Source of the DNA: an uncultured Pseudomonadota bacterium
Lineage (GTDB): Bacteria; Vulcanimicrobiota; Vulcanimicrobiia; Eremiobacterales; Eremiobacteraceae
Reading direction: 5' to 3'
Length of the DNA: 64,000 bases
Assembly: GCA_963736005.1 (NCBI GenBank)
Contig: CAVTNB010000001.1
Coordinates: 1 to 64,000 of the forward strand
The position numbers and the translations under genes are program-made. Below, piece after piece: positions 1-64,000 of this stretch. A model generated the notes under the pieces. It did no database searches, was not told the origin of the DNA, and worked only from the letters and a program-made list of their open reading frames with translations. Numbering within the stretch: position 1 is the first letter of the stretch; each line of letters opens with the position of its first letter.

Positions 1-749
1 GCTCTGTTTTCGCGGCCGAACGAACTGGAGCTGAGAATGTTTCAAATACATTTGTCTATCAATTCAAGAACCTCATGGCTCCGCTGCATGTGCGGCCAAT
101 GGCAACTTCGGGCGCCGTTATTTCAAGAACTGAGGGGCAAGTTTCTAGAAGTGAGCCGATTCGTGCCTTTGAGATCAACATCCCCATTGAGACGTCTGAA
201 GTTCGCGCTCAAATTGACCGAACATCGGACGAGTCCGCGGATCTAAACGTATATCTCTTCGAATGCGTAAGGCCAAAGCAGCCGCCAGAAATAGATCTCT
301 ACCAAGGATTGTGCAACGTTATAAGCAACGCTAATTCTCTCTCAGGCAACCCCATTGCCTCGACGAGATTTCCAATTCGCGGCTCATTCCCAGAAGTTGG
401 TAATCCTAGGCCCGGACGTTGGGTCATTGCTGTCGTTGCCGCAAAAGCGCCGCAGGAACCCGTAGCATTTTCAATCGAGTATGCTATCGTAAGTCGTCGC
501 TTTGGCATGCTAGAATCATCGTTTGACCAAAAGGGATTGATGTCAACCGGTGCCTCGTGGACGCAAAAGTTCGTCGACTATCGGTCTGCGGCCGCGCCGA
601 CGGGGTTCTCCGCTGCCATATTCCCGGAGGTGTTCGCCGACGAACCATTCACGTTTGTTCAAGCCAGGAACCAACCCTTGGGCTCAAGCAATGTCGTGGA
701 CCGCGCTTTCTTTCCAGTATGGTCCGGCATGGACATTCTTGGGCGATAG
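1..749 (+). CDS. C-terminal part of a probable S8 (subtilisin/TPPII-like) peptidase, PPC-like beta-sandwich region; 5' end outside window
   Basis: Frame is open from position 3 into the listed ORF at 75. ADLNVYLFEC...NPRPGRWVIAV resembles pre-peptidase C-terminal domains. The catalytic domain is not visible. Confidence 0.45.
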   Translation, partial: SVFAAERTGAENVSNTFVYQFKNLMAPLHVRPMATSGAVISRTEGQVSRSEPIRAFEINIPIETSEVRAQIDRTSDESADLNVYLFECVRPKQPPEIDLYQGLCNVISNANSLSGNPIASTRFPIRGSFPEVGNPRPGRWVIAVVAAKAPQEPVAFSIEYAIVSRRFGMLESSFDQKGLMSTGASWTQKFVDYRSAAAPTGFSAAIFPEVFADEPFTFVQARNQPLGSSNVVDRAFFPVWSGMDILGR

Positions 750-801
750 TGGTACCTGAGAGATATTTCGCATCTCACCTCTCCCAAGAACCTGCTTTAG
801 A

Positions 802-2500
802 GTGTCCTTCATTATAACGGCCATTGCGCTAAGTGGGTCAAGATTATATTTGACTAAACTAATCCGTTCGATGGCAATGGCCATCGTTATAATGGTCGCG
901 ATGCTCGCCACGCTCAGCTGCTCCGGAACCTCAGTCCGGCGCCCAACCAAGCCGCTTGTGATCCTCACGTTTACCGGGCTGGCTGGGGAGCCCGACTCTT
1001 TGAATCCACTCGTCTCAGCAACAGGTTCCGACCTATATGACTTCAGCCATCTCTATCTTTCATACTTAGTCGACGTAGACGATCAGGGACATTTCGTCCC
1101 AGAGATCGCCATACGAGTACCAAGCACAGCGAATGGGGATATTTCACCTGACGGTTTGACGATAGTTTATCATCTGCGGCGCCGTGTTACGTGGCAAGAC
1201 GGTGTGCCTTTGACTGCTCGTGACGTGATCTTTACTTATCGAGCAATGATGAATCCAAAGAACAACGTTCCAAGTCGGCTTGGATACGACTACATCAAAA
1301 AAGTGGAGGCTTTAGATGCCTACACGGTTGTTGTCCGGCTTGCAAAGCCGTTCTCGCCTATCGTGGCATACTTCGAGGCTCCCCAGGCTCCGACAGCCAT
1401 TCTACCGGCACACTTGCTGGAACGTTATTCTGACCTCAACCACGTTCAATTTAATGTGCTGCCGGTCGGGTCGGGACCATTCCGTGTTGTAGAGTGGGAG
1501 CACGGAGACCACGTGACCCTAAAGGCAAATCCGTTGTATTGGCGTGGCAAACCAAAGATCGATGAAATCATTTATAAGGTTATTCCTAACCACAACACTC
1601 AGGTTGAACAACTGCGAACGCATGAGGTCGACGCGTATTTTGGTGTCGATCCCCAATTGCTTCCGCAAGTCCGCTCGATTCGTGGTCTTACGCTCAAACT
1701 GACGCCCATCACTGACTTTCATGACCTGCACTTTAATCTCCGTGATTCGATGGTTAGTGACGTCCGAGTACGGCAGGCAATCGCACACGCAATCGATCGT
1801 CCGCGGCTTGTTGAGGTCGCAACTCATGGAGCCGGCATTCCAACAGATAGTGATCAGCCGCTGCTCAGTTGGGCTTATGATTCCAAATTGCCACATATAA
1901 GTTATGACCCGAGCAAAGCTCGGCGAATATTAGATGCGGCGGGTTGGCGTGTTGGCACTGATGGCATCCGGTCAATGAATGGCCAGCGGTTGACGTTGCA
2001 ACTCGCGATTACCCCTACGGGTGTCGGAGGCTCACGCCTTGTTGCGACCGTCATCCAGGGAGATCTTCATACAATTGGGATTGAGGTCACAATCAAGGAG
2101 TATGCGCCTGGTCTAATGTGGGCGACGGCTCAAGGCGGGGGTGTGCTCGCGTCTGGGCGATATCAAATGGCGTACGATGCCTGGTGGTTATTACGGACCG
2201 GATCCGGATGACTCTTGGAACTTCGGATGTGATCAGTTTCCGCCAGCTGGCCAGAATTGGTACTTTTGGTGTAATAAACGTGCGGATGCAGCAATGCACG
2301 ATGCGCTTTCAACATTCGTCCTAAGCAGGCGCGCGCGAGACTACAGAATCGTGCAAACAGAGCTGGTCTGTGATCTGCCGATGCTTCCGCTCTGGCAGGT
2401 TAAGCGGCCCGACGCCTACATCAATCAATTGAGGGGAGTATCACCATCTCCGGCTGGTTCGACCTTTTGGAATGCTTGGGCGTGGAAGATTCAGCCATGA
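802..2500 (+). CDS. Peptide/nickel ABC transporter substrate-binding lipoprotein (family 5), one frameshift near 2190
   Basis: Lipobox TLSC; motifs EPDSLNP, WQDGVPLTARDV, PVGSGPF. ORF 802-2211 continues in ORF 2141-2500 (GPDPDDSW...GQNWYFWCN) after one extra base in TTATTA-C-GGACCG. Confidence 0.85.
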
Positions 2501-2566
2501 TGCGTCGGCCTGGGCTTTTGGCCTCAGCCGCCGGCTTGAAGGAGACTTAGCTCGACCGTTGATGAG

Positions 2567-2588
2567 TTAGTGTGCACTTAGTGTGCAC
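2567..2588. repeat. Tandem 11-mer TTAGTGTGCAC x2, candidate integrase arm-type sites
   Basis: Exact tandem repeat 12 bp from the tRNA-Val 3' fragment. Confidence 0.5.
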
Positions 2589-2600
2589 CTGGCCTGCAAA

Positions 2601-2646
2601 TGGTGGGCGCGAGAGGTCTCGAACCTCTGACCTCTACAGTGTCAAT
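2601..2646 (-). repeat. att site: exact copy of the 3' half of tRNA-Val(GAC), from the anticodon loop to CCA
   Basis: TGGTGGGCGCGAGAGGTCTCGAACCTCTGACCTCTACAGTGTCAAT is identical to 19912-19957. Confidence 0.95.
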
Positions 2647-2827
2647 TTGGTTTGTTGATTGTCCATGAATGTCGAGGGCCGTCTACGAACGTCCATTTCA
2701 CGAGCAATCGCGTAAGGTTTCGAGTCTGCTTTCCGCAAGATGCTTATGGGTGAACTCGACGAGTTGGCTACTCCAGATCAGGTCGAGGCCATTACAGCTT
2801 AGGGAGTCGGCCGTCATTCTATTGTTG

Positions 2828-5140
2828 TTATCGATTCTGTTCTTGGAGTTTGCGCAATTCATGCCAGCGCTGATACTGCTCCACCTTTGAAGGATCTGGA
2901 TATTCATATCCCTGTAGCCAAAAACGAAACCAATCAACATCCCCTTGCTGCGAGACGAGCCGTTCCCAAGGTTTTTGAAGAACATGTACTCCGTCGGGCA
3001 GATAAATAAATTCAACTGGTTTATTCTGGGCTGATAGCCCAACGTACATCTCCCATTCGGCCAGTAAAAGGTCTGGCCCCATGGCGACAATGCGCAGCGG
3101 TGTTCGAATTTTGTCAAGATTAAAGCCTGGTGACCGCTCCACCCATTGTTTCAGTGTAGCCCCAAACGGAAGACCACCGTAGAGGTTTTTGTAGAATACG
3201 AACACGTTGCTACTGTAATTGCCTGCGATGAAGTCAAAGTAACCCTCCGCCGATCCATCTGCGATTGAAGCCGCCGCAAAGCGGTATTTGGAAGTGGTAA
3301 GAAGCCACGCTACGAATTGCCCGGTCCGGCTAAACCCGATGATGCCAACGCGATTTCGATCGATGAGACCACGGTGATCTAAATAATCAATCGCGCCCTC
3401 ATACATGGAAACTTCTCGAACTGTCTCTTGTATCGTGTCGAAATCGGCGAAATTTTCATCGGCCTGAAGCACCATGATGCCCGTTCCGGCAAGTGGCTGT
3501 GCTGCAAATGCTGTGGTAAACGGCCCGTCGATCCAAAACTCATTCGGATTCCAGCCATGTGTTTGAATAACGAGAGGGTATCGCTTTCCCGCTACGTATC
3601 CAAGAGGGTAGTAGAGTCCGCCTCGCGCGTTGTTCCCGTCCGATCCCTTCCAATACACCTGTTCAACGTGCGCAAATGCGAGTCGATCGAATTGAGGATT
3701 GAGATTATAGAGTAAACTTCGGCGTTTATGGCTGGGGTCGGCGGCGATAATCTCGGGGGGCGAGTTCATGCTCTGCACTTCGATAATTTGTAGTGAACCG
3801 TTATCGGCCCCATGCTCTCGGGATACGAATTTCCATTTTTCGCCGATGCGGCGAAACATTATCCTGGTGGTCTCTCCACCATCGGCAGCTCTCACTCGTA
3901 GGAATAAAATTGTGCCATTTGCAGACATTTGCAACTCGCGGAGACTGATCGAGTCAAGCTCGGATGCGCCTTTTGATGTGAACAAACGACTCTCATCAGC
4001 GATCGTATTGATTGACAAATCCGCAAGCCGCACTTCGCATACGAACGTTGAACCCCGTGCAGCCGCGAGCTCAGGGCCCTGCGACCTCTGTAGCGGAAGA
4101 TAAACCCCAGCGAGAACTAGTGAACTACTGTCGGGAGACCAAACAACAGCAGGAATGTTGACGAAAATTGGAGTGTTGAGGAGCACGCGGTCAGAGCCTG
4201 TACGTAGATCTATTAGTTCGTACCTATTAAAAAGCGAATAACCATCGGTTGTCGTGCGCAGTGACTGGTGAATCAATGGATCCGCGTAGTCACCCCAATC
4301 CGCAGGGACACGCTTAACGCGAGTCATCACCAAGATGTATCTGCCGTTTGGCGACACGTAGGGCGTCGGTCCCCAAAAAGGGATTGGGTTTAATGTCGTA
4401 AGGTGACGATCGCGTCCGGCATTAGATACAAAAAGAGCATTCCCCCTCGTGTCTGTTGGATTTATGCCATTGCTGTAACTTCTTATCGCTCTGCGACCAG
4501 CGATAAGGTCCGGCAAGCTCTGCGTTGTCACCAGGACACCATTGCGTCGGGCGTAGTCATCGAATAGGTTCTCAGCGGGCTGCTCCGCTATATAAGCGAA
4601 AGTATTTCCATCTCCCGATATGGCGTATGACAGAAGGTTTCCCGGCGCTTGGCTTAGTCTTACGAGCTTGCGTTCGACTACATTGAAGCTATAAAGTTGA
4701 TGAGACCGGCCGGGGTTCTCCCCAAGAAATCTCAGTGTTTTGCTATCAGTTGCCCAGGCCACGCTCTCGATTGCATCTCGATTTGAAGACGATGCCATCG
4801 TCACAAGGACCAACGGGGCTGGGGGATTGGAGTTGAGAACTCGGTCCGATTGCCAAAGCAGAAGCGAATATTCGTTGTTATTTGTCGCCAGGTTTCCCCT
4901 CCGAATGACCACGACAAATTCTTTACCATTCGGTGAGAAATGAGCAATGCTCCCGGTTTCGGTAACATCGCTTATCCTCGTCATGCTGATTGCGTCAGCT
5001 ACTGTAACAGGACGCAAACCGCTTGCTGACACCATGCCAGGGCTACGTGCCGACGCAAACGCTAACAGCAAGCCCAAGAAGCCGAACCCAAGCCGAACGG
5101 CATATGTCCTCAACGTCAATTTTTTATCTTGTATGGTCAT
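2828..5140 (-). CDS. Secreted S9 prolyl-oligopeptidase-family protein, AtxE2-like lasso peptide isopeptidase type
   Basis: Signal peptide; beta-propeller with SPNG/WSPDS repeats; YPLVIQTHG; nucleophile elbow GIIGFSRTG; catalytic His in DGVHVL; C-terminal DWFRFWLQGYEYPDPSKVEQYQRW typical of AtxE2-like proteins. Confidence 0.75.
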   Translation of the reverse strand: MTIQDKKLTLRTYAVRLGFGFLGLLLAFASARSPGMVSASGLRPVTVADAISMTRISDVTETGSIAHFSPNGKEFVVVIRRGNLATNNNEYSLLLWQSDRVLNSNPPAPLVLVTMASSSNRDAIESVAWATDSKTLRFLGENPGRSHQLYSFNVVERKLVRLSQAPGNLLSYAISGDGNTFAYIAEQPAENLFDDYARRNGVLVTTQSLPDLIAGRRAIRSYSNGINPTDTRGNALFVSNAGRDRHLTTLNPIPFWGPTPYVSPNGRYILVMTRVKRVPADWGDYADPLIHQSLRTTTDGYSLFNRYELIDLRTGSDRVLLNTPIFVNIPAVVWSPDSSSLVLAGVYLPLQRSQGPELAAARGSTFVCEVRLADLSINTIADESRLFTSKGASELDSISLRELQMSANGTILFLRVRAADGGETTRIMFRRIGEKWKFVSREHGADNGSLQIIEVQSMNSPPEIIAADPSHKRRSLLYNLNPQFDRLAFAHVEQVYWKGSDGNNARGGLYYPLGYVAGKRYPLVIQTHGWNPNEFWIDGPFTTAFAAQPLAGTGIMVLQADENFADFDTIQETVREVSMYEGAIDYLDHRGLIDRNRVGIIGFSRTGQFVAWLLTTSKYRFAAASIADGSAEGYFDFIAGNYSSNVFVFYKNLYGGLPFGATLKQWVERSPGFNLDKIRTPLRIVAMGPDLLLAEWEMYVGLSAQNKPVEFIYLPDGVHVLQKPWERLVSQQGDVDWFRFWLQGYEYPDPSKVEQYQRWHELRKLQEQNR

Positions 5141-5289
5141 CGTCAGCTAATCAGGAGCTTGAACTTTTGGTTGGAACCGCGAAAGTCTTTGTAAGTCGTG
5201 GGCTAAGATCCACTGATGTAGAAAAATGAAATAGGTCACCGTCCCATAGCAACAAAGATTGTTATGAGACGTCTTTAAAAAAAGCCCAC

Positions 5290-7047
5290 ATGGCAAATTC
5301 GACCGAACGCTCCCGCCGCATGCGCGATCGCGCCCGTAGGTTCGGCCTGTGCATAAGCTGTTGCAAAAGGAAGCCACGAGCGAAACTCCGGGTTTGCCAA
5401 ACATGTAAAAAATCAATTAGCAAGTACAGAAAACGTCGCCAAGAGCGCAATGTCCAGCATAAATTATTGCAAGTTGTCCGTGCCGCGCATGAACGTGCCG
5501 GTGATGTGTTACGCGAGCACAATCTCTATGATGACGCAGCACAGCACTACTGGGACGCGCTCAGCTGCGGTCCTCTCGAGTCGGATGTACAGGCGCGCCT
5601 CACTGAGAAGTTAGCCGAAGCGCTTCCTTTAAGCGGCAATGCGCATGCAGCGGGCCCAGTCTTAGATGACATCCTAGCCACACGTTTGGATGGTGAACTG
5701 GACGCCGCAAAATCCGTGAAGCTTTTGCGAAAGCGAGCATATCAGCTTTGGGTCGAGGCGAGAACTAGCAGCGCTGTACCGCTCCTCGCGCGGGCGATAC
5801 ATATTGCTCAAGCCGCGGGCAATAACCAACTACTAAAAATTGCCAACTGCAAAATGGCAGACTATTTAATGACATTGGGTCGATACTGCGAGGCTCGATC
5901 GTTCTTTCAAGTGATCGCCCCTATGGATGGAGCTTCCGACGCAGACCTTAAAGCTACTTGGCATCTACTGCGCGGTATCTTTGGTGCAGCCTTCGGGGAT
6001 TCCCGAAAGGCCTGCAGCCATTTTGACGCCGCGGTAGTCTTAGCGAAAACGCAAGCCAATATCTTAAGTCTCATCAATTTCTGGCGCATCTACGGCTTCT
6101 GGGCAACCCAGCTGGGCGATATCAAGCGCGCAAAGGCGTGCTACGAGCGGGCGCTCCTCTCGGCTCGTCAGTACCATGTTGTCTCGCAAATTCCACTCGT
6201 GTGTCTAGACTACGCCGGTCTCCTCTCGCTGAGCGGTCAACATGGCTCAGCCCACAGTTACTTACTCGACGCCCTTTCATACGATGCAAACTCGCCACAA
6301 ATGGATTGTAGATTAGCAGCGACAGGAATACCGATCGCGATGCAACTGCAAGATGATGTTACACTTTCAAAATGTGCGCGACCGGAGGTGATCGATCTGG
6401 CGTTTCGGTCGGGACAGAAGGACCAGATTGCCTCTATCGCTGCGGCGTTTGCCCAATGGTATGACGCCTCCGGAAGCAAACGCGACGCTCAAATATTGCT
6501 CCATAAAGCTTCAGCGCTGTTGCGCGACACGGAAGCTCCGGAAAATGTTTGGACGTTTCCTATTGCTGTTGCACGTTACGGGTTGCAGGGCGATTTTGCA
6601 GTCGCCCGCCAACTCCTAGAAAAGCGCGCTTCCTTTCAGACCTCCAGTGTTGCCCGAGCTTGCTTGCACCTATTCGATGCGTTTGCTGCCGAGCGCGACG
6701 GACGAGGGCCAGAACGTCAAATGCGCGCTGCGGAAGCGCACGAACAATTCAAATCAATCGGCTGGTACGGCTACGCACAGCTGTCCACGGCATTGTTTGA
6801 CAAGAGCCGGGTTGTGACCGAGCTCGGTGCCGACCGTTGGTCATTCGAAGATTCCCCGGAGACACTAACCAGGCGCGAGCGTCAGGTGGCCGAACTCGTT
6901 CTTAGAGGCTTATCCAACCGTGAGATCGCCGTGACACTCTCGATAAAAGAGCGTACTGTAGAGACTCATATGACTGCAATTATGAGCCGTTTAGGGGTTC
7001 GCTCGCGACATCAACTAGCAGAACACCTTCCCGGTAGCTCTAACTAG
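5290..7047 (+). CDS. LuxR-family regulator with N-terminal C4 zinc-finger-like region, TPR-like helical region and C-terminal LuxR HTH
   Basis: CISC...CQTC at the N-terminus; LTRRERQVAELVLRGLSNREIAVTLSIKERTVETH at the C-terminus. Confidence 0.85.
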   Translation: MANSTERSRRMRDRARRFGLCISCCKRKPRAKLRVCQTCKKSISKYRKRRQERNVQHKLLQVVRAAHERAGDVLREHNLYDDAAQHYWDALSCGPLESDVQARLTEKLAEALPLSGNAHAAGPVLDDILATRLDGELDAAKSVKLLRKRAYQLWVEARTSSAVPLLARAIHIAQAAGNNQLLKIANCKMADYLMTLGRYCEARSFFQVIAPMDGASDADLKATWHLLRGIFGAAFGDSRKACSHFDAAVVLAKTQANILSLINFWRIYGFWATQLGDIKRAKACYERALLSARQYHVVSQIPLVCLDYAGLLSLSGQHGSAHSYLLDALSYDANSPQMDCRLAATGIPIAMQLQDDVTLSKCARPEVIDLAFRSGQKDQIASIAAAFAQWYDASGSKRDAQILLHKASALLRDTEAPENVWTFPIAVARYGLQGDFAVARQLLEKRASFQTSSVARACLHLFDAFAAERDGRGPERQMRAAEAHEQFKSIGWYGYAQLSTALFDKSRVVTELGADRWSFEDSPETLTRRERQVAELVLRGLSNREIAVTLSIKERTVETHMTAIMSRLGVRSRHQLAEHLPGSSN

Positions 7048-7384
7048 CTGCGGTTTCCACGATGCCTAGCACCCTTTCGGGTGCTAGATTCTGTTCAAGG
7101 GATGAGAGAGACCGTGCGGTTAGAGCAGACGACGGGCCGTCTGCAGCTAATATTGGAGGGCTCTGTATTTTGTTGCAGCTCTCTTGCGTGGTTTTGACGT
7201 TCAAAAGCGATCCGGTGGCAGGCCAGCCTTGGACCACAGGATTACTCCGGGACCAGTGCGAGGATGCACGTCGTGGAGCTGAGAGCTGGCTGACAATTTT
7301 CTGCTTATCGCGCTAAAAAAGTGAATCGTTAGCATTGTTAGAGCTCCGTACTAAACGAATGACGCCACCCCTTAGGGAGCAACA

Positions 7385-10243
7385 ATGATCTTGCGGCACC
7401 TAGCCCTTGCGGGGCGCAATAGTCTTAGGCTCACAGTTGGGTGGCAACGTTTCGCGCTGCTGTGCGTATCGCTCTGTATAATGCTGATTAGTGCTCCGTT
7501 GGGAAGGCCTGCGCTGGCTGAGATTACACCTGGCGTCCAACGCTCCGCGGCTCAGACTGCAAATATCACTGGCACTGTGCTTGATAACGCTGGGCGCCCT
7601 GTAGTAGGCGCGGACGTAGCATTATTGGGGCGAGGTACCAGATTCGCTACGAAAACAGGTGCGCAAGGAGCATTCATCTTTGTCGGCGTGCCTTTTGATA
7701 CCTATGAAATTGTCGCTACCGCGCCCGGCCTTGGCAAAGGGGTCCGATCCAACATCAATGTCAGCGGCGATATCGATATAGCGGTTCAGTTCGCTCCCGC
7801 AACCAACGGGCCTAAGACGCTCGCAGTGATATCTGTCAAGGCTGTTGGCGCGAAGATAAATGTAACGGCCGCGAGTGTCTATTCGGTGACGCCTAGCAGT
7901 TATGCGCTTCAAGGTAATCCATCATGGCGCGAGTTGCTCAATCAAGTCCCCGGCGTCACGGTTGGCGGTAACTACTATGGTGGCACCTCGTCAAACGTCA
8001 TAATACCCGACTCGCCATTTCAGCCTATCATCATTTCCATCAACGGCGCACTTCCCTATGAAACTTCTACCACATTCGATGGAATGCCGATTTCGAACTA
8101 TACATTTAGTTCGGCGCCTGGCGCTGGCATTGACCTCAGTTCTCTTCCTATGCCATTGTTCGAAACGGCGGATATCGTGCGCGGTCCCGGAGCAAACGCC
8201 CCGAGCATCGTAGATTCTGTCGGAGGGAGTTTCGTACTTCACCCGCCAGGTGCCGTGCAGAAGAACTCGTTTGAACTAGCGGCGAGCAACGACGCGTGGG
8301 GAGGTTACTTTTCGAATGCAAAGGCGATGTTGCGATTGGGAAGGTTATCAGCAACTGTCGTGTATGGATTTAACAACAGTCCTGGCCCCTACGGAAGTGG
8401 CCCAATATTTGGCTCGCTTGTGGGCCCTGCGACGATTGATGGAAAAGCAGTAGCGAGCGGTGGATTTATCCAGTTCGTGCCCAACCCTGACTATGTCGGC
8501 GGCAGTTGTTTCTGCATTGCCCAAACGACGATTCTAGCTAACGGCGGACTCCAAACAACTGCATGGACTCAACATCAGGGTGGCATCGGACTCGCCTATC
8601 AATTGTCCCCGACGATTACCGCGCAAACGTTTTATGCCGGTTCGCAGGCTGTCGCCGGTCAACCTTACCCCTTGGAGACAAACCTGTTTATACCAGGGGC
8701 CGGCTACACAGGACCAATTGGGGCAGGGGCCTATTCAGGACGGTTTGTCGACGCGACAGTAACGCCGTCATTGCAATCAGGCAGCTTGTTTGAGGAAAAG
8801 CTCACAGGATACTTAGGCAGTGGCGTCTTGAGAATTGCCGCCCTGCAAAACTATACGAATGCATCACAAAACATCAACAATCCATCTCCAAGCGACGTCC
8901 AAATGTATGGTACAGGGTCGTACTGCGACAACCCCCCATCTTGCACGACTACAACCCCGTTCGTATTCAATGGTCAAAGAGCGACGGTCACCTGGAGCCC
9001 ATTTTATTATCTGTTCGACAGCCGAACCACCAACAATGACGTGCTCGCCGACTATGAAACCCAAGTCGGTTCAAAACGTCAGCCGGTATATCCTTCGTCA
9101 AGTCTTTGAATGGCTTAACCTTTACTACGCATGAAGCGTTCGTTGTTGGGGGCACCACCTTCAACTTTCCAGGGGGAATACCGATCGTGACTCAAACCGT
9201 GAGAGAGTTGCGACTTTATGCCGAAACGCAACCGCTGCCCAAACTAACGCTAGATGCTTCGTACTACTTTGCTAACGGTGATTATCACATACAAAACCCT
9301 GCGGATCCTACAGGAAACACATGGATAGATTCACGTTTCCCGTATAGCGCGCCGCGGTTAGGCGCTACTTGGCGTGTGAATCAGGATTTCGTGATTCGCG
9401 GTGCAGCGGGTGGCGGTTTTGCTTTGCCGCCTCTCTTCGATCTCATTGGAACCAATAGTTCCCCGAGTTGCGGTGTTGGCTCGTGCACGGTCTCCTTGAC
9501 AAACACCAACCTGAAGCCAGAGACGTCATTCGGGTGGGACCTTGGAACGGACGTGCGCTTCCAGCGCAACACGATTCTCTCTGGCGACGTCTACCGAACG
9601 AATTTGTATGGTCAGCTTTTTCAGGCCGTCAACTTCGTGGGGCTCGATCCTGCGACTAAGCTTCCGACCTACGCGCAAGAGTATCTAAATCTCGCGCAAT
9701 CTCGATTCGAAGGAGTCAATCTTGCCGTTCGAGATGATGTATCGCATGGGTTGTATTGGAATGCCGGGCTCGGATTGACGCGAGGGTTTATTGTCAGCGT
9801 CCCTCCTGGCTTCTACAACGAGCCAGGCATGGTGTGCAATTTTGCAACTGGCAATGGGTGCGTAAATACATATGCAATTCCAGGATCGAATTTCAATGGG
9901 CAGTTCGAATCAACCGTGCCGTATGCAAACGGCAGTGGTGCGGTCGGGTTTCGATGGACCGAAAAGAAGTACTTGGAACTTCAGGCAAACTACTTCGGAA
10001 ATAACAATGCTTATTTCAACCGGCGTTCTTCGAATTCGACGCCAGCGGCGGCTATCCGGTGACGCCTGTTTTCTCTTTGATCGCAACACTTAGAAATATT
10101 ACCGGCATTCACGACCAGTCTTACCAGCTGTTTACGGTCAATCCCAACTTGCTAGCGCCATCGATTACCGGCCCAGTGTTTCCCCTATATCCATCCCGTA
10201 CGGACCTAGGACATTGGTGTTGACGTTGCACGCGCAAACATGA
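7385..10243 (+). CDS. TonB-dependent receptor with carboxypeptidase regulatory-like N-domain; frameshifts near 9075-9105, 10020 and 10190
   Basis: ITGTVLDNAGRPVVGA N-domain; plug region LNQVPGV...IVRGPGA; barrel motifs PRLGATW and NTNLKPETSFGWDLG. C-terminal IPYGPRTLVLTLHAQT* ends at 10243. Confidence 0.8.
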
Positions 10244-10581
10244 GTAGTCGTCCAGTCATGAACGACCGTTGGGAACCTGTCACACCAACTCAGCTGGGTA
10301 CTCTTGTGCAAATTCACGCACCATGAGTGATGCCCTGTGAGCGAGGCGTTGTGCAATTGTCTTTGACCGGCGATAAGACACGCTAAGTCTAGCTGAGACA
10401 TTGGCACGGGAGGCGCATTCCTGCGCCTGTCTTTTGTGCGTCGGCGCAAGATTTGGGGTTTGCCCGGGATTACCGATCGCACTGTCAAAAGATACACGCG
10501 CTTGGCGAGCGAATGCGATGTCCCAACCCTATGGGGACAACGCCTAATTCGAAACGGCGCAGACCGTGATGAAATAAAGGT

Positions 10582-10662
10582 CGGGCCGTAGCGAAGCCTG
10601 GTTATCGCGCCTGCCTGGGGGGCCGAAAAGTGGCCTCGCAGGAAAATCGGTCAGACCCCGAT
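10582..10662 (+). pseudogene. tRNA-Pro(GGG)-like 5' half with a rearranged or degenerate 3' part
   Basis: CGGGCCG-TA-GCGA AGCCTGGTTA TCGC-G-CCTGC CTGGGGG GC reads as acceptor 5' strand, D arm and anticodon arm. No 3' acceptor strand or CCA. Confidence 0.6.
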
Positions 10663-10671
10663 GGATAAAAG

Positions 10672-10710
10672 GGAAACGCCCGTCTTTCAAGGATCGGGCG
10701 TCTCTTTTTC
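10672..10710 (+). terminator. Intrinsic terminator after the tRNA-like element
   Basis: ACGCCCG/CGGGCGT stem followed by CTCTTTTTC. Confidence 0.6.
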
Positions 10711-10837
10711 GTTTCTGCGCACGTCCAGACATGTCCAGCAATTTTTAAGTCTATGGGGACAACAATGGGGACAACGCTTACCAGGAAGTTAATCTCGAGC
10801 CTTGCACGCAGAACGTCGATTCGTGCGAATGCGAAAG

Positions 10838-11620
10838 TCAAATCTTTTTGGCTGAAGACCTCAGGTCTATTTTGGCAAAACGACGATCCGCGAGCAGGCG
10901 GTTTATTTGGTTTGTAGCTCCGTCCCACGCTTGCAACGCGTCTTTGCCAAGACCCTTAGCGTAGTCGTGCCCTATTCCAATGAGCCGATCAAAGAACGTC
11001 GTAAAGCACTCATCGGATAGCTTCATTAAAATATCAAATGAAGCGTCCTGGTAAACCTCAGGTCCAAGCGCTGGACGCATAGGGTAGTACATCATGACGC
11101 GCTTACCCAACAAAGCCTCGAGTATCTTAATAGATTTTTGTTGCACCGGTCCCCACTTCTCGCCCCGTTGCGCAAGCGCGTACCACTCCTCACGATGAAA
11201 AATATGGCTACGCCAGGCCCAGAGCACCTCGGTGAACGGTCCGCCAGTTGTCACAAAACCGGCCTTCAAGTGTTCCTTAGCTCCCAGTGGACCAGAACGG
11301 CGAAGATCCCATTCAAACGCATCAACCATGTTAAAGGCGGCAGCGCCGAGGCTGCCGGCGTGAATATGTGAGGCGCGCAGAAAGATATCCGCGTTCCCGA
11401 GGGCCTGTACGTGTTCCGCGCCCTCGAAGACGACGACTCCCGGAGACGCGGCGCGCAGTCTATTTTCGAACAACTCCTCCGCTTTGCGGTACGAAGTATA
11501 TGCCTTGGCTGCGAACTCAAAGATATCCAGCAACGTGGCGCGCTGACCGCCAGCCTCGTTGATGAACTTTGCAAACGCATAATAGTAGTCAGGGGGCATC
11601 GTCGGTGGGTTTAGCTTCAT
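10838..11620 (-). CDS. Hypothetical protein (~260 aa)
   Basis: Long ORF with protein-like composition; likely start MKLNPP; no family recognised. Confidence 0.6.
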   Translation of the reverse strand: MKLNPPTMPPDYYYAFAKFINEAGGQRATLLDIFEFAAKAYTSYRKAEELFENRLRAASPGVVVFEGAEHVQALGNADIFLRASHIHAGSLGAAAFNMVDAFEWDLRRSGPLGAKEHLKAGFVTTGGPFTEVLWAWRSHIFHREEWYALAQRGEKWGPVQQKSIKILEALLGKRVMMYYPMRPALGPEVYQDASFDILMKLSDECFTTFFDRLIGIGHDYAKGLGKDALQAWDGATNQINRLLADRRFAKIDLRSSAKKI

Positions 11621-11763
11621 CGGTTGTTGCTTCAACCTTGATGTCGGGCCTTCTTTGCTCACGGGTTTGCCTGCGTTACAAAAACGAAGGAGGACTGGCC
11701 GCTGCAAGGTGACCAGTCCTCTCTTCTTTTCCTTAGCAGATACAACCCCGGAGAAATTGGCAA

Positions 11764-12027
11764 ATGAAACTTAAACGCGATAACGCGGCTCTCGCGCGGC
11801 AGTTCCTCTACATCGCACAAACCGAACTCAGCCGCGCCAACGATACCTTGGCTACCACGAGGAGTCAAATCAAAGCAATTATCGGGCAGCTTGGCAGCAC
11901 GGGGATCGATGAGCTCAGTCCGCTGGCTTCTGAGCTGCAGCAATTCGTCGAGCGCATACCCACGGACGTGCCTGGTGCATTGACGCTCGAAAGCCTAATC
12001 GATGAGACGCGACGCTTGCTAGCATAG
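11764..12027 (+). CDS. Hypothetical helical protein
   Basis: ATG preceded by GGAG; amphipathic helices. Confidence 0.5.
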   Translation: MKLKRDNAALARQFLYIAQTELSRANDTLATTRSQIKAIIGQLGSTGIDELSPLASELQQFVERIPTDVPGALTLESLIDETRRLLA

Positions 12028-12068
12028 GCGAACCGAGAGGCAAAAGCCGTTAGCACTCCAACACCCAG

Positions 12069-12308
12069 TTAAAAAAGGTCGTCCGCGTATTGTTGGTTCA
12101 AAAAAAGGACAAACCAAAACACATTTTTCGCGAATATCGAACACCCCAACCTATTCATCGCCGTTCTTGTCAACGTACGCGACCATCTCGCTCGGCTACA
12201 GAATGCTTCGTCACCGTTTTCTCTACGGAACCAAAGGTATGCAACGTGCTCGTGTTTGTATCCGGTTGGTGACATCCTCCGACCGGTACACTTTAGAGCC
12301 ATAGGCAC
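12069..12308 (-). pseudogene. Degenerate DUF3892-like protein
   Basis: RMS...KHEHVAYLWFRRENG...SR, then EMVAYVDK in another frame and YADD near the end. TATAAT upstream at 12341-12346 on the minus strand. Confidence 0.35.
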
Positions 12309-12796
12309 GATTCCTTTCAGGCCCCATTGGCTGTAACGTTATTATACACCGAAACCGTGATGCTACACCAAGCGTGAGCGTAGCGGACGGGGAACCATAA
12401 GAGTCTCTAAATCTGGGCGAAAATTAGTTCTGTTGCTTATTGCAGACTTAAGGAGTATGATGGATATACAGTTCGAATCAAATCCAAATTGAATCAACCG
12501 AATTGGAATTAAGTCAATGTGACGCGATTCGAATCAAAGCTGTCCGGTAGCACTCTATTGCTATCCCGGCAGTTTTTTGAAACTGCCGGGGCACAAACTG
12601 CACAAAAAGAGAGAGCAGCCTCAAAAACGAGATTCCCCTCCCAAGTGAACCCCCTTCCTAATCTAGACGCTCGTTGCGGGCGGGTGACCCATGGTTGTCG
12701 CGCAGAGAAAGCGCGCGCGGGCCTGCGGTCAGGAGCAAACTGGCATCGAGACGCCGAAGTAGTTGGGTCGTTGAATCTACTGCGAAGGGGATTGAG

Positions 12797-12967
12797 ATGG
12801 CGAAAGTACCCGCTTTCTGCTCCATCTATGAGGTAAAAAGGTCAACCGCCCACCGCGTGCATCACAACGACGATGCATGCCCTGCGGGTCGTGACATACC
12901 GCAGAATGAGCGGCGCTCCGGCACAGGCGACTACAGGCTCTGCGAAGATTGCCAGAGGCGTAAGTAG
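12797..12967 (+). CDS. Small Cys/His-containing hypothetical protein (56 aa)
   Basis: AAGGGG RBS; MAKVPAFCS...VHHNDDACPAGRDIP...GTGDYRLCEDC resembles a widespread small-protein pattern. Confidence 0.65.
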   Translation: MAKVPAFCSIYEVKRSTAHRVHHNDDACPAGRDIPQNERRSGTGDYRLCEDCQRRK

Positions 12968-13029
12968 TAACGGCGCTGGTTACTCTTTGCGCTGCGCGGA
13001 CCTTCAGGACTGCCTTCGAAACTCCAAGT

Positions 13030-13242
13030 GTGAATAAAGCTTTTTGTTTGCGATGCCCTGAGTGCGGCCACAGCATCGATCTGCACTCCAGGTACAAGGA
13101 TCATCCCAATTCGTGTACAGGCTACTTTGATGAGTCCGGCCAGCCGGTAACTGGCGAAATGAAAGAAGGTTGGCGTTTCTGTGGTTGCTTCCTTAGTGAA
13201 TACGACATTCAAAAGCGGCGCGGGCTGGGAGCACTACAGTGA
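13030..13242 (+). CDS. Small Cys-rich putative zinc-binding protein
   Basis: CPECGH...H...C...FCGC; overlaps the next ORF (GTGA). Confidence 0.5.
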   Translation: MNKAFCLRCPECGHSIDLHSRYKDHPNSCTGYFDESGQPVTGEMKEGWRFCGCFLSEYDIQKRRGLGALQ

Positions 13243-13466
13243 CAGAAGCTGAAGCGGATCAGAAAATCGAAGCCGAGTTGGATAAGGTTTGGCCGGGGTG
13301 GCTAGGTGTGCCGGGATCAGTGGGTCAGGTTACAATACGCCTGATACCGCGCGATGACGTATTCGACTACTCCCTGGACAACGTCGGACAATGGTTGTCC
13401 ATTGTCAAGCAAGCGGTAGACAAGGCCGTCGGCAATAACGCTGGTCTTTGCGTATCATTTACATAG
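13239..13466 (+). CDS. Hypothetical protein
   Basis: GGAG RBS; translationally coupled to the upstream ORF. Confidence 0.45.
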   Translation: MTEAEADQKIEAELDKVWPGWLGVPGSVGQVTIRLIPRDDVFDYSLDNVGQWLSIVKQAVDKAVGNNAGLCVSFT

Positions 13467-13538
13467 GTGGAGCCCGCATCGGAATCTGACACGGTTGATC
13501 CGCCCAACTAGCTCAACTAATTCCAACGGAGACGTAAA

Positions 13539-13886
13539 TTGGCAACTGCATCGGCCCTCGTTCGTAAGTATTTCTCCGCGTACGAAGCAAAAGATCGTAA
13601 AGCGATGGAAGAGATACTGAGCAATGATTTCATCTTTACTAGTCCGCTCGACGGACAGATTAATCGTGGTACCTATTTCCTAAGATGTTGGCCGAACAGT
13701 GGAAACATTCGTGCGTTCGTGATCGAGAAGGTATTTGAAGAAGGGGACGAAGCCTTCATTCGGTACGAATCGCAAAAGTTGGATGGCGAAAAATTTCGAA
13801 ATACTGAGTTCTTTAGGACTGACGGAGAGAAGATCAAGGAAGTCCAGGTCTACTTTGGCTCCGCAGAGACCAAGCGGATCGCCTAA
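13539..13886 (+). CDS. SnoaL-like/NTF2-family protein
   Basis: YFSAYEAKDR...DFIFTSPLD...YFLRCWP...FRNTEFF...VQVYFG. Confidence 0.8.
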   Translation: MATASALVRKYFSAYEAKDRKAMEEILSNDFIFTSPLDGQINRGTYFLRCWPNSGNIRAFVIEKVFEEGDEAFIRYESQKLDGEKFRNTEFFRTDGEKIKEVQVYFGSAETKRIA

Positions 13887-13972
13887 GACAGCTTCGGATT
13901 TAGGCATGTTGCCCTTGCCCCGCCTGTCGCTCAGTATCGCCGTTTCTTCTGCGAGGTAGCGACGCTACACAA

Positions 13973-14200
13973 TTATCGCAATTCCTGATCGATGTCGATG
14001 TCGAGCTTGTCCGCCGAGATCTCTGCGAACGCAGTCGTCACCGGCTTTTCAGGATTTGCCCCTTCAACAGCAGGCTCATCCCCGTTGACCAGTTGCTGTG
14101 CGCGCACACGCGCGACGTTCACGAGCAGATACTTGTTGCCCACGCGCGCCACCAATTGATCGATATCGCCAAATGATTTTGATGCTTTAACGTCTTTCAT
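13973..14200 (-). CDS. rpoZ: RNA polymerase omega subunit
   Basis: IDQLVARVGNKYLLVNVARVRAQQL...KPVTTAFAEI matches the omega conserved regions. Confidence 0.85.
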   Translation of the reverse strand: MKDVKASKSFGDIDQLVARVGNKYLLVNVARVRAQQLVNGDEPAVEGANPEKPVTTAFAEISADKLDIDIDQELR

Positions 14201-14269
14201 CAGACCAGACTCGTTCGACGGACAGTTGCTTGCGCCTACCCGCGAGCGCACGCGGATGGATCAGTGGTG

Positions 14270-14278
14270 TGGTATAAT
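14270..14278 (+). promoter_or_regulatory. Extended -10 promoter element (TGnTATAAT)
   Basis: TGGTATAAT upstream of ORF 14309. Confidence 0.55.
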
Positions 14279-14308
14279 GCTTAAAGTGGGTTATTGACCC
14301 ACGCTTAG

Positions 14309-14776
14309 TTGATTTCAGAGAAAGTCACGATGACTCACGGCGAGGTCGCCGCCAGAAGGCAAGCCTTCGGCAGAGCACTAGTCGCGGAGATGTGGGAGCG
14401 GATCCCCGAGTGTCCTCGCAGGGAGCCGGGCCGGACGGGTGTGTTGTTTTCTGCGTTCACCGATTTGGCGCGGTTTGTAGAAAAAACTTGGGCTGAGTAT
14501 CTGTCCGATCCTCATGAAGTGAAGCTCAAAGTTTTGAAGCGGACGTTTGCGTTCTTGGAAGGGTGCTTCCGAGATAAGCTTGAGCTAGTGGAGCACATGG
14601 AAGGGGTTTACGCGGTGATATGCTTTACTCGCGCTATCCCGAGCGAGCGGTTGCCGGATTTGTTCCAATTCGCGGGCCCGAAAACTTTGAAGTGGGCTAG
14701 GATCTCACGGATGATTGCTCTGGGATCAAGCACCGCCGGTTCGCGGTCTGATTTTACTAAAATAACGTCCACTTAA
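14309..14776 (+). CDS. Hypothetical helical protein
   Basis: 155-aa ORF downstream of a consensus promoter. Confidence 0.55.
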   Translation: MISEKVTMTHGEVAARRQAFGRALVAEMWERIPECPRREPGRTGVLFSAFTDLARFVEKTWAEYLSDPHEVKLKVLKRTFAFLEGCFRDKLELVEHMEGVYAVICFTRAIPSERLPDLFQFAGPKTLKWARISRMIALGSSTAGSRSDFTKITST

Positions 14777-15065
14777 CCACGGCTAAGTCGCTGACTGGAA
14801 ACGGGTAGCACCGCTACCTAGTTTTGGTTTGCTCTTACTTTCAATGAAGTGAGCCCGACACTTTGTTGGCATTGCCACGCGTGACTCGCATGCTCGATGA
14901 GCTGGGCACAGCGCATGGCTACCCAGAGGCGATCGCACCGAATTACGCTGAGATAAAACGCACAACGGTGGCACTCTCAACACGGCGAAGCTTGCCCGCG
15001 TGCAACGACGGCAACGTATTAGTGGTATAGTATGGTAAGGAAGAGGGAAACGAAAGGACCGGGTA

Positions 15066-15278
15066 ATGCCGGTCATTGCACATGAAACCGAATCTGCTGC
15101 CGCTACGGCCCCGATGAAAGGCATACGAGTCTTCTCCAGCGTCGAAGAGGCACAAGCTGCCGGCTTCACAATTTTCGAGCGCATCCCGGAAGGCTACTTA
15201 GTGCGCAAAGACCTCGGCGCAAACTTTGCACTCGCCGTGGTGAACATCAAAAAAGAAGAACCGACGGAGAAAAACTAA
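15066..15278 (+). CDS. Small hypothetical protein upstream of sigH
   Basis: AAGGA RBS; GIRVFSSVEEAQAAGFTIFERIPEGYLVRK. Confidence 0.65.
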   Translation: MPVIAHETESAAATAPMKGIRVFSSVEEAQAAGFTIFERIPEGYLVRKDLGANFALAVVNIKKEEPTEKN

Positions 15279-15328
15279 GACAACATATAATCGGAAGTCC
15301 TGCTGGGGCAATTCCGCATGCGAGAAAT

Positions 15329-15994
15329 TTGGGGTTACAGAACATTGTGGGGGCATTTCACCCGGTAGAAGACACTCTTCATTACAGTGAGCGTACCGAC
15401 GTAGAACTTGTAAATGCAGCAAAGTGTGGCGACAATCTCGCCATGGAGTTCCTGCTAAACAAATATAAGAACTTCGTCCGCATGAAGGCAAAAAGCTACT
15501 TCCTCATCGGTGCCGACCGCGAAGACATCATTCAAGAGGGAATGATCGGACTCTACAAGGCTGTTCGCGACTTTCGCGCGGACAGGCTGTCGTCGTTTCG
15601 CGGCTTCGCGGAACTCTGCGTCACGCGACAAATCATCACCTCGATCAAGACCGCAACGCGGCAGAAGCACATCCCGCTCAATCAGTACATTTCGCTCAAC
15701 AAACCGATTTATGACGAGGACAGCGAGCGCACGCTGCTCGATGTGATGGTGAGCGCGAAGATGTCGGATCCAGAAGAGCTGGTCATCAATAAGGAAACTT
15801 CGCAAGACATCAAGGAGCGTATTCAGGAAAACCTGAGCGACCTCGAGTCGCAGGTCTTGCTCAGCTATCTCGAAGGCAAGACGTACCAGGAGATGGGGCG
15901 CGACTTGAACCGGCACGTGAAGTCGATCGACAACGCGCTGCAGCGTATCAAGCGCAAGATCGAGAAGAATCTGAGCGAACTCGAGCTGTACTAA
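15329..15994 (+). CDS. sigH: SigH-type (Spo0H-like) RNA polymerase sigma factor
   Basis: KYKNFVRMKAKSYFLIGADREDIIQEGMIGLYKAVRDF...KTATRQKHIPLN...KSIDNALQR is the SigH signature. Confidence 0.95.
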   Translation: MGLQNIVGAFHPVEDTLHYSERTDVELVNAAKCGDNLAMEFLLNKYKNFVRMKAKSYFLIGADREDIIQEGMIGLYKAVRDFRADRLSSFRGFAELCVTRQIITSIKTATRQKHIPLNQYISLNKPIYDEDSERTLLDVMVSAKMSDPEELVINKETSQDIKERIQENLSDLESQVLLSYLEGKTYQEMGRDLNRHVKSIDNALQRIKRKIEKNLSELELY

Positions 15995-16090
15995 ACTGGC
16001 AATTTAGGGGCGGCTGGAAAATCGCCCCTCATCATTTTATGTAGTAAAGAACGCCAGCACCAGGCGGCCAGAAGGGAAGGAACCTCAGGC

Positions 16091-16270
16091 ATGCAGACCA
16101 CTGGTCCGCACCACCACGCGTCAAGCGCGTTGTCCCAGCCTTCCGCCGGTCCTGAAAAGCTGCCAGGAATCACGCACGTCATCGCGGTGGGCAGCGGCAA
16201 AGGCGGCGTGGGGAAGCCCACCGTCAGCGTGAATCTCGCGCTCGCGCTCCAACAGATCGGGGGCCGGACT
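16091..16270 (+). pseudogene. mrp: 5' fragment of an Mrp/ApbC (NBP35) ATPase
   Basis: [28 protein letters not shown] (deviant Walker A with S>P), then similarity is lost. Confidence 0.75.
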
Positions 16271-16530
16271 TCCAGCCACCGGGGCCCAACAAGCCGAAGC
16301 TCTCTTAAGCATGATCTCCTCCAGACGCCAACAGTCTGTTTGACTGCGAGACCTTGAGTGCCGGAAACTGAAGCAGATCAAGAGATCGAAACCGAATTGA
16401 ATAGCATACTGCCTGACTCGCGTGGGGGCCCTTAAGGTTTGCAAAGAAGTGAGAGACACAGGACTTGATTTAGCTACGCCTTGTTCTGGCAACTATTATA
16501 CAGAGCCACTAGATATCAGGGCAAACCGAA

Positions 16531-16851
16531 GTGACAGAGGCTGAGCAGTACGTAGACAGCATTACCAAGCTGATCCAAGGCAAATATCCAAACCGCAAGA
16601 TGCTCACTTCCGGCGACGGCGCAAATTTCTCTTGGCGTGAGAAGCTGGCGGAGAAGAGTTATGCCGCAATATCTGTAGTGGCGGCCCAGAACCGCGCAAC
16701 GCTGATTCTGATAGGCACAGGCGGCGAGAATCAGAAGCCCCAGTTGTTCGACTGTGGCCGGGACTCAGCGAACAAGATTGCTCAGGTAATATGCGATTGG
16801 ATCGAAGCAAGGGAGAAAGAAGTTGACAGCCACGCGTTTGAGAAGGACTAG
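16531..16851 (+). CDS. Hypothetical protein
   Basis: 106-aa ORF with protein-like composition. Confidence 0.5.
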   Translation: MTEAEQYVDSITKLIQGKYPNRKMLTSGDGANFSWREKLAEKSYAAISVVAAQNRATLILIGTGGENQKPQLFDCGRDSANKIAQVICDWIEAREKEVDSHAFEKD

Positions 16852-16920
16852 CGGCTCCTGTGTCTGGAGTCGCGGCTACCCCGAGGACGGCCTCACTTTT
16901 TCGGGGGCAGCAAACTTTAC

Positions 16921-16967
16921 CAAAAAGAACAAGCCCCTGAATGAATCAGAGGCTCAAGACTGACTAG
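16921..16967 (-). terminator. Intrinsic terminator, copy 1 of a duplicated element
   Basis: Minus strand: AGCCTCTGA-TTCAT-TCAGGGGCT followed by GTTCTTTTTG; near-copy at 17290-17339. Confidence 0.6.
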
Positions 16968-16992
16968 ACTCACCTCGTCCGGGTAAAATCAG

Positions 16993-17145
16993 TCAACGCG
17001 GTGCTATTTGTTCCCCAGAACCCCGCTCATCTTCAAAGCTTTGCCGTGCGCATCCAGGACAAACGATAGACTCGTTGACTCTGACAACGGTCGAAGACAA
17101 TTTTCCGCAGAAATCACACTTCGTGCTTGTTTGTTCTGTTCCCAT
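16993..17145 (-). CDS. 50-aa C4 zinc-finger microprotein (not in ORF track)
   Basis: MGTEQTSTKCDFCGKLSSTVVRVNESIVCPGCARQSFEDERGSGEQIAPR*; extended -10 TGGTAAAAT at 17184-17192 on the minus strand. Confidence 0.6.
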   Translation of the reverse strand: MGTEQTSTKCDFCGKLSSTVVRVNESIVCPGCARQSFEDERGSGEQIAPR

Positions 17146-17289
17146 GGTGTTCGCCTGGCTTCTTGAAGTTTAACCTTGCTATCATTTTACCACACTCGGA
17201 TTAGATTGTCGGAAACGTAGCTATGACCGCTGTCACGATTGCCGACAATGAACGAGAACTAGATTGGTCTCGATCAGCTACGTAGTCAT

Positions 17290-17339
17290 CAAAAGAAAAA
17301 GACCCGGAACGAATCAGAGGCTCAAGAGGCGCTGACTAG
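17290..17339 (-). repeat. Copy 2 of the terminator-like element
   Basis: GAATCAGAGGCTCAAGA...CTGACTAG is shared with 16943-16967. Confidence 0.65.
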
Positions 17340-17534
17340 TTACCCATGCGGTTCAATGGTATCTGACTCGGGATCAAGATCAGCACCGGATGAAGCAAAT
17401 ACGTTGGGCTCGTTGGCGTTAGGATTCGGTAATCTTCGACGACAGGGAGTGCAGCCTGGAACAGGCTTAGCGAGAAGACTCCACACAACGAGCGCGGCTA
17501 GGCCGGCAGCGATTAGAGCGAGCGTAATATTCAT
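17340..17534 (-). CDS. Small membrane-anchored protein with CxxC
   Basis: GAGG RBS; hydrophobic N-terminal helix followed by CTPC. Confidence 0.5.
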   Translation of the reverse strand: MNITLALIAAGLAALVVWSLLAKPVPGCTPCRRRLPNPNANEPNVFASSGADLDPESDTIEPHG

Positions 17535-17580
17535 TTAGAACCGCCTCATTCGCTTGTAGGAATCCTTCGCACCTCGTCAC

Positions 17581-17799
17581 TCACGTTTCGCCGACCTCCC
17601 ACCTGATGCGCGCCCAAACCCTCTCATGTATGAGGTAGGCCACGCTTGTGTAAAAGTTGCTTACGATCATGAATCCGACGGCGATGCGCACAGTTCGGGT
17701 GAACAGATAAACGGTGAGGAAATCAAGGCACATGATAATGATGCGATACGTGATGGCTTTTGTCACAGATCGGCGAAGGCTTACCGTTCGGGTCATCAC
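17581..17799 (-). CDS. DUF2061-like small membrane protein
   Basis: SVTKAITYR...AYLIHERVWARIRW. Confidence 0.75.
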   Translation of the reverse strand: MMTRTVSLRRSVTKAITYRIIIMCLDFLTVYLFTRTVRIAVGFMIVSNFYTSVAYLIHERVWARIRWEVGET

Positions 17800-18115
17800 A
17801 TACTCCTTATCTTTGATCCTTCTTTAATTGACGCATGCAGTTCGGACCGTCCGTCGATCCCCTTCGGTCTGCTCAGACTTTTTCGGGGGGCTCAAACCAC
17901 CGTGGTAAGGGCCAACGAATTCTAAGGTTCCTTTAAGAAAGATCCCAGGCGCGACCGCCTCACAAACATCTGGTATTCGCGACAACTAGAACGCTCGACG
18001 CAGAACAAAAGCGAAAGAGCCGGTCGGACTACATTGCTCTGTGCGTTTGTCGCACAACAATGCTGCGCGGTCCACAGCTCAAAGGGTATGGTAATAGAAG
18101 AGAGGTGTACCACTC

Positions 18116-18343
18116 ATGCAAACGACTCCAACCCAGCCAGCGACGGGCAGTTTTGAATTCCGCTTTATCTCAGTGCTGGCAAATCACGCCGACAATCAAT
18201 TTGGCAACGTTTCCGATCAGGACGATCTCAAAGCGTTGCTTGACTTGGGCAGAGATGGATGGCAAATACGCGGCATGACACCTGATCCGCGCCAACCGGC
18301 CGCTACGCTTATCCTCGTGCTCCAGCGCGGAATTGATCGTTAG
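18116..18343 (+). CDS. DUF4177-like small protein
   Basis: FEFRFI...LLDLGRDGWQI...LVLQR. Confidence 0.55.
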   Translation: MQTTPTQPATGSFEFRFISVLANHADNQFGNVSDQDDLKALLDLGRDGWQIRGMTPDPRQPAATLILVLQRGIDR

Positions 18344-18414
18344 ATAAGGCCAGCCAGAGAGACCGGCCACAGCCGAAGCAGGCTACCACGGCGTAGAGCA
18401 TTTTTCTTCATTGG

Positions 18415-18681
18415 ATCACGTCCGAGGCTGCCGATGCCGTGGTTCTTGAGCCGTTACTTAGCAAAGTGGATGAGCTGATTCATATAAGTCGTCGCATGCG
18501 CGTCATCGCGCTTCAGAGCGCAATAGGGGGAATGGCTCTGAGCTTTGTTGGTATGCTTGTGGCGGTTGTTGGATACTTACCACCGGTAGCGGGTGCTATT
18601 ACACAAGAAATAATCGACGTAGCAGCTGTCTTGAATGCGCTCCGCGTGGCTTTCCCGCGCGGCAAGATCGGTGATTTTTAA
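18415..18681 (+). pseudogene. C-terminal fragment of a heavy-metal P1B-type ATPase
   Basis: SEAADAVVL...[19 protein letters not shown]...[23 protein letters not shown]; the rest of the gene is absent. Confidence 0.75.
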
Positions 18682-18775
18682 AATCGCCCCTTTGAGTGCG
18701 AATCGAATGCTTCTTACCTCAACCACTGACAAAAATTCACAGGACAGCGACTGGTGAAAGAGGTGAAATATTTTT

Positions 18776-18976
18776 ATGGGTAAGATGGTAGAACCGTGTG
18801 AGACTTCTTCACGCCCTATCGTACGAGTGGATCAGGGTAGCTTTGTGGTGATTTTGGGGATATGGGCCTGGCTATTCACGATAGGTTTCTTGCATCTGAC
18901 TTTTTGGACGGGTGTCTTAGCGATTGGATTGTGGCCCTACTATCTGGGGGCGGTATTCAGCGGCCTGAGGCACTAA
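18776..18976 (+). CDS. Small membrane protein
   Basis: WAWLFTIGFLHLTFWTGVLAIGLWPYYLG; GAGGTG upstream. Confidence 0.55.
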   Translation: MGKMVEPCETSSRPIVRVDQGSFVVILGIWAWLFTIGFLHLTFWTGVLAIGLWPYYLGAVFSGLRH

Positions 18977-19068
18977 AAGAAAATTTGCTTGGCTGAACTT
19001 TTTGAGCAGGGCCGGTTTTGCTTTGACGCTGAGCTAGCTACGAATCGCTCAGCTTACCAACAAGGACG

Positions 19069-19797
19069 GTGATTATGAGTGCACGAGTTCCACGCGGTAC
19101 ACCGCAACCAAGACACACGGAGAAGCACTCTAAAGCATCCGCGTCAGTTCGCGACCTTGTCATCGGCATGTCAGACGGTCTGACTGTTCCGTTTGCGCTC
19201 GCCGCCGGGATATCTGGGGCGATCGCCGCGTCTCATATCGTTGTTACGGCAGGCATTGCGGAGTTAGCTGCGGGGGGAATATCTATGGGCCTGGGCGGCT
19301 ATCTCGCAGCGCGCACCGACGTCGAACACTATGAAAGCGAGCAGCGCCGCGAGCGAAGAGAGATCGAGGAAATTCCAGAGGCAGAAAAGTCTGAGGTCTT
19401 CAGTATTTTTCGTGGATACGGATTAAGTGACGAAGATGCGCGCAAAGCGACCGCCGGTCTTACTACCAACAGACAACGCTGGATCGACTTCATGATGCGC
19501 TTCGAGCTTGGTCTCGAAGAGCCTGACCAACACAGAGCTCCGATAAGCGCTCTTACGATCGGCGGTGCGTATGTGATCGGTGGATTGGTACCGCTGGTGC
19601 CTTACATGTTGGTCCAGAATTCAAAGCCCGCTCTTTACCTTTCTTCCCTCGTTACGCTATTCGCGCTCTTTGTTTTTGGGGCCGCGAAGGGGGCGTTAAC
19701 TGGTGTGGCGTGGTTACGTAGCGCCATGCAAACGGTTATTATTGGTGGCTTGGCGGCAACGGTGGCATTTTTCATAGCGCGGTTTGTTTCCGGATAG
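19069..19797 (+). CDS. VIT1/CCC1-family Fe/Mn transporter
   Basis: RDLVIGMSDGLTVPFALAAG...AELAAGGISMGLGGYLA...FMMRFELGLEEP. Confidence 0.92.
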   Translation: MIMSARVPRGTPQPRHTEKHSKASASVRDLVIGMSDGLTVPFALAAGISGAIAASHIVVTAGIAELAAGGISMGLGGYLAARTDVEHYESEQRRERREIEEIPEAEKSEVFSIFRGYGLSDEDARKATAGLTTNRQRWIDFMMRFELGLEEPDQHRAPISALTIGGAYVIGGLVPLVPYMLVQNSKPALYLSSLVTLFALFVFGAAKGALTGVAWLRSAMQTVIIGGLAATVAFFIARFVSG

Positions 19798-19911
19798 GAA
19801 GAAGCTTAGAAGAGGACGGTTGGCGCCACTAAGAAACGGTCGGTTGAGCAGTACTAGAAGTCACGAAGCAGATGAAAAAGCTGCGGAAGTCCGCGGCAGC
19901 AAGGTTTCCGA

Positions 19912-19986
19912 TGGTGGGCGCGAGAGGTCTCGAACCTCTGACCTCTACAGTGTCAATGTAGCGCTCTACCCCTGAGCTACGCGCCC
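19912..19986 (-). tRNA. tRNA-Val(GAC)
   Basis: GGGCGCGTAGCTCAGGGGTAGAGCG-CTACA TTGACAC TGTAG-AGGTCAGAGGTTCGAGACCTCTCGCGCCCACCA forms a full cloverleaf. Confidence 0.97.
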
Positions 19987-20031
19987 CCGGCCGTGATGGT
20001 TCGTGTGTTTCGCTTAGCTGCCCTGTGGATG

Positions 20032-20283
20032 TCAGCGTTTGTTTTCTGGGGAGAGCCGCGATGCGACATCGCGATAGAGCGCGCGTGAAGTTGACGTCAA
20101 CAGTTCGGCGACGCGGAAGATTCCATCCCCAGAAAGTGTGATTCCCTGCCACGGCATGCCATGATGGCGCAACACAAGCGCGTAGGTGTCGTTCGGGAGT
20201 GCGTAGACGGCAAACTCATCCGATTCAGCAAGGCATTTTGATCCAGCCAAGACATCATTCTCAATGTCAGTCCACAGTTTCAT
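20032..20283 (-). CDS. Hypothetical protein between the two tRNA-Val genes
   Basis: GGAG RBS and ATG; 83 aa. Confidence 0.65.
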   Translation of the reverse strand: MKLWTDIENDVLAGSKCLAESDEFAVYALPNDTYALVLRHHGMPWQGITLSGDGIFRVAELLTSTSRALYRDVASRLSPENKR

Positions 20284-20387
20284 GTGTGCTCTCCCAAGTC
20301 AACCACCGGGTCTTGGGGATGTTCTGTATTGGGCATCGCCGACCTACAGGGAACCCATTCGTTTGGAAACGAAACGCTCAGACCCCA

Positions 20388-20459
<72 letters not shown>

Positions 20460-20483
20460 AGTTTCCATGAAGCCTGATAGAGA

Positions 20484-20963
20484 GTGACAAAAATGCCAAC
20501 AATCGAAAGTAAAACCGAGATTACCCGCGCGAAGCTCGCCGAGTTGCTCAATGAAGACTTGTCGCGCGAGTATCAGGCGATCATTGCATATGTTGTCTAT
20601 TCACAAGTATTAAAGGGCGCCGAATACATGGATATTGCGGCGCAATTGGAACAGCACGCCAAGCAAGAACTGGACCACGCGCTCATCATTTCCAGACAAA
20701 TTGACTATCTCGGCAAAATGCCCACCGTATCTCCCAAACCGGTGCGCGTTTCTAGCAAGGCGAAAGAGATGCTGCGCTTCGACCTGGCCAATGAGAATGA
20801 AACGATTCGCAATTATCGAGAGCGCGTTCGACAATGCGAGCAGCTCGGCGAATTTGCCATGGCCGAGCAGATTCGTGGAATCTTGATCAACGAACAGGAT
20901 CATCAAATCGATTTAGCAACGGCGCTCGGCGAGAACCCGCCTGACCTTTCGCGCAAGAAATAA
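20484..20963 (+). CDS. Ferritin-like (bacterioferritin-family) protein
   Basis: LNEDLSREYQAI...QELDHA...ENETIRNY...NEQDH di-iron motifs. Confidence 0.88.
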   Translation: MTKMPTIESKTEITRAKLAELLNEDLSREYQAIIAYVVYSQVLKGAEYMDIAAQLEQHAKQELDHALIISRQIDYLGKMPTVSPKPVRVSSKAKEMLRFDLANENETIRNYRERVRQCEQLGEFAMAEQIRGILINEQDHQIDLATALGENPPDLSRKK

Positions 20964-20993
20964 TTCAGCGCGATCTATCGAGGACGCTGTCAC

Positions 20994-21956
20994 ATGGGTA
21001 AAGTCTGGCTCGTTGTCGGCTGTTTGATCGTCATGCTGTTGCCCCTCCGAGCGCTGGCTTGGGGGCTGGATGGGCATCGCATCATCGGCGAGGTTGCGGT
21101 GAAGAATCTCCCGGCCGAGCTGCCTTCATTTCTCCAAACGCAAGCGGCGAAAGACGAGATCACCTATTTAGGGTCTGAGGAAGACCGACTCAAAATTGGG
21201 GAAGACGAAGAAGCTGCTTGGGGTCGGGAGTGGCCAACCGATCACTATCTCGACGTTGAGGATGATGGTACAGTCGCCGGTGTGGTCGCTCTTTCGGCAT
21301 TGCCACCAACGCGCGACGACTTCGAGCAGCTGTTGATGAACTCGCCTCATCATATCGACGCCTACAACACCGGCTTCCTGCCATACGCTATCCTCGAAGG
21401 GTACGAACAGGTGCGAAGCGACTTCGCCCTGTGGCGACAAGCGGTCGCTGATGCGCAAGCCCACGGAGGCGACGCGGCCACCACAATTGTGAAATATCGC
21501 GAAACGCTCACGATTCACGACATTGGCATTTTTTCACATTTTGTTGGCGATGGCAGCCAGCCGCTGCACGTGACCGTTCATTATAATGGCTGGGGCCACT
21601 ATCCAAATCCGCGTAATTTTTCGACTGATCCCAAGACGCATGCAGAGTTCGAGAGCGATTTCGTCTCGCGCTACGTGAACGCCGATACTGTGAATCCATT
21701 CTTTCATGCGCCGACCGAACTCACCACAGTGCCGCTTCCAGATATCGAGCGTTATCTCACCGATACTAATGCGCAAGTTGTTCCGTTCTACGAACTGAAG
21801 GCGCGAGCCGGCTTTGACCTTGGCGGGGTGGGATCGTCGGCACGCAACGAAGCCATTCGATTTGCGAGTGCACGACTGGCGGCAGCAAGTCAAATGCTCG
21901 ACTCGCTCGTTTTAACCGCGTGGAGAACGAGCGCGTCGCTGCACGGTAGCGATTAG
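20994..21956 (+). CDS. S1/P1 nuclease (secreted)
   Basis: Signal peptide followed by WGLDGHRII; HFVGDGSQPLH; HAEFE zinc ligands. Confidence 0.85.
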   Translation: MGKVWLVVGCLIVMLLPLRALAWGLDGHRIIGEVAVKNLPAELPSFLQTQAAKDEITYLGSEEDRLKIGEDEEAAWGREWPTDHYLDVEDDGTVAGVVALSALPPTRDDFEQLLMNSPHHIDAYNTGFLPYAILEGYEQVRSDFALWRQAVADAQAHGGDAATTIVKYRETLTIHDIGIFSHFVGDGSQPLHVTVHYNGWGHYPNPRNFSTDPKTHAEFESDFVSRYVNADTVNPFFHAPTELTTVPLPDIERYLTDTNAQVVPFYELKARAGFDLGGVGSSARNEAIRFASARLAAASQMLDSLVLTAWRTSASLHGSD

Positions 21957-21958
21957 CG

Positions 21959-22023
21959 CGCGCGAATAAATTCGCGCGACTACAGTTAAGGCTCGCCCAG
22001 CGCGAGTAAATTCGCGCGATTAC
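21959..22023. repeat. REP-like palindromes, family 1 (two copies)
   Basis: CGCGCGAATAAATTCGCGCG-ACTAC (GTAG foot on the minus strand) and a variant at 22000-22023. Confidence 0.85.
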
Positions 22024-23408
22024 GGTTTGTCTTCGAGTCCAGCCGGTGCAAGTCCGGAGAGCATGACATCAAGCCGATTGGGGGGCCGATCGGCACTTTC
22101 TGCGCGCTCCTTACGGATCACCGCACCGCGAACGAGCTGACCACCGAGAAAGCGAATCGGCTCCGGCGGAAAGGAGCGATACGGCCGGTCGACGAGGGCG
22201 CAGTGCGACCACTCGTCGTTATGGCCAAGCGCGAGGCTCGCAAGGATGTTCCCGCCGACAACGCTAGGCCCGACGCCATTCCCGCTCCACCCGATCCCAT
22301 AAAAGATGTGGTCGCGACCACCAAGCTTGCCGATCAGCGGAAGGCCATCCATGGTACGATCGATCGGCCCGCACCAGTCATCCGTGATGGCAACGTCGGA
22401 CAGCATTGGATAGTAACGACGAAAATCTAATTCCACTAATCTCGCCCGAGTAGCGTCTCGATCGATACTCGGGCCGATGCGATCGCCGTACACAATGCCC
22501 CAGCCACCCTTGCCAAAAACGATGCGCCCGTCACGGCTTGTTCTATAGTAACAGACCATCATTTGAGAATCCGTAATACTCTCGCCACCCGTCCATCCGA
22601 TCTGCGCGAGTCGATCTGGAATGGGTGCGGTTGCGACGATGTCGCTGGAAATAACGGCGATGGCGCGACGCAGCTCGGCCAAGCCGACGGCCCAGGCGTT
22701 CATCGCTACCACGACTCGCTCAGCCGTGAGCGAACCTTGGTCAGTCTCGATTACTACCGGCAACGTGCGCGAGAAGCGGCGAACCGTTGTGTGTTCGTAG
22801 ATGCGAATGCCTTGCCGCAGGGCAACGGCGCGCATGCCGCGCACGAGCGCTGCGGGCTGGATGGTTGCAGCATCGCGCTCGAGCACTCCGGCGCGATGGA
22901 TCGAGGAACCAGTACGCTGCGCAATCTCATGCGGGGTCAGTCGTTCGAAGGCGTCAATGCCGAGGCGCTCGCAACTCCGAACAACTGCCTCCCATGCTCC
23001 CATTTGCGCGGTGCTTGTGGCCGTCCACAGCCATCCTCGCTGGACGAAGTCCGCATCGATGCCATGCTCCGTGCAAAACGATCCAATCGTCTTGATCGCA
23101 TCTTGCGATGCGGTCACCAGACGGAGCGCTTCGCCCTCGCCGAACGCCGCTGCCATTGAGGGGAACTTTGGCCACCAGGTGAGCGCAAAGCCGCCGTTGC
23201 GTCCAGATGCGCCGGCGCCACAAATATCGCGCTCGACAATGGCCACGTCGCAGGACCGATCGAGCTGCTTGATGCGCAACGCAGTCCAGAGGCCTACGTA
23301 GCCGCCACCGATGATCGCGACATCTGCCCGAGCACGACCAGCAAGCGCCGACGCATCGGGTTCGTCGCCAAGAACGTTCGAAAGCCACAACGATCGATGG
23401 GTGGCCAC
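22020..23408 (-). CDS. FAD-dependent oxidoreductase (DadA/PuuB family)
   Basis: IIGGGYVGLWTA; GASGRNGG; GWSGNGVGPS. Confidence 0.9.
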   Translation of the reverse strand: MATHRSLWLSNVLGDEPDASALAGRARADVAIIGGGYVGLWTALRIKQLDRSCDVAIVERDICGAGASGRNGGFALTWWPKFPSMAAAFGEGEALRLVTASQDAIKTIGSFCTEHGIDADFVQRGWLWTATSTAQMGAWEAVVRSCERLGIDAFERLTPHEIAQRTGSSIHRAGVLERDAATIQPAALVRGMRAVALRQGIRIYEHTTVRRFSRTLPVVIETDQGSLTAERVVVAMNAWAVGLAELRRAIAVISSDIVATAPIPDRLAQIGWTGGESITDSQMMVCYYRTSRDGRIVFGKGGWGIVYGDRIGPSIDRDATRARLVELDFRRYYPMLSDVAITDDWCGPIDRTMDGLPLIGKLGGRDHIFYGIGWSGNGVGPSVVGGNILASLALGHNDEWSHCALVDRPYRSFPPEPIRFLGGQLVRGAVIRKERAESADRPPNRLDVMLSGLAPAGLEDKP

Positions 23409-23570
23409 AGGACACTTCCTCCGAAGCCGCCCTTCGTATCTTAGGGGTCCAATGCTTCCTCGCGTTCCGGCACTTTGTCTAACAAAGTGCCACCTTTGCC
23501 ATGCAAAGTCACCGCATGCGATCGAGCAAATCAGTTGACAAACATACCTTTTTTAGGGTATGAGTAAATT

Positions 23571-24092
23571 GTGAGCAGTGGGTTGCGCTGGGGTTTTGGT
23601 GCCTTCGGGATCGTGCTTGTGGGGGTCCTCACCCTCGCCGCGCTTTACACGTTTTCGACACCGAATCGCTTCGTCACGCTTGGCACGCCCATCCACCAGG
23701 ATGATTTCATGTACACGGTGACGGGGGTGGGCCGGACGCCGAAAATCTCTAACAGCGCGAGCCACGCCACTGCCCAGGGTGAGTTCTATATCGTTTCAAT
23801 CCGCGTTGACAATGATGCGAAGCGTGTGGGCTTCGTGTGGGACGAGCGCATTCCGCATATCGTTGACCGTCAGGGTCAGCGATACGACAAGTCGCCCGCA
23901 GGGCAAGCCGCCCTCGACGCCTCGCTTAAACCTCGGTTTTCGATTGCGCCTGGAGACAGCTCCACCTTCCAGGCGGTTTTTGACGTGCCGTCGAATATCG
24001 AAAAACCAGCGCTCGTGTTTGACAATGGCATTCTCATGGGCGATGTATTCAATTTTGTTGCCTACCGGCGCATTGGCGTCGAGCTCTACTAA
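23571..24092 (+). CDS. DUF4352-like membrane-anchored Ig-like protein
   Basis: N-terminal TM helix; FYIVSIRVDN...DRQGQRY...IAPG...AVFDVP. Confidence 0.65.
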   Translation: MSSGLRWGFGAFGIVLVGVLTLAALYTFSTPNRFVTLGTPIHQDDFMYTVTGVGRTPKISNSASHATAQGEFYIVSIRVDNDAKRVGFVWDERIPHIVDRQGQRYDKSPAGQAALDASLKPRFSIAPGDSSTFQAVFDVPSNIEKPALVFDNGILMGDVFNFVAYRRIGVELY

Positions 24093-24141
24093 CGGTGCGC
24101 AACGGTAAGACTGGGGGAGAGCTTGTCAAAGCTAAAGCCTC

Positions 24142-24363
24142 ATGAATGACGGCGATCTCGCCAAGCTCGACGGCAAGCGCGTCCGCGTTACTTTCAAAGA
24201 CGGGAGAAAGACGATAGGCGTTCTGCAACGCGACCTGACACAGAAGTGTTGGGAGCTTTTACGGGCTGACGCCGACAAGCCGAAGCACTCGCCTCAGGGT
24301 GTTGGCGAGATACTCTTCTTGCAGGACGTCGAAAGCGTCGAAGAGTTTATTTTACGCCAATAG
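24142..24363 (+). CDS. Small Sm/LSm-like fold protein
   Basis: LDGKRVRVTFKDGRKTIGVL is Sm1-like; the ORF overlaps the 3' end of the convergent gene. Confidence 0.4.
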   Translation: MNDGDLAKLDGKRVRVTFKDGRKTIGVLQRDLTQKCWELLRADADKPKHSPQGVGEILFLQDVESVEEFILRQ

Positions 24364-26300
24364 TCTCGAAAAGACGCACGCCCTTCGCTTCGAGCGCGAT
24401 GCTGCCACCCATCTGCTCGCCTGAGTCCAGATCGCGCATGGGCTTGGGGGAACCAACGATCTCGGTCACGACGCGTTGCCAGCTGTGATTGATCAGCAAG
24501 AGTCGCTGCGTTTTGGGATCCTGTTTCGAGCGCCAGACAAAAACTTGCACCTGATCACTTGTGATACTCACCGCAGGTAGGGCATGACCCAGCACGGCGA
24601 CTGCCTTGTATATTTTGGCCAAGTCTGAGTTAGCGTTGCCGTCCAATCCGTTGAGTTGGAAATACTCGATAGGGTAGGTCAAGAAAACGATGCGGCCGGA
24701 ACCGAGCGTGCGCTCCAAGAGAACTGGATTACCACTTGGATCGCACGCCACGACACTTGCTTCTTTGGGCACGCAGCGCATTGGAGCACAGCGGCGGGCT
24801 GCGCCAAGGATCGGAAATTCCAGTTGTGCGTCTTTTTCGATCCCTCCGAAGTCGCGTACGAAACGCATTTGAACCACATCCTCACCCCGTGGTTCGACCA
24901 GAGCCATACCGGATGAGAAGCCTTGCTCCCACAAAGCGCCCGAGTTGTGGAAACCATGGTTCGCCGCCATAGGAGATGTAGACTGTGCCGCCGTCGCGCA
25001 CGAAACGCTCAACGCCGGCTGCATCTTCGGTTGTGACTTGTTGCATGCAAGGGACGATCAGCATGGTCACCTGCGAGGTACGTGCCGAACGTAAGTCAAT
25101 GAAACCCACGTCCAGCCCGGCTTGAACGGCGGTGCTGTACGCTTGCAGAAAGAGATCGCGAAGCTCCGGTTTGCTCCAGCCCCAATCGAAGGGAAAGTCG
25201 ATCGTGTAATACGAGGTACGCCCGATCGCGGCGGCCGGTTGCATCACTTCCCATTCATCCGGATTCTGTTTCACAGCGTACGCTGCGAAGCGTTGAAATT
25301 CGGCGGCTTGAGGTTTGCGCGATCCGTCAGTGCGAATAACGCCAAAGTGCAGTTCGTACGGGTGATGCGAATATGGGGCGCGGTTCTCAAGCGTAAAGTC
25401 ATGAGAATTCCAGATGAGGGTGCCGCAATTGCCGGCTCCGAAGGCCGACCATAAGGTCGTTCGGTAGTATCCGGCCGCGAAGTCGTCATCTGCTTGGTCA
25501 GACGAACATCCAAATTCCTCAAGCAGCACTGGTCGATCTAAGGGCTTCAGCATTTTCATCGCAAAGCCGGCAAATGCGGCGTGGCGCAACGAATCAGTTT
25601 CTTTTGGATAGAAGTGCGGGCCGACAAAATCCACAAGTTCGCGCAGCGCGCCCGTGTTTGGAACGCCGCGCTCACCCCCGATGACGTCCCACGCACCATC
25701 GCCGACGGAAACGTTGCACTCCGGATCCGCAGCGCGGAGGACCTCGATCAGACGCTTCGCCCAACGCTCGCTCTGCTCAGATCCGATCGTTCCCGCAAAG
25801 AGCGGCCACTCGTTTGTCAGCAGCCATGCCGCGATGCGTGCATCTCCCGAAAAGTGCGAGGCAACGGATCCAACCAGCAGCTCGCTGGCATCAAGGAGAA
25901 GGGGATCCGTATACCAGTTCCTTCCCTTGCTCCACTCGGGCGCCCCATTTTCGCCAGACATGTGGCCAACCAAAAATGTAGGGATCGACCACATGCCCTC
26001 GCTGGCGGCAAGCTCGATGAGGGTACCAAGGCGGTCCCGCGCCTTCTCGTTCACGACATCGGGTGCGGGCAAAAAATCGGGGAGAAAGCAAAAGACTCGA
26101 ACCACGTTGGCGCCGAGCGCGGCAAGCTCGCGCAAGTCTGAGGCAACGGCACTGGGGTCGAAACGGTCGCGATACATCCACGGCCCGGTCTGCTTCGGCC
26201 AAAAATTAGCCCCGATAAGATACACGGGTTTGCCGCTCTTGTCTCGGAAGTAACCGTCTCGAACGCGAAGTCGCTGCACGCGGCCGCATTCTCTCGGCAT
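24347..26300 (-). CDS. Clan GH-A glycoside hydrolase (GH5/GH42-like) with trimerisation-type C-domain; frameshift near 24905
   Basis: IGANFWP; WLLTNEW (acid/base); VLLEEFG (nucleophile); HFGVIRTDG. The C-terminal part is in ORF 24347-25024. Confidence 0.8.
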
Positions 26301-26378
26301 GTAGCAACGGACCTCTAGGTTCCCGCGAATGAATTCGCGGGACTACATATTCCACTTCGAATGAATTCGCGGGACTAC
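26301..26378. repeat. Composite REP cluster (one family-2 and two family-1 copies)
   Basis: GTAGCAACGGACCTCTAGGTTC; TCCCGCGAATGAATTCGCGGGACTAC; CGAATGAATTCGCGGGACTAC. Confidence 0.8.
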
Positions 26379-26405
26379 ACAGCGTGTTGGACAAAGATTG
26401 GCTCC

Positions 26406-27416
26406 ATGAAAGCATTGATCGCGCACCGGCCTAAGGATGTCTCGATTGGCGATTGGGAAGATCCGAGTCCAGGCGAGCACGATGCGGTTGTGGCCGTCGC
26501 TTCATGTGGAGTGTGCGGCACTGACCGTCACATCGCAGACGGAACGTATCCGGCCAAATACCCCAACGTGCTTGGTCATGAGATTGCGGGTACCGTTGTG
26601 TCCGTTGGGCGCGGCGTGGATCGGGTCAAGGAAGGCGACCGGGTGGCGGTCGATCCAAACATCGCCGATCACGAGTGCACGCCATGTCGCCGCGGCGACG
26701 TTCACCTTTGCGAGAACCTCAGCGCTATCGGGGTCACCCGTGCAGGTGGCATGGCACCCCAGGTGCTGGTACCGCAATCCCAACTCTATCGAATACCGGC
26801 CTCGCTTGCCTTGGATGAAGCGGCGTTTGCCGAGCCTTTGTCATGCGTCGTGCATGGCTTAGAACGGGTGAAAGTCCAATCCGGAGGCACGGTGGCGATC
26901 CTGGGTGCCGGGAGCATCGGGCTGCTCGCGGCGCAGGCCGTTCGAGAGATCGGCGCGGCGTCCGTTGTGATGTCGGAACCATCTGCCGTGCGGCGCGATC
27001 TTGCCGAATCGTTGGGCGCCGATGAGGTCTACACGCCCGAGATGATGGAGCACGACAGCCATAGCGAGGAATACGACCTGGTTTTGGAGTGCAGCGGCAA
27101 TCCCGAAGCGGTCCTTACCGCGGTGCGTCTCGCGCGCCGAGGCGCAGACATCTTGCTTTTCGGCGTGTCGCCGCGCGGAGTCAAAGTAGCCATCGAGCCG
27201 TATGAGCTTTACCGCAAAGAACTGCGACTGGTCGCCTCCAATATTAACCCTTTTACCATGGAAAAAGCTGTTGCGCTGCTTGCCGCCGGCACTGTGAAAG
27301 TGCAGGGAATCGTTTCGCACCCTGTTGGATTGGCCGACCTTCCCAAGCTGCTCCTCGGGAAGCCTGCACCTGATGAAATTAAGGCAGCGCTGAGATTTTC
27401 GCAGACGTCAAGTTAA
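26406..27416 (+). CDS. Zinc-dependent alcohol/polyol dehydrogenase (MDR)
   Basis: CGVCGTDRH; GHE; structural Zn site CTPCRRG...C; GAGSIG. Confidence 0.92.
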   Translation: MKALIAHRPKDVSIGDWEDPSPGEHDAVVAVASCGVCGTDRHIADGTYPAKYPNVLGHEIAGTVVSVGRGVDRVKEGDRVAVDPNIADHECTPCRRGDVHLCENLSAIGVTRAGGMAPQVLVPQSQLYRIPASLALDEAAFAEPLSCVVHGLERVKVQSGGTVAILGAGSIGLLAAQAVREIGAASVVMSEPSAVRRDLAESLGADEVYTPEMMEHDSHSEEYDLVLECSGNPEAVLTAVRLARRGADILLFGVSPRGVKVAIEPYELYRKELRLVASNINPFTMEKAVALLAAGTVKVQGIVSHPVGLADLPKLLLGKPAPDEIKAALRFSQTSS

Positions 27417-28518
27417 CTGAACTGCCGATCCTCGCAGCTTCGCGAGCCGCAACGGCAACCTGGAGGCTTGGGAGGGCTCTTCGGACGTCGTTGCGTGCGA
27501 TGTAACCTGGTTCGCGAATCGAGCGCGCCATATCTTCGATTGCCGCGCGAACGGCCGAAGCATAGAGCACTTGTTTCGGTCCTGCGTCGAAGATAAAGCC
27601 AGCACTCGCGTCGGGAACGCTCGCAACCGAACGGCTCATCATGCGGCGAATCGTGGTTGTGCCCACCGCCGCGCCTTGTCCGTGGAGTCGGAGCAGGTTT
27701 GGAATCCACCCATCCAAGATGAGATCGACGGATTCAAATGAGAGAACCGAGCGGGTGCGTTCCATTTGTGGCTGCGTCACGAAGGCGTGATAGTACGAAG
27801 CGATTGCGCCCTGCACGTACTCGACCGCAGCAAAGACCCGATCTTCCCGCACTTTGCTCGCAACGCGCGCAACCGGACCTAAAGGTCCGCTGCTACCTGT
27901 GAGAGCCACCACATGCTGCGCGTCGCCTGCGATCCGGCCGCACCAGTCGAAAAAGTGAACGCCGTGTTCAACGAAGATCCCGCCCGAGATCTCTTTGTTC
28001 CAAAACCAGTGGCTGTCGTCAAGCCCCTGGGAACTCGCGATGTTTTCGACAGAGATGCGCAGCAGCGGTCCAACGAGCTGTGATTTGGCGAAGAGCGTGA
28101 CGGCTTCAACGAGCGGCGTATAGAGCATGGGGTAATCGACTGCCACGACGAGGTTGCGGGCGCTCGCAGAGTCGATAACGCGCTCGGCGAACTCCAGGGT
28201 TGTGGCCATGGGTTTTTCAACGAAGACGTGCTTGCCCGCGCCGAGAGCGGCGAGCGTTTGGGGCCCGTGCTCGTCCGGTGGGGTGGCGAGGATGATAATG
28301 TCGAGTTCAGGGTCCGTTATCAGTTGCTCAAAAGTCTGGTGGACTCGCGAAATACCATGCTGGGCTGCGGCGGCTGAAGCCCGCTGTGGCGTACGGCTGG
28401 CAAGAGCGGAGACTCGAATCACCTCGCTCTGCGCGAGTGCCTCTATAATGAAGCGACCGAACGCCCCCGGGGCGTAAAGTCCAGCCTTCAGCTGAAAGAA
28501 ACGATCATTGATTAACAA
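27379..28518 (-). CDS. Gfo/Idh/MocA-family oxidoreductase
   Basis: ATPPDEH...GKHVFVEKPM; SGGIFVEHGVHFFD. Confidence 0.9.
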   Translation of the reverse strand: MLINDRFFQLKAGLYAPGAFGRFIIEALAQSEVIRVSALASRTPQRASAAAAQHGISRVHQTFEQLITDPELDIIILATPPDEHGPQTLAALGAGKHVFVEKPMATTLEFAERVIDSASARNLVVAVDYPMLYTPLVEAVTLFAKSQLVGPLLRISVENIASSQGLDDSHWFWNKEISGGIFVEHGVHFFDWCGRIAGDAQHVVALTGSSGPLGPVARVASKVREDRVFAAVEYVQGAIASYYHAFVTQPQMERTRSVLSFESVDLILDGWIPNLLRLHGQGAAVGTTTIRRMMSRSVASVPDASAGFIFDAGPKQVLYASAVRAAIEDMARSIREPGYIARNDVRRALPSLQVAVAAREAARIGSSVNLTSAKISALP

Positions 28519-28607
28519 AGAGTGCGGAACCCAGCTTCAGAAGATATCTAGAAGTATTCGAAAACGACCAAAACTGCTGTAGACTCGTAACAAATTCACC
28601 CTTCCGT

Positions 28608-28616
28608 TGCTATAAT
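28608..28616 (+). promoter_or_regulatory. Extended -10 element 7 nt before the RND ATG (leaderless transcript)
   Basis: TGCTATAAT-CCGGTAT-ATG with no Shine-Dalgarno sequence. Confidence 0.6.
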
Positions 28617-28623
28617 CCGGTAT

Positions 28624-31600
28624 ATGTGGCTGACACGCTTTGCCATTAAGAATCCAACGATTGTCACGCTCTTCTTCCTAGGCGTGACCGTCTTTGGCTT
28701 GGTCGGTTATCGGATGATGGGACAAAACGTCAATCCCAACGTTCAATTCCCGGACGTGAGCATTGAAGCCGACTATCCCGGCGCTAGCCCAGACGAAATG
28801 GAGCGATTGGTCGTCAAACCGATTGAAGACCAATTGCAAAACGTCAACCACGTTCAGCACGTCAACACGACGATTGAAGATGGCATCGCCTTCATGGACG
28901 TGTCGCTCAACTTGGGCACTGACGTCAATTTCGCTGCCAACGATGTTCAACAAGCGGTCGACGCGGCGCGCATTTACTTGCCATCGGACATGGACCCGCC
29001 TTTTGTTTCGAAGAACGATACCTCGGGCGACCCCATCGTGATCGAGGCAGTCAGTGCGCCCAGCCTCACGCCTATCGACCTTTCAAATCTCGTGAACAAC
29101 GAGCTCATCCCAGATCTTCGAAACGTGCCGGGTGTTGGCGGCGCCTCAGCCGGTGGTCTGTATGACCGACAAATCACGATCGAGCCGGATGTCGCTCAGC
29201 TCAACGGCGTGGGAGGCACGCTGCTCGACGTGAGCAACTCGATTGGCGTCGGCAATGTGAGTTTGCCTGGTGGCCGGTTGGACCAGCCGTTTCAAGAGAC
29301 AACGGTGGGCGTGCGCGCGGACATTCGGAGCGCTGACCAAATCGCGGCGCTGCCGCTGACGTTGCCGGGCCAGCCCAATGGCCAAATCAAGGTAGGGGAT
29401 GTCGCCAAGGTCGTCGATGGATTCGCGGACCAACGGCTCATCTCGAGCCTGAACGGCGGTCCGGGCATTATTTTGCAGGTCGTGCGTGACGCAAACAGCG
29501 ATACGAAGAACACGACCACTGCCACTCGCGCCGAATTTAAGACCCTTGCGGAGAAGTACCCACAACTTCACTTCAAGGAACTACAGGCAGACGCCGATTT
29601 TATGCACGACTCGATCAATGGCGTGCTGCAAAATCTTTTCGAAGGCATCTTGCTGACCGCGATCGTGCTGCTGCTCTTCCTGCACATTTTGCGCAGCGCA
29701 GCCGTGGTCATGATCGCCATCCCCACCTCGATCTTAGCGACGTTCTTTGTCATGTGGGTCATGGGGATGACCATCGACCTCCTCTCGCTGATGGGGCTGT
29801 CCCTCACGGTTGGCATTTTGGTGGACGACTCGATCGTTGTGCTCGAAAACATTACGCGTCACCGCTTGATGGGCAAAGGGCCCGAGGAAGCGGCGATCGA
29901 TGGTCGCACAGAGATCGGGAATGCGGCGATTGCCATCACGCTGGTGGACGTCGTCGTGTTCGCGCCTATCGCGTTCATGTCGGGCATTGTGGGAGAGTTC
30001 TTGCGCGAGTTTGCGCTCGTCATCGTCGTCGCGACGCTGTTCTCGCTGCTCGTCTCCTTTACGTTAACGCCATTGCTCGCCGCGCACTGGGCGCTCCTCA
30101 AGCGACCGCGGCCCCTGCGCTCAGCGACCGCTTCGGGTTGGGCCAGGTTCATCAATGGATTCGGCAACTGGTTTGAAGGCGTGCGCAAGTCGTATCATGA
30201 CGGCGCGTTGCCTTGGGCGATGAAGCGGCCATGGCTCGTCATCGTCGGCTGTTTTACCCTGGTCTTCTTGTCCTTCGTGCCGATCATCGCGCAGATCGTT
30301 CCATTTGAGTTTCAACCCACAACTGACTGGGGATTCGCGATCGTCGACCTGACGTATCCGCCTGGAACGCCAATCGGCGTCACCGAATCCGGCCTGCTGC
30401 GGCTTGAGGACGCTGTCCTCAAGATGGATGGAGTCGAGAGCGTGAATGGCACGGCCGGACACAAATCCGGCACGCGAGGCGGACAAGTTGCGGAAATGTT
30501 CGTTACCCTCGACCAAAAGAAGCGGCACAACGAGGACCAAGTGATCGCCGCGGTGACGAAGCTCGGTTACCTCGTGCCGGGCGGGCGCATCGAGGCTTCA
30601 CATGGCCAAAACGGCGGACAAGCCCCGATTCAGTATACCTTGACCGGCGCATCGAGCGAGGCCGTTGAGGCTGGCGCCAACAAGCTCAAGAATTTCATCG
30701 CCACCATCCCCGACTCGAACAACGTGCAAACAACGACCCAGATTGCCGGTCCGCGACTTGAAATCGACATTAATAGCGAGCGCGCCGCCTTACTTGGCGT
30801 TTCCCCGGAGGATGCCGCTACCGCTGCGCGAGCTGCCATCGGCGGTGTCATTGCGACGAAGGTGCGCATGCCCGAGGGTCTGGTCAATGCGATTGTGCAG
30901 CTCCCACCCGAAACGCGCAACGATGAAAGCCAACTGCGCGCCGTAACCGTACGAGCCACCAACGGCATGCTCATACCGCTGAGTTCTGTCGCCAATTTCA
31001 AGTGGATGCAGGAGCCAACCGAGCTCACGCGCGAGGACCGTCAGCGTATCGTGACGGTGAGCACCGACACGAAGAACGGCGCCCCCATCAGCAAGGTGAA
31101 GAACAAGATCGATGCTGCGTTGAAGCAGCCGAACTTCTTGCCTGCTGGGGTGAGCCTAAAAGAAGCGGAAGGCAGTGATAGTCAGCTGTTAACCGAGTCT
31201 ATGCAAAAGATCGGCATCGCGCTGCTCACGTCCTTCGTGCTCATTTACATGTTGCTCGTGATTCTCTACCGGAGCTACTTAGCGCCGCTCATCATCATGT
31301 TCACTGTGCCGCTGGCGTTTATCGGAATCTCGTTTCTGCTGACGGGCGTCAATCTTTTGCACGGCGTCTTCCCGAACGTGCGGTACTTCCAAGGACAGAC
31401 GCTGAACATATTCTCAATGCTTGGTATTGTCATGCTCACAGGACTCGTGGCCAAGAACGGCATCCTCCTCGTTGACTATGCCAACACACTGCGCAAGCGC
31501 GGCTTCTCGATTGCCGAGGCCATGCGAGAGTCGGCGTCGGTTCGGTTCCGGCCAATCGTTATGACCACGGCATCGATGATCTTCGGCATGTTGCCACTCG

Positions 31601-31842
31601 CGCTCGGCATCACCGAGGGCGCGGAGTTCCGCAAGTCGATCGGCACCGTCATCATCGGCGGTCTGTTGAGCTCGCTGTTGCTCACGCTCTTCCTCATCCC
31701 GGTCATTTACCAAGGGCTCGTTGGATGGATGGAGCGGTTCCACGAGCGTCGCCAGAAGCGCATGCTCGAACTCGCCGAGGAAGACGAGGAAGAGGAAGAA
31801 GAAGTCGGCCCGCTCCCGGAGCGCGTCACCGCTCATCTGTAA
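28624..31842 (+). CDS. RND efflux transporter permease (AcrB/SwrC-like)
   Basis: YPGASP; GILVDDSIVVLENI; GLVAKNGILLVD; RFRPIVMT. Confidence 0.95.
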   Translation: MWLTRFAIKNPTIVTLFFLGVTVFGLVGYRMMGQNVNPNVQFPDVSIEADYPGASPDEMERLVVKPIEDQLQNVNHVQHVNTTIEDGIAFMDVSLNLGTDVNFAANDVQQAVDAARIYLPSDMDPPFVSKNDTSGDPIVIEAVSAPSLTPIDLSNLVNNELIPDLRNVPGVGGASAGGLYDRQITIEPDVAQLNGVGGTLLDVSNSIGVGNVSLPGGRLDQPFQETTVGVRADIRSADQIAALPLTLPGQPNGQIKVGDVAKVVDGFADQRLISSLNGGPGIILQVVRDANSDTKNTTTATRAEFKTLAEKYPQLHFKELQADADFMHDSINGVLQNLFEGILLTAIVLLLFLHILRSAAVVMIAIPTSILATFFVMWVMGMTIDLLSLMGLSLTVGILVDDSIVVLENITRHRLMGKGPEEAAIDGRTEIGNAAIAITLVDVVVFAPIAFMSGIVGEFLREFALVIVVATLFSLLVSFTLTPLLAAHWALLKRPRPLRSATASGWARFINGFGNWFEGVRKSYHDGALPWAMKRPWLVIVGCFTLVFLSFVPIIAQIVPFEFQPTTDWGFAIVDLTYPPGTPIGVTESGLLRLEDAVLKMDGVESVNGTAGHKSGTRGGQVAEMFVTLDQKKRHNEDQVIAAVTKLGYLVPGGRIEASHGQNGGQAPIQYTLTGASSEAVEAGANKLKNFIATIPDSNNVQTTTQIAGPRLEIDINSERAALLGVSPEDAATAARAAIGGVIATKVRMPEGLVNAIVQLPPETRNDESQLRAVTVRATNGMLIPLSSVANFKWMQEPTELTREDRQRIVTVSTDTKNGAPISKVKNKIDAALKQPNFLPAGVSLKEAEGSDSQLLTESMQKIGIALLTSFVLIYMLLVILYRSYLAPLIIMFTVPLAFIGISFLLTGVNLLHGVFPNVRYFQGQTLNIFSMLGIVMLTGLVAKNGILLVDYANTLRKRGFSIAEAMRESASVRFRPIVMTTASMIFGMLPLALGITEGAEFRKSIGTVIIGGLLSSLLLTLFLIPVIYQGLVGWMERFHERRQKRMLELAEEDEEEEEEVGPLPERVTAHL

Positions 31843-31848
31843 CCCCAC

Positions 31849-31893
31849 GTAGCAGCGGACCTTCAGGTCCGCTCGCTCGAACGTATTCGCGCG
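31849..31893. repeat. REP family 2 plus a degenerate family-1 copy
   Basis: GTAGCAGCGGACC-TTC-AGGTCCGCT followed by CGCTCGAACGTATTCGCGCG. Confidence 0.7.
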
Positions 31894-31959
31894 GTGTGTT
31901 CCGCATCGCACTTTCGTAGCAAGCATCTAAGGCCCAGCGACTAGCCGAATTATTACTTT

Positions 31960-32985
31960 ATGAGGTGGTGGGCCGCAGGCGTAGTGATCGGGGTGCTGCT
32001 CTTTGCCGCTGCGTGCTCGGGCGGTTCGAGCGCACTCCCGGGGCCCCTGGGTCCCCAGCCGACGAGTCCTCCCAACGCAACGCCCACTCCAAGCTCCGCT
32101 CCATCGCCGTCACCGACGCCCGTTGGTACGACACCCGCGGAGCCGATGATCGATAGCTGCCAGGTCTTTCCTTCGGATAATCCCTGGAACACGGATATCT
32201 CAAATTACCCGGTGGACCCCAACTCTGCGAACTATCTCGCGAGCATGAATGCATCGACGAAGAACCTGCACCCAGATTTCGGATCGAATCCCACGTACGG
32301 AATCCCATACATTACCGTGCCTGGAACGCAGCCGAAAGTGCCCATCAACTTCACGGAGTACGGCGATCAAAGCGACCCTGGCCCATATCCATTTCCGGCA
32401 AACGCTCCGGTGGAAGGTGGTTCTGGTTCAACCGGTGACCGGCACGTGCTCGTCATCGACCGCGACAATTGCGTTCTCTACGAAACATATTACTCGTTCT
32501 ACGTTGGTCCCGGCTGGAATGCGGGCTCGGGTGCGATCTTCCATTTTAACTCGGATGCGTTACGCCCCGACGGATGGACCTCAGCCGATGCTGCCGGCTT
32601 GCCGATCTTCGCGGGCCTCGTCCGCTACTACGAAGTGCAGCAAGGGGCGATCGATCACGCACTGCGATTTACGGTTCATCAGACACAACAAGGATTTATT
32701 CACCCGGCGACCCATTGGGCGAGTAGTTCGACGAATGCCAACCTCCCGCCGATGGGGCTTCGCGTGCGCCTCAAGGCAAGTTATGACATTTCGCACTTCA
32801 CGGGCGAATCAAAAGTCGTGCTCGTTGCGTTGAAGAAGTATGGCATGATCGTGGCCGACAATGGCTCTGACTGGTTCATTACCGGCGAGACGAACACAAA
32901 TTGGAACGACAACGACCTAGACCAGCTCAAGACGGTTCCCGGAAGTGCATTTGAGGTCGTCAAGACAGGCCCGATCATTCACTAG
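31960..32985 (+). CDS. Conserved hypothetical lipoprotein with Pro/Ser/Thr linker
   Basis: Lipobox FAAAC; FPSDNPWN; GDRHVLV; GWTSADAAGLPI; IDHALRF. Confidence 0.8.
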   Translation: MRWWAAGVVIGVLLFAAACSGGSSALPGPLGPQPTSPPNATPTPSSAPSPSPTPVGTTPAEPMIDSCQVFPSDNPWNTDISNYPVDPNSANYLASMNASTKNLHPDFGSNPTYGIPYITVPGTQPKVPINFTEYGDQSDPGPYPFPANAPVEGGSGSTGDRHVLVIDRDNCVLYETYYSFYVGPGWNAGSGAIFHFNSDALRPDGWTSADAAGLPIFAGLVRYYEVQQGAIDHALRFTVHQTQQGFIHPATHWASSSTNANLPPMGLRVRLKASYDISHFTGESKVVLVALKKYGMIVADNGSDWFITGETNTNWNDNDLDQLKTVPGSAFEVVKTGPIIH

Positions 32986-33028
32986 TCCGAATGAGCCCCG
33001 GACAGGGTGTGCCTCCGAGGTAGCATTC

Positions 33029-33574
33029 ATGAAATTTCCTTGGTTGTTGATTGGGGTCGCGGCCGGAGCCATAGCGGTTCTTGCCGTTGCAGGACCGGCG
33101 AGCGCGCTCTCCGTGGGAGACACGGCGCCCGATTTCACCGCTGACTCAACGCTAGGCGGCAAGGTGAGCTCGTTCAACCTCAAAGACGCACTGGCCAAGC
33201 ACGCCATCGTGCTGTATTTTTTTCCCAAAGCGTTTACCGCTGGCTGAACCATCGAGGCGAAAGCCTACGCCGCCAGGTTGGCGGATTTTGAAAAGCTCGG
33301 GGCCGAAGTGGTTGGTATTTCTCCAGATGACGTGAAGACGCTCGCCGATTTTCAAGAAAAAACACCCGCGCCGCAACGATTCGTCAGCGACGCGAACCGT
33401 ACGGTCATCAAAGCCTACGGGGTTGAAATCGGTGTTGGGTCCTTGACGCTCGCCAAACGTGAAACGTTTGTGATCGGCAAAGACGGTAAGATACTCTTTA
33501 GCTATTTCGATTGGAGTCCGTTGACCAACGTCAACAAGACATACGCATGGTTACAGCAACACCCGCAAAATTGA
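33029..33574 (+). CDS. Exported BCP/AhpC-TSA peroxiredoxin with probable selenocysteine (UGA 33245-33247)
   Basis: Signal peptide; LSVGDTAPDF; LYFFPKAFTAG-UGA-TIEAKAY, where the family motif is PxxxTxxC. The frame continues to 33574 (VVGISPD...RETFVIGKDG). Confidence 0.85.
33248..33284 (+). promoter_or_regulatory. Candidate bacterial SECIS element
   Basis: AGGC-GAAA-GCCT hairpin, then CCGCCA-GGT-TGGCGG; the G-containing apical loop is 28 nt after the UGA. Confidence 0.6.
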
Positions 33575-33621
33575 GATATCGTGTCGTGAATTTACTCACG
33601 GCCACACGAAAATGTGGCGTC

Positions 33622-34143
33622 GTGAATTCATTCACGACGTTCTTGTGCTGCGCGGGGTTGATCGTGGCCTCGCTCGCGCTTGCAGCGCGTGTCTGGGCGG
33701 CGGCCCCACCACACGTGGGATCACCCGCGCCGGCCTTTTCGCTGCCTATCGTGGCGAATGGCGGTGGCACCGTTTCGCTCGATTCACTGAAAGGTCACGC
33801 CGTCTATCTCAACTTCTTTGCGACCTGGTGTCAGCCGTGCAAAGAAGAGGTGCCGTACATTTCAAAACTTTCGCAGCAATTCGCAAAGCGCAACGTGGTG
33901 GTCATCGGCGTGGACGAACTTGAATCCGCGGACAAAGTCAAGCAATTTGCGCAGCAGTATAAGCTTGCCTACAAATTGACGCTCGATAGCGGCGGCGACG
34001 TCGGTGGTAACTACGGGCTTTTGGGTCTGCCTTTGCACGTTTTTATAGCCCCAAACGGTACTGTGGCCGCGTATCGGGTGGGAGAGATGTCGGAGGCGCA
34101 GGTCCGCGCCGCGCTGCAGGCAGCAAGCTCTGCCCACACCTGA
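33622..34143 (+). CDS. TlpA/ResA-family thiol-disulfide oxidoreductase
   Basis: Signal/TM segment; NFFATWCQPCKEE; GLP cis-Pro loop. Confidence 0.9.
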   Translation: MNSFTTFLCCAGLIVASLALAARVWAAAPPHVGSPAPAFSLPIVANGGGTVSLDSLKGHAVYLNFFATWCQPCKEEVPYISKLSQQFAKRNVVVIGVDELESADKVKQFAQQYKLAYKLTLDSGGDVGGNYGLLGLPLHVFIAPNGTVAAYRVGEMSEAQVRAALQAASSAHT

Positions 34144-34144
34144 T

Positions 34145-34169
34145 GTAGTCGCGCGAATTTATTCGCACG
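34145..34169. repeat. REP family 1 copy (GTAG on + strand)
   Basis: GTAGTCGCGCGAATTTATTCGCACG. Confidence 0.85.
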
Positions 34170-34176
34170 TCACCGC

Positions 34177-34490
34177 ATGGCGCAAGAATATAATTTCTTA
34201 ACGCCATGGCGCTTCGATGGGGCAACAATCTTCGAAGTTGCTGACATCCTGGAGGATACGGCGTCCTTGCCGCGCTGGTGGCCTGATCTCTATGGGTCCA
34301 CGCTGACCTCGACCGGCGACCTCATCGGCACGGGGATCTGGCGACTCGCGGAACGAGACGGCGGCTGGAGAAGCCTTTGTTGCGGCTCATTTCGCCGCTC
34401 GTGCGTTCCTTTCTCGCGAACAATCACGAGTGGTCGATGCAGCGCGGCGAAGAAGGGTTGCGTCGCGAAATCTTCCGGCGGCGCAAAGTG
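34177..34490 (+). pseudogene. Internally deleted SRPBCC/polyketide-cyclase-like gene
   Basis: YNFLTPWRF...LPRWWP, GDLIGTGIWRL, then EKPLLRLISPL...NNHEWSMQRGEEGL in another frame; the middle segments are missing. Confidence 0.55.
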
Positions 34491-34494
34491 CCCA

Positions 34495-34519
34495 CGCGCG
34501 AATAAATTCGCGCGACTAC
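34495..34519. repeat. REP family 1 copy, providing the stop codon of the DUF202 gene
   Basis: CGCGCGAATAAATTCGCGCGACTAC. Confidence 0.85.
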
Positions 34520-34887
34520 ATTATCTTGAGCAGGCTGAGGACGACTGCGATGCCCAAAAGAGAGGTTGCCACGCCAACAATCAGATTGCTCGCAGCGCTT
34601 GGACGAAATTGGTCCTTCGTTAGATCGCGCGTCGTGGAGTAAAAGCGCCAGACCCCGAAGATCGCAAGCAGACATCCAAACACAGCAAAAGCCAATCCCA
34701 AACGCTCACTGCCTAAAGGCGACGACACTGTTGCTGCGCCAGGGAGGACCCGAAGGAACAGTCCAAACCGCGAGATGACAAACCCAAAGGCCATAACAGA
34801 AAGCGACGTTCTGACATATGCCAGAAACGTTCGTTCGTTTGCCAAAAAATCGGTTGGCCTCGAGGGCCCAAAGGGCGGCACGCTCAT
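34516..34887 (-). CDS. YidH/DUF202 inner membrane protein
   Basis: DFLANERTFLAYVRT...FGFVISRFGLF. Confidence 0.88.
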   Translation of the reverse strand: MSVPPFGPSRPTDFLANERTFLAYVRTSLSVMAFGFVISRFGLFLRVLPGAATVSSPLGSERLGLAFAVFGCLLAIFGVWRFYSTTRDLTKDQFRPSAASNLIVGVATSLLGIAVVLSLLKIM

Positions 34888-34991
34888 TCCTGGCGCGGTT
34901 CCATTTGTTTCGTCTTGAATCCCGGCTGTTCGACAAGGCACAGCAGCGGCGTGCGCACAACTATTCTCCGGTGCAGCTGGCGGTAAGGGGA

Positions 34992-37277
34992 ATGCAGTTT
35001 CTCGTGGCAGCGCTTGTGTTGCTGTCACCGAGCACATCGCTGCTCGCCGCCTCGAGCGTCATGCTACCAAACGGCTGGCATGTGACGCCGGCTGGCTCGA
35101 TCGCACCGCTCGGCACGCTGCCTCTCCATATGGTTGAAGATCCCTCTGGTCGATGGCTCGCCATCACGACTGGAGGTTACGGAGCGGTGGCCATCTCTTT
35201 GGTCGACGAGCAAACCGGCAGAGTCGTCTCGAGTGTGCCGGTCCCTGGGGCCTTCTATGGACTCGCGTTTTCGGGGCAATTGCTGTATGCATCCACGGCA
35301 AACGGCAACACCATCGAGCGCTACAAGATCGCACGAGATACGGGGGCTCTTTCAAGCGCGGGATCCATCACGCTCGGCACGGGCGATCTTTGGATTTCCG
35401 GGCTGGCGGCAACCAGCGGCATGCTATATGCTGCCGAGCTCGATGCCGATCAGCTCGTCGCCATCGATGCGGGCCGAGGCAACCAAGTCTGGTCGACCAA
35501 GGTCGGCAAGGCCCCATATGCTGTCGTGCTATCGCCCGACAACCAGACACTCTACGTTAGCAATTGGGCGTCGTCTTCGGTTTCGGTTGTGAACGCACGG
35601 AGTGGAAAACTCGAGAAAGAAATTACCGTCGGCGCACACCCCAATGCCGAATTATTGTCTCGCGATGGCGAGCAGCTCTACGTTGCGTGCGCCAACAGCG
35701 ATACCGTCGCCGAGATCGACACAAAGAAGCAGGCCCTGCACGCGACCATCGACGCGAACATCTATCCCCACGCACTCGAAGGCGCAACGCCAAACGGTCT
35801 CGCCCTGTCGCCATACGGCAGGACGCTTTTTGTGGCGGACGCGGGCGACAACGCAATCGTCGCAGTGGATCTGACGACCAGCACCCCTACCGCATTCGGT
35901 GCGATTCCGACAGGTTGGTATCCGACAGACGTCACTGTGTCAAGGGATGGCCAGAAAATTTACGTTCTCGATGGGAAGGGCGTGTCAGGCCACCCAAATC
36001 CGTTCTATGCGCATTCCGACGTCATCGCGCATGGCGCCCCTCGAGATGACCGTTACTACGTGGCTGCGCTTGCCACCGGCGATCTCGAAATGCTGCCCTT
36101 GTCAAATCACGCGAGCCTGGTCGCGGGGCTCGCTGCCGTCCGACTGAACTCGCCTTACAAACCAAAATTGCCGATGACCGTCGAGTTGCCAAAGAACGTG
36201 CACGTTATCTACATCATTAAGGAAAATCGGACCTACGATGAAGTGCTGGGTGACGATCCTCGTGGCAATGGGGATTCGGATCTGACGATTTTCGGCAGGC
36301 GCGTCACGCCGAATATTCACCGGCTTGCGCAGTCGTTTGTCCTGTTGGATAATTTCGACACGGACGCCGCCGTCAGCGCAGATGGCCATAACTGGAGCAC
36401 GGCCGCCTACGCGAGCGATTGGGTTGAGAAGTTCTGGCCCCCCGAATACTCCGGCCGACGGCCGACCTACGACTTCGAGGAACGCGGCCCGGCATCGCCT
36501 CAAGCAGGATATCTTTGGAACGATGCGATCGAGCACGGCGTGACCTTTCGCGATTATGGCGAATTTCTCAAACTGGGCGGCGATGCGCCGTTTGCCCCTT
36601 CCGATCCGTCGCTAGATGGTTGGATCGACCCGAATTACCGAGGATTCGATCTGCACCACTCGGATCAAGAGCGGATAGAAGAATGGCTGCGCGAGTTTCG
36701 CCAGTTCGTCGCAGACGGGAAGTTGCCACAACTGGAAATCGTTCGACTGCCGAGCGATCATACCGCGGCGACCAGGCCCGGCTATAAGACACCGTATGCC
36801 ATGCTGGCGGACAATGACTATGCGGTCGGGCGTCTGGTGGACGCCGTGAGCCACAGCTCATATTGGGCGAATACCATCATTTTCAGTGTGGAGGACGATG
36901 CACAAGCCGGACCGGATCACGTCAGCGACCACCGCGCCGAAGCGTTGATTGTCGGCGGTCCTATTAAGCGGGGCCTCGTCGATCACACGCATTACACGAC
37001 CTCAAGCGTCTTGCGGACGATCGAGTTGCTCTTGGGTCTCCCGCCGATGAGCCAATTCGACGCTGGAGCAACCCCGATGACCTTTGACTTTGCGAACCAG
37101 GGGAACGCGGAACCGTGGACCGCCTCGAAACCGCTCATCGATCTTACGAGTGTGAATTCCGGCAGCAATCCGGACGCAAAGACATCGCAATCGTTGAATC
37201 TGAACGAAGCCGATGCCGCCGATCCGTCAACGCTCACCGCAATCTTGTTTCGCTTCGCCAAGGCGCACAAACACTAG
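34992..37277 (+). CDS. YncE/YVTN beta-propeller plus phosphoesterase (alkaline-phosphatase superfamily) protein
   Basis: LPNGW.VTPAG; propeller repeats; HVIYIIKENRTYD; SADGHNW; EDDAQAGPDHV. Confidence 0.9.
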   Translation: MQFLVAALVLLSPSTSLLAASSVMLPNGWHVTPAGSIAPLGTLPLHMVEDPSGRWLAITTGGYGAVAISLVDEQTGRVVSSVPVPGAFYGLAFSGQLLYASTANGNTIERYKIARDTGALSSAGSITLGTGDLWISGLAATSGMLYAAELDADQLVAIDAGRGNQVWSTKVGKAPYAVVLSPDNQTLYVSNWASSSVSVVNARSGKLEKEITVGAHPNAELLSRDGEQLYVACANSDTVAEIDTKKQALHATIDANIYPHALEGATPNGLALSPYGRTLFVADAGDNAIVAVDLTTSTPTAFGAIPTGWYPTDVTVSRDGQKIYVLDGKGVSGHPNPFYAHSDVIAHGAPRDDRYYVAALATGDLEMLPLSNHASLVAGLAAVRLNSPYKPKLPMTVELPKNVHVIYIIKENRTYDEVLGDDPRGNGDSDLTIFGRRVTPNIHRLAQSFVLLDNFDTDAAVSADGHNWSTAAYASDWVEKFWPPEYSGRRPTYDFEERGPASPQAGYLWNDAIEHGVTFRDYGEFLKLGGDAPFAPSDPSLDGWIDPNYRGFDLHHSDQERIEEWLREFRQFVADGKLPQLEIVRLPSDHTAATRPGYKTPYAMLADNDYAVGRLVDAVSHSSYWANTIIFSVEDDAQAGPDHVSDHRAEALIVGGPIKRGLVDHTHYTTSSVLRTIELLLGLPPMSQFDAGATPMTFDFANQGNAEPWTASKPLIDLTSVNSGSNPDAKTSQSLNLNEADAADPSTLTAILFRFAKAHKH

Positions 37278-37459
37278 TTTTTTCTCTTTCGTTCTCATCA
37301 AGCTTTAAGAAATCTCCGAGATTCTCAGGAACTCGTAGCACCTATGGTTGCGTTAGGTCAACAGTGTGCGAGTTCTCACATAATTTTCACGCTAGAACAT
37401 GGCTGTCGGGATACTATCTTAGTAGACTGAATCCGAATACCACTGTGAGGCCTTTCGAA

Positions 37460-39268
37460 ATGCAAAACAAATATATAAAGAGCAATTGGAAAATCTTCCC
37501 GCTTTCTTTGAGTTTGTTTATCGCCCTTGGGTGCTGCGCCACATTGTCAACGCAAGCAAAAGCGGATGACACGACCGATGCCGGCAGCAGCGTTGCAAGG
37601 ATCAGCGTCCTGCACGGCAACGTCACGATGCAGCGCGGCGATTCAGGCGACACAGTGGCAGCAAGCATTAACGCGCCGGTGAACGTTGGCGACTATCTCT
37701 CCACGCCAGCTGGCGATTCGCGCGCCGAAGTACAGCTCGATGCGAACGATTTCGTTCGCGTGGGCGCCAACTCGCAGCTGCGCTTCACGCAGCTCGATGC
37801 GAACAACGAGACGTTGCAGCTGGCTGCCGGCACGATCGAGTTGCGCATGTTCAAATACGTCGCCGATCCACAAGTGGACACCCCGTCGATTAGCATTCGG
37901 CCGAACGTCGCGGGCCAGTACCGCGTTTCTGTCGCGAGCGATGGGAGCACGACGTTTACCGTTCGCTCGGGTAGCGCGGATCTTTTAGCGCCGCAGGGCA
38001 GGCAGACGATCGGCGCCGGACTTACAGTCGTCATTAGCGGAACGTCGTCCAACCCGGTCATTCGACCAGTCGCGGTCGTTGCGTACGATGATTTTGATTC
38101 ATGGAACGCGCAACGCGATCAATATGCGCAGCAAGCCTACAGCGATCAGTACATCAACCCCGACATGGTTGGCGCAGACGATCTGAATGCAGACGGCCAT
38201 TGGGTATGGGAACCGGACTATGGCAACGTTTGGGTTCCCTACGGGGTCGCGCCAGGTTGGGCTCCCTATCATGACGGTCGTTGGGCTTGGGAGCCGTATT
38301 ACGGTTGGACCTGGGTTGGCTACGAGCCATGGGGTTGGGCGCCCTACCACTATGGTCGCTGGTTGTACACCGGTGGCTACGGGTGGGCTTGGTATCCTGG
38401 TCCCGTGTACGTTCGCCCCGTGTACCGGCCAGCGCTGGTTGCGTTCTTCGGTTTCGGCAGCGGTGGATCAAGCTTCAGCCTCGCCTTTGGCAACGTCGGC
38501 TGGGTGCCGCTTGCGCCATACGAACCCTTCCATCCATGGTGGGGTCCGACGATCGTTAATCGCACGGTTATCAACATCACCAACGTGAACGTCACGAACG
38601 TCAACGTCACTCACATCTATCGCAACGCGCTCGTAAGGAATGGTGTAGCTGTCGTGTCGCATGCGAACTTCACCGATGGGACGTCGTATCACTATGTGGC
38701 GGTCCGTCCTGAGGATCTCCGTTCAGTGTCGCTCGTCAAGAGCGCGGTGCCGATAGTGCCAACCCGGCAAAATCTGTCGTTCACGAAAGTCGAGCCGGGC
38801 CACGCAGTCGTCGCGGCGCCGGTCTCCCCGCACTTTGCGCGACTCTCGGCGCCGACCAAGCTACCACCGTCCTTCGATTCGCAACAAAAGGCAATCGAAG
38901 CATCAACCACGCGCGACTATCACGCAAACGGAGCGTCACCGAAGCTCCCGGCTGGCAATGGAATCCAGACGAAGTCCACCACTGGCAGCGCACCATCGCA
39001 AGGAGGGGCTCCGTCCTCCGCATGGGGTCGGTTCAATGCCAACCGAGGGACTGCGGCGCACGTCGATGCACCGGCAGGAGCAGCGGCAGGGGCGGGCGCG
39101 CCTTCTAACCCGGGCTTAAAGGATCGCTGGACCAAGTTTGCTCCCGCAAACAACGTCTACACTGCCAATCCTGGTGGCGCGACCCATCATCCCCAGAGCG
39201 TCAACCCGCACCACGGTGCCACAAAACAAAAGAAGCCAACCGGTTCAAAGAAGCCCGGTGGCGGCTAA
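37460..39268 (+). CDS. Secreted FecR-like plus DUF6600-type aromatic-repeat protein
   Basis: Signal peptide; VARIS...RAEVQ FecR-like region; WVP...GWAPYHDGRW...PWGWAPYHYGRW repeats; low-complexity tail. Confidence 0.8.
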   Translation: MQNKYIKSNWKIFPLSLSLFIALGCCATLSTQAKADDTTDAGSSVARISVLHGNVTMQRGDSGDTVAASINAPVNVGDYLSTPAGDSRAEVQLDANDFVRVGANSQLRFTQLDANNETLQLAAGTIELRMFKYVADPQVDTPSISIRPNVAGQYRVSVASDGSTTFTVRSGSADLLAPQGRQTIGAGLTVVISGTSSNPVIRPVAVVAYDDFDSWNAQRDQYAQQAYSDQYINPDMVGADDLNADGHWVWEPDYGNVWVPYGVAPGWAPYHDGRWAWEPYYGWTWVGYEPWGWAPYHYGRWLYTGGYGWAWYPGPVYVRPVYRPALVAFFGFGSGGSSFSLAFGNVGWVPLAPYEPFHPWWGPTIVNRTVINITNVNVTNVNVTHIYRNALVRNGVAVVSHANFTDGTSYHYVAVRPEDLRSVSLVKSAVPIVPTRQNLSFTKVEPGHAVVAAPVSPHFARLSAPTKLPPSFDSQQKAIEASTTRDYHANGASPKLPAGNGIQTKSTTGSAPSQGGAPSSAWGRFNANRGTAAHVDAPAGAAAGAGAPSNPGLKDRWTKFAPANNVYTANPGGATHHPQSVNPHHGATKQKKPTGSKKPGGG

Positions 39269-39319
39269 CCCGTAGAGGAGCGATACCGGGTCGGGCACTG
39301 CGCCCGGCCCGATTTGTAT

Positions 39320-40093
39320 TTAGTGGCCCGCCGCAGCGGCGCGCGTGTCAGAAACCAGATCGAATCGAAGCGTCAGCATTCGATCTCTCGACGTCTGAGA
39401 AGCGGCTAGGTTTTCTGTCGCCGCACCGTTCGTCGATGAACTCATCCTTTTGGTTACGCGCCCGGACAGGGGGACGAGGGTGGTTGCCTCATATTGGATT
39501 GTGCCTTCCGTGTATACGTCATAATTCTTAATCGTCTGCTTCTTTTGAATGGTGACGATGCTCCCGTTCACGGCGCTGACGGAGTAATCAGTCGTCACGT
39601 TGCCGTTCATATACGGCTGATTCGTTTGCCAGCGCGTGGAAGTGTCGAGACCATCGGATGGAGCGAACTTTGTGCCGAAATACGAAAGCAGTTCTCGCGT
39701 CACGTCGTGGATCGTCGACTGCGGGAACTGAACGGTGCCATCGGGCGCAACGGCGCCATCAAAGGTTAAGGGGCGGGCGATGCCATTCCACTGCTCGGTG
39801 ACCTGGATGCCTAACGTGCCGTCGGGCGCCACGGCCATGATGTCGACGGTGACGGTCCCGGTGTTGCCGGTCGAGCCGCTGGAGCCCGGCGGCGCCGCAT
39901 TATAACTGCCGATGACCCCAGACGGGTCTGGATTAAAGCCGCCATACGATTCGCTCGTGTCGTTGATCTGCAGATTTGCAACCACTTTGTACACGACTTC
40001 ACGCAATGGCTTGTAAGTGGGCTGGCCCGCTGACGGGGCGGGCGTCGATGTTGCCACCGCAGTCACGGCTGCCAAAACAATTGCAGCAAGCAT
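39320..40093 (-). CDS. Secreted hypothetical protein
   Basis: GGAG RBS; MLAAIVLAAVTAVA signal; beta-rich body. Confidence 0.7.
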   Translation of the reverse strand: MLAAIVLAAVTAVATSTPAPSAGQPTYKPLREVVYKVVANLQINDTSESYGGFNPDPSGVIGSYNAAPPGSSGSTGNTGTVTVDIMAVAPDGTLGIQVTEQWNGIARPLTFDGAVAPDGTVQFPQSTIHDVTRELLSYFGTKFAPSDGLDTSTRWQTNQPYMNGNVTTDYSVSAVNGSIVTIQKKQTIKNYDVYTEGTIQYEATTLVPLSGRVTKRMSSSTNGAATENLAASQTSRDRMLTLRFDLVSDTRAAAAGH

Positions 40094-40227
40094 TGGATTC
40101 ACTCCGGATTTCTCTAACGAATTCTCTTGCGGCGCCTGATGTTCGATGCCGCTCAAAAAGACCGTTAGACGACCAATGCGCGGCTCCTTGGCCCTGCCGT
40201 CAAACCGAGTCCCAGCTGGCCTAGCGC

Positions 40228-41751
40228 TTAGGGTTGCCAGCGCTCTGCGTGATAGTACGGGGTTTCCAAACTAGGTCCGAATCCGCGCATGCCAGCAGGG
40301 ATGGCTTCGATCTCGCGCAGTTGCGCGATGGCCACGAAGGGAACGTCGCGTGCCACCGCATCTTGCACTGAAGCGTAGTCGCGAATACGCCGCAGGCGGT
40401 CGTTCGTGACTAACGCATCGTTCAGAGCCCGATCGACTTGAGGTTCGCAAAAGCGCGTCACGTTATACCCGGCAGGCGGTATCTGCGAGCAGGCGAGCAG
40501 CCAGGAGGTTTCCGGATCCGCGCCCGTGAGGATCTCGTGCAACGCGAGTTGATAGTTGCCAGACGCCAGCGGTCCGGCGTCAGTTGAGGTGGCTTCAAAC
40601 TGCTGCGCGGAATAGGTCCGAATCGCGAGCGCAACTCCCGCGCGACGTGCCTCTTGCTGCATGATCACCGCCAGCGTGCGCTCCAGTTGGCGCGTGCCAT
40701 CGATCGAGATCGTGAGGCTGGAAGGTAAGCTGGCAAAAGACGCAGGCGCGCTCCTTGACACGTAGGCCCACGTGAAGAGACCTCGCGCCGCTTCGTGGGA
40801 GTCAAGGATGCCGTGTGACGCGAGCGCGACATCGCGCCCGAAATCAAACGCATGCGCAATGGTCCGGCGCACGGGGGCATCGCGCAAAGCTGCATCGCGT
40901 GTTTGCATGCTCAAACACAGAAAGCCATAGATCGGCACGATCCGAAGCTGCAGTCGCCGATTAGCGCGCAATTGCGCCAGCACGAAGGGATCGGCGGCGA
41001 GATACGCGTTCGCCTCACCAGTCTGCAAGCGCAGCACGATGGTTTGCTGACTCGGCACGAATTGAATGCGCAAGCGTGCGATCTTCGGCGCGCCGCCGAA
41101 GTAGTCGGCGTTGGCCGCTAACTGTAAACTGTCAGCTCGGTGCCACGCCTCGACGCGAAACGGTCCGGTGCCGATCGGCGTGGCGTCGAAAATAGAGCCG
41201 CTCAGGGAATGGATCCGTGCGAGCACGTGCGCTGGGAGAATTGGATAATTCTCGGTTTCAAAAAAATAGGTGAGAAATGGGGCGAAGCGTCCGCGCAACT
41301 GCACGCGTAAGGTTGTTGCATCGAGCGCCCGGATGTCGGCGACCTGGTCGAAACCGAGACGCGTTGGCACGGGATTGCGGGGATCCATGACCGCGCGAAA
41401 GGTCGCGACGACATCCGCTGCGGTAAACGGCGCTCCATCTTGCCAGCGCACGCCGCGGCGCAAGTGGTAGAGAATCGTCTTTCCGTCGGGGGAGATGTCA
41501 CCGTTCGCGCTGGTCGGAACCCGCGCCGCGAGGTCGGGCTCGAGTTGCCCATGCGAGTCTATTCGAACGAGGTAGGAGTAGACGAGCGATCCTATTTGTT
41601 CGGCTGTGGGGCCGCTCGCAAGCAGCGGGTCGAGGGTGCGCGGTTCGGACGTTTGCGCGATGACAAAGGTCGGCGGGCCGCCGGGGGCGACGGTGCGCGC
41701 GCACCCAGCGAACTGCACCGCAACGAGTGCAGCCAAGGCCAGAGCTCGCAA
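40228..41751 (-). CDS. Peptide ABC transporter substrate-binding lipoprotein (family 5)
   Basis: Likely TTG start giving MRALALAALVAVQFAGC (lipobox); EPRTLDP; WQDGAPFTAADV; PIGTGPF. Confidence 0.88.
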   Translation of the reverse strand: MRALALAALVAVQFAGCARTVAPGGPPTFVIAQTSEPRTLDPLLASGPTAEQIGSLVYSYLVRIDSHGQLEPDLAARVPTSANGDISPDGKTILYHLRRGVRWQDGAPFTAADVVATFRAVMDPRNPVPTRLGFDQVADIRALDATTLRVQLRGRFAPFLTYFFETENYPILPAHVLARIHSLSGSIFDATPIGTGPFRVEAWHRADSLQLAANADYFGGAPKIARLRIQFVPSQQTIVLRLQTGEANAYLAADPFVLAQLRANRRLQLRIVPIYGFLCLSMQTRDAALRDAPVRRTIAHAFDFGRDVALASHGILDSHEAARGLFTWAYVSRSAPASFASLPSSLTISIDGTRQLERTLAVIMQQEARRAGVALAIRTYSAQQFEATSTDAGPLASGNYQLALHEILTGADPETSWLLACSQIPPAGYNVTRFCEPQVDRALNDALVTNDRLRRIRDYASVQDAVARDVPFVAIAQLREIEAIPAGMRGFGPSLETPYYHAERWQP

Positions 41752-41758
41752 TTGCGCA

Positions 41759-41783
41759 CGCGCGAATGAATTCGCGCGACTAC
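41759..41783. repeat. REP family 1 copy
   Basis: CGCGCGAATGAATTCGCGCGACTAC. Confidence 0.85.
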
Positions 41784-41813
41784 ATTTTAAAGCGCAGGTG
41801 GCGTCAGGTGTGC

Positions 41814-44800
41814 TTACAGCTTCACCTGGAGCGTCACATATGCTTGAAACGGAATCTTCGTCCCCAAGAATTGCGTATTGTTGTTTCCGTTTTGCACCGT
41901 GTAGGGAAACGCGTAGTTCGGATCTCCGGCTGCGCTGGAGAACGTGCTCGAATTGGGCGCCACGCTGAACGGGAGCGTTGTGTACGTGCAAAAGTCTGCG
42001 CGATCCCAAGGGTAACCGCGCTGATGGCACGCGTCGACAAGGCCGGTCATCGCCAGGGTGAGTTGTGCGGCGTTCGTCAGTGCATAGCCGAGTTGCAGGT
42101 TAGCGGTAATACGCGAGGGCTGCATGAATGCGCCCATATTGTCGAACTTGCCGGTGAAGTCGTCGGGAATTGGGATCGTCGACGAGTTAGCGGTTGCGGG
42201 ATCGCTGCCGATCATGGCAAGCGGTGCCCCGTAAAACGTGCCTGAGGTAAACGTGACCGAAGGCGTTGCCGTGAAGCGTGCATGCTTGTATTGTGCAAGC
42301 AGCGTCGTGGTGATCGGCGGCCCGAAGCCATTGCCTGCGGCGAGCGGTTCTTCAGGCAACACATCATAAGGAACATACGATCCGTTCGGGTCGAAGAGCG
42401 GTTGCACGGGTCTGTTCCAATACGGGTTAGGGGTATCGCCGCCAGCGCAACTTGGGTCCGGGGCGCCGCCCGGCGTGAAGCACTTGGCCGCCCCAGCGCC
42501 CGTGCTCGTGCTGCCGCACACAGCGCTTCCAAATTGCAACTGACCCGCTGCGCTGCCGCCCGCACCGCACGCAGACGTGTAGGCGTTGTACTGTTGCACC
42601 TGATGATTGATGAGGTCGAGCAAATTGAAACCGCTGGCGAACTTAGCGTAGTGGAAACGGCTGTAGTCGTAGGTGAACGCCAAGAGCCCGGAGACTCCGT
42701 CGCTTTGGAAATTGCCTTTCTGAAGCGCGAGTTCAACGCCGAACGATTTCTCGCTCCCCACGTTCACGCCCGATTCGTTGCCGCTCGTGTCGAGCAGGAT
42801 GTTCTCGAATTGTCCCATGGTCCCGCGATAGTACGGCGTCAGCTTGAAGCTCATGTCCGTTCCGTGAAGACGTTGCTCCCACGAAAAATCAACGTTGTGC
42901 GACACATCCGGAACTAAGTCGTGCTGAGGCGAGGTGAAGCCGTACGGAATAAATTTTTGTGCCATGGCCGTTGCGATATCTTGTTGCACCGTTCCGTACT
43001 GCACCCACGAAGCATTCGGCGGTCGAGCATACGTCCCGTACGATGCGCGCAGCGTCGTATCGCCCGAAAGCTGGTACGTTGCGGCCAAACGCGGTTCGAA
43101 GACCGAGTTCGATTCGGTCGAATCGCTCGCCAAGCTGAGCTGGATCGGGCCGCTTCCCGCCGGACACGCACTCGCCGCGCCAGTCGCGGGATCGATGGTT
43201 CGCTGCTGGATCGTAAGATTGGCTGAGGTAACGCAAAACTCGTGGTTCCAAGCATCGATCCAAAACTGACGCGCCGGATAACCATCGGCTTCGTTCACGA
43301 GCCTGTCATCGTAGCGTTCGACGCGCGCGCCTGCGTCCAGCGTCAGCCGATCGTTGGGGCGAAACCGGTCGGCGACCGAAAAGGCAGTAAGGATGGGACT
43401 GACTTGGTTGATGAGGCCGCCCAACCCATTTTCGGTTACGATCCAACGGGCGCCGTTTGTTGCGGCCGGCGTTCCAGCACCCGCGGTGGTGAACGGATCG
43501 AAAACTCCCGAGTTGACGTTCAGGGTCGCCTGCGAGGCCGATGAAAAACAGCTCGTGTACGCCCCGCTCGATTGGTCGTAGCAGTGTATGCCGTCCGTGT
43601 AGCTTCCAATCAAGACGCTGCCGAGAAAATTGCCACCGATCTGTCCGTTAGCTGTCGTTCCGCCACCGAGCAAGAAGTCGAAGCCCGAAGAGTAGCGGTA
43701 CTCTTTCGAACTGGCGATTGACGTCGACAGCGTGAGGAGATGCTTGTCGCTGAGTTGATCCGCCAAGGCGATGCTTCCGCCGAACGTGATTTCAGGCAAA
43801 ATGTATTGCAGGGTTGAGGGTACGGGAATGGGGTCTTCGATGAACCAGTTTGAATACGAACTAAAACCCAAGATGCGCAAGTACGCGTGCGTGCCGATGT
43901 TATGCTGATACTGCAGCTTCGTAAGACTGAACCCATTGTCTGCAACCGCGCGAAGGTTAAGACTGACCGTGCTTTGGAAGCTTCGCATGGCATCTGGCGT
44001 GTCGGGAAAGAGGTACTGACCGACCGCCGCGGTGTTCAGGGGCGCGAAGACCTGACCCGTGTAGATGTATTGATCCGGATACGCAAACGTCGTGCCGAAG
44101 GTTGCTTTCCCACCGAAATCACCAAATGATCCGTACGTAAAGGTGTGCAGGTCGCTTTCAACGTGGAGGAGTTGGAGGTCATCGCTTCCGCTGTCGCTGC
44201 TGTGCGGGATTGCGTAGTGGAGATTGATGACCGATTCGCGATCGCGCGTCTGCGATGCGCCCAGCGTCGTGCCGGGGAGATCAATGGGAGCGCCACTCGC
44301 AGTGAACTGAAATGACGGAAAAAAGAAGCCCGATTGGTTGAGACTCGCGCCGTTGAACGGATCGACGAAGCGATATGACTGATAGGCTAAGGCGCTTGCG
44401 ATGTAATAGGTGAAGCGGTCGTTGGGTGAAGCTCCGCCGTATTCCAACGCGCCTTTTTGGTATCCCGCCGGGAAACCGAAACCGTACGTCAGAGAGCCGA
44501 ACGGTATGCGCGTTCCGGTCTTGACAACCTGATTCACGTAGCCGCTGATGCCTTGGCCATCCGAGCTTGCCGTTGCGCCGCCCGTGTACACTTGCAATTC
44601 TTGCTGACCGAGGTTAGTCAGGAGCGCCTCGGGTGCATTGTCGTAGGAACGGTTCACGGGAACGCCGTCAAACTCATATCCGATTTGGTCTTGATCGCCG
44701 CCGCGGATAAAGATCGGCTGATACCATCCCTGCTGACCTTGCGGAACGTAAACGCCAGGCACTGCAGCAAGCGCGCTGTAGGCTTGATCAACACCGCCCG

Positions 44801-45272
44801 GTCCGGCAAGCGGCAACGCGGCCTTTGCAGCTTCTGGCGTCACCGAGTAAAGATCGATAGTCTGGCCTGGGCGCACCAAACCAATCCCTGTTCGCGCGAC
44901 CACTCGTCCAAGCGATTTCACCTCAGACATCATGGTGATGTTGAGGTTGAGCTGCACGTCGGCTTGAATCGTCACCCCGGTTTGCGAATATGGCTGATAG
45001 CCGTCCTTCGTGGCGCTCAACGTGTATGTATCGGGAGAAAGCGAAAGGAACGTATAGCGACCCCGCGCATCGGTCATCGTGCCGGCGGAGCCCGAAGGGG
45101 CGATCATGTGAACTTGGACGCCGGAAAGCGGCGCCGCTGTCGTCGCATCATCGATGCGACCACTAATGCCGCCGGTGGTTCCGCCAAGAATCGGTATGCA
45201 CCAAGCAAAGATGGCGGCGCCCGCCACGAAGGAGACAATAAGACGCACTGCGCGGCTCGCTTTGGATTGCAT
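41814..45272 (-). CDS. TonB-dependent receptor with carboxypeptidase regulatory-like N-domain
   Basis: GTTGGISGRI; IRGGDQDQIGYEFDGVPV plug; EPRLAATY; C-terminal beta strand. Confidence 0.88.
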   Translation of the reverse strand: MQSKASRAVRLIVSFVAGAAIFAWCIPILGGTTGGISGRIDDATTAAPLSGVQVHMIAPSGSAGTMTDARGRYTFLSLSPDTYTLSATKDGYQPYSQTGVTIQADVQLNLNITMMSEVKSLGRVVARTGIGLVRPGQTIDLYSVTPEAAKAALPLAGPGGVDQAYSALAAVPGVYVPQGQQGWYQPIFIRGGDQDQIGYEFDGVPVNRSYDNAPEALLTNLGQQELQVYTGGATASSDGQGISGYVNQVVKTGTRIPFGSLTYGFGFPAGYQKGALEYGGASPNDRFTYYIASALAYQSYRFVDPFNGASLNQSGFFFPSFQFTASGAPIDLPGTTLGASQTRDRESVINLHYAIPHSSDSGSDDLQLLHVESDLHTFTYGSFGDFGGKATFGTTFAYPDQYIYTGQVFAPLNTAAVGQYLFPDTPDAMRSFQSTVSLNLRAVADNGFSLTKLQYQHNIGTHAYLRILGFSSYSNWFIEDPIPVPSTLQYILPEITFGGSIALADQLSDKHLLTLSTSIASSKEYRYSSGFDFLLGGGTTANGQIGGNFLGSVLIGSYTDGIHCYDQSSGAYTSCFSSASQATLNVNSGVFDPFTTAGAGTPAATNGARWIVTENGLGGLINQVSPILTAFSVADRFRPNDRLTLDAGARVERYDDRLVNEADGYPARQFWIDAWNHEFCVTSANLTIQQRTIDPATGAASACPAGSGPIQLSLASDSTESNSVFEPRLAATYQLSGDTTLRASYGTYARPPNASWVQYGTVQQDIATAMAQKFIPYGFTSPQHDLVPDVSHNVDFSWEQRLHGTDMSFKLTPYYRGTMGQFENILLDTSGNESGVNVGSEKSFGVELALQKGNFQSDGVSGLLAFTYDYSRFHYAKFASGFNLLDLINHQVQQYNAYTSACGAGGSAAGQLQFGSAVCGSTSTGAGAAKCFTPGGAPDPSCAGGDTPNPYWNRPVQPLFDPNGSYVPYDVLPEEPLAAGNGFGPPITTTLLAQYKHARFTATPSVTFTSGTFYGAPLAMIGSDPATANSSTIPIPDDFTGKFDNMGAFMQPSRITANLQLGYALTNAAQLTLAMTGLVDACHQRGYPWDRADFCTYTTLPFSVAPNSSTFSSAAGDPNYAFPYTVQNGNNNTQFLGTKIPFQAYVTLQVKL

Positions 45273-45361
45273 GAAGCCTCCTCGCTGATACGGTGCAGAA
45301 GTTTGACAAGACTGAACGAATCTACTACCATTGCACTTATCATCGCCGGAGATAGCTACGC

Positions 45362-46732
45362 ATGCCGACCATCGCTTCGGAACGAGGCGCGAAGAAGCTC
45401 CCCCAGCGGTCCGTTGAAGGGGTCCAGGTAGCTCAAGAGATCGTGTGCCGCGTCTTCGCGGGCGTGCATGCCGGCATATCGGTCGTCCTTGCCGACGGCA
45501 CGGTTCTGCGCGAGCCGGATGAGCCTCTTGAGGCTACGATCGTCCTCAATCACCCAGCCGTCCTGCGAGCGCTGCTCAGACGAACCTCTGATCTCGGGGC
45601 CGGCGAAGCGGTCGCGCGCGGCGATCTCGACGTCGAGGGTGATATCGAGCGCGGACTCGCGGCGATGGACATCGTCGCCGATACGCGTACGCCCAAAGAG
45701 TGGATAGCGATCGCAGCGCTCGCGACGAAGCTGCCGGCGCCTCCACGCGAACCGGTGATCCGAGATGGCCGTCGCCCCGCGCGGCTTCGCGGTCGGGTAC
45801 ATTCGCTCCAGCGGGATCGCGAGGCGATCGCCTACCACTACGATGTCTCGAACGACTTCTATGCGCTGTGGCTCGATGAGAGTATGACGTACTCGTGCGC
45901 GTACTTCCAAGATCAGGCTGATACGCTCGACCGCGCGCAACGCAATAAGCACGACCTCATCTGCCGAAAACTCCGCCTCCGCAGCGGCGAGCGTCTGCTT
46001 GACGTTGGTTGTGGTTGGGGAGGCCTTGCGAGATTCGCGGCGCGAGAGTACGGCGTCAGCGTCGTTGGCGTCACCTTGAGCCGAAGGCAGGCCGAATACG
46101 CACAGGCTCGCAACGCCCGAGAAGGTCTCGAGCGGCGGTGTCGGATTGAGCTGCTGGATTATCGCGAGCTTGCCGCCCTTGGAGCGTTTAATAAAGCGGC
46201 GAGCGTCGGCATGGTCGAGCATGTGGGCGACGCCAACTTGGGCGAGTACTTCGACGCGGTGTTTTGTGCCCTCGTGCCCGGGGGACTCTTCCTCAATCAT
46301 GGCATCATCACGCAGCAGGCGAAAGCCACAGGCGTGCGAGCGTTTGCCGAGCGTTTTTTCCCGCGTCGGTCGCGTTTTACAGAAAGCTACGTGTTCCCCG
46401 ACGGTGAAATGCCTCACTTGCCCGTGATGGCTGAGGCTGCGCAACGCGCCGGCTTCGAACTGAGAGACGTCGAGAACCTCCGCGAACACTATGCGCAGAC
46501 GCTTCGTCATTGGGCACAGCGCCTTGCTGCGAGGGAGGCCGCAGCGCGATCTATCGTCGGTGACTCCACCTACAACGTCTGGCGCTTCTGGCTCGCAGGG
46601 TCTGCGCACAGCTTCGCAATAGGCCGCCTTGGGGTGGTGCAGATGCTGCTTGCAAAGTGGACGGCGGACGCGCGGGCGCATGTACCCGCGACACGCGCCG
46701 ACATCTACGCCGGCCCTCTCGCCGGAAAATAA
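45362..46732 (+). CDS. cfa: Cyclopropane-fatty-acyl-phospholipid synthase family methyltransferase
   Basis: IAYHYDVSNDFY; MTYSCAYF; LLDVGCGWG; SVGMVEHVG; YVFPDG; HYAQTL. Confidence 0.92.
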   Translation: MPTIASERGAKKLPQRSVEGVQVAQEIVCRVFAGVHAGISVVLADGTVLREPDEPLEATIVLNHPAVLRALLRRTSDLGAGEAVARGDLDVEGDIERGLAAMDIVADTRTPKEWIAIAALATKLPAPPREPVIRDGRRPARLRGRVHSLQRDREAIAYHYDVSNDFYALWLDESMTYSCAYFQDQADTLDRAQRNKHDLICRKLRLRSGERLLDVGCGWGGLARFAAREYGVSVVGVTLSRRQAEYAQARNAREGLERRCRIELLDYRELAALGAFNKAASVGMVEHVGDANLGEYFDAVFCALVPGGLFLNHGIITQQAKATGVRAFAERFFPRRSRFTESYVFPDGEMPHLPVMAEAAQRAGFELRDVENLREHYAQTLRHWAQRLAAREAAARSIVGDSTYNVWRFWLAGSAHSFAIGRLGVVQMLLAKWTADARAHVPATRADIYAGPLAGK

Positions 46733-46781
46733 CGACCGGTGGCGGGTCCGAGCTAGAGCGCAGTCGAAAGCCCTCGTCGCT

Positions 46782-48248
46782 ATGGCTGCTGAAGTAATGA
46801 AGACGCTGTTTTTGAATCCGCCGAGCTATGAGGGTTTTGACGGCGGGGCCGGCGCGCGCTACCAGGCGCGGCGTGAGATTCAAGTCGTTCTGGTATCCGA
46901 CTTGGCTGGCGCAGCCCGCCGCGATGGTTCCCGGCAGCCGGCTGATCGATGCGCCGCCCGATGGGCTTACCGTGGATCAAGTGGCTCCGCTGGCCAAGGA
47001 TTACGAACTGGCCGTGCTGCACACCAGCACGCCGTCGTTTCCCAACGACGCGAAATTTGCCGCGCACCTAAGGAAGTAGAATCCCAAGATCATGGTCGGC
47101 ATGGTCGGCGCGCACGTCGGCGTGCTGCCGCTGCAGTCCATGAACGCCGCGCCGGCGGTGGATTGGGTGGCGGTCGGCGAGTTCGATTATATCTGCGCGG
47201 ACATTGCCGCGCGCAAGCCGCTGCAAGGATGTTGGCGGCATCGCCTATCGCGATAACGGGCGCGTCGACGTTCACGCCGCCGCGGCCCACGATTGAGAAC
47301 ATGGATGAGCTGCCGTTCGTCGATGGACGTCTACAAGCGCGACCTGACGATTGAAAACTATTTCATCGGCTATTTGCAGCATCCCTACGTGTCGCTCTAT
47401 ACGGGGCGCGGATGCCGGTCGAAGTGCACGTTCTGCCTGTGGCCGCAGACGCTGGGCGGGCATCGCTATCGCGTGCGCAGCGCGGACAACGTGGCAGCGG
47501 AAATGGCGCTGGCGAAGAAATATTTCCCGCAGGTGCGCGAATTTTTCTTCGACGACGATACGTTCACCGACGATCTGCCGCGCGCCGAAGAAATCGCGCG
47601 GCGACTCGGGCAAGCTGGGCCTGACCTGGTCGTGCAACGCGAAGGCCAACGTGCCGCGCAAGACGCTCGAAATCATGAAGGACAACGGGCTGCGCCTGCT
47701 GCTGGTTGGCTACGAATCCGGGAACCAGCAGATTCTGATCAACATCAAGAAAGGCGTGCGCCTGGATATCGCGCGCGAGTTTTCGCGCAACGCGAAGGAA
47801 CTGGGAATCAAGATTCACGGCACGTTCATCCTCGGACTTCCCGGCGAGACGCCGGAGACGATCCGCGAGACCATCCGGTTTGCGTGCGACATCGATCCGG
47901 AAACGATTCAGGTTTCGCTCGCCGCGCCCTATCCGGGCACCGAACTCTACCGCCAGGCGCAGGAGCAGGGCTGGCTGCAGAATGCAGAGCGGCGAACTGG
48001 TGGATCACGCACGGCATTCAGACCGCGGCGATGAATTATCCGGGCCTGAGCTCGACGGTGATTTTCAATTCGCGTCGAGGAGTTTTACCGGAAGTTTTAT
48101 TTCCGCCCGCGCAAGATGTTCTCGCTGTTCGGCGGAATGCTGCGCGATCCGCGAAGTGATGAAGCGGCGGCTGCGCGAGGGCGTCGAATTCTTCAAGTTC
48201 CTGCGCGAACGAAAAGACGAGCGTCCGTCCGTGAAGCTGGGCGCGTAG
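46782..48248 (+). CDS. hpnJ: Hopanoid-associated radical SAM protein HpnJ, with multiple frameshifts
   Basis: KTLFLNPPSYEGFDGGAGARYQARRE / SFWYPTWLAQPAA / GRGCRSKCTFCLWPQT / IHGTFILGLPGET / RRLREGVEFF, spread across several frames. Confidence 0.85.
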
Positions 48249-48250
48249 CG

Positions 48251-49060
48251 CTACTCCGTGTAACCGAGCATGTAGATTCCAAGCGCCATAGCGAAAAAAG
48301 TCCACAGCGTCGCGCCCAGACGACCCTTTAAGATTCCCCCATCCGCCAGAAGTTTCGCCGCCGCAAATCCCAAGCCCACAACGGAAAACCACAGGTGCTC
48401 GTGCTTGACCTCGCTCATGGAGGCCATCAAGGTCTTCATAACGGGGTTGGAGGACATTGCCGCATTAGACATGTGCTGCATTAATTGTTGCGTTTCTGGT
48501 CCACCATGCTTGTGGAAGAAAAGGAAGATGGCGCCAAAAACCGCGAGGCTCGGAACAGCATAGACCCGCAGCAAGGGCGGCAGGCGGTCCGCCGCGCGAA
48601 GTAATTCGATAATCGCGAGCAACAGCAGGAGAAGCACAAAAGCGCGGTGCTGTTGCACCGAAGGGTCGGCAAAACTGATCCAAAACCCGTAGGGGCCATT
48701 CGGCCAAGTCTTCGGGTCGTTGCGCAGAACCAGGAATTCTACCAATCCGAACAACATGAGCGGCGGCACAAAACGTACCCATGTGCGGCGCGGCCACTGC
48801 AAACCGGCGAACAGCGCGGTCAATCCCCACAAGAACAGAAAAAAACCGGCGCCCCGGTGATTGAACACCGACCACTGTGTGCCCGAGACAGGCGTTGCCG
48901 GAAGCATCTCTGGGTTCTGCATGGTCTGGCTGGATTGCATGGTACCCATTGGCGTGGGAGTCGGCGTCGAGTCGCCCTTGGCGGCGGACAAAGAGAAATA
49001 TCCAAAAAAAATGCAGGGAAGTATGAGGGCGACCGTTATTACGCGACCGCATCGGATCAT
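48251..49060 (-). CDS. Multi-pass membrane protein with His motifs and Met-rich segments (putative Cu/heme binding)
   Basis: About six TM segments; FNHR, QQHR, FFHKHGG, KHEHLW. Confidence 0.7.
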   Translation of the reverse strand: MIRCGRVITVALILPCIFFGYFSLSAAKGDSTPTPTPMGTMQSSQTMQNPEMLPATPVSGTQWSVFNHRGAGFFLFLWGLTALFAGLQWPRRTWVRFVPPLMLFGLVEFLVLRNDPKTWPNGPYGFWISFADPSVQQHRAFVLLLLLLAIIELLRAADRLPPLLRVYAVPSLAVFGAIFLFFHKHGGPETQQLMQHMSNAAMSSNPVMKTLMASMSEVKHEHLWFSVVGLGFAAAKLLADGGILKGRLGATLWTFFAMALGIYMLGYTE

Positions 49061-49102
49061 CAGTGACTCCTTGATTAAGACGAAGCCGAGCTTGCCGTAC
49101 AG

Positions 49103-49828
49103 TTACTGTTGTGGAAATCCCTTTTCAGAACAGGTTTCGCAACCTTCGTGCGTCGGAGCAATACCTGGCAGGCGAACGGTAAAACTAGCCCCATGCGAGC
49201 TTGAGGCGGCAGCGGTGACCAAGCCGCCGTGCGCTTCGACGAGTTGCTTGACGATCGCGAGTCCGTAGCCCGAACCGTCGGTGTCAGCGCTCGCTAACCC
49301 TCGGACACCGGCTTCGAATACCTCGTTGACCTCGCTTTCGCGTATGCCCGGTCCGCTGTCGGAAATGCGGACCTGCAACTGATCGCCTGGGTGGTCGCAG
49401 TCCACAGACACGGTGCCGCCCCGCGGCGTGTAGCGGACGGCGTTGAGCAAAATATTTTTGACGATTTGCCCGATGCGGGCTGGGTCGCCGTAAAACTGCG
49501 CGCACCTCGCCGACGGCATCGCACAGCGATGAATGGAGACCTTTATGTCCTTGGCGCGCGCGACTGCCTCGATTGCGGCGTATTCGTGGTCGAGGAGCTC
49601 GCAGACGTTCATGAGGGTCGGGTGCAGCGACATCTGTACCTTTGGGCCAATGTCACCCAGGTCGTCGATAAGCGAATCGAGCTGGCTGAGCGCTTGAAGG
49701 ATGCCGAGCAGCCGCTCGGGAGTGGGAGCGAATTTGCCGTCGATGAGACCTTCCAGATTCGCCTTCGCCACTGCGAGCTCGTTGCGCATTTCGTGGATCA
49801 ATTCCGCGAGCTGTGTTGGTGCTTTCAT
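49103..49828 (-). CDS. Cytoplasmic histidine kinase lacking a sensor domain
   Basis: H-box IHEMRN at residues 11-16; NILLNAVRY; DSGPGI; GSGYGLAI; tail HEGCETC. Confidence 0.88.
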   Translation of the reverse strand: MKAPTQLAELIHEMRNELAVAKANLEGLIDGKFAPTPERLLGILQALSQLDSLIDDLGDIGPKVQMSLHPTLMNVCELLDHEYAAIEAVARAKDIKVSIHRCAMPSARCAQFYGDPARIGQIVKNILLNAVRYTPRGGTVSVDCDHPGDQLQVRISDSGPGIRESEVNEVFEAGVRGLASADTDGSGYGLAIVKQLVEAHGGLVTAAASSSHGASFTVRLPGIAPTHEGCETCSEKGFPQQ

Positions 49829-49838
49829 CGTGTATCCC

Positions 49839-50579
49839 TCAAGCCTGCGGGTTCTTCGCCATCTTGTAGCCCACTCCAAACACCGTCAAGACGTACTTCG
49901 GATTCGCGGGTTCGACCTCGACTTTATGCCGCAGATTTGCGATGTGACGGTCAAGCGTGCGGTCAAACACTTCGAGATCATCTGCCCTGGTGGCATCGAG
50001 GAGTTGCGAGCGCGTGAAAGTCCGCCCAGGATGCGTGGCCAGGGCTTCGAGGATGCGAAATTCTGTTGGCGTCAGCGAAACTTCCTGACCGCCAATCCAC
50101 ACCTCATGGTTTTCGGGATCGATACGAAGGTCGCCGATGACGAGCAGCGGCGCGTTCTGTTGCCCCGCATTCGTCAGCGCGCTGTTATGCGTCGGGGGTG
50201 GCTGAGAGTTTCCGGAGCGCCGCAGGACGGCCTTGACTCGTGCGACCACTTCGCGCGGACTGAAGGGCTTGGTGATGTAGTCGTCAGCACCAAGCTCGAG
50301 ACCGATGATTCTATCGATCTCATCCGTCCGCGATGTGAGCATGAGAATCGGCGTATCAGCCTCGGCCCGCATGAGACGGAACACATCGAGGCCCGACATT
50401 TCCGGCAGCTTGAGATCCAAGATCACGAGGTCCGGCCGGTGCGAATTGAACGTTTCCACTGCCTGGCTTCCGTCATGGGCCTTGCTGACAATGAACCCCT
50501 CGTCGGTGAGATACCGTTCCAGCACCTCGACGATCTTGGGTTCATCGTCCACCAGGAGTATTTTTTTAGCCTCGGCCAC
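49839..50579 (-). CDS. OmpR/PhoB-family response regulator
   Basis: ILLVDDE; LDLKLP; GADDYITKPF; LTVFGVGY. Confidence 0.95.
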   Translation of the reverse strand: MAEAKKILLVDDEPKIVEVLERYLTDEGFIVSKAHDGSQAVETFNSHRPDLVILDLKLPEMSGLDVFRLMRAEADTPILMLTSRTDEIDRIIGLELGADDYITKPFSPREVVARVKAVLRRSGNSQPPPTHNSALTNAGQQNAPLLVIGDLRIDPENHEVWIGGQEVSLTPTEFRILEALATHPGRTFTRSQLLDATRADDLEVFDRTLDRHIANLRHKVEVEPANPKYVLTVFGVGYKMAKNPQA

Positions 50580-50614
50580 GAGTGTTCATTCGTGGCCGAG
50601 GACGGGTTCCACTA

Positions 50615-51778
50615 CTAGTGCAGCGCACCAATCGTCGTGGCGTACCATAGCTGGCCCTGAAACGTCGGAGTTGCCCCTTGATTCAGAGATGCCTGGAGGT
50701 TGAAGATCAAGCCGTTGGCGTTTCTGTCGGTGACGTGATGATTCACAAACCACACGGCGTTGACGTAGTTATAGTGCGTTGAGGTTCCCAGCCCATCGTT
50801 CGTATACTCGTTGCGATAGGATAGGATCACCTGATTGTTCAGCACCGGTTCCCAGGCTTCCGCGGTATAGGCCGTTGACGTCGCGGCTCCTAAACCAGCG
50901 CCAGCGTGGCCATCATAGCCGCGCTGGTAGACAACCAGTGCGCCAGGGAATCCCCGGGTAGGATCCACTTCGGCATAACCCGCCGCGCCGTTGTAGCGGT
51001 CGATTTGTCCATCGGAAGTTTGAAACGTTCCGGTGCCGCCATAAGCGCCGATCTCAACCGGTTTGTATCCTTGCGCGTCGACCACTCGCCATTGGACGGT
51101 TTTTTCGGTGCTCGAACTCCAATCAAGCGCGCCGTTGGTACCACCAATGTCTCCGCTGGGTCCCAGATAACCAATTTCGGCTGTCAACCAGTCATGCGTG
51201 TACGCGAGCTTGCTTCCCCATCGATTGGTGGAGAAGGGCCACACGTGCTCTCCAACGGTGATCGCCGGCGTATTGAATGCCGCTAGGTCGAAGAACTGAC
51301 TGTATGGCGACGGTGCTGGCGCTTCGATCTTGCCGACAAACAAGTGGCCATCACGATGCAACAGATTGTTGTACGTCACCCACATCGTATCGTAGAAGCC
51401 GGAGCCGTCGTGCGATTGGATCCAGCCATGGAAGTGATAGGTCCAATCATCGCCGATGTAGCCAGCCCCGTGCACCGAGAGGTTACCCCATATAAGTGAA
51501 TGCGGTTCCGTCGGATCTCCGGTATCGTAGGTTACCTGCTCGCCGACCCAGATCGGCATAGCGTGGCGGATCGTTGCGGAATCCAGCGACGCGTACCCGG
51601 TTCGTTGGACGTAACGGCCATAGGCGTTTAGCGCGGGGACGACGGTATGGCAGACCTGGCAATCCATACCGTACGCCTGCGCAAAAGGCGGCATAGCCTG
51701 GGTGGGCCGCACCGCCTCAATCACCCAGGTTAGCGCGAAGAGCCAGGCGATCAGAATGGTCGCGCGCCGGAACTTCAT
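50615..51778 (-). CDS. Monoheme cytochrome c fused to a putative outer-membrane beta-barrel (Cyc2-like)
   Basis: Signal peptide, then MPPFAQAYGMDCQVCHTVVPALNAYGR, similar to the Cyc2 N-terminal PxFAR..CxxCH..P.L..GR pattern; remainder is aromatic/Gly-rich beta strands. Confidence 0.7.
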   Translation of the reverse strand: MKFRRATILIAWLFALTWVIEAVRPTQAMPPFAQAYGMDCQVCHTVVPALNAYGRYVQRTGYASLDSATIRHAMPIWVGEQVTYDTGDPTEPHSLIWGNLSVHGAGYIGDDWTYHFHGWIQSHDGSGFYDTMWVTYNNLLHRDGHLFVGKIEAPAPSPYSQFFDLAAFNTPAITVGEHVWPFSTNRWGSKLAYTHDWLTAEIGYLGPSGDIGGTNGALDWSSSTEKTVQWRVVDAQGYKPVEIGAYGGTGTFQTSDGQIDRYNGAAGYAEVDPTRGFPGALVVYQRGYDGHAGAGLGAATSTAYTAEAWEPVLNNQVILSYRNEYTNDGLGTSTHYNYVNAVWFVNHHVTDRNANGLIFNLQASLNQGATPTFQGQLWYATTIGALH

Positions 51779-52140
51779 GGCGTGACAACAACGGTCAGCG
51801 TCATATCAGCATGACCGGGCCCACACACCACCGCGCAATGCAGAACGTACGTTCCGGGCTTGGTTGGCGTGAAGGTAACGAGCTCAAAGCCGCTCGGGGA
51901 GATGGTCGTTTTTGCAATGCCAAGATCGTTTGACTCAAGACCATGGACCCCGGATGAAGAAGTCAGACGAAGCGTGGTCGGCTCGTTGACGGGGATGGTA
52001 ATCTTCGCCGGGGTAAACTTCCAATTCGATGCCACAATGTCGATGGTTGGATGCGCAAGTGCTATGCTCGCAGCGACCACCACCACACCGACGCTCGCGA
52101 CGAGCGCCCAGATAACCTTATGAAATGCTCGATTCGTCAT
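51775..52140 (-). CDS. Secreted stand-alone CuA-type cupredoxin
   Basis: AAGGAG RBS; signal peptide ending ALA; VHGL...HCAVVCGPGHADM gives the full H/CxxxCxxxHxxM ligand set. Confidence 0.8.
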   Translation of the reverse strand: MTNRAFHKVIWALVASVGVVVVAASIALAHPTIDIVASNWKFTPAKITIPVNEPTTLRLTSSSGVHGLESNDLGIAKTTISPSGFELVTFTPTKPGTYVLHCAVVCGPGHADMTLTVVVTP

Positions 52141-52273
52141 TTTCCGGTATCTCCTTATAGTCATTAACTTAACGAACGTTCTTGATAAAAGTGTCGGCCC
52201 AAGCATGCCATAAGGCGGTCCAGGGGGTGTGAATTGGATATGAAGGCACGAGAAAAGTCGCCGTTCCTTCACA

Positions 52274-53905
52274 TCACCACGTTCTCATACCTGGCGCGCC
52301 GTAGGGATGGGCGGCGATGAGGTCGTGGACCGGGCCGGCATAGGCAAGGAACGCGAACACCACGGCAACCACGGCCCAGACGCCAATTCGATCCAGGAGG
52401 GGAGAGGTTACGAGCGCCTCGGGTTCGACCGTTGCGAAAACGATGGGATCTGTCTCCGTCTTTGGCGTGAAGAGCGTGCCCACGGCCACTGCGACAAACA
52501 TCAGAATACTCAAGAACAGAATGGAACCGCCGATTGCGGCCCAGTGCATTTCGGGCATCCACGCGGCCGCAGTGGTCGAGCCAAAGTAACTGACCTCATC
52601 CGTGCGTCGAGGCGATCCCAAGATGCCGGCCCAGTGCATGGCAGTCGACATGATCATCATGCCGATGAACCACGCATACGTTTGCGCAAGCGCCAAGCCC
52701 GGCGCCCATAACTTGCGCCCGGTGAGCCGTGGGATCAGCCAGTACGACACCCCGAGAAAAGACAATGCCACTGGACCACCCACCGTCACGTGAAAATGCC
52801 CGACAATCCACATCGTGTTATGCACGATCGTGTCCATGGCGTACGACGCGTTGATCACCCCGCCGAGACCGCCAAAAATGAAGAGCAGCATCCCTAAGGC
52901 AGGGCCGCTGAACGCGGGGTTCTTCCACGGCAGCCAAGCGATCGTCGCAAAGAATCCTTTGACGCCGCCACGCTGGGCTGCGAGTTCGAACGACGCGAAC
53001 ACGGCAAAGGCAGTGAGAATCGACGGGATGACGACGCCATAGGTCGTCATGGTGTGCACCCACTTCCAGTCTGAGGAGATTCCCGGCTCCATGAACTCGT
53101 GGTGCAGACCAACCGGCGTTGACAGCAAGAGCAGAAGAATGAACGTGAGTCTGGTCAATGAATCGCTAAAAACTCTTCCGTTGTAGAGTCGGGGCACGAT
53201 GTTGTACCAGATCAAATACGCACCCATGATCCAGAAGTAGACGAGCGGATGTCCAAAATACCAAAACAGCATGCGCGTGAACATAACGTTCACGGTTGGC
53301 ACCAAGTTGAGCGACCACGGGATGAGGAAAAAGAGCATCTCCGCCGCGACGCCTAGCGTTGCGATGAACCACATCACAAATGTGGTCACCGAACCATGAA
53401 CCACCAGCGGCAGTCGCTCGCCTGGGTGATTTCGCCCAAACCATAACGCATTGCCAGCCAGATCGATGAGCACGATCCAGGTTCCAACGACAAGCAGCGT
53501 GGCGCCGATATAAAACCACGGGCTGGCCTTCAGTGGGGCGTAAAAGGTGTAGAGTACGCTGGCGCTGCCGGAGAGAATCGCGATGGCAGCCATCGCGGAG
53601 CCAATGGCCATGACCCAAAAGGCGAGCCACCCGATGGTGAGGGAGCGGTTGCGCGGGATGGCGCGGTACACCATGAGCGTTGCGAGACCGCAGATGAAGA
53701 ACGTGGTGAAGACAATAGCGTTGAGCACGCCGTGGGCCGTGAGCATGCGATAATAGTCAAACCAGGAGGGCAGACGCAGCCAACTCGCCCGCGAGAGCGC
53801 TTGGAACAAGCCGAAGCTCGCGCCGACCATAAGGGCGATCGTCGCAAAGTAGATGTGGGCGATAATAAGCCGATTCTCACGTTGTACGAGCGGCTGATCC
53901 ATCAT
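52274..53905 (-). CDS. cbaA: ba3-type (B-family) heme-copper oxidase subunit I
   Basis: YYRMLTAHGV; YTFYAPL; LFWYFGHPLVY; GLHH; WIVGHFH; G.PRR. Confidence 0.93.
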   Translation of the reverse strand: MMDQPLVQRENRLIIAHIYFATIALMVGASFGLFQALSRASWLRLPSWFDYYRMLTAHGVLNAIVFTTFFICGLATLMVYRAIPRNRSLTIGWLAFWVMAIGSAMAAIAILSGSASVLYTFYAPLKASPWFYIGATLLVVGTWIVLIDLAGNALWFGRNHPGERLPLVVHGSVTTFVMWFIATLGVAAEMLFFLIPWSLNLVPTVNVMFTRMLFWYFGHPLVYFWIMGAYLIWYNIVPRLYNGRVFSDSLTRLTFILLLLLSTPVGLHHEFMEPGISSDWKWVHTMTTYGVVIPSILTAFAVFASFELAAQRGGVKGFFATIAWLPWKNPAFSGPALGMLLFIFGGLGGVINASYAMDTIVHNTMWIVGHFHVTVGGPVALSFLGVSYWLIPRLTGRKLWAPGLALAQTYAWFIGMMIMSTAMHWAGILGSPRRTDEVSYFGSTTAAAWMPEMHWAAIGGSILFLSILMFVAVAVGTLFTPKTETDPIVFATVEPEALVTSPLLDRIGVWAVVAVVFAFLAYAGPVHDLIAAHPYGAPGMRTW

Positions 53906-54363
53906 TGCACCGCGACCGAGCCGTACATGAAATGATGCCCCGCGCCACAGTATTCATTGCAGAGCAACAAATACGTGCCAGCCGTGCGGAACGTATGCGT
54001 CGCTTCACTGACCCATCCCGGAATCACCATGAGGTTGACCGCAGTGTTCGGGATAAAGAATCCATGCACGACATCCGGACTCGTCGCATAAAACGTCACC
54101 GTCGAGCCGACGGGAACCGCGATCGTTGACGGTTGGAATGAAAAGATGTGCGCGATCACATAGTCGTCGTATTGGTGCGCGCCCGTTTGGTGCAGGCCAG
54201 GCTTGTCAAAAGGCGCTGTCTGAGCCACTTTCGTTGGATCGATAATCTGCATGTGGCTCGGCGGTGCGATGTCGTCGTGCAAGGCCGCGACCCCCATGAT
54301 GCCCAGAAAAACCACCAGCGTGACGATGCCAAAAATCATCCACGCGCGCTCTGATTTGTGCAT
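53902..54363 (-). CDS. cbaB: ba3-type oxidase subunit II (CuA)
   Basis: MHKSERAW plus a single TM; SPDVVHGF; CNEYCGAGHHFM. Confidence 0.92.
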   Translation of the reverse strand: MHKSERAWMIFGIVTLVVFLGIMGVAALHDDIAPPSHMQIIDPTKVAQTAPFDKPGLHQTGAHQYDDYVIAHIFSFQPSTIAVPVGSTVTFYATSPDVVHGFFIPNTAVNLMVIPGWVSEATHTFRTAGTYLLLCNEYCGAGHHFMYGSVAVQ

Positions 54364-54375
54364 GCTTCTCCCGGC

Positions 54376-54501
54376 CTACCAGCGTTGCAGCAGCAAGTGG
54401 AACATAAGCAACCAGACGATCACAAGCGCGGCGCCCAGAATGCTGACAAACTTGATTGTGGCCGGCAATGAAAATTGACCCGGCTCCGGGGTATTTTTCA
54501 T
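54376..54501 (-). CDS. cbaD: Probable ba3 oxidase subunit IIa (41 aa, not in ORF track)
   Basis: MKNTPEPGQFSLPATIKFVSILGAALVIVWLLMFHLLLQRW*: a single TM helix immediately upstream of subunit II. Confidence 0.7.
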   Translation of the reverse strand: MKNTPEPGQFSLPATIKFVSILGAALVIVWLLMFHLLLQRW

Positions 54502-54504
54502 GCT

Positions 54505-55014
54505 CTAGATAATAGTCCGCTGGATTTCGCGCTCCTCTTTTCTGACATAGCTCGTCTGTTTATGGGGATGCTCAGCCGGTGCGGCATGGCAGACAAGCAC
54601 CGGAATGTGCGAGCGGCGCAAGATGCCTTCTGCGACGCTGCCGAGGAATGCCCGCGGGATGCCGCTTCTGCCATGACTGCCGATGACGATGAGATCCGCA
54701 TTGCGCTGACGCGCCAATTGGAGCACGGAAGAAACGCACTCGTCCTCGGGCTGCTCAAAAGATGCTTGGACATTGGCTTTTTCGGCCCAAGCTCGAGCAT
54801 CGTCTAAGATAGCGCTCCCAGCTTTGCACGCCGCGTCGATTGCCAAACCTGGATCTATCCCCCCCGGTCCGGTCATTGCGACCACTTTGTTTAACTCCAC
54901 AGCATGGACGAAAACAACCTCTGCCCTATTCTCACGCGCAATTCGCAGCGCGAGTTCAATAGCGGCGTCCGAGGGTTTCGATCCGTCAATCGGCACGAGT
55001 ATCTTGCTAAACAT
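54505..55014 (-). CDS. Universal stress protein (UspA family)
   Basis: FSKILVPIDGS; ADLIVIGSHGRSG...LGSVAEGILR. Confidence 0.92.
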   Translation of the reverse strand: MFSKILVPIDGSKPSDAAIELALRIARENRAEVVFVHAVELNKVVAMTGPGGIDPGLAIDAACKAGSAILDDARAWAEKANVQASFEQPEDECVSSVLQLARQRNADLIVIGSHGRSGIPRAFLGSVAEGILRRSHIPVLVCHAAPAEHPHKQTSYVRKEEREIQRTII

Positions 55015-55176
55015 GGCGTTCCTCGCTCTCCAGAACACATAACTTCGTATCGCGTGGCTTTAGTATGCGTCCCACATATCCAGATCGAGCGAACGAGAGA
55101 TGAAGAAGGACGATTTCGAAGGGCGGAACGGTCAAGGCGGGTCTTGATTTTCCACTTACTTTGTGGTACAAAGTAA

Positions 55177-55479
55177 GTGATGTTCGACCGCAATCGTGGA
55201 CAGAAAATCCACCGTGTCAGCGGCGTGGTACTCATCGTCCTTTCGCTGATAGCATTGCTCTGCGTCCTTCCCTGGGGCGGCTTTGGGCCGCCTCAACCGG
55301 ATGAGGGCCCGCCGGCACATATTTTTCAGCTGTCAATCGTAGCGCTCGTACCGACAATCTTGCTCTTCCTGACGACGCTGGATTGGAAGCAGCCGCTACG
55401 AAGTATGCGACCGTTGATATTTGCTGGCGCCGCTTTAGTTCTCGCGTTTAGCATCCTGTATCACGTTGAGCATCCTTGA
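55177..55479 (+). CDS. Small 3-TM membrane protein
   Basis: Hydrophobic helices around PDEGPPAHIFQL. Confidence 0.65.
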   Translation: MMFDRNRGQKIHRVSGVVLIVLSLIALLCVLPWGGFGPPQPDEGPPAHIFQLSIVALVPTILLFLTTLDWKQPLRSMRPLIFAGAALVLAFSILYHVEHP

Positions 55480-55697
55480 CAGCGTTGCGTCGATCCATCA
55501 TTTCACGACTCCCTCCTGATTTTGGACGCCAAAGTTTTGGGTCGCTGACGTGAGACGAGATTTCAGAAGCAACTAAGTTAGGACGCTCCTGCGCACATGG
55601 CAGGCGTGACGTCTGCAATAGGTCAAGGCCTTGCTTGAGGCTAGCATCCGCCTCACGCCAGAGGAGGCGCCCCCGCTAGGCCGAAGCGCCAATCGCT

Positions 55698-57182
55698 ATG
55701 AAAGCGGTCACGTGCTGCATTGTTGTGGCCGGTGCGCTCGCGCTCCTCGGTTTCGGTCCGGCCAGCGCTCACCAAGTGAATCCATCTGACCCGGGCGTAA
55801 AAAAGGCCTCCGCTCTCGATGCCCGACGACCGCTTGCTGCCGAGCTCAAAATGAGTGTGGTCGATGGATTCACGCTCACCACAGTCGGAGATCTCATCAT
55901 CTCGCGGCCGCTTTCCCAATATGCGGATCGAGAGCCAGGTTTCAAATCCGTGCTGGATATCCTCAATCAAGGCGATGCGCTCTACGGCAACATGGAAACA
56001 CCAATTCTCGACTTGCGAAATTTTAAGGGGTATCCATATTCGTTTGCCGGAGACTGGACGTTGAGCGCACTGCCCGCGGTCGCAAAAGATCTCAGAAAGA
56101 TGGGCTTCGATCTCGTCTCCCGCGCAAATAACCACGCTGAGGACTGGGGCATCGAAGGCATGCGCGAGACAAGCCGGTGGCTCGACGACGCCGACATCGT
56201 ATGGGCCGGTGTAGGAGAAGACCGGGGCCTTGCGCGTGCGCCTGCATTCTTCGAGAGTCGAAAAGGACGCATCGCGATCGTCTCGTTTGCCTCGACCTAC
56301 CTTCCCACCGCGGCGGCCCTTCCCGCAGAGGGTGCGGCCTCCGGGCGTCCGGGCGTAAGCGCACTCACCGTCACGCAATACGTCGATGTACCACGCCATC
56401 TTATGAGCGCGCTCGCCGACGCTTCATGCCGCTTGCAAAAACTCAACTGCGGCAAGGTGCCTCAGTCGCTCTCACTCTTTGCACAGAACTTCAAGCTCGC
56501 TAATTCATTCGGCTATGAGTACGCGATGGATCCTGAGGATCAGGCGGAGATCTACCACAACATACGAGAGGGCAAACAAAACGCGGACTTTCTCGTTGCT
56601 ACCATCCACTCACACGAATGCTCGCTGGACTGCGACGATCCGAACAAACCTGAACTCCCAGCCGGATTCCTGCGTACCCTTGCGCATAATGCTATCGATT
56701 CCGGCGCGGATGAGTTTATCACGACTGGCATTCATAATCTAGGGCCGATCGAGATTTACAAAGGGCGACCTATTTTTTATGGACTATCAAACTTCTTTTG
56801 GAGCGACATCCAGCTGCCGCTCTCTCACGATCTGTATCAGCAAAACCGGGCAGTATTAAATGAGGTCTTCGAACATCCTGAGCGAGCCACGAGTTGGGAT
56901 CTCTCTTCCCCACTCGATGTGTCGGGGGGCTTTGCGGAGCCGTTTATTTTTCAAACTGTTATCGCACAGACGGTGTTCGCCGGCGGCAGCCTGCAAAGAA
57001 TAAAGCTCTACGCCGTTGATCTTGGGTATGGCAAGAAGCTCACCGAGAGTGGTATTCCCAAGCTCGCCGATGCATCGGAGGCGCAAGTCATTTTCAAGCG
57101 CATCGCAGACGCAACAGCTCAATTCGGTTTGCCGCCCCTCAAGATGGCGATTGCTGGCAGCGTAGCCACTATCGAACCATGA
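55698..57182 (+). CDS. CapA/PGA_cap-family metallophosphatase-like protein
   Basis: VGDLI; GNMET; RANNHAEDWG; IHSHE; GIH...IEIYKGRPIFYGLSNF. Confidence 0.88.
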   Translation: MKAVTCCIVVAGALALLGFGPASAHQVNPSDPGVKKASALDARRPLAAELKMSVVDGFTLTTVGDLIISRPLSQYADREPGFKSVLDILNQGDALYGNMETPILDLRNFKGYPYSFAGDWTLSALPAVAKDLRKMGFDLVSRANNHAEDWGIEGMRETSRWLDDADIVWAGVGEDRGLARAPAFFESRKGRIAIVSFASTYLPTAAALPAEGAASGRPGVSALTVTQYVDVPRHLMSALADASCRLQKLNCGKVPQSLSLFAQNFKLANSFGYEYAMDPEDQAEIYHNIREGKQNADFLVATIHSHECSLDCDDPNKPELPAGFLRTLAHNAIDSGADEFITTGIHNLGPIEIYKGRPIFYGLSNFFWSDIQLPLSHDLYQQNRAVLNEVFEHPERATSWDLSSPLDVSGGFAEPFIFQTVIAQTVFAGGSLQRIKLYAVDLGYGKKLTESGIPKLADASEAQVIFKRIADATAQFGLPPLKMAIAGSVATIEP

Positions 57183-57228
57183 GGTCTTCCACCGCGACGG
57201 TGACGTCGCGGTGGAGCTCGCATCCCTC

Positions 57229-58083
57229 CTAAGTCGCTACGAGAGTCTTAGACTGTTCGGCGACCGTGGTTGCGAATGCCAAAAGATCATCGTTGACTCG
57301 GTCCTTCATGGTGGAGCACAGACCGTGTGGGCCTCCCTTGTAGATCTTGAGTTCCGCATTCTTGATCAGTTTCGAAGAAAGCATCGCCGAAGCTGCAATG
57401 GGAACGATCTGATCGTCGTCTCCATGGATGATGAGCGTTGGAACGTCGATTTTCTTGAGATCTTCGGTGAAGTCGGTTTCGGAGAACTGCTTGATACAGT
57501 CATACGCGGCTGGGAAACCACAGAGCATTCCCTGAAGCCAAAAGGAATCCCGAAGGCCTTGCGACACCTTGGCGTCTGGGCGGTTGGCGCCGTAGAACGG
57601 CGCGCTAAGATCCTTAAAGAACTGCGAGCGGTCGGAGTGAACGCTGGAACGCAGGCCATCGAACACCTCGAGCGGCGTACCTTCGGGATTGGCGGCGGTC
57701 TTTAACATAAGCGGTGGAACGGCGCCGATCAACACAGCCGCGGCCACACGTTTTGAGCCGTGGCGGCGGATGTACCGGGTGACTTCGCCGCCTCCTGTGG
57801 AATGACCGACATGTATCGCATTCTTTAGATCAAGTGCCTCAACGAGCTCCGCGACATCGTCCGCGTACGTGTCCATATCATTTCCATCCCACGGCTGGCT
57901 TGACCGCCCGTGGCCGCGGCGATCATGAGCGACGCAGCGATATCCGTGAGATGAGAGAAAGAACATCTGGTCTTCAAAGGCATCAGCACTTAGTGGCCAG
58001 CCGTGACTAAAGACGATGGGTTGTCCAGTTCCCCAATCTTTGAAGTAGATTTCCGTCTTGTCATGCGTTTTAAGAATCGGCAT
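57229..58083 (-). CDS. cpo: Non-heme haloperoxidase/perhydrolase (alpha/beta hydrolase)
   Basis: [35 protein letters not shown]. Confidence 0.92.
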
Positions 58084-58284
58084 TGCTCATTCTCCTTTTT
58101 GAAAGAGCGTTGACGCCTACTTGCCGTTCGTCTTTTAATGTCCTCGCGGTCCACCAACTAGGCATACGTGTGTTCGCAATCGGGAAAGTAACTCGAACCC
58201 CACGATGAACATAGTCTCCGAGCAGATGACTCAGAACCTGTTTGACAGGGCCGCCTCATCGGGCGTGCCAATACACACGGCCTT

Positions 58285-59205
58285 ATGAGCACGCCTCAGG
58301 CGGGTATCTTCGCGTTAGGCGATCCGTCGCATAGCTTCATGGAACTCACCCTGCATAGCGACGCGTCAGCGAGTAACGCAGTTCGGGCAGTCGCAGATCT
58401 GCACGATCCCCGGAAGACCATCGAGGGTGTCAATCTCGTGGTCGGTTTTCGGCCCGAGTTATGGCGAAAGGTTGCCCCCGGCGATACGCCAGCTGATACG
58501 AAAGGCTTCGATCAGGCTATCGTGGGTTTCGACGGCTACACGATGCCAGCAACGCAAGCTGATATTTTCCTCTGGATTGCGGGCGCAGCTTACGATAACG
58601 TTTTCGACGTCGGGACCGCCATCGTCCAACGCCTCGGTTTGTTCTCGACGCTCGTACGCGAAGTCACCGGTTGGACATATCAACACAATCGCGATCTCAC
58701 TGGCTTTCAGGACGGAACCGAGAATCCCGATCTTGTCGCGGCGCCGGACGTTGTCCTCATCCCTGAAGGCGAACCGGGGGCCGGTGGAAGCATTGTGCTC
58801 GTTCAGCAATGGAAGCACAAGAGCGAGATATGGTTTGCACTTGAGGTCAGTGAGCAAGAGCGCGTCATCGGCCGAACGAAGGCCGACAGCATCGAATTCC
58901 CTGAAGATCGCATGCCGGCTGACTCACACGTGACGCGTACGACGCTGGTAGAGAATGGAGAAGAGCTCAAGATCTTTCGTCGCAACATGCCTTATGGCGG
59001 AGTTGGCGATCACGGCACGGTCTTCGTAGGCTTTGCCAAGCAGCAGCACCGCCTACAGCGAATGCTCGAACGCATGGCGGGCATCGGAGACGGAGTGCGC
59101 GATGGGCTTACACTTTACACGGTTCCGCTCAGCGGCTCGTACTATTTTGTACCGGCACTCTCAACACTTGCGACCCTAGCCACACCCGTTCTTGCATCAT
59201 CCTAA
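58285..59205 (+). CDS. Dye-decolorising (DyP-type) peroxidase
   Basis: RDLTGFQDGTENP; EQERVIGRTK; SHV; IFRRNMPY; YYFVP. Confidence 0.92.
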   Translation: MSTPQAGIFALGDPSHSFMELTLHSDASASNAVRAVADLHDPRKTIEGVNLVVGFRPELWRKVAPGDTPADTKGFDQAIVGFDGYTMPATQADIFLWIAGAAYDNVFDVGTAIVQRLGLFSTLVREVTGWTYQHNRDLTGFQDGTENPDLVAAPDVVLIPEGEPGAGGSIVLVQQWKHKSEIWFALEVSEQERVIGRTKADSIEFPEDRMPADSHVTRTTLVENGEELKIFRRNMPYGGVGDHGTVFVGFAKQQHRLQRMLERMAGIGDGVRDGLTLYTVPLSGSYYFVPALSTLATLATPVLASS

Positions 59206-59275
59206 AGCGTTGCACAAACATCAAATGGCGGCCGCTGGGCAGAAAGATTGATTCAAGCCTCGGCAAAACGCGAAG

Positions 59276-59309
59276 TCGAACCGAGGCTCGGAATCGAGCC
59301 TCGGTTCGA
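59276..59309. terminator. Perfect 15-bp hairpin between convergent genes
   Basis: TCGAACCGAGGCTCG-GAAT-CGAGCCTCGGTTCGA. Confidence 0.7.
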
Positions 59310-59317
59310 TTGGCGGG

Positions 59318-62300
59318 CTACAGACTAATCTTCGCCGTGAAGACCGCCTGCAGGGGCGATAGGAGCGGGTTTGGTTGGTACGGGAACTCGACCATTGGCT
59401 GGAACGTCGAGCCCGGATTGTAGATGTTCGCACCGTATTTCAGCGGTGCGCCGTAGCCTGGTAGATTGTAACCGCCTGAGCCAGTGGCTGAACCTCCACC
59501 CGCGCAACTCTTCGGCGCGCCAACTGTCCATGGTTCGGCGCTTCCGCCGAAGCAGGTATTGACAATGTTGGCCACATTCATCGCAAATGAGATGCGCGAC
59601 GAGGCTTGGTACGAGAGCTGGGCATGTAATAGTAGTTGGTTGGGCTGATGGAATGCACCGATACTGTCGAAGACGTGCGTGTAGGGATCGGGTATCGCAA
59701 CGGTACCTGTGCACTGGGTCGCATCGAAGGGCGTGCCCGTGCCACCGTATGGATAGCGCGGATCGCCGCTCACCGATGATGTAAGACCTGCCGGACAATC
59801 GGCGGGGTTGACGCCGTAGCCGCTCAGTGGGTCGCCGTAGTTGCCTCCCGACAGGAATTGCAACTGCGGCGAGATGGCCCATCTGTTGACCTTGTAGTTG
59901 AGCACGAGCGCGATTGTGTTCGGCACTTCGTACCCGTTTGCGGCGGCTTCAATGCCGCCTGGAATTGTGGCGAACGGGACGTAGCTTGCGCTCGGATCGA
60001 GTCGCGCTTGCACCGGTGCATTGAAATACGGGTTCGCCACGCCAGACGCTTCTGTCGCGATGGCGTTGGTTCCACCGAACGTTCCGCACAAGCTCGTCGT
60101 GCTCGAGTTGGCTGCGACACCTTGGCAGGCTTTTGTGAACGAGTTGTACTGCTGGATCGCGATATTGATCGTGTCGAGCACCGTACCACCCGTGCCAAGA
60201 GGTTTGAACTTGATGGTGCTGTGGTTGTACGTGTAGGCGAGCAACGCGGACAAGCCGTTTTGATTGAAGTTCCCCAAGTTGAGCTGGAACTCCACGCCGT
60301 CGGACGTCTGCTGACCAACGTTGAGGCCTGACACGAAGTTCGTCTTTTGGTTGAGGTAGAAGTTCTGGATCTGGTTCTGGGTGGTCCGGTAGTACGGCGT
60401 CAGCTTAAAGCTGGCTTGCGTCCCCTGGAACTGGTGTTCCCATGACAGATCGTAGTTGTCCGACGTCGGCGGGTAGATCGTATGCGTCGTCGTCGTGAAG
60501 CCGATCGGCCAGAAGTTGTTGGCCAGATAGGCGGGCAGGTCTTGTTGTAGCAAATTGTACTGTTCGAACGCGGTGTTGGGTGCCTGATCGTACCGGCCGG
60601 CGCTAAAGCGGAACACGTTGTCTTGGTTCGCCGTGAACGTCGCGCCGAGACGCGGCTGGAAAACCCAGAACCTCTCCGTGTCGTTCGGCAGGTTCGTCAT
60701 GGTCGCAGGCGTCGATTGAACTCCGTTGACCAGCGGACATGCTTGACCCACTCCGGCGTCGTTTGCGCTATTGTAGAACGGCACTTGACCGCCGCCAGGC
60801 AATACGCAATACGAGTTGTTCCATGCGTTGAACCAGAACGGGCGGGCGAGCGTCGCTGGAGACCCCGCAACCGCGTTCGTATCTGATAGTCCGTAGAAGA
60901 ACCTATCGTACCGAAGGCCGAGGTTGATAAACCATTGGCTGCTCGGTTTGATCTGGTCAGTCACAACGAACGATCCGAAGTTCGGCTGCGCGGAGTTGCC
61001 GCCACCGTAGCGGCCGTTCTCCGCTACCCACCACTCGCACGGTCCCGACCCGCATGACGCGGGAAGCGCAGGCAGTGGGGCGCCAGCGTGTGCCGCTGCC
61101 AAACCGAGCGCCAACGCGTTTGCCGAGTAGCAGCTTACCGCTGCGCCTGCAGCATTGTAGCAGATACCAGCACTTGGATTCTTCGCATTCACCGCGTATG
61201 CAAATGAATCGGCTCCGGTGTTCGGGTTGAGTCCGACCAGCTCGTTGATCATTGTCTCGTCGTTCGCACGATAGTCGATCGCGGCGAAGTCGGAGAGCTG
61301 GACGGTCAAGAGGTTCTTGTCGTTCAGCTGATCGCCGTATTGCATGCTGCCGCCGTTCGTGTTCGTCTTCACGTAATAGTTGAACGGGCAGTAGCCGATG
61401 AAGTTTGACGCCAGTGTGATGGGGCACGTCTGAGGCCATTCCGAGTAGTTTGAGAAGCCATAGATCGCGGAAGTACGCTTGGGAGCCGAAGTTGTGTTGA
61501 TACTGCAGTTTGAGAATGTTGTTTGGGTTGGCTGTTCCATCACGCTGGTTAAAGGGGATGGTCAACAAGCCGGTGCCGATGCTATTCGGGTTATACGCGA
61601 AGTAGACCGGTTCGTCATTTGCCTGTAGTCTGCCACAAGTGGTTCGCCCACAGAGCCAAGGTACTGAAAGCCTAACCCAAGACTGCCCGAAAGATAGGGA
61701 AACGCCGGCGCTCCGAATGCCGCCTGATAAGCCGGATTCGAGAATCCCCAGTCTGAGGACGAGCTATAGTAGAATTGGTTGAGATACGAAGTGTCGTAGA
61801 GCAACTGGATGTCGTCTTTGCCCGCGTCATTTCTGTGCGGGATGCCAAAGTGCAAGTTGATGACGTTCTCTCGGTCGTAGGAACTTGCCACGGTGTTCGC
61901 GTCGCCGCTATCCTGCGGAGGACCTAGCAGGTATCCACCAGGACCGATACCCGTCGCATAGCACGACGCGAAGTTCTGTTGCACAGCCAACGAAGCGGTC
62001 GCGCAACCTCCGGCCGGCGTGAGTTTTGCGAACGGTGCACCCCACTCGGATTGAAGGCTCGCGCCGTTGTTCTGATCAACAAACCTGAAGCCTTGGGCAG
62101 TATTTGTGCTCGCAACGTAATACGAGAAGTTGCGGTCAGGCGTCGCCCCGCCTACCTCGAAATTGTAGCCGTTATACAGGGTCGGCGTGCCGATGCCCAT
62201 GCTGAGCGTCGAGAATCCGGGATACGTTCCAGACTTAATGACCTGGTTGATATATCCCGATAGACCTTGGCCTTGCGCGTCTGCAGGCGCGGCCCCCGTA

Positions 62301-62974
62301 TAGACCTGGAGCTCCTGCTGGCCAAGCGTGTTGGCCGTGGTAGTCGGATAGTTGTCATACGAACGCAGCACAGGAACACCATCAAACTCGTAGCCGACTT
62401 GGTCGTAGTCTCCGCCTCGGATGTGGATGGTTTGGAACCATCCGTTCTGACCCGGAGAGACCGAGACGCCGGGCGTAGCCGCCAGCGCGGAATACGCTTG
62501 GTTGAGGCTTCCGCCGCCACCGAGCGAGGCGATTTTGGCTGAGGTCGCCGAGTTCACCGAGTACACGTCGGCGGTCGTGCCAGGCTTGACGAGCTCGCCC
62601 GCGGCCCGGGTGGTCACCACGCCAAGAGTCTTCACACTCGTTTGCATCGTGATGGTGACCGTTCGGGTGTTGTCCGCGAGGACCGTGATCCCAGCCTGGC
62701 TGACGGATTCGTAGCCATCTTTGGTCGCGGTTAACGTGTATGTGTCTGGGACTAGCGAGACAAACGCGAAGTGACCGCGTGCATCCGTGTCTGACGTAGC
62801 AGTTTGTGAGGTCGCGGAAGCGGTGACTTTGGCGCCCGCGACTGGCGCGCCTGATTGAACGACCACATAGCCGGTCAGCGCACCGGTCGTTCCTGCGAGT
62901 GTCCCTGTTGCCTGCGCAGAAATGACCAGCAGCGCGATGAGCGCCATGCGGAGGATCATTCTGTTCATTGACAT
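59318..62974 (-). CDS. TonB-dependent receptor (paralog of 41814-45272); frameshifts near 61600 and 61465
   Basis: AGGAGG RBS; GTTGALTG; IRGGDYDQVGYEFDGVPV; LKLQYQHN segment lies in the intermediate frame; QPRLGATF. Confidence 0.85.
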
Positions 62975-63139
62975 CCTCCTTAGGAAGTTTCATTGTGAGA
63001 AGAACCCAGTCAGCCGCCAGGGTTTCGTCCTCGCTGGTGATTGGGTCTCACTTGTAAGGGTAGCAAAAGATAGGAGACTGGTCGCGCACGTTCGGCTGTA
63101 AACGAGGATAGGATGACGATTGCGGCTATCGGTGTATAC

Positions 63140-63174
63140 AAAAAAACCGACCTGAGCTTTCTGCCCAGGTCAGC
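63140..63174 (-). terminator. Intrinsic terminator of the AraC gene
   Basis: Minus strand: GCTGACCTGGGC-AGAAA-GCTCAGGTCGGT followed by a T run. Confidence 0.75.
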
Positions 63175-63201
63175 GTGGTGTCAAGCCTATCAAGTACTGG
63201 A

Positions 63202-64000
63202 TTAGCTCGCGTTTCTCTTCACTTCCGCCGGTGTCAAGCCAATAACGCGCCGCATGCAACGCGCCATATGACTTTGATCTGCGAATCCCGATTTTAACGC
63301 TACTTCGCTAGTCTTTACTCCGCGGTTCGAAAGCAGTTCTACGGCGCGTTCAACGCGACACTTGATGACGTACTTGTGCACGGGCAAACCAATACTCTGC
63401 TTAAACAGCACCCTGAAGTGAGAAGGGCTGATGCCGGTGATCGACGCGATTTGTAAAGCGAAAGATCCTTTACAAGGTGTTCGAGTATATAATCCCTTAC
63501 GCTTTGCAATTGCTTATGCGTCAATCCGCGCTTGACGCCGTTTGACCGTCCTCGTCCGTATCTTCTCAGCAGGTGGACGGCCAACGCCAATCCCAACCCC
63601 TCTGCGTATATTCGATCGTGCGCGTCCTGTTCTTCAAGTTCTGCTTTTATCGCGAGAGCAATATGCTCGATCTTTTCGTCTCGCAACTGCATTTGGGGTG
63701 GCAAAGTAAAACAATCGAAGTTCAAATGCATTTCATCGGCAGCCAACCGCATGAGCGATGGCGTCAAGCTGATTCCTACGTATCGGGTCGGCCCGTCATC
63801 TTCCCAAGCGGGAAGGAACTCAGCCATAGGCACGATGTGTATGTCGCCTGAAACTTGAAGCCGGCGATGGGTCAGGCCATCATGAGACCAGGTGGTCATT
63901 ACAGGTGCACCGATGTGCATTCCCACGTTGTACCGTGGCGCCGCGGAGTGTTGTATCGGCCGCCGCCGTATCGATTAAGTCAGCGTCGAGACCAGACCAA
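63202..64000 (-). CDS. AraC-family transcriptional regulator; 5' end outside window; frameshifted near 63455 and probably near 63950
   Basis: LAVHLLRRY...GLTHKQLQSVRDYI, then HFRVLFKQSIG...VALKSGFADQSHM in the next frame. Confidence 0.85.

Follow-up and report, generated by a model that had tools for sequence, protein, structure and literature searches.

The window analysed here, a 64,000-nt stretch of contig from a member of the Eremiobacterota whose genome is 84% complete, carries between positions 48251 and 55014 nine genes, all on the minus strand and in the order given by an initial annotation made from the sequence alone. These are usp, encoding a universal stress protein (54505..55014; Pfam PF00582, E = 6e-29); a 41-residue protein with one hydrophobic helix, the probable ba3 subunit IIa (54376..54501); cbaB, for ba3 subunit II (53902..54363); cbaA, for subunit I of a B-family haem-copper O2 reductase (52274..53905); a secreted, stand-alone CuA protein of 121 residues counted from ATG (51775..52140); a monohaem cytochrome-porin of 387 residues with CxxCH at residues 40-44, hereafter the barrel protein (50615..51778); an OmpR-family response regulator (49839..50579; Pfam Response_reg and Trans_reg_C); a cytoplasmic histidine kinase with neither a sensor domain nor a membrane domain (49103..49828); and an uncharacterised, co-oriented membrane protein (48251..49060). 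Subunit IIa, which had no match in protein-family searches, is named from its position, which homologues also occupy in related loci. The last gene had been described as His-rich; it does encode a membrane protein, but one with only 7 His in 269 residues, and because it lies apart from the cluster in other genera, we rejected it as part of the module.

Junctions from usp to the membrane gene measure 3, 12, -4, 133, -4, 35, 10 and 42 nt, so that the overlapping or short spacing noted initially applies to most of them but not to the 133-nt gap between cbaA and the CuA gene. Since this gap holds an operator-like direct repeat with an 11-bp period (52228..52245; held-out score 14.0), the CuA-barrel pair is probably under a separate promoter. 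Ahead of usp lies another direct repeat (55088..55105) that resembles the operator less well: it scored 10.3, under the cut-off of 12. A scan for sigma-70 promoters and terminators stayed at or near shuffle level (3 versus 3.5; 12 versus 7.0 ± 2.5).

The barrel protein and its relation to Cyc2

The model of the barrel protein has 16 long strands and an N-terminal CxxCH domain (pLDDT 88.9), and its top structural match in a fold search was OprP (Z 24.3, rmsd 3.0, 280 aligned residues). Model and fold searches thus support the C-terminal beta-barrel proposed at the outset, and OprO/OprP-type porins are the template class reported for Cyc2 (PMC8406198). A signal peptide, read from sequence and model, comprises an N-terminal hydrophobic helix and an AxA site. 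Both CxxCH and PxL are present in 115/115 sampled family members, and the protein agrees with Cyc2 in length (387 aa; at least 365 aa expected) and in PxL spacing (four residues after CxxCH). The Cyc2 definition also includes the motif AXPXFAR[Q/K][T/Y] (PMC8406198), but its strict form, AxPxFAR[QK][TY], occurs in 0 of the 115 members, which carry AMPxFA[Q/K/E]AY with Q/K/E and A/S/T at motif positions 7-8. A Met at the N-terminus predicted for the mature protein is invariant, and four His residues are conserved, H103 (91%), H115, H145 and H178 (100%); judged from the alternation of residues along the strands, these appear to face the lumen.

Profile-profile comparison of the barrel protein with Cyc2 gave 96% to a cluster-2-like and 94.5% to a cluster-1-like profile; the match of the barrel part alone was not significant (8% and 0.7%), and direct HMM matches to motif-defined Cyc2 covered the haem domain only. 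An intermediate 'FARKY' group bridges the family and Cyc2 across the barrel region. A quick tree (82 rows, LG+G4; 14 cluster-1-like and 24 cluster-2-like rows, labelled from organism titles) recovered the family as monophyletic (SH-aLRT 100) and divided from the cluster-1-like and cluster-2-like rows by a 100% branch, the nearest group outside it carrying FARKY-type motifs. The initial description as Cyc2-like therefore stands for architecture and remote homology but not for the motif or for membership of clusters 1 and 2, and the protein is best classified, by sequence comparison, as a divergent Cyc2 homologue. It had no match in Pfam, NCBIfam or PDB sequence searches and matched unnamed clusters in the ESM Atlas, one with 20% Porin_O_P. 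The three Cyc2 representatives that have been assayed all oxidise Fe(II), and Keffer et al. attach most uncertainty to the divergent homologues of cluster 3. Cyc2-like genes in Eremiobacterota have been published earlier (PMC8357290, PMC13594681), which tempers the novelty of the present family. Several paralogous haem-barrels occur per genome, and one such paralogue has a type-1 cupredoxin as its partner in 27/27 loci.

Periplasmic carriers and the ba3 oxidase

The CuA protein has a Sec-type signal, the ligands H66, C102, C106, H110 and M113, and Val where Glu or Gln is usual at the carbonyl position. Among 66 such proteins the H...CxxxCxxxHxxM ligands are invariant (66/66), Ile or Val occupies the Glu/Gln position in 63, and 46 have a His at or beside the predicted mature N-terminus; the fold matches Thermus CuA (TM 0.88). 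The complete electron-transfer CuA ligand set is thus kept and binuclear copper binding is predicted, in line with the soluble CuA partner first proposed. Across 80 loci the CuA gene lies immediately upstream of the barrel gene in 63, haem c cytochromes, including a triheme one, replace it in 11, and some redox carrier adjoins or is fused to the barrel in 77. Fusions comprise barrel-CuA (P0122, a 7-member cluster) and barrel-cytochrome c, with a mono- or triheme cytochrome c sometimes at the barrel C-terminus. The conserved core is a barrel plus a periplasmic redox carrier. That the cluster lacks a soluble cytochrome c, as annotated, holds at this locus; the genome has some elsewhere, and in relatives one is often encoded instead of, or in addition to, the CuA protein. 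Beside motif-defined Cyc2, CuA was found in 0/80 loci within 4 kb. A predicted barrel-CuA complex scored 0.49 against 0.01 for the best control (runs 0.49, 0.61 and 0.00), with contact agreement of at least 0% and a partner pLDDT of 79 or more, which weakly suggests complex formation. The score mark is attained by 116 of 157 solved pairs and by 2 of 215 mismatched ones, with 18 of the 157 and both mismatches at or below 0.60.

CbaA aligns with Thermus ba3 subunit I (E about 1e-118) and has the cross-link pair H219/Y223, H268/H269, H370/H372 and the K-channel residues Y230, Y234, S295 and T298, all of which we take to serve their customary roles. CbaB matches Pfam COX2 and has the CuA ligands H100, C135, E137, C139, H143 and M146. 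Six His ligands, the His-Tyr pair, the K-channel residues and a CuA subunit II, as expected of a B-family O2 reductase, are thus all present in the alignment to Thermus ba3, and the assignment as a ba3 oxidase is confirmed. The role of S309 is described elsewhere (PMC11214002).

Linkage of the ba3 and barrel genes proved to be common in the host's own family (14/17 loci) and is uncommon elsewhere (10/61 in the largest family, 0/2 in the third), giving adjacency in 24/80 loci and none in 56/80. ba3 is present in 97/142 genomes with a barrel ortholog versus 13/63 without (68% versus 21%), and was not found in the other 45 of the 142. It might be argued from the 56 non-adjacent loci and the membrane gene unlinked elsewhere that a stress island has assembled by chance around a barrel and an oxidase that do not cooperate, and co-regulation alone is not proof of electron exchange; we consider this very improbable, given carrier pairing in 77/80 loci, fusions, the co-occurrence above and a common operator. 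Synteny, fusions, co-occurrence and operator together support the functional link of barrel, CuA protein and ba3 that had been suggested.

Alternatively, the barrel might import copper (or iron), serving as a pore gated by haem or as a reductase at the surface, and the CuA-fold protein might store copper or deliver it to ba3. The lumen His residues, the near-N-terminal His of 46/66 CuA proteins, the copper requirement of ba3 and the 27/27 pairing of a paralogous barrel with a type-1 cupredoxin are consistent with this, but we consider it unlikely because the electron-transfer ligand set is kept complete and because haem c cytochromes take the place of CuA in 11/80 loci, as would suit an electron carrier but not a copper donor. 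In addition, a crude motif scan found the 80 loci nearly without copper-homeostasis or oxidase-assembly genes: one multicopper oxidase, one doubtful PCuAC match, no CsoR, CusA, CopC or SCO, and P-type ATPases of unspecified metal in 5.

Operator, regulator and kinase

The repeat has the consensus CTTCnCA-N4-CTTCnCA with an 11-bp period and is a candidate OmpR/PhoB-type operator. It precedes 12/17 barrel genes without an upstream CuA gene, 10/26 cbaB and 9/34 usp genes versus 2% of random windows, and only 1/21 adjacent cytochrome c genes. The top genome-wide sites lie before PNPOx-like, PRTase and BON genes, the PNPOx-like and BON sites being within an island that carries ackA, xfp, Hsp20 and usp. 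An 11-bp direct-repeat operator is thus common to barrel, ba3, usp and hypoxia-island genes, and at least one gene from a set comprising usp, xfp, ackA, PNPOx-like, BON, Hsp20, acyl-CoA synthetase and P-type ATPase occurs in 37/80 loci. Universal stress and heat-shock proteins are typical of the DosR/Lxa hypoxia regulons (PMC12071387), and the present regulon resembles a response to hypoxia, one that would fit electron disposal about as well as uptake.

The OmpR-family regulator, with a homologue (at least 48%) in 25/80 loci, is a candidate binder of the direct repeat. In the kinase, C76, C102, C109 and C144 are invariant (30/30) and lie inside the ATPase domain; a domain search found no PAS or GAF domain, so it differs from Fe-S O2-sensing kinases of the NreB type, whose cysteine-ligated cluster sits in a PAS/GAF sensor domain, and the four-Cys site is a candidate metal or Fe-S redox or O2 sensor. 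The kinase was not found in the largest genus (0/59 genomes, with only nine candidates scored per genome), though the operator is present in loci of this genus.

Co-regulated usp and other stress genes, NirK and a NOR-like enzyme in the genome and the paralogous haem-barrels might instead point to a system that buffers or senses redox state in the envelope, or that detoxifies NO, oxidants or redox-active solutes, while cells are hypoxic or dormant, and that yields no net energy. We consider this improbable because the barrel fusions are to electron carriers, with no signalling output domain among them, and because the oxidase to which the system is linked conserves energy and has its K-channel intact.

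Direction of electron flow and comparison with known systems

The observed gene content, folds, carrier pairing, fusions, co-occurrence and operator enrichment, together with the CuA ligands and the sink enzymes, argue for a low-oxygen-induced trans-envelope electron wire running in either direction, to which we assign a probability of about 70%. Within it we tentatively and slightly favour inward flow into ba3. The barrel would sit in the outer membrane with its c-type haem domain placed where the pore opens into the periplasm, the fold being predicted and haem attachment and orientation presumed; the lineage has System II for haem-c maturation, and the apparent absence of CcsA is an assembly gap (resB lies at a contig end; PF01578 in 58/61 genomes). 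A small reduced solute would enter the pore and reduce the haem; the leading candidate is Fe(II), either dissolved or in organic complexes, and reduced humic quinones are possible. The free CuA protein, or in relatives a mono- or triheme cytochrome c, would carry the electron to CbaB, and the high-affinity ba3 would reduce trace O2 and so generate proton-motive force, a supplementary energy source for mostly heterotrophic soil bacteria. The regulator and four-cysteine soluble kinase would probably induce barrel, CuA, ba3 and stress and fermentation genes through one operator.

Fe(II) oxidation and inward direction are tentative readings for a motif-less barrel outside clusters 1 and 2 in mostly RuBisCO-less carriers. 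Counting against inward flow are the motif (0/115), the non-significant barrel-only profile, the 45/142 genomes without ba3, cytochrome c genes mostly without operator, the kinase missing from the largest genus and a Nernst estimate. We assume a CuA potential near +250 mV; at 0.30-0.41 V at pH 5, the Fe(OH)3/Fe2+ couple lies above it at pH 5 and below, so that oxidation of inorganic Fe2+ would be uphill in acid soil. RuBisCO and NiFe hydrogenase were not found in the incomplete host genome, nor was cytochrome bd. RuBisCO shows no association with the barrel ortholog (19/142 genomes with it versus 13/63 without), and a link to autotrophy was rejected.

Electrons might instead run outward under O2 limitation, from menaquinol through a bc complex, cytochrome c or CuA and the barrel haem to Fe(III) or humic acceptors, with CuA as a branch point shared with ba3, an arrangement already suggested in anaerobic Acidithiobacillus for rusticyanin and Cyc2. 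Hypoxia and substrate-level-phosphorylation genes dominate the regulon and its neighbours (37/80 loci), a cytochrome b/c complex is present, hosts mostly lack RuBisCO, and with the potentials assumed above Fe(III) reduction from about +250 mV would be downhill at pH 5 and below. A. ferrooxidans respiring Fe(III) is reported to induce Cyc2 and rusticyanin, and acidophilic heterotrophs to reduce Fe(III) micro-aerobically (PMC8790237). However, Fe(II) is oxidised by each of the three Cyc2 representatives that have been assayed; the linked redox enzymes, ba3 and a Tyr-less NOR-like enzyme (loci L032 and L045), are acceptor-side electron sinks; the 70 commonest neighbour clusters include no bc-complex or quinol-dehydrogenase family, with a NapH-like neighbour in one locus (L061); and one buried haem would reach small dissolved acceptors only, a geometry argued for Cyc2 (PMC8406198). 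We therefore regard outward flow as doubtful, though the most probable of the rivals to inward flow.

Judged from titles and abstract openings, we found no literature description of a Cyc2-CuA-ba3 unit. If the wire is real, free CuA would be a third carrier chemistry in Cyc2-type wires beside type-1 copper and cytochrome c, and a widespread, barely cultured soil phylum would gain a route for iron or humic redox cycling. The barrel-CuA system offers a testable context for the role of divergent Cyc2 homologues, the natural fusion a single-chain construct for biochemistry, the common operator a prediction of low O2 as inducing condition, and the sensorless four-cysteine kinase a separate lead to a new mode of O2 or redox sensing. 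More speculatively, and on balance we think not probably, a hypoxia regulon with a four-Cys-sensing kinase may induce a Cyc2-type porin, free CuA shuttle and ba3 across much of the class holding most Eremiobacterota genomes, making acid-soil heterotrophs iron-cycling mixotrophs whose wire direction is set by pH and O2 and which motif-based Cyc2 screens have missed.

Like Cyc2 of A. ferrooxidans, Mariprofundus (PV-1) and Ghiorsea (TAG1) and Cyt572 of Leptospirillum, the barrel protein has a signal peptide, monohaem CxxCH with PxL, a 16-strand OprP-like barrel and more than 365 residues; it differs in its family motif, N-terminal Met, lumen His, tree position and CuA partner. The DosR, Lxa and Anr hypoxia regulons likewise bring together a two-component system with universal stress proteins and a small heat-shock protein (PMC12071387), whereas here an OmpR-family regulator and 11-bp direct repeat stand in place of an 18-bp palindrome or FNR box, the kinase lacks GAF/PAS and has four Cys in its ATPase domain, and an outer-membrane cytochrome is included. 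The rus operon (cyc2-cyc1-cup-coxBACD-rus) similarly unites an outer-membrane cytochrome-porin, a periplasmic copper carrier and a haem-copper oxidase in a single locus (PMC10654088), but none of cyc1, cup, coxBACD (aa3) or rusticyanin lies within the present cluster, which has CuA and not type-1 rusticyanin/Cup, ba3 and not aa3, and no c4 cytochrome, and which sits in a hypoxia-type regulon of hosts mostly without RuBisCO. The oxidase of Thermus thermophilus, whose electron donor is cytochrome c552 (PDB 2FWL title), shares the CbaA metal ligands, cross-link Tyr and K-channel, CbaB, IIa and a superposable CuA domain, whereas here a second, unanchored CuA protein is encoded alongside the oxidase.

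Composition of the cluster and kinship with Cyc2

The nine genes at 48251..55014, in which the initial annotation saw a Cyc2-like porin-cytochrome, a soluble CuA protein and a ba3 oxidase, form a real feature with that architecture: usp, subunit IIa, cbaB, cbaA, the CuA gene, the barrel gene, a response regulator, a kinase and a membrane protein follow one another in the claimed order on the minus strand, most with the overlapping or short junctions described, except for a 133-nt gap between cbaA and the CuA gene. Family scans matched Usp, COX2, COX1, Cupredoxin_1/COX2, Response_reg with Trans_reg_C, and HisKA with HATPase_c, and gave no significant match for the barrel, IIa or the last membrane protein. 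CbaA aligns over its full length with Thermus ba3 subunit I (E about 1e-118) and keeps all metal ligands, the His-Tyr pair and the K-channel residues; ba3 enzymes are high-affinity oxidases. Elsewhere in the window, a radical SAM gene (46629-48248, +), presumably hopanoid HpnJ-like, is broken across several frames, probably by assembly errors, and two TonB-dependent receptor-like genes (41814-45272, 59318-61543 (-); the first confirmed by Pfam) lie near genes for a cyclopropane synthase, a PGA_cap protein and a Dyp peroxidase. A caa3 subunit I gene in the host genome (G000 C1:448342-450093) is apparently frameshifted near its 3' end.

The barrel (387 aa; 50615..51778, -) has 456 homologues among 2,817 candidates, their named taxa, where given, being Eremiobacterota, a phylum with a cultured member reported to have an outer membrane (PMC9758169). 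The barrel fold is supported by an AlphaFold2 model (pLDDT 88.9), which predicts a small CxxCH domain followed by 16 long strands; general porins were its Foldseek matches and OprP its top match in a VIA search (Z 24.3, rmsd 3.0, 280 aligned; runner-up 22.1). In the account of Keffer et al., Cyc2 is an OprO/OprP-like porin of 16 strands that carries CxxCH at its N-terminus together with a PXL motif and is defined by AXPXFAR[Q/K][T/Y]; sequences without the defining motif were screened out of their tree (PMC8406198). In an alignment of 115 of the 120 homologues listed, out of 456, CxxCH and PxL occur in 115/115 and the defining motif in 0/115. A GTDB scan with the Q/T form of the motif gave a comparison set of at least 80 loci and 67 usable proteins, including Zetaproteobacteria, Gallionellaceae and an Acidithiobacillus cyc2 adjoining c4-type cytochrome genes. 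Profile-profile probabilities were 96.1% (233 columns) against cluster-2-like Cyc2 and 94.5%, at the N-terminus only, against cluster-1-like Cyc2; comparisons of the barrels alone were not significant (8.2% and 0.7%), and an intermediate group of nine proteins, several with FARKY-type motifs, links the barrels, with probabilities of 97.7% against the family and 91.0% against cluster 2. The family forms a single clade outside clusters 1 and 2 in a quick tree of 82 rows lacking a cluster-3 anchor (20 of 119 barrel family, 14 of 14 cluster-1-like, 24 of 53 cluster-2-like and 24 distant proteins). The Cyc2-type build and homology thus stand, but not membership by the published motif, and we therefore call the protein a Cyc2 homologue. 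Conservation and strand alternation suggest the invariant M29 as a candidate distal ligand and lumen histidines as candidate substrate sites.

Interchangeable carriers and linkage to the oxidase

A profile of the homologues matched 219/301 sampled genomes of the phylum (E<=1e-10), nearly all in one class, of which 142/226 genomes hold an ortholog at a threshold of our own (E<=1e-60). A few genomes marked as unpublished (G128, G233, G238, G246, G248, G264, G301) are counted in the tallies of 219/301, 122/301, 70/301, 60/301, 58/61, 41/61 and 12/41; they are excluded from the locus-synteny, operator, genome co-occurrence, carrier and kinase-ortholog counts. Synteny was read from 80 loci hand-picked from 150 matches listed of 495, with preference for high scores and a variety of genera, a sample neither random nor independent (the proteins of L026 and L027 are identical). 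The barrel is directly preceded by a co-oriented CuA gene in 63/80 (16/17 in the host's family; 45/61 and 2/2 elsewhere); loci without it have an adjoining soluble triheme or monohaem cytochrome c, or a cytochrome c fused at the barrel C-terminus. A periplasmic carrier thus adjoins or is fused in 77/80 (75/80 by the carrier survey, plus L041 and L057 with CuA by the synteny count) and is lacking at the barrel locus in L061, L077 and L079 (3/80). A representative search also returned several barrel-cytochrome c fusions and a barrel-CuA fusion, P0122, with seven cluster members, one named Baltobacteraceae. Among the 80 motif-defined Cyc2 loci listed, no CuA or ba3 gene occurs within up to 4 kb on each side. 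That the pair serves metal acquisition is improbable, given that cytochrome c substitutes for the CuA protein and that copper genes are nearly absent in a crude motif scan of the loci.

Several neighbourhoods vary on this arrangement. A NapH-like 4Fe-4S membrane protein or 2Fe-2S oxidoreductase subunit is divergently adjacent in two of the three carrier-less loci (L061:4892-6478, L077:6407-6922). A secreted cytochrome c of three tandem class-I domains adjoins the barrel, mostly in opposite orientation, in L044, L048, L049, L055, L056, L063-L070, L072, L073, L076 and L080-L082. Extra CuA-protein paralogues occur in L037, L040, L042, L045, L071 and L078, L040 and L042 holding tandem CuA-barrel pairs. 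The host genome also has a paralogue of the CxxCH barrel whose gene overlaps with that of a type-1 cupredoxin lipoprotein lying upstream (G000:C1:936334-938026; L215:6335-8027), a pair kept in 27/27 loci tested and without the operator described below in G000 (score 5.1).

From its sequence, the CuA protein (121 aa; 51775..52140, -) carries a Sec-type signal; it is otherwise unanchored. Its five side-chain CuA ligands are invariant in 66/66 CuA proteins and its model matches Thermus CuA (TM 0.88); 63/66 have Ile/Val where oxidase subunit II has Glu/Gln, as would suit a free carrier. Prediction of a barrel-CuA-haem complex points weakly to contact between the proposed partners: the score was 0.49, with 0.01 for the best control, and the runs gave 0.49, 0.61 and 0.00, with at least 0% agreement of contacts and a partner pLDDT of 79 or more. 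Of the solved pairs 116/157 reached the mark, as did 2/215 of the mismatched ones, but 18/157 of the solved pairs and both mismatches did so at 0.60 or under.

The proposed linkage to ba3 is largely a trait of the host's family: 24/80 loci have ba3 genes at a distance of up to about 7 kb (14/17 in that family, 10/61 and 0/2 elsewhere). Genome-wide, ba3 occurs in 97/142 ortholog carriers, 11/21 intermediate genomes and 13/63 non-carriers, counts in which kin genomes are not independent, so that their p-value is left out of account. A Tyr-less NOR-like haem-copper enzyme, a putative label based on published criteria (PMC11214002), replaces ba3 in L032 and L045; the same enzyme type occurs in the host at G000:C1:1509195-1512272 (L214), where genes for a CuA subunit II and the NOR-like subunit I come after that for a NirK-like two-domain copper protein.

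A candidate shared operator and a four-cysteine kinase

OmpR/PhoB proteins bind 11-bp direct repeats. A CTTC repeat of period 11 occurs in 20/56 regions upstream of CuA genes (shuffles 2-3 for the best word, random windows 3-6, other periods at most 5). A matrix trained on these 56 regions, with the window and a congener left out, scores 14.0 at 52245-52228 (-) in the window and 10.3, under the cut-off of 12, before usp; one other minus-strand site of the region scanned scores higher, 15.1 at 47808, and falls inside a coding region. At that cut-off, held-out sites precede 12/17 barrels with no CuA gene upstream, 10/26 cbaB, 9/34 usp, 2/3 BON and 2/9 PNPOx-like genes, against 2% of 3,000 background windows; they are scarce before cytochrome c (1/21), regulator (1/41) and xfp (1/12) genes and absent from small housekeeping sets. 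The four best intergenic sites in G000 include three that precede PNPOx-like, PRTase and BON genes; the remaining one precedes a gene that looks unrelated. Two of these, the PNPOx-like and BON genes, share an island with genes for acetate kinase, phosphoketolase, Hsp20, a USP and ATP synthase. USPs and heat-shock proteins are markers of the hypoxia regulons DosR, Lxa and Anr (PMC12071387). This hypoxia-type island (G000:C2:98500-117000; L210, L211), which holds top sites, also encodes an acyl-CoA synthetase; another top site accompanies a PRTase and erythromycin-esterase-family pair (C6:748-3546; L213).

The cluster kinase (49103-49828, -) has no membrane or sensor domain, and its C76, C102, C109 and C144, inside the ATPase domain, are invariant in 30/30 orthologs, and in 15/15 in another count, with no Cys counterpart in two PDB alignments among the matches listed; some orthologs carry an additional C-terminal CxxC. 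Of 54 genomes having both, 41 place the kinase gene no more than 17 kb from cbaA. The kinase was detected in 60/301 genomes and, under limited scoring, in 0/59 of the largest genus, and so need not be universal. From its sequence it is a candidate new O2/redox sensor.

Direction of electron flow and known systems

The data support, with a probability of about 0.7, a haem-porin that would exchange electrons with an interchangeable periplasmic carrier, the pair being co-regulated with ba3, probably at low O2. Inward flow, our tentative preference, matches the tested Cyc2 proteins (PMC8406198, PMC13692758) and the linkage to terminal reductases; Fe(II) oxidation by the cluster is a hypothesis. 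Outward flow, which we consider somewhat less likely, fits the fermentative regulon, the bc complex, the lack of detected RuBisCO and hydrogenase in the 84%-complete G000, acid-pH thermodynamics with assumed potentials, and a proposed reverse use of Cyc2/rusticyanin (PMC8790237). Near-full-length RuBisCO showed no association with the barrel ortholog (19/142 vs 13/63 genomes).

Cyc2-like genes have been reported in Eremiobacterota MAGs of mine drainage and tailings, in passages that name neither a carrier nor an oxidase or regulon (PMC8357290, PMC13594681), and no description of a Cyc2-CuA-ba3 unit was found in the literature searched, mostly at title level. The closest known system is the rus operon (PMC10654088), beside which the barrel-CuA-ba3 cluster probably represents a new form of Cyc2-type wire, or trans-envelope electron route.
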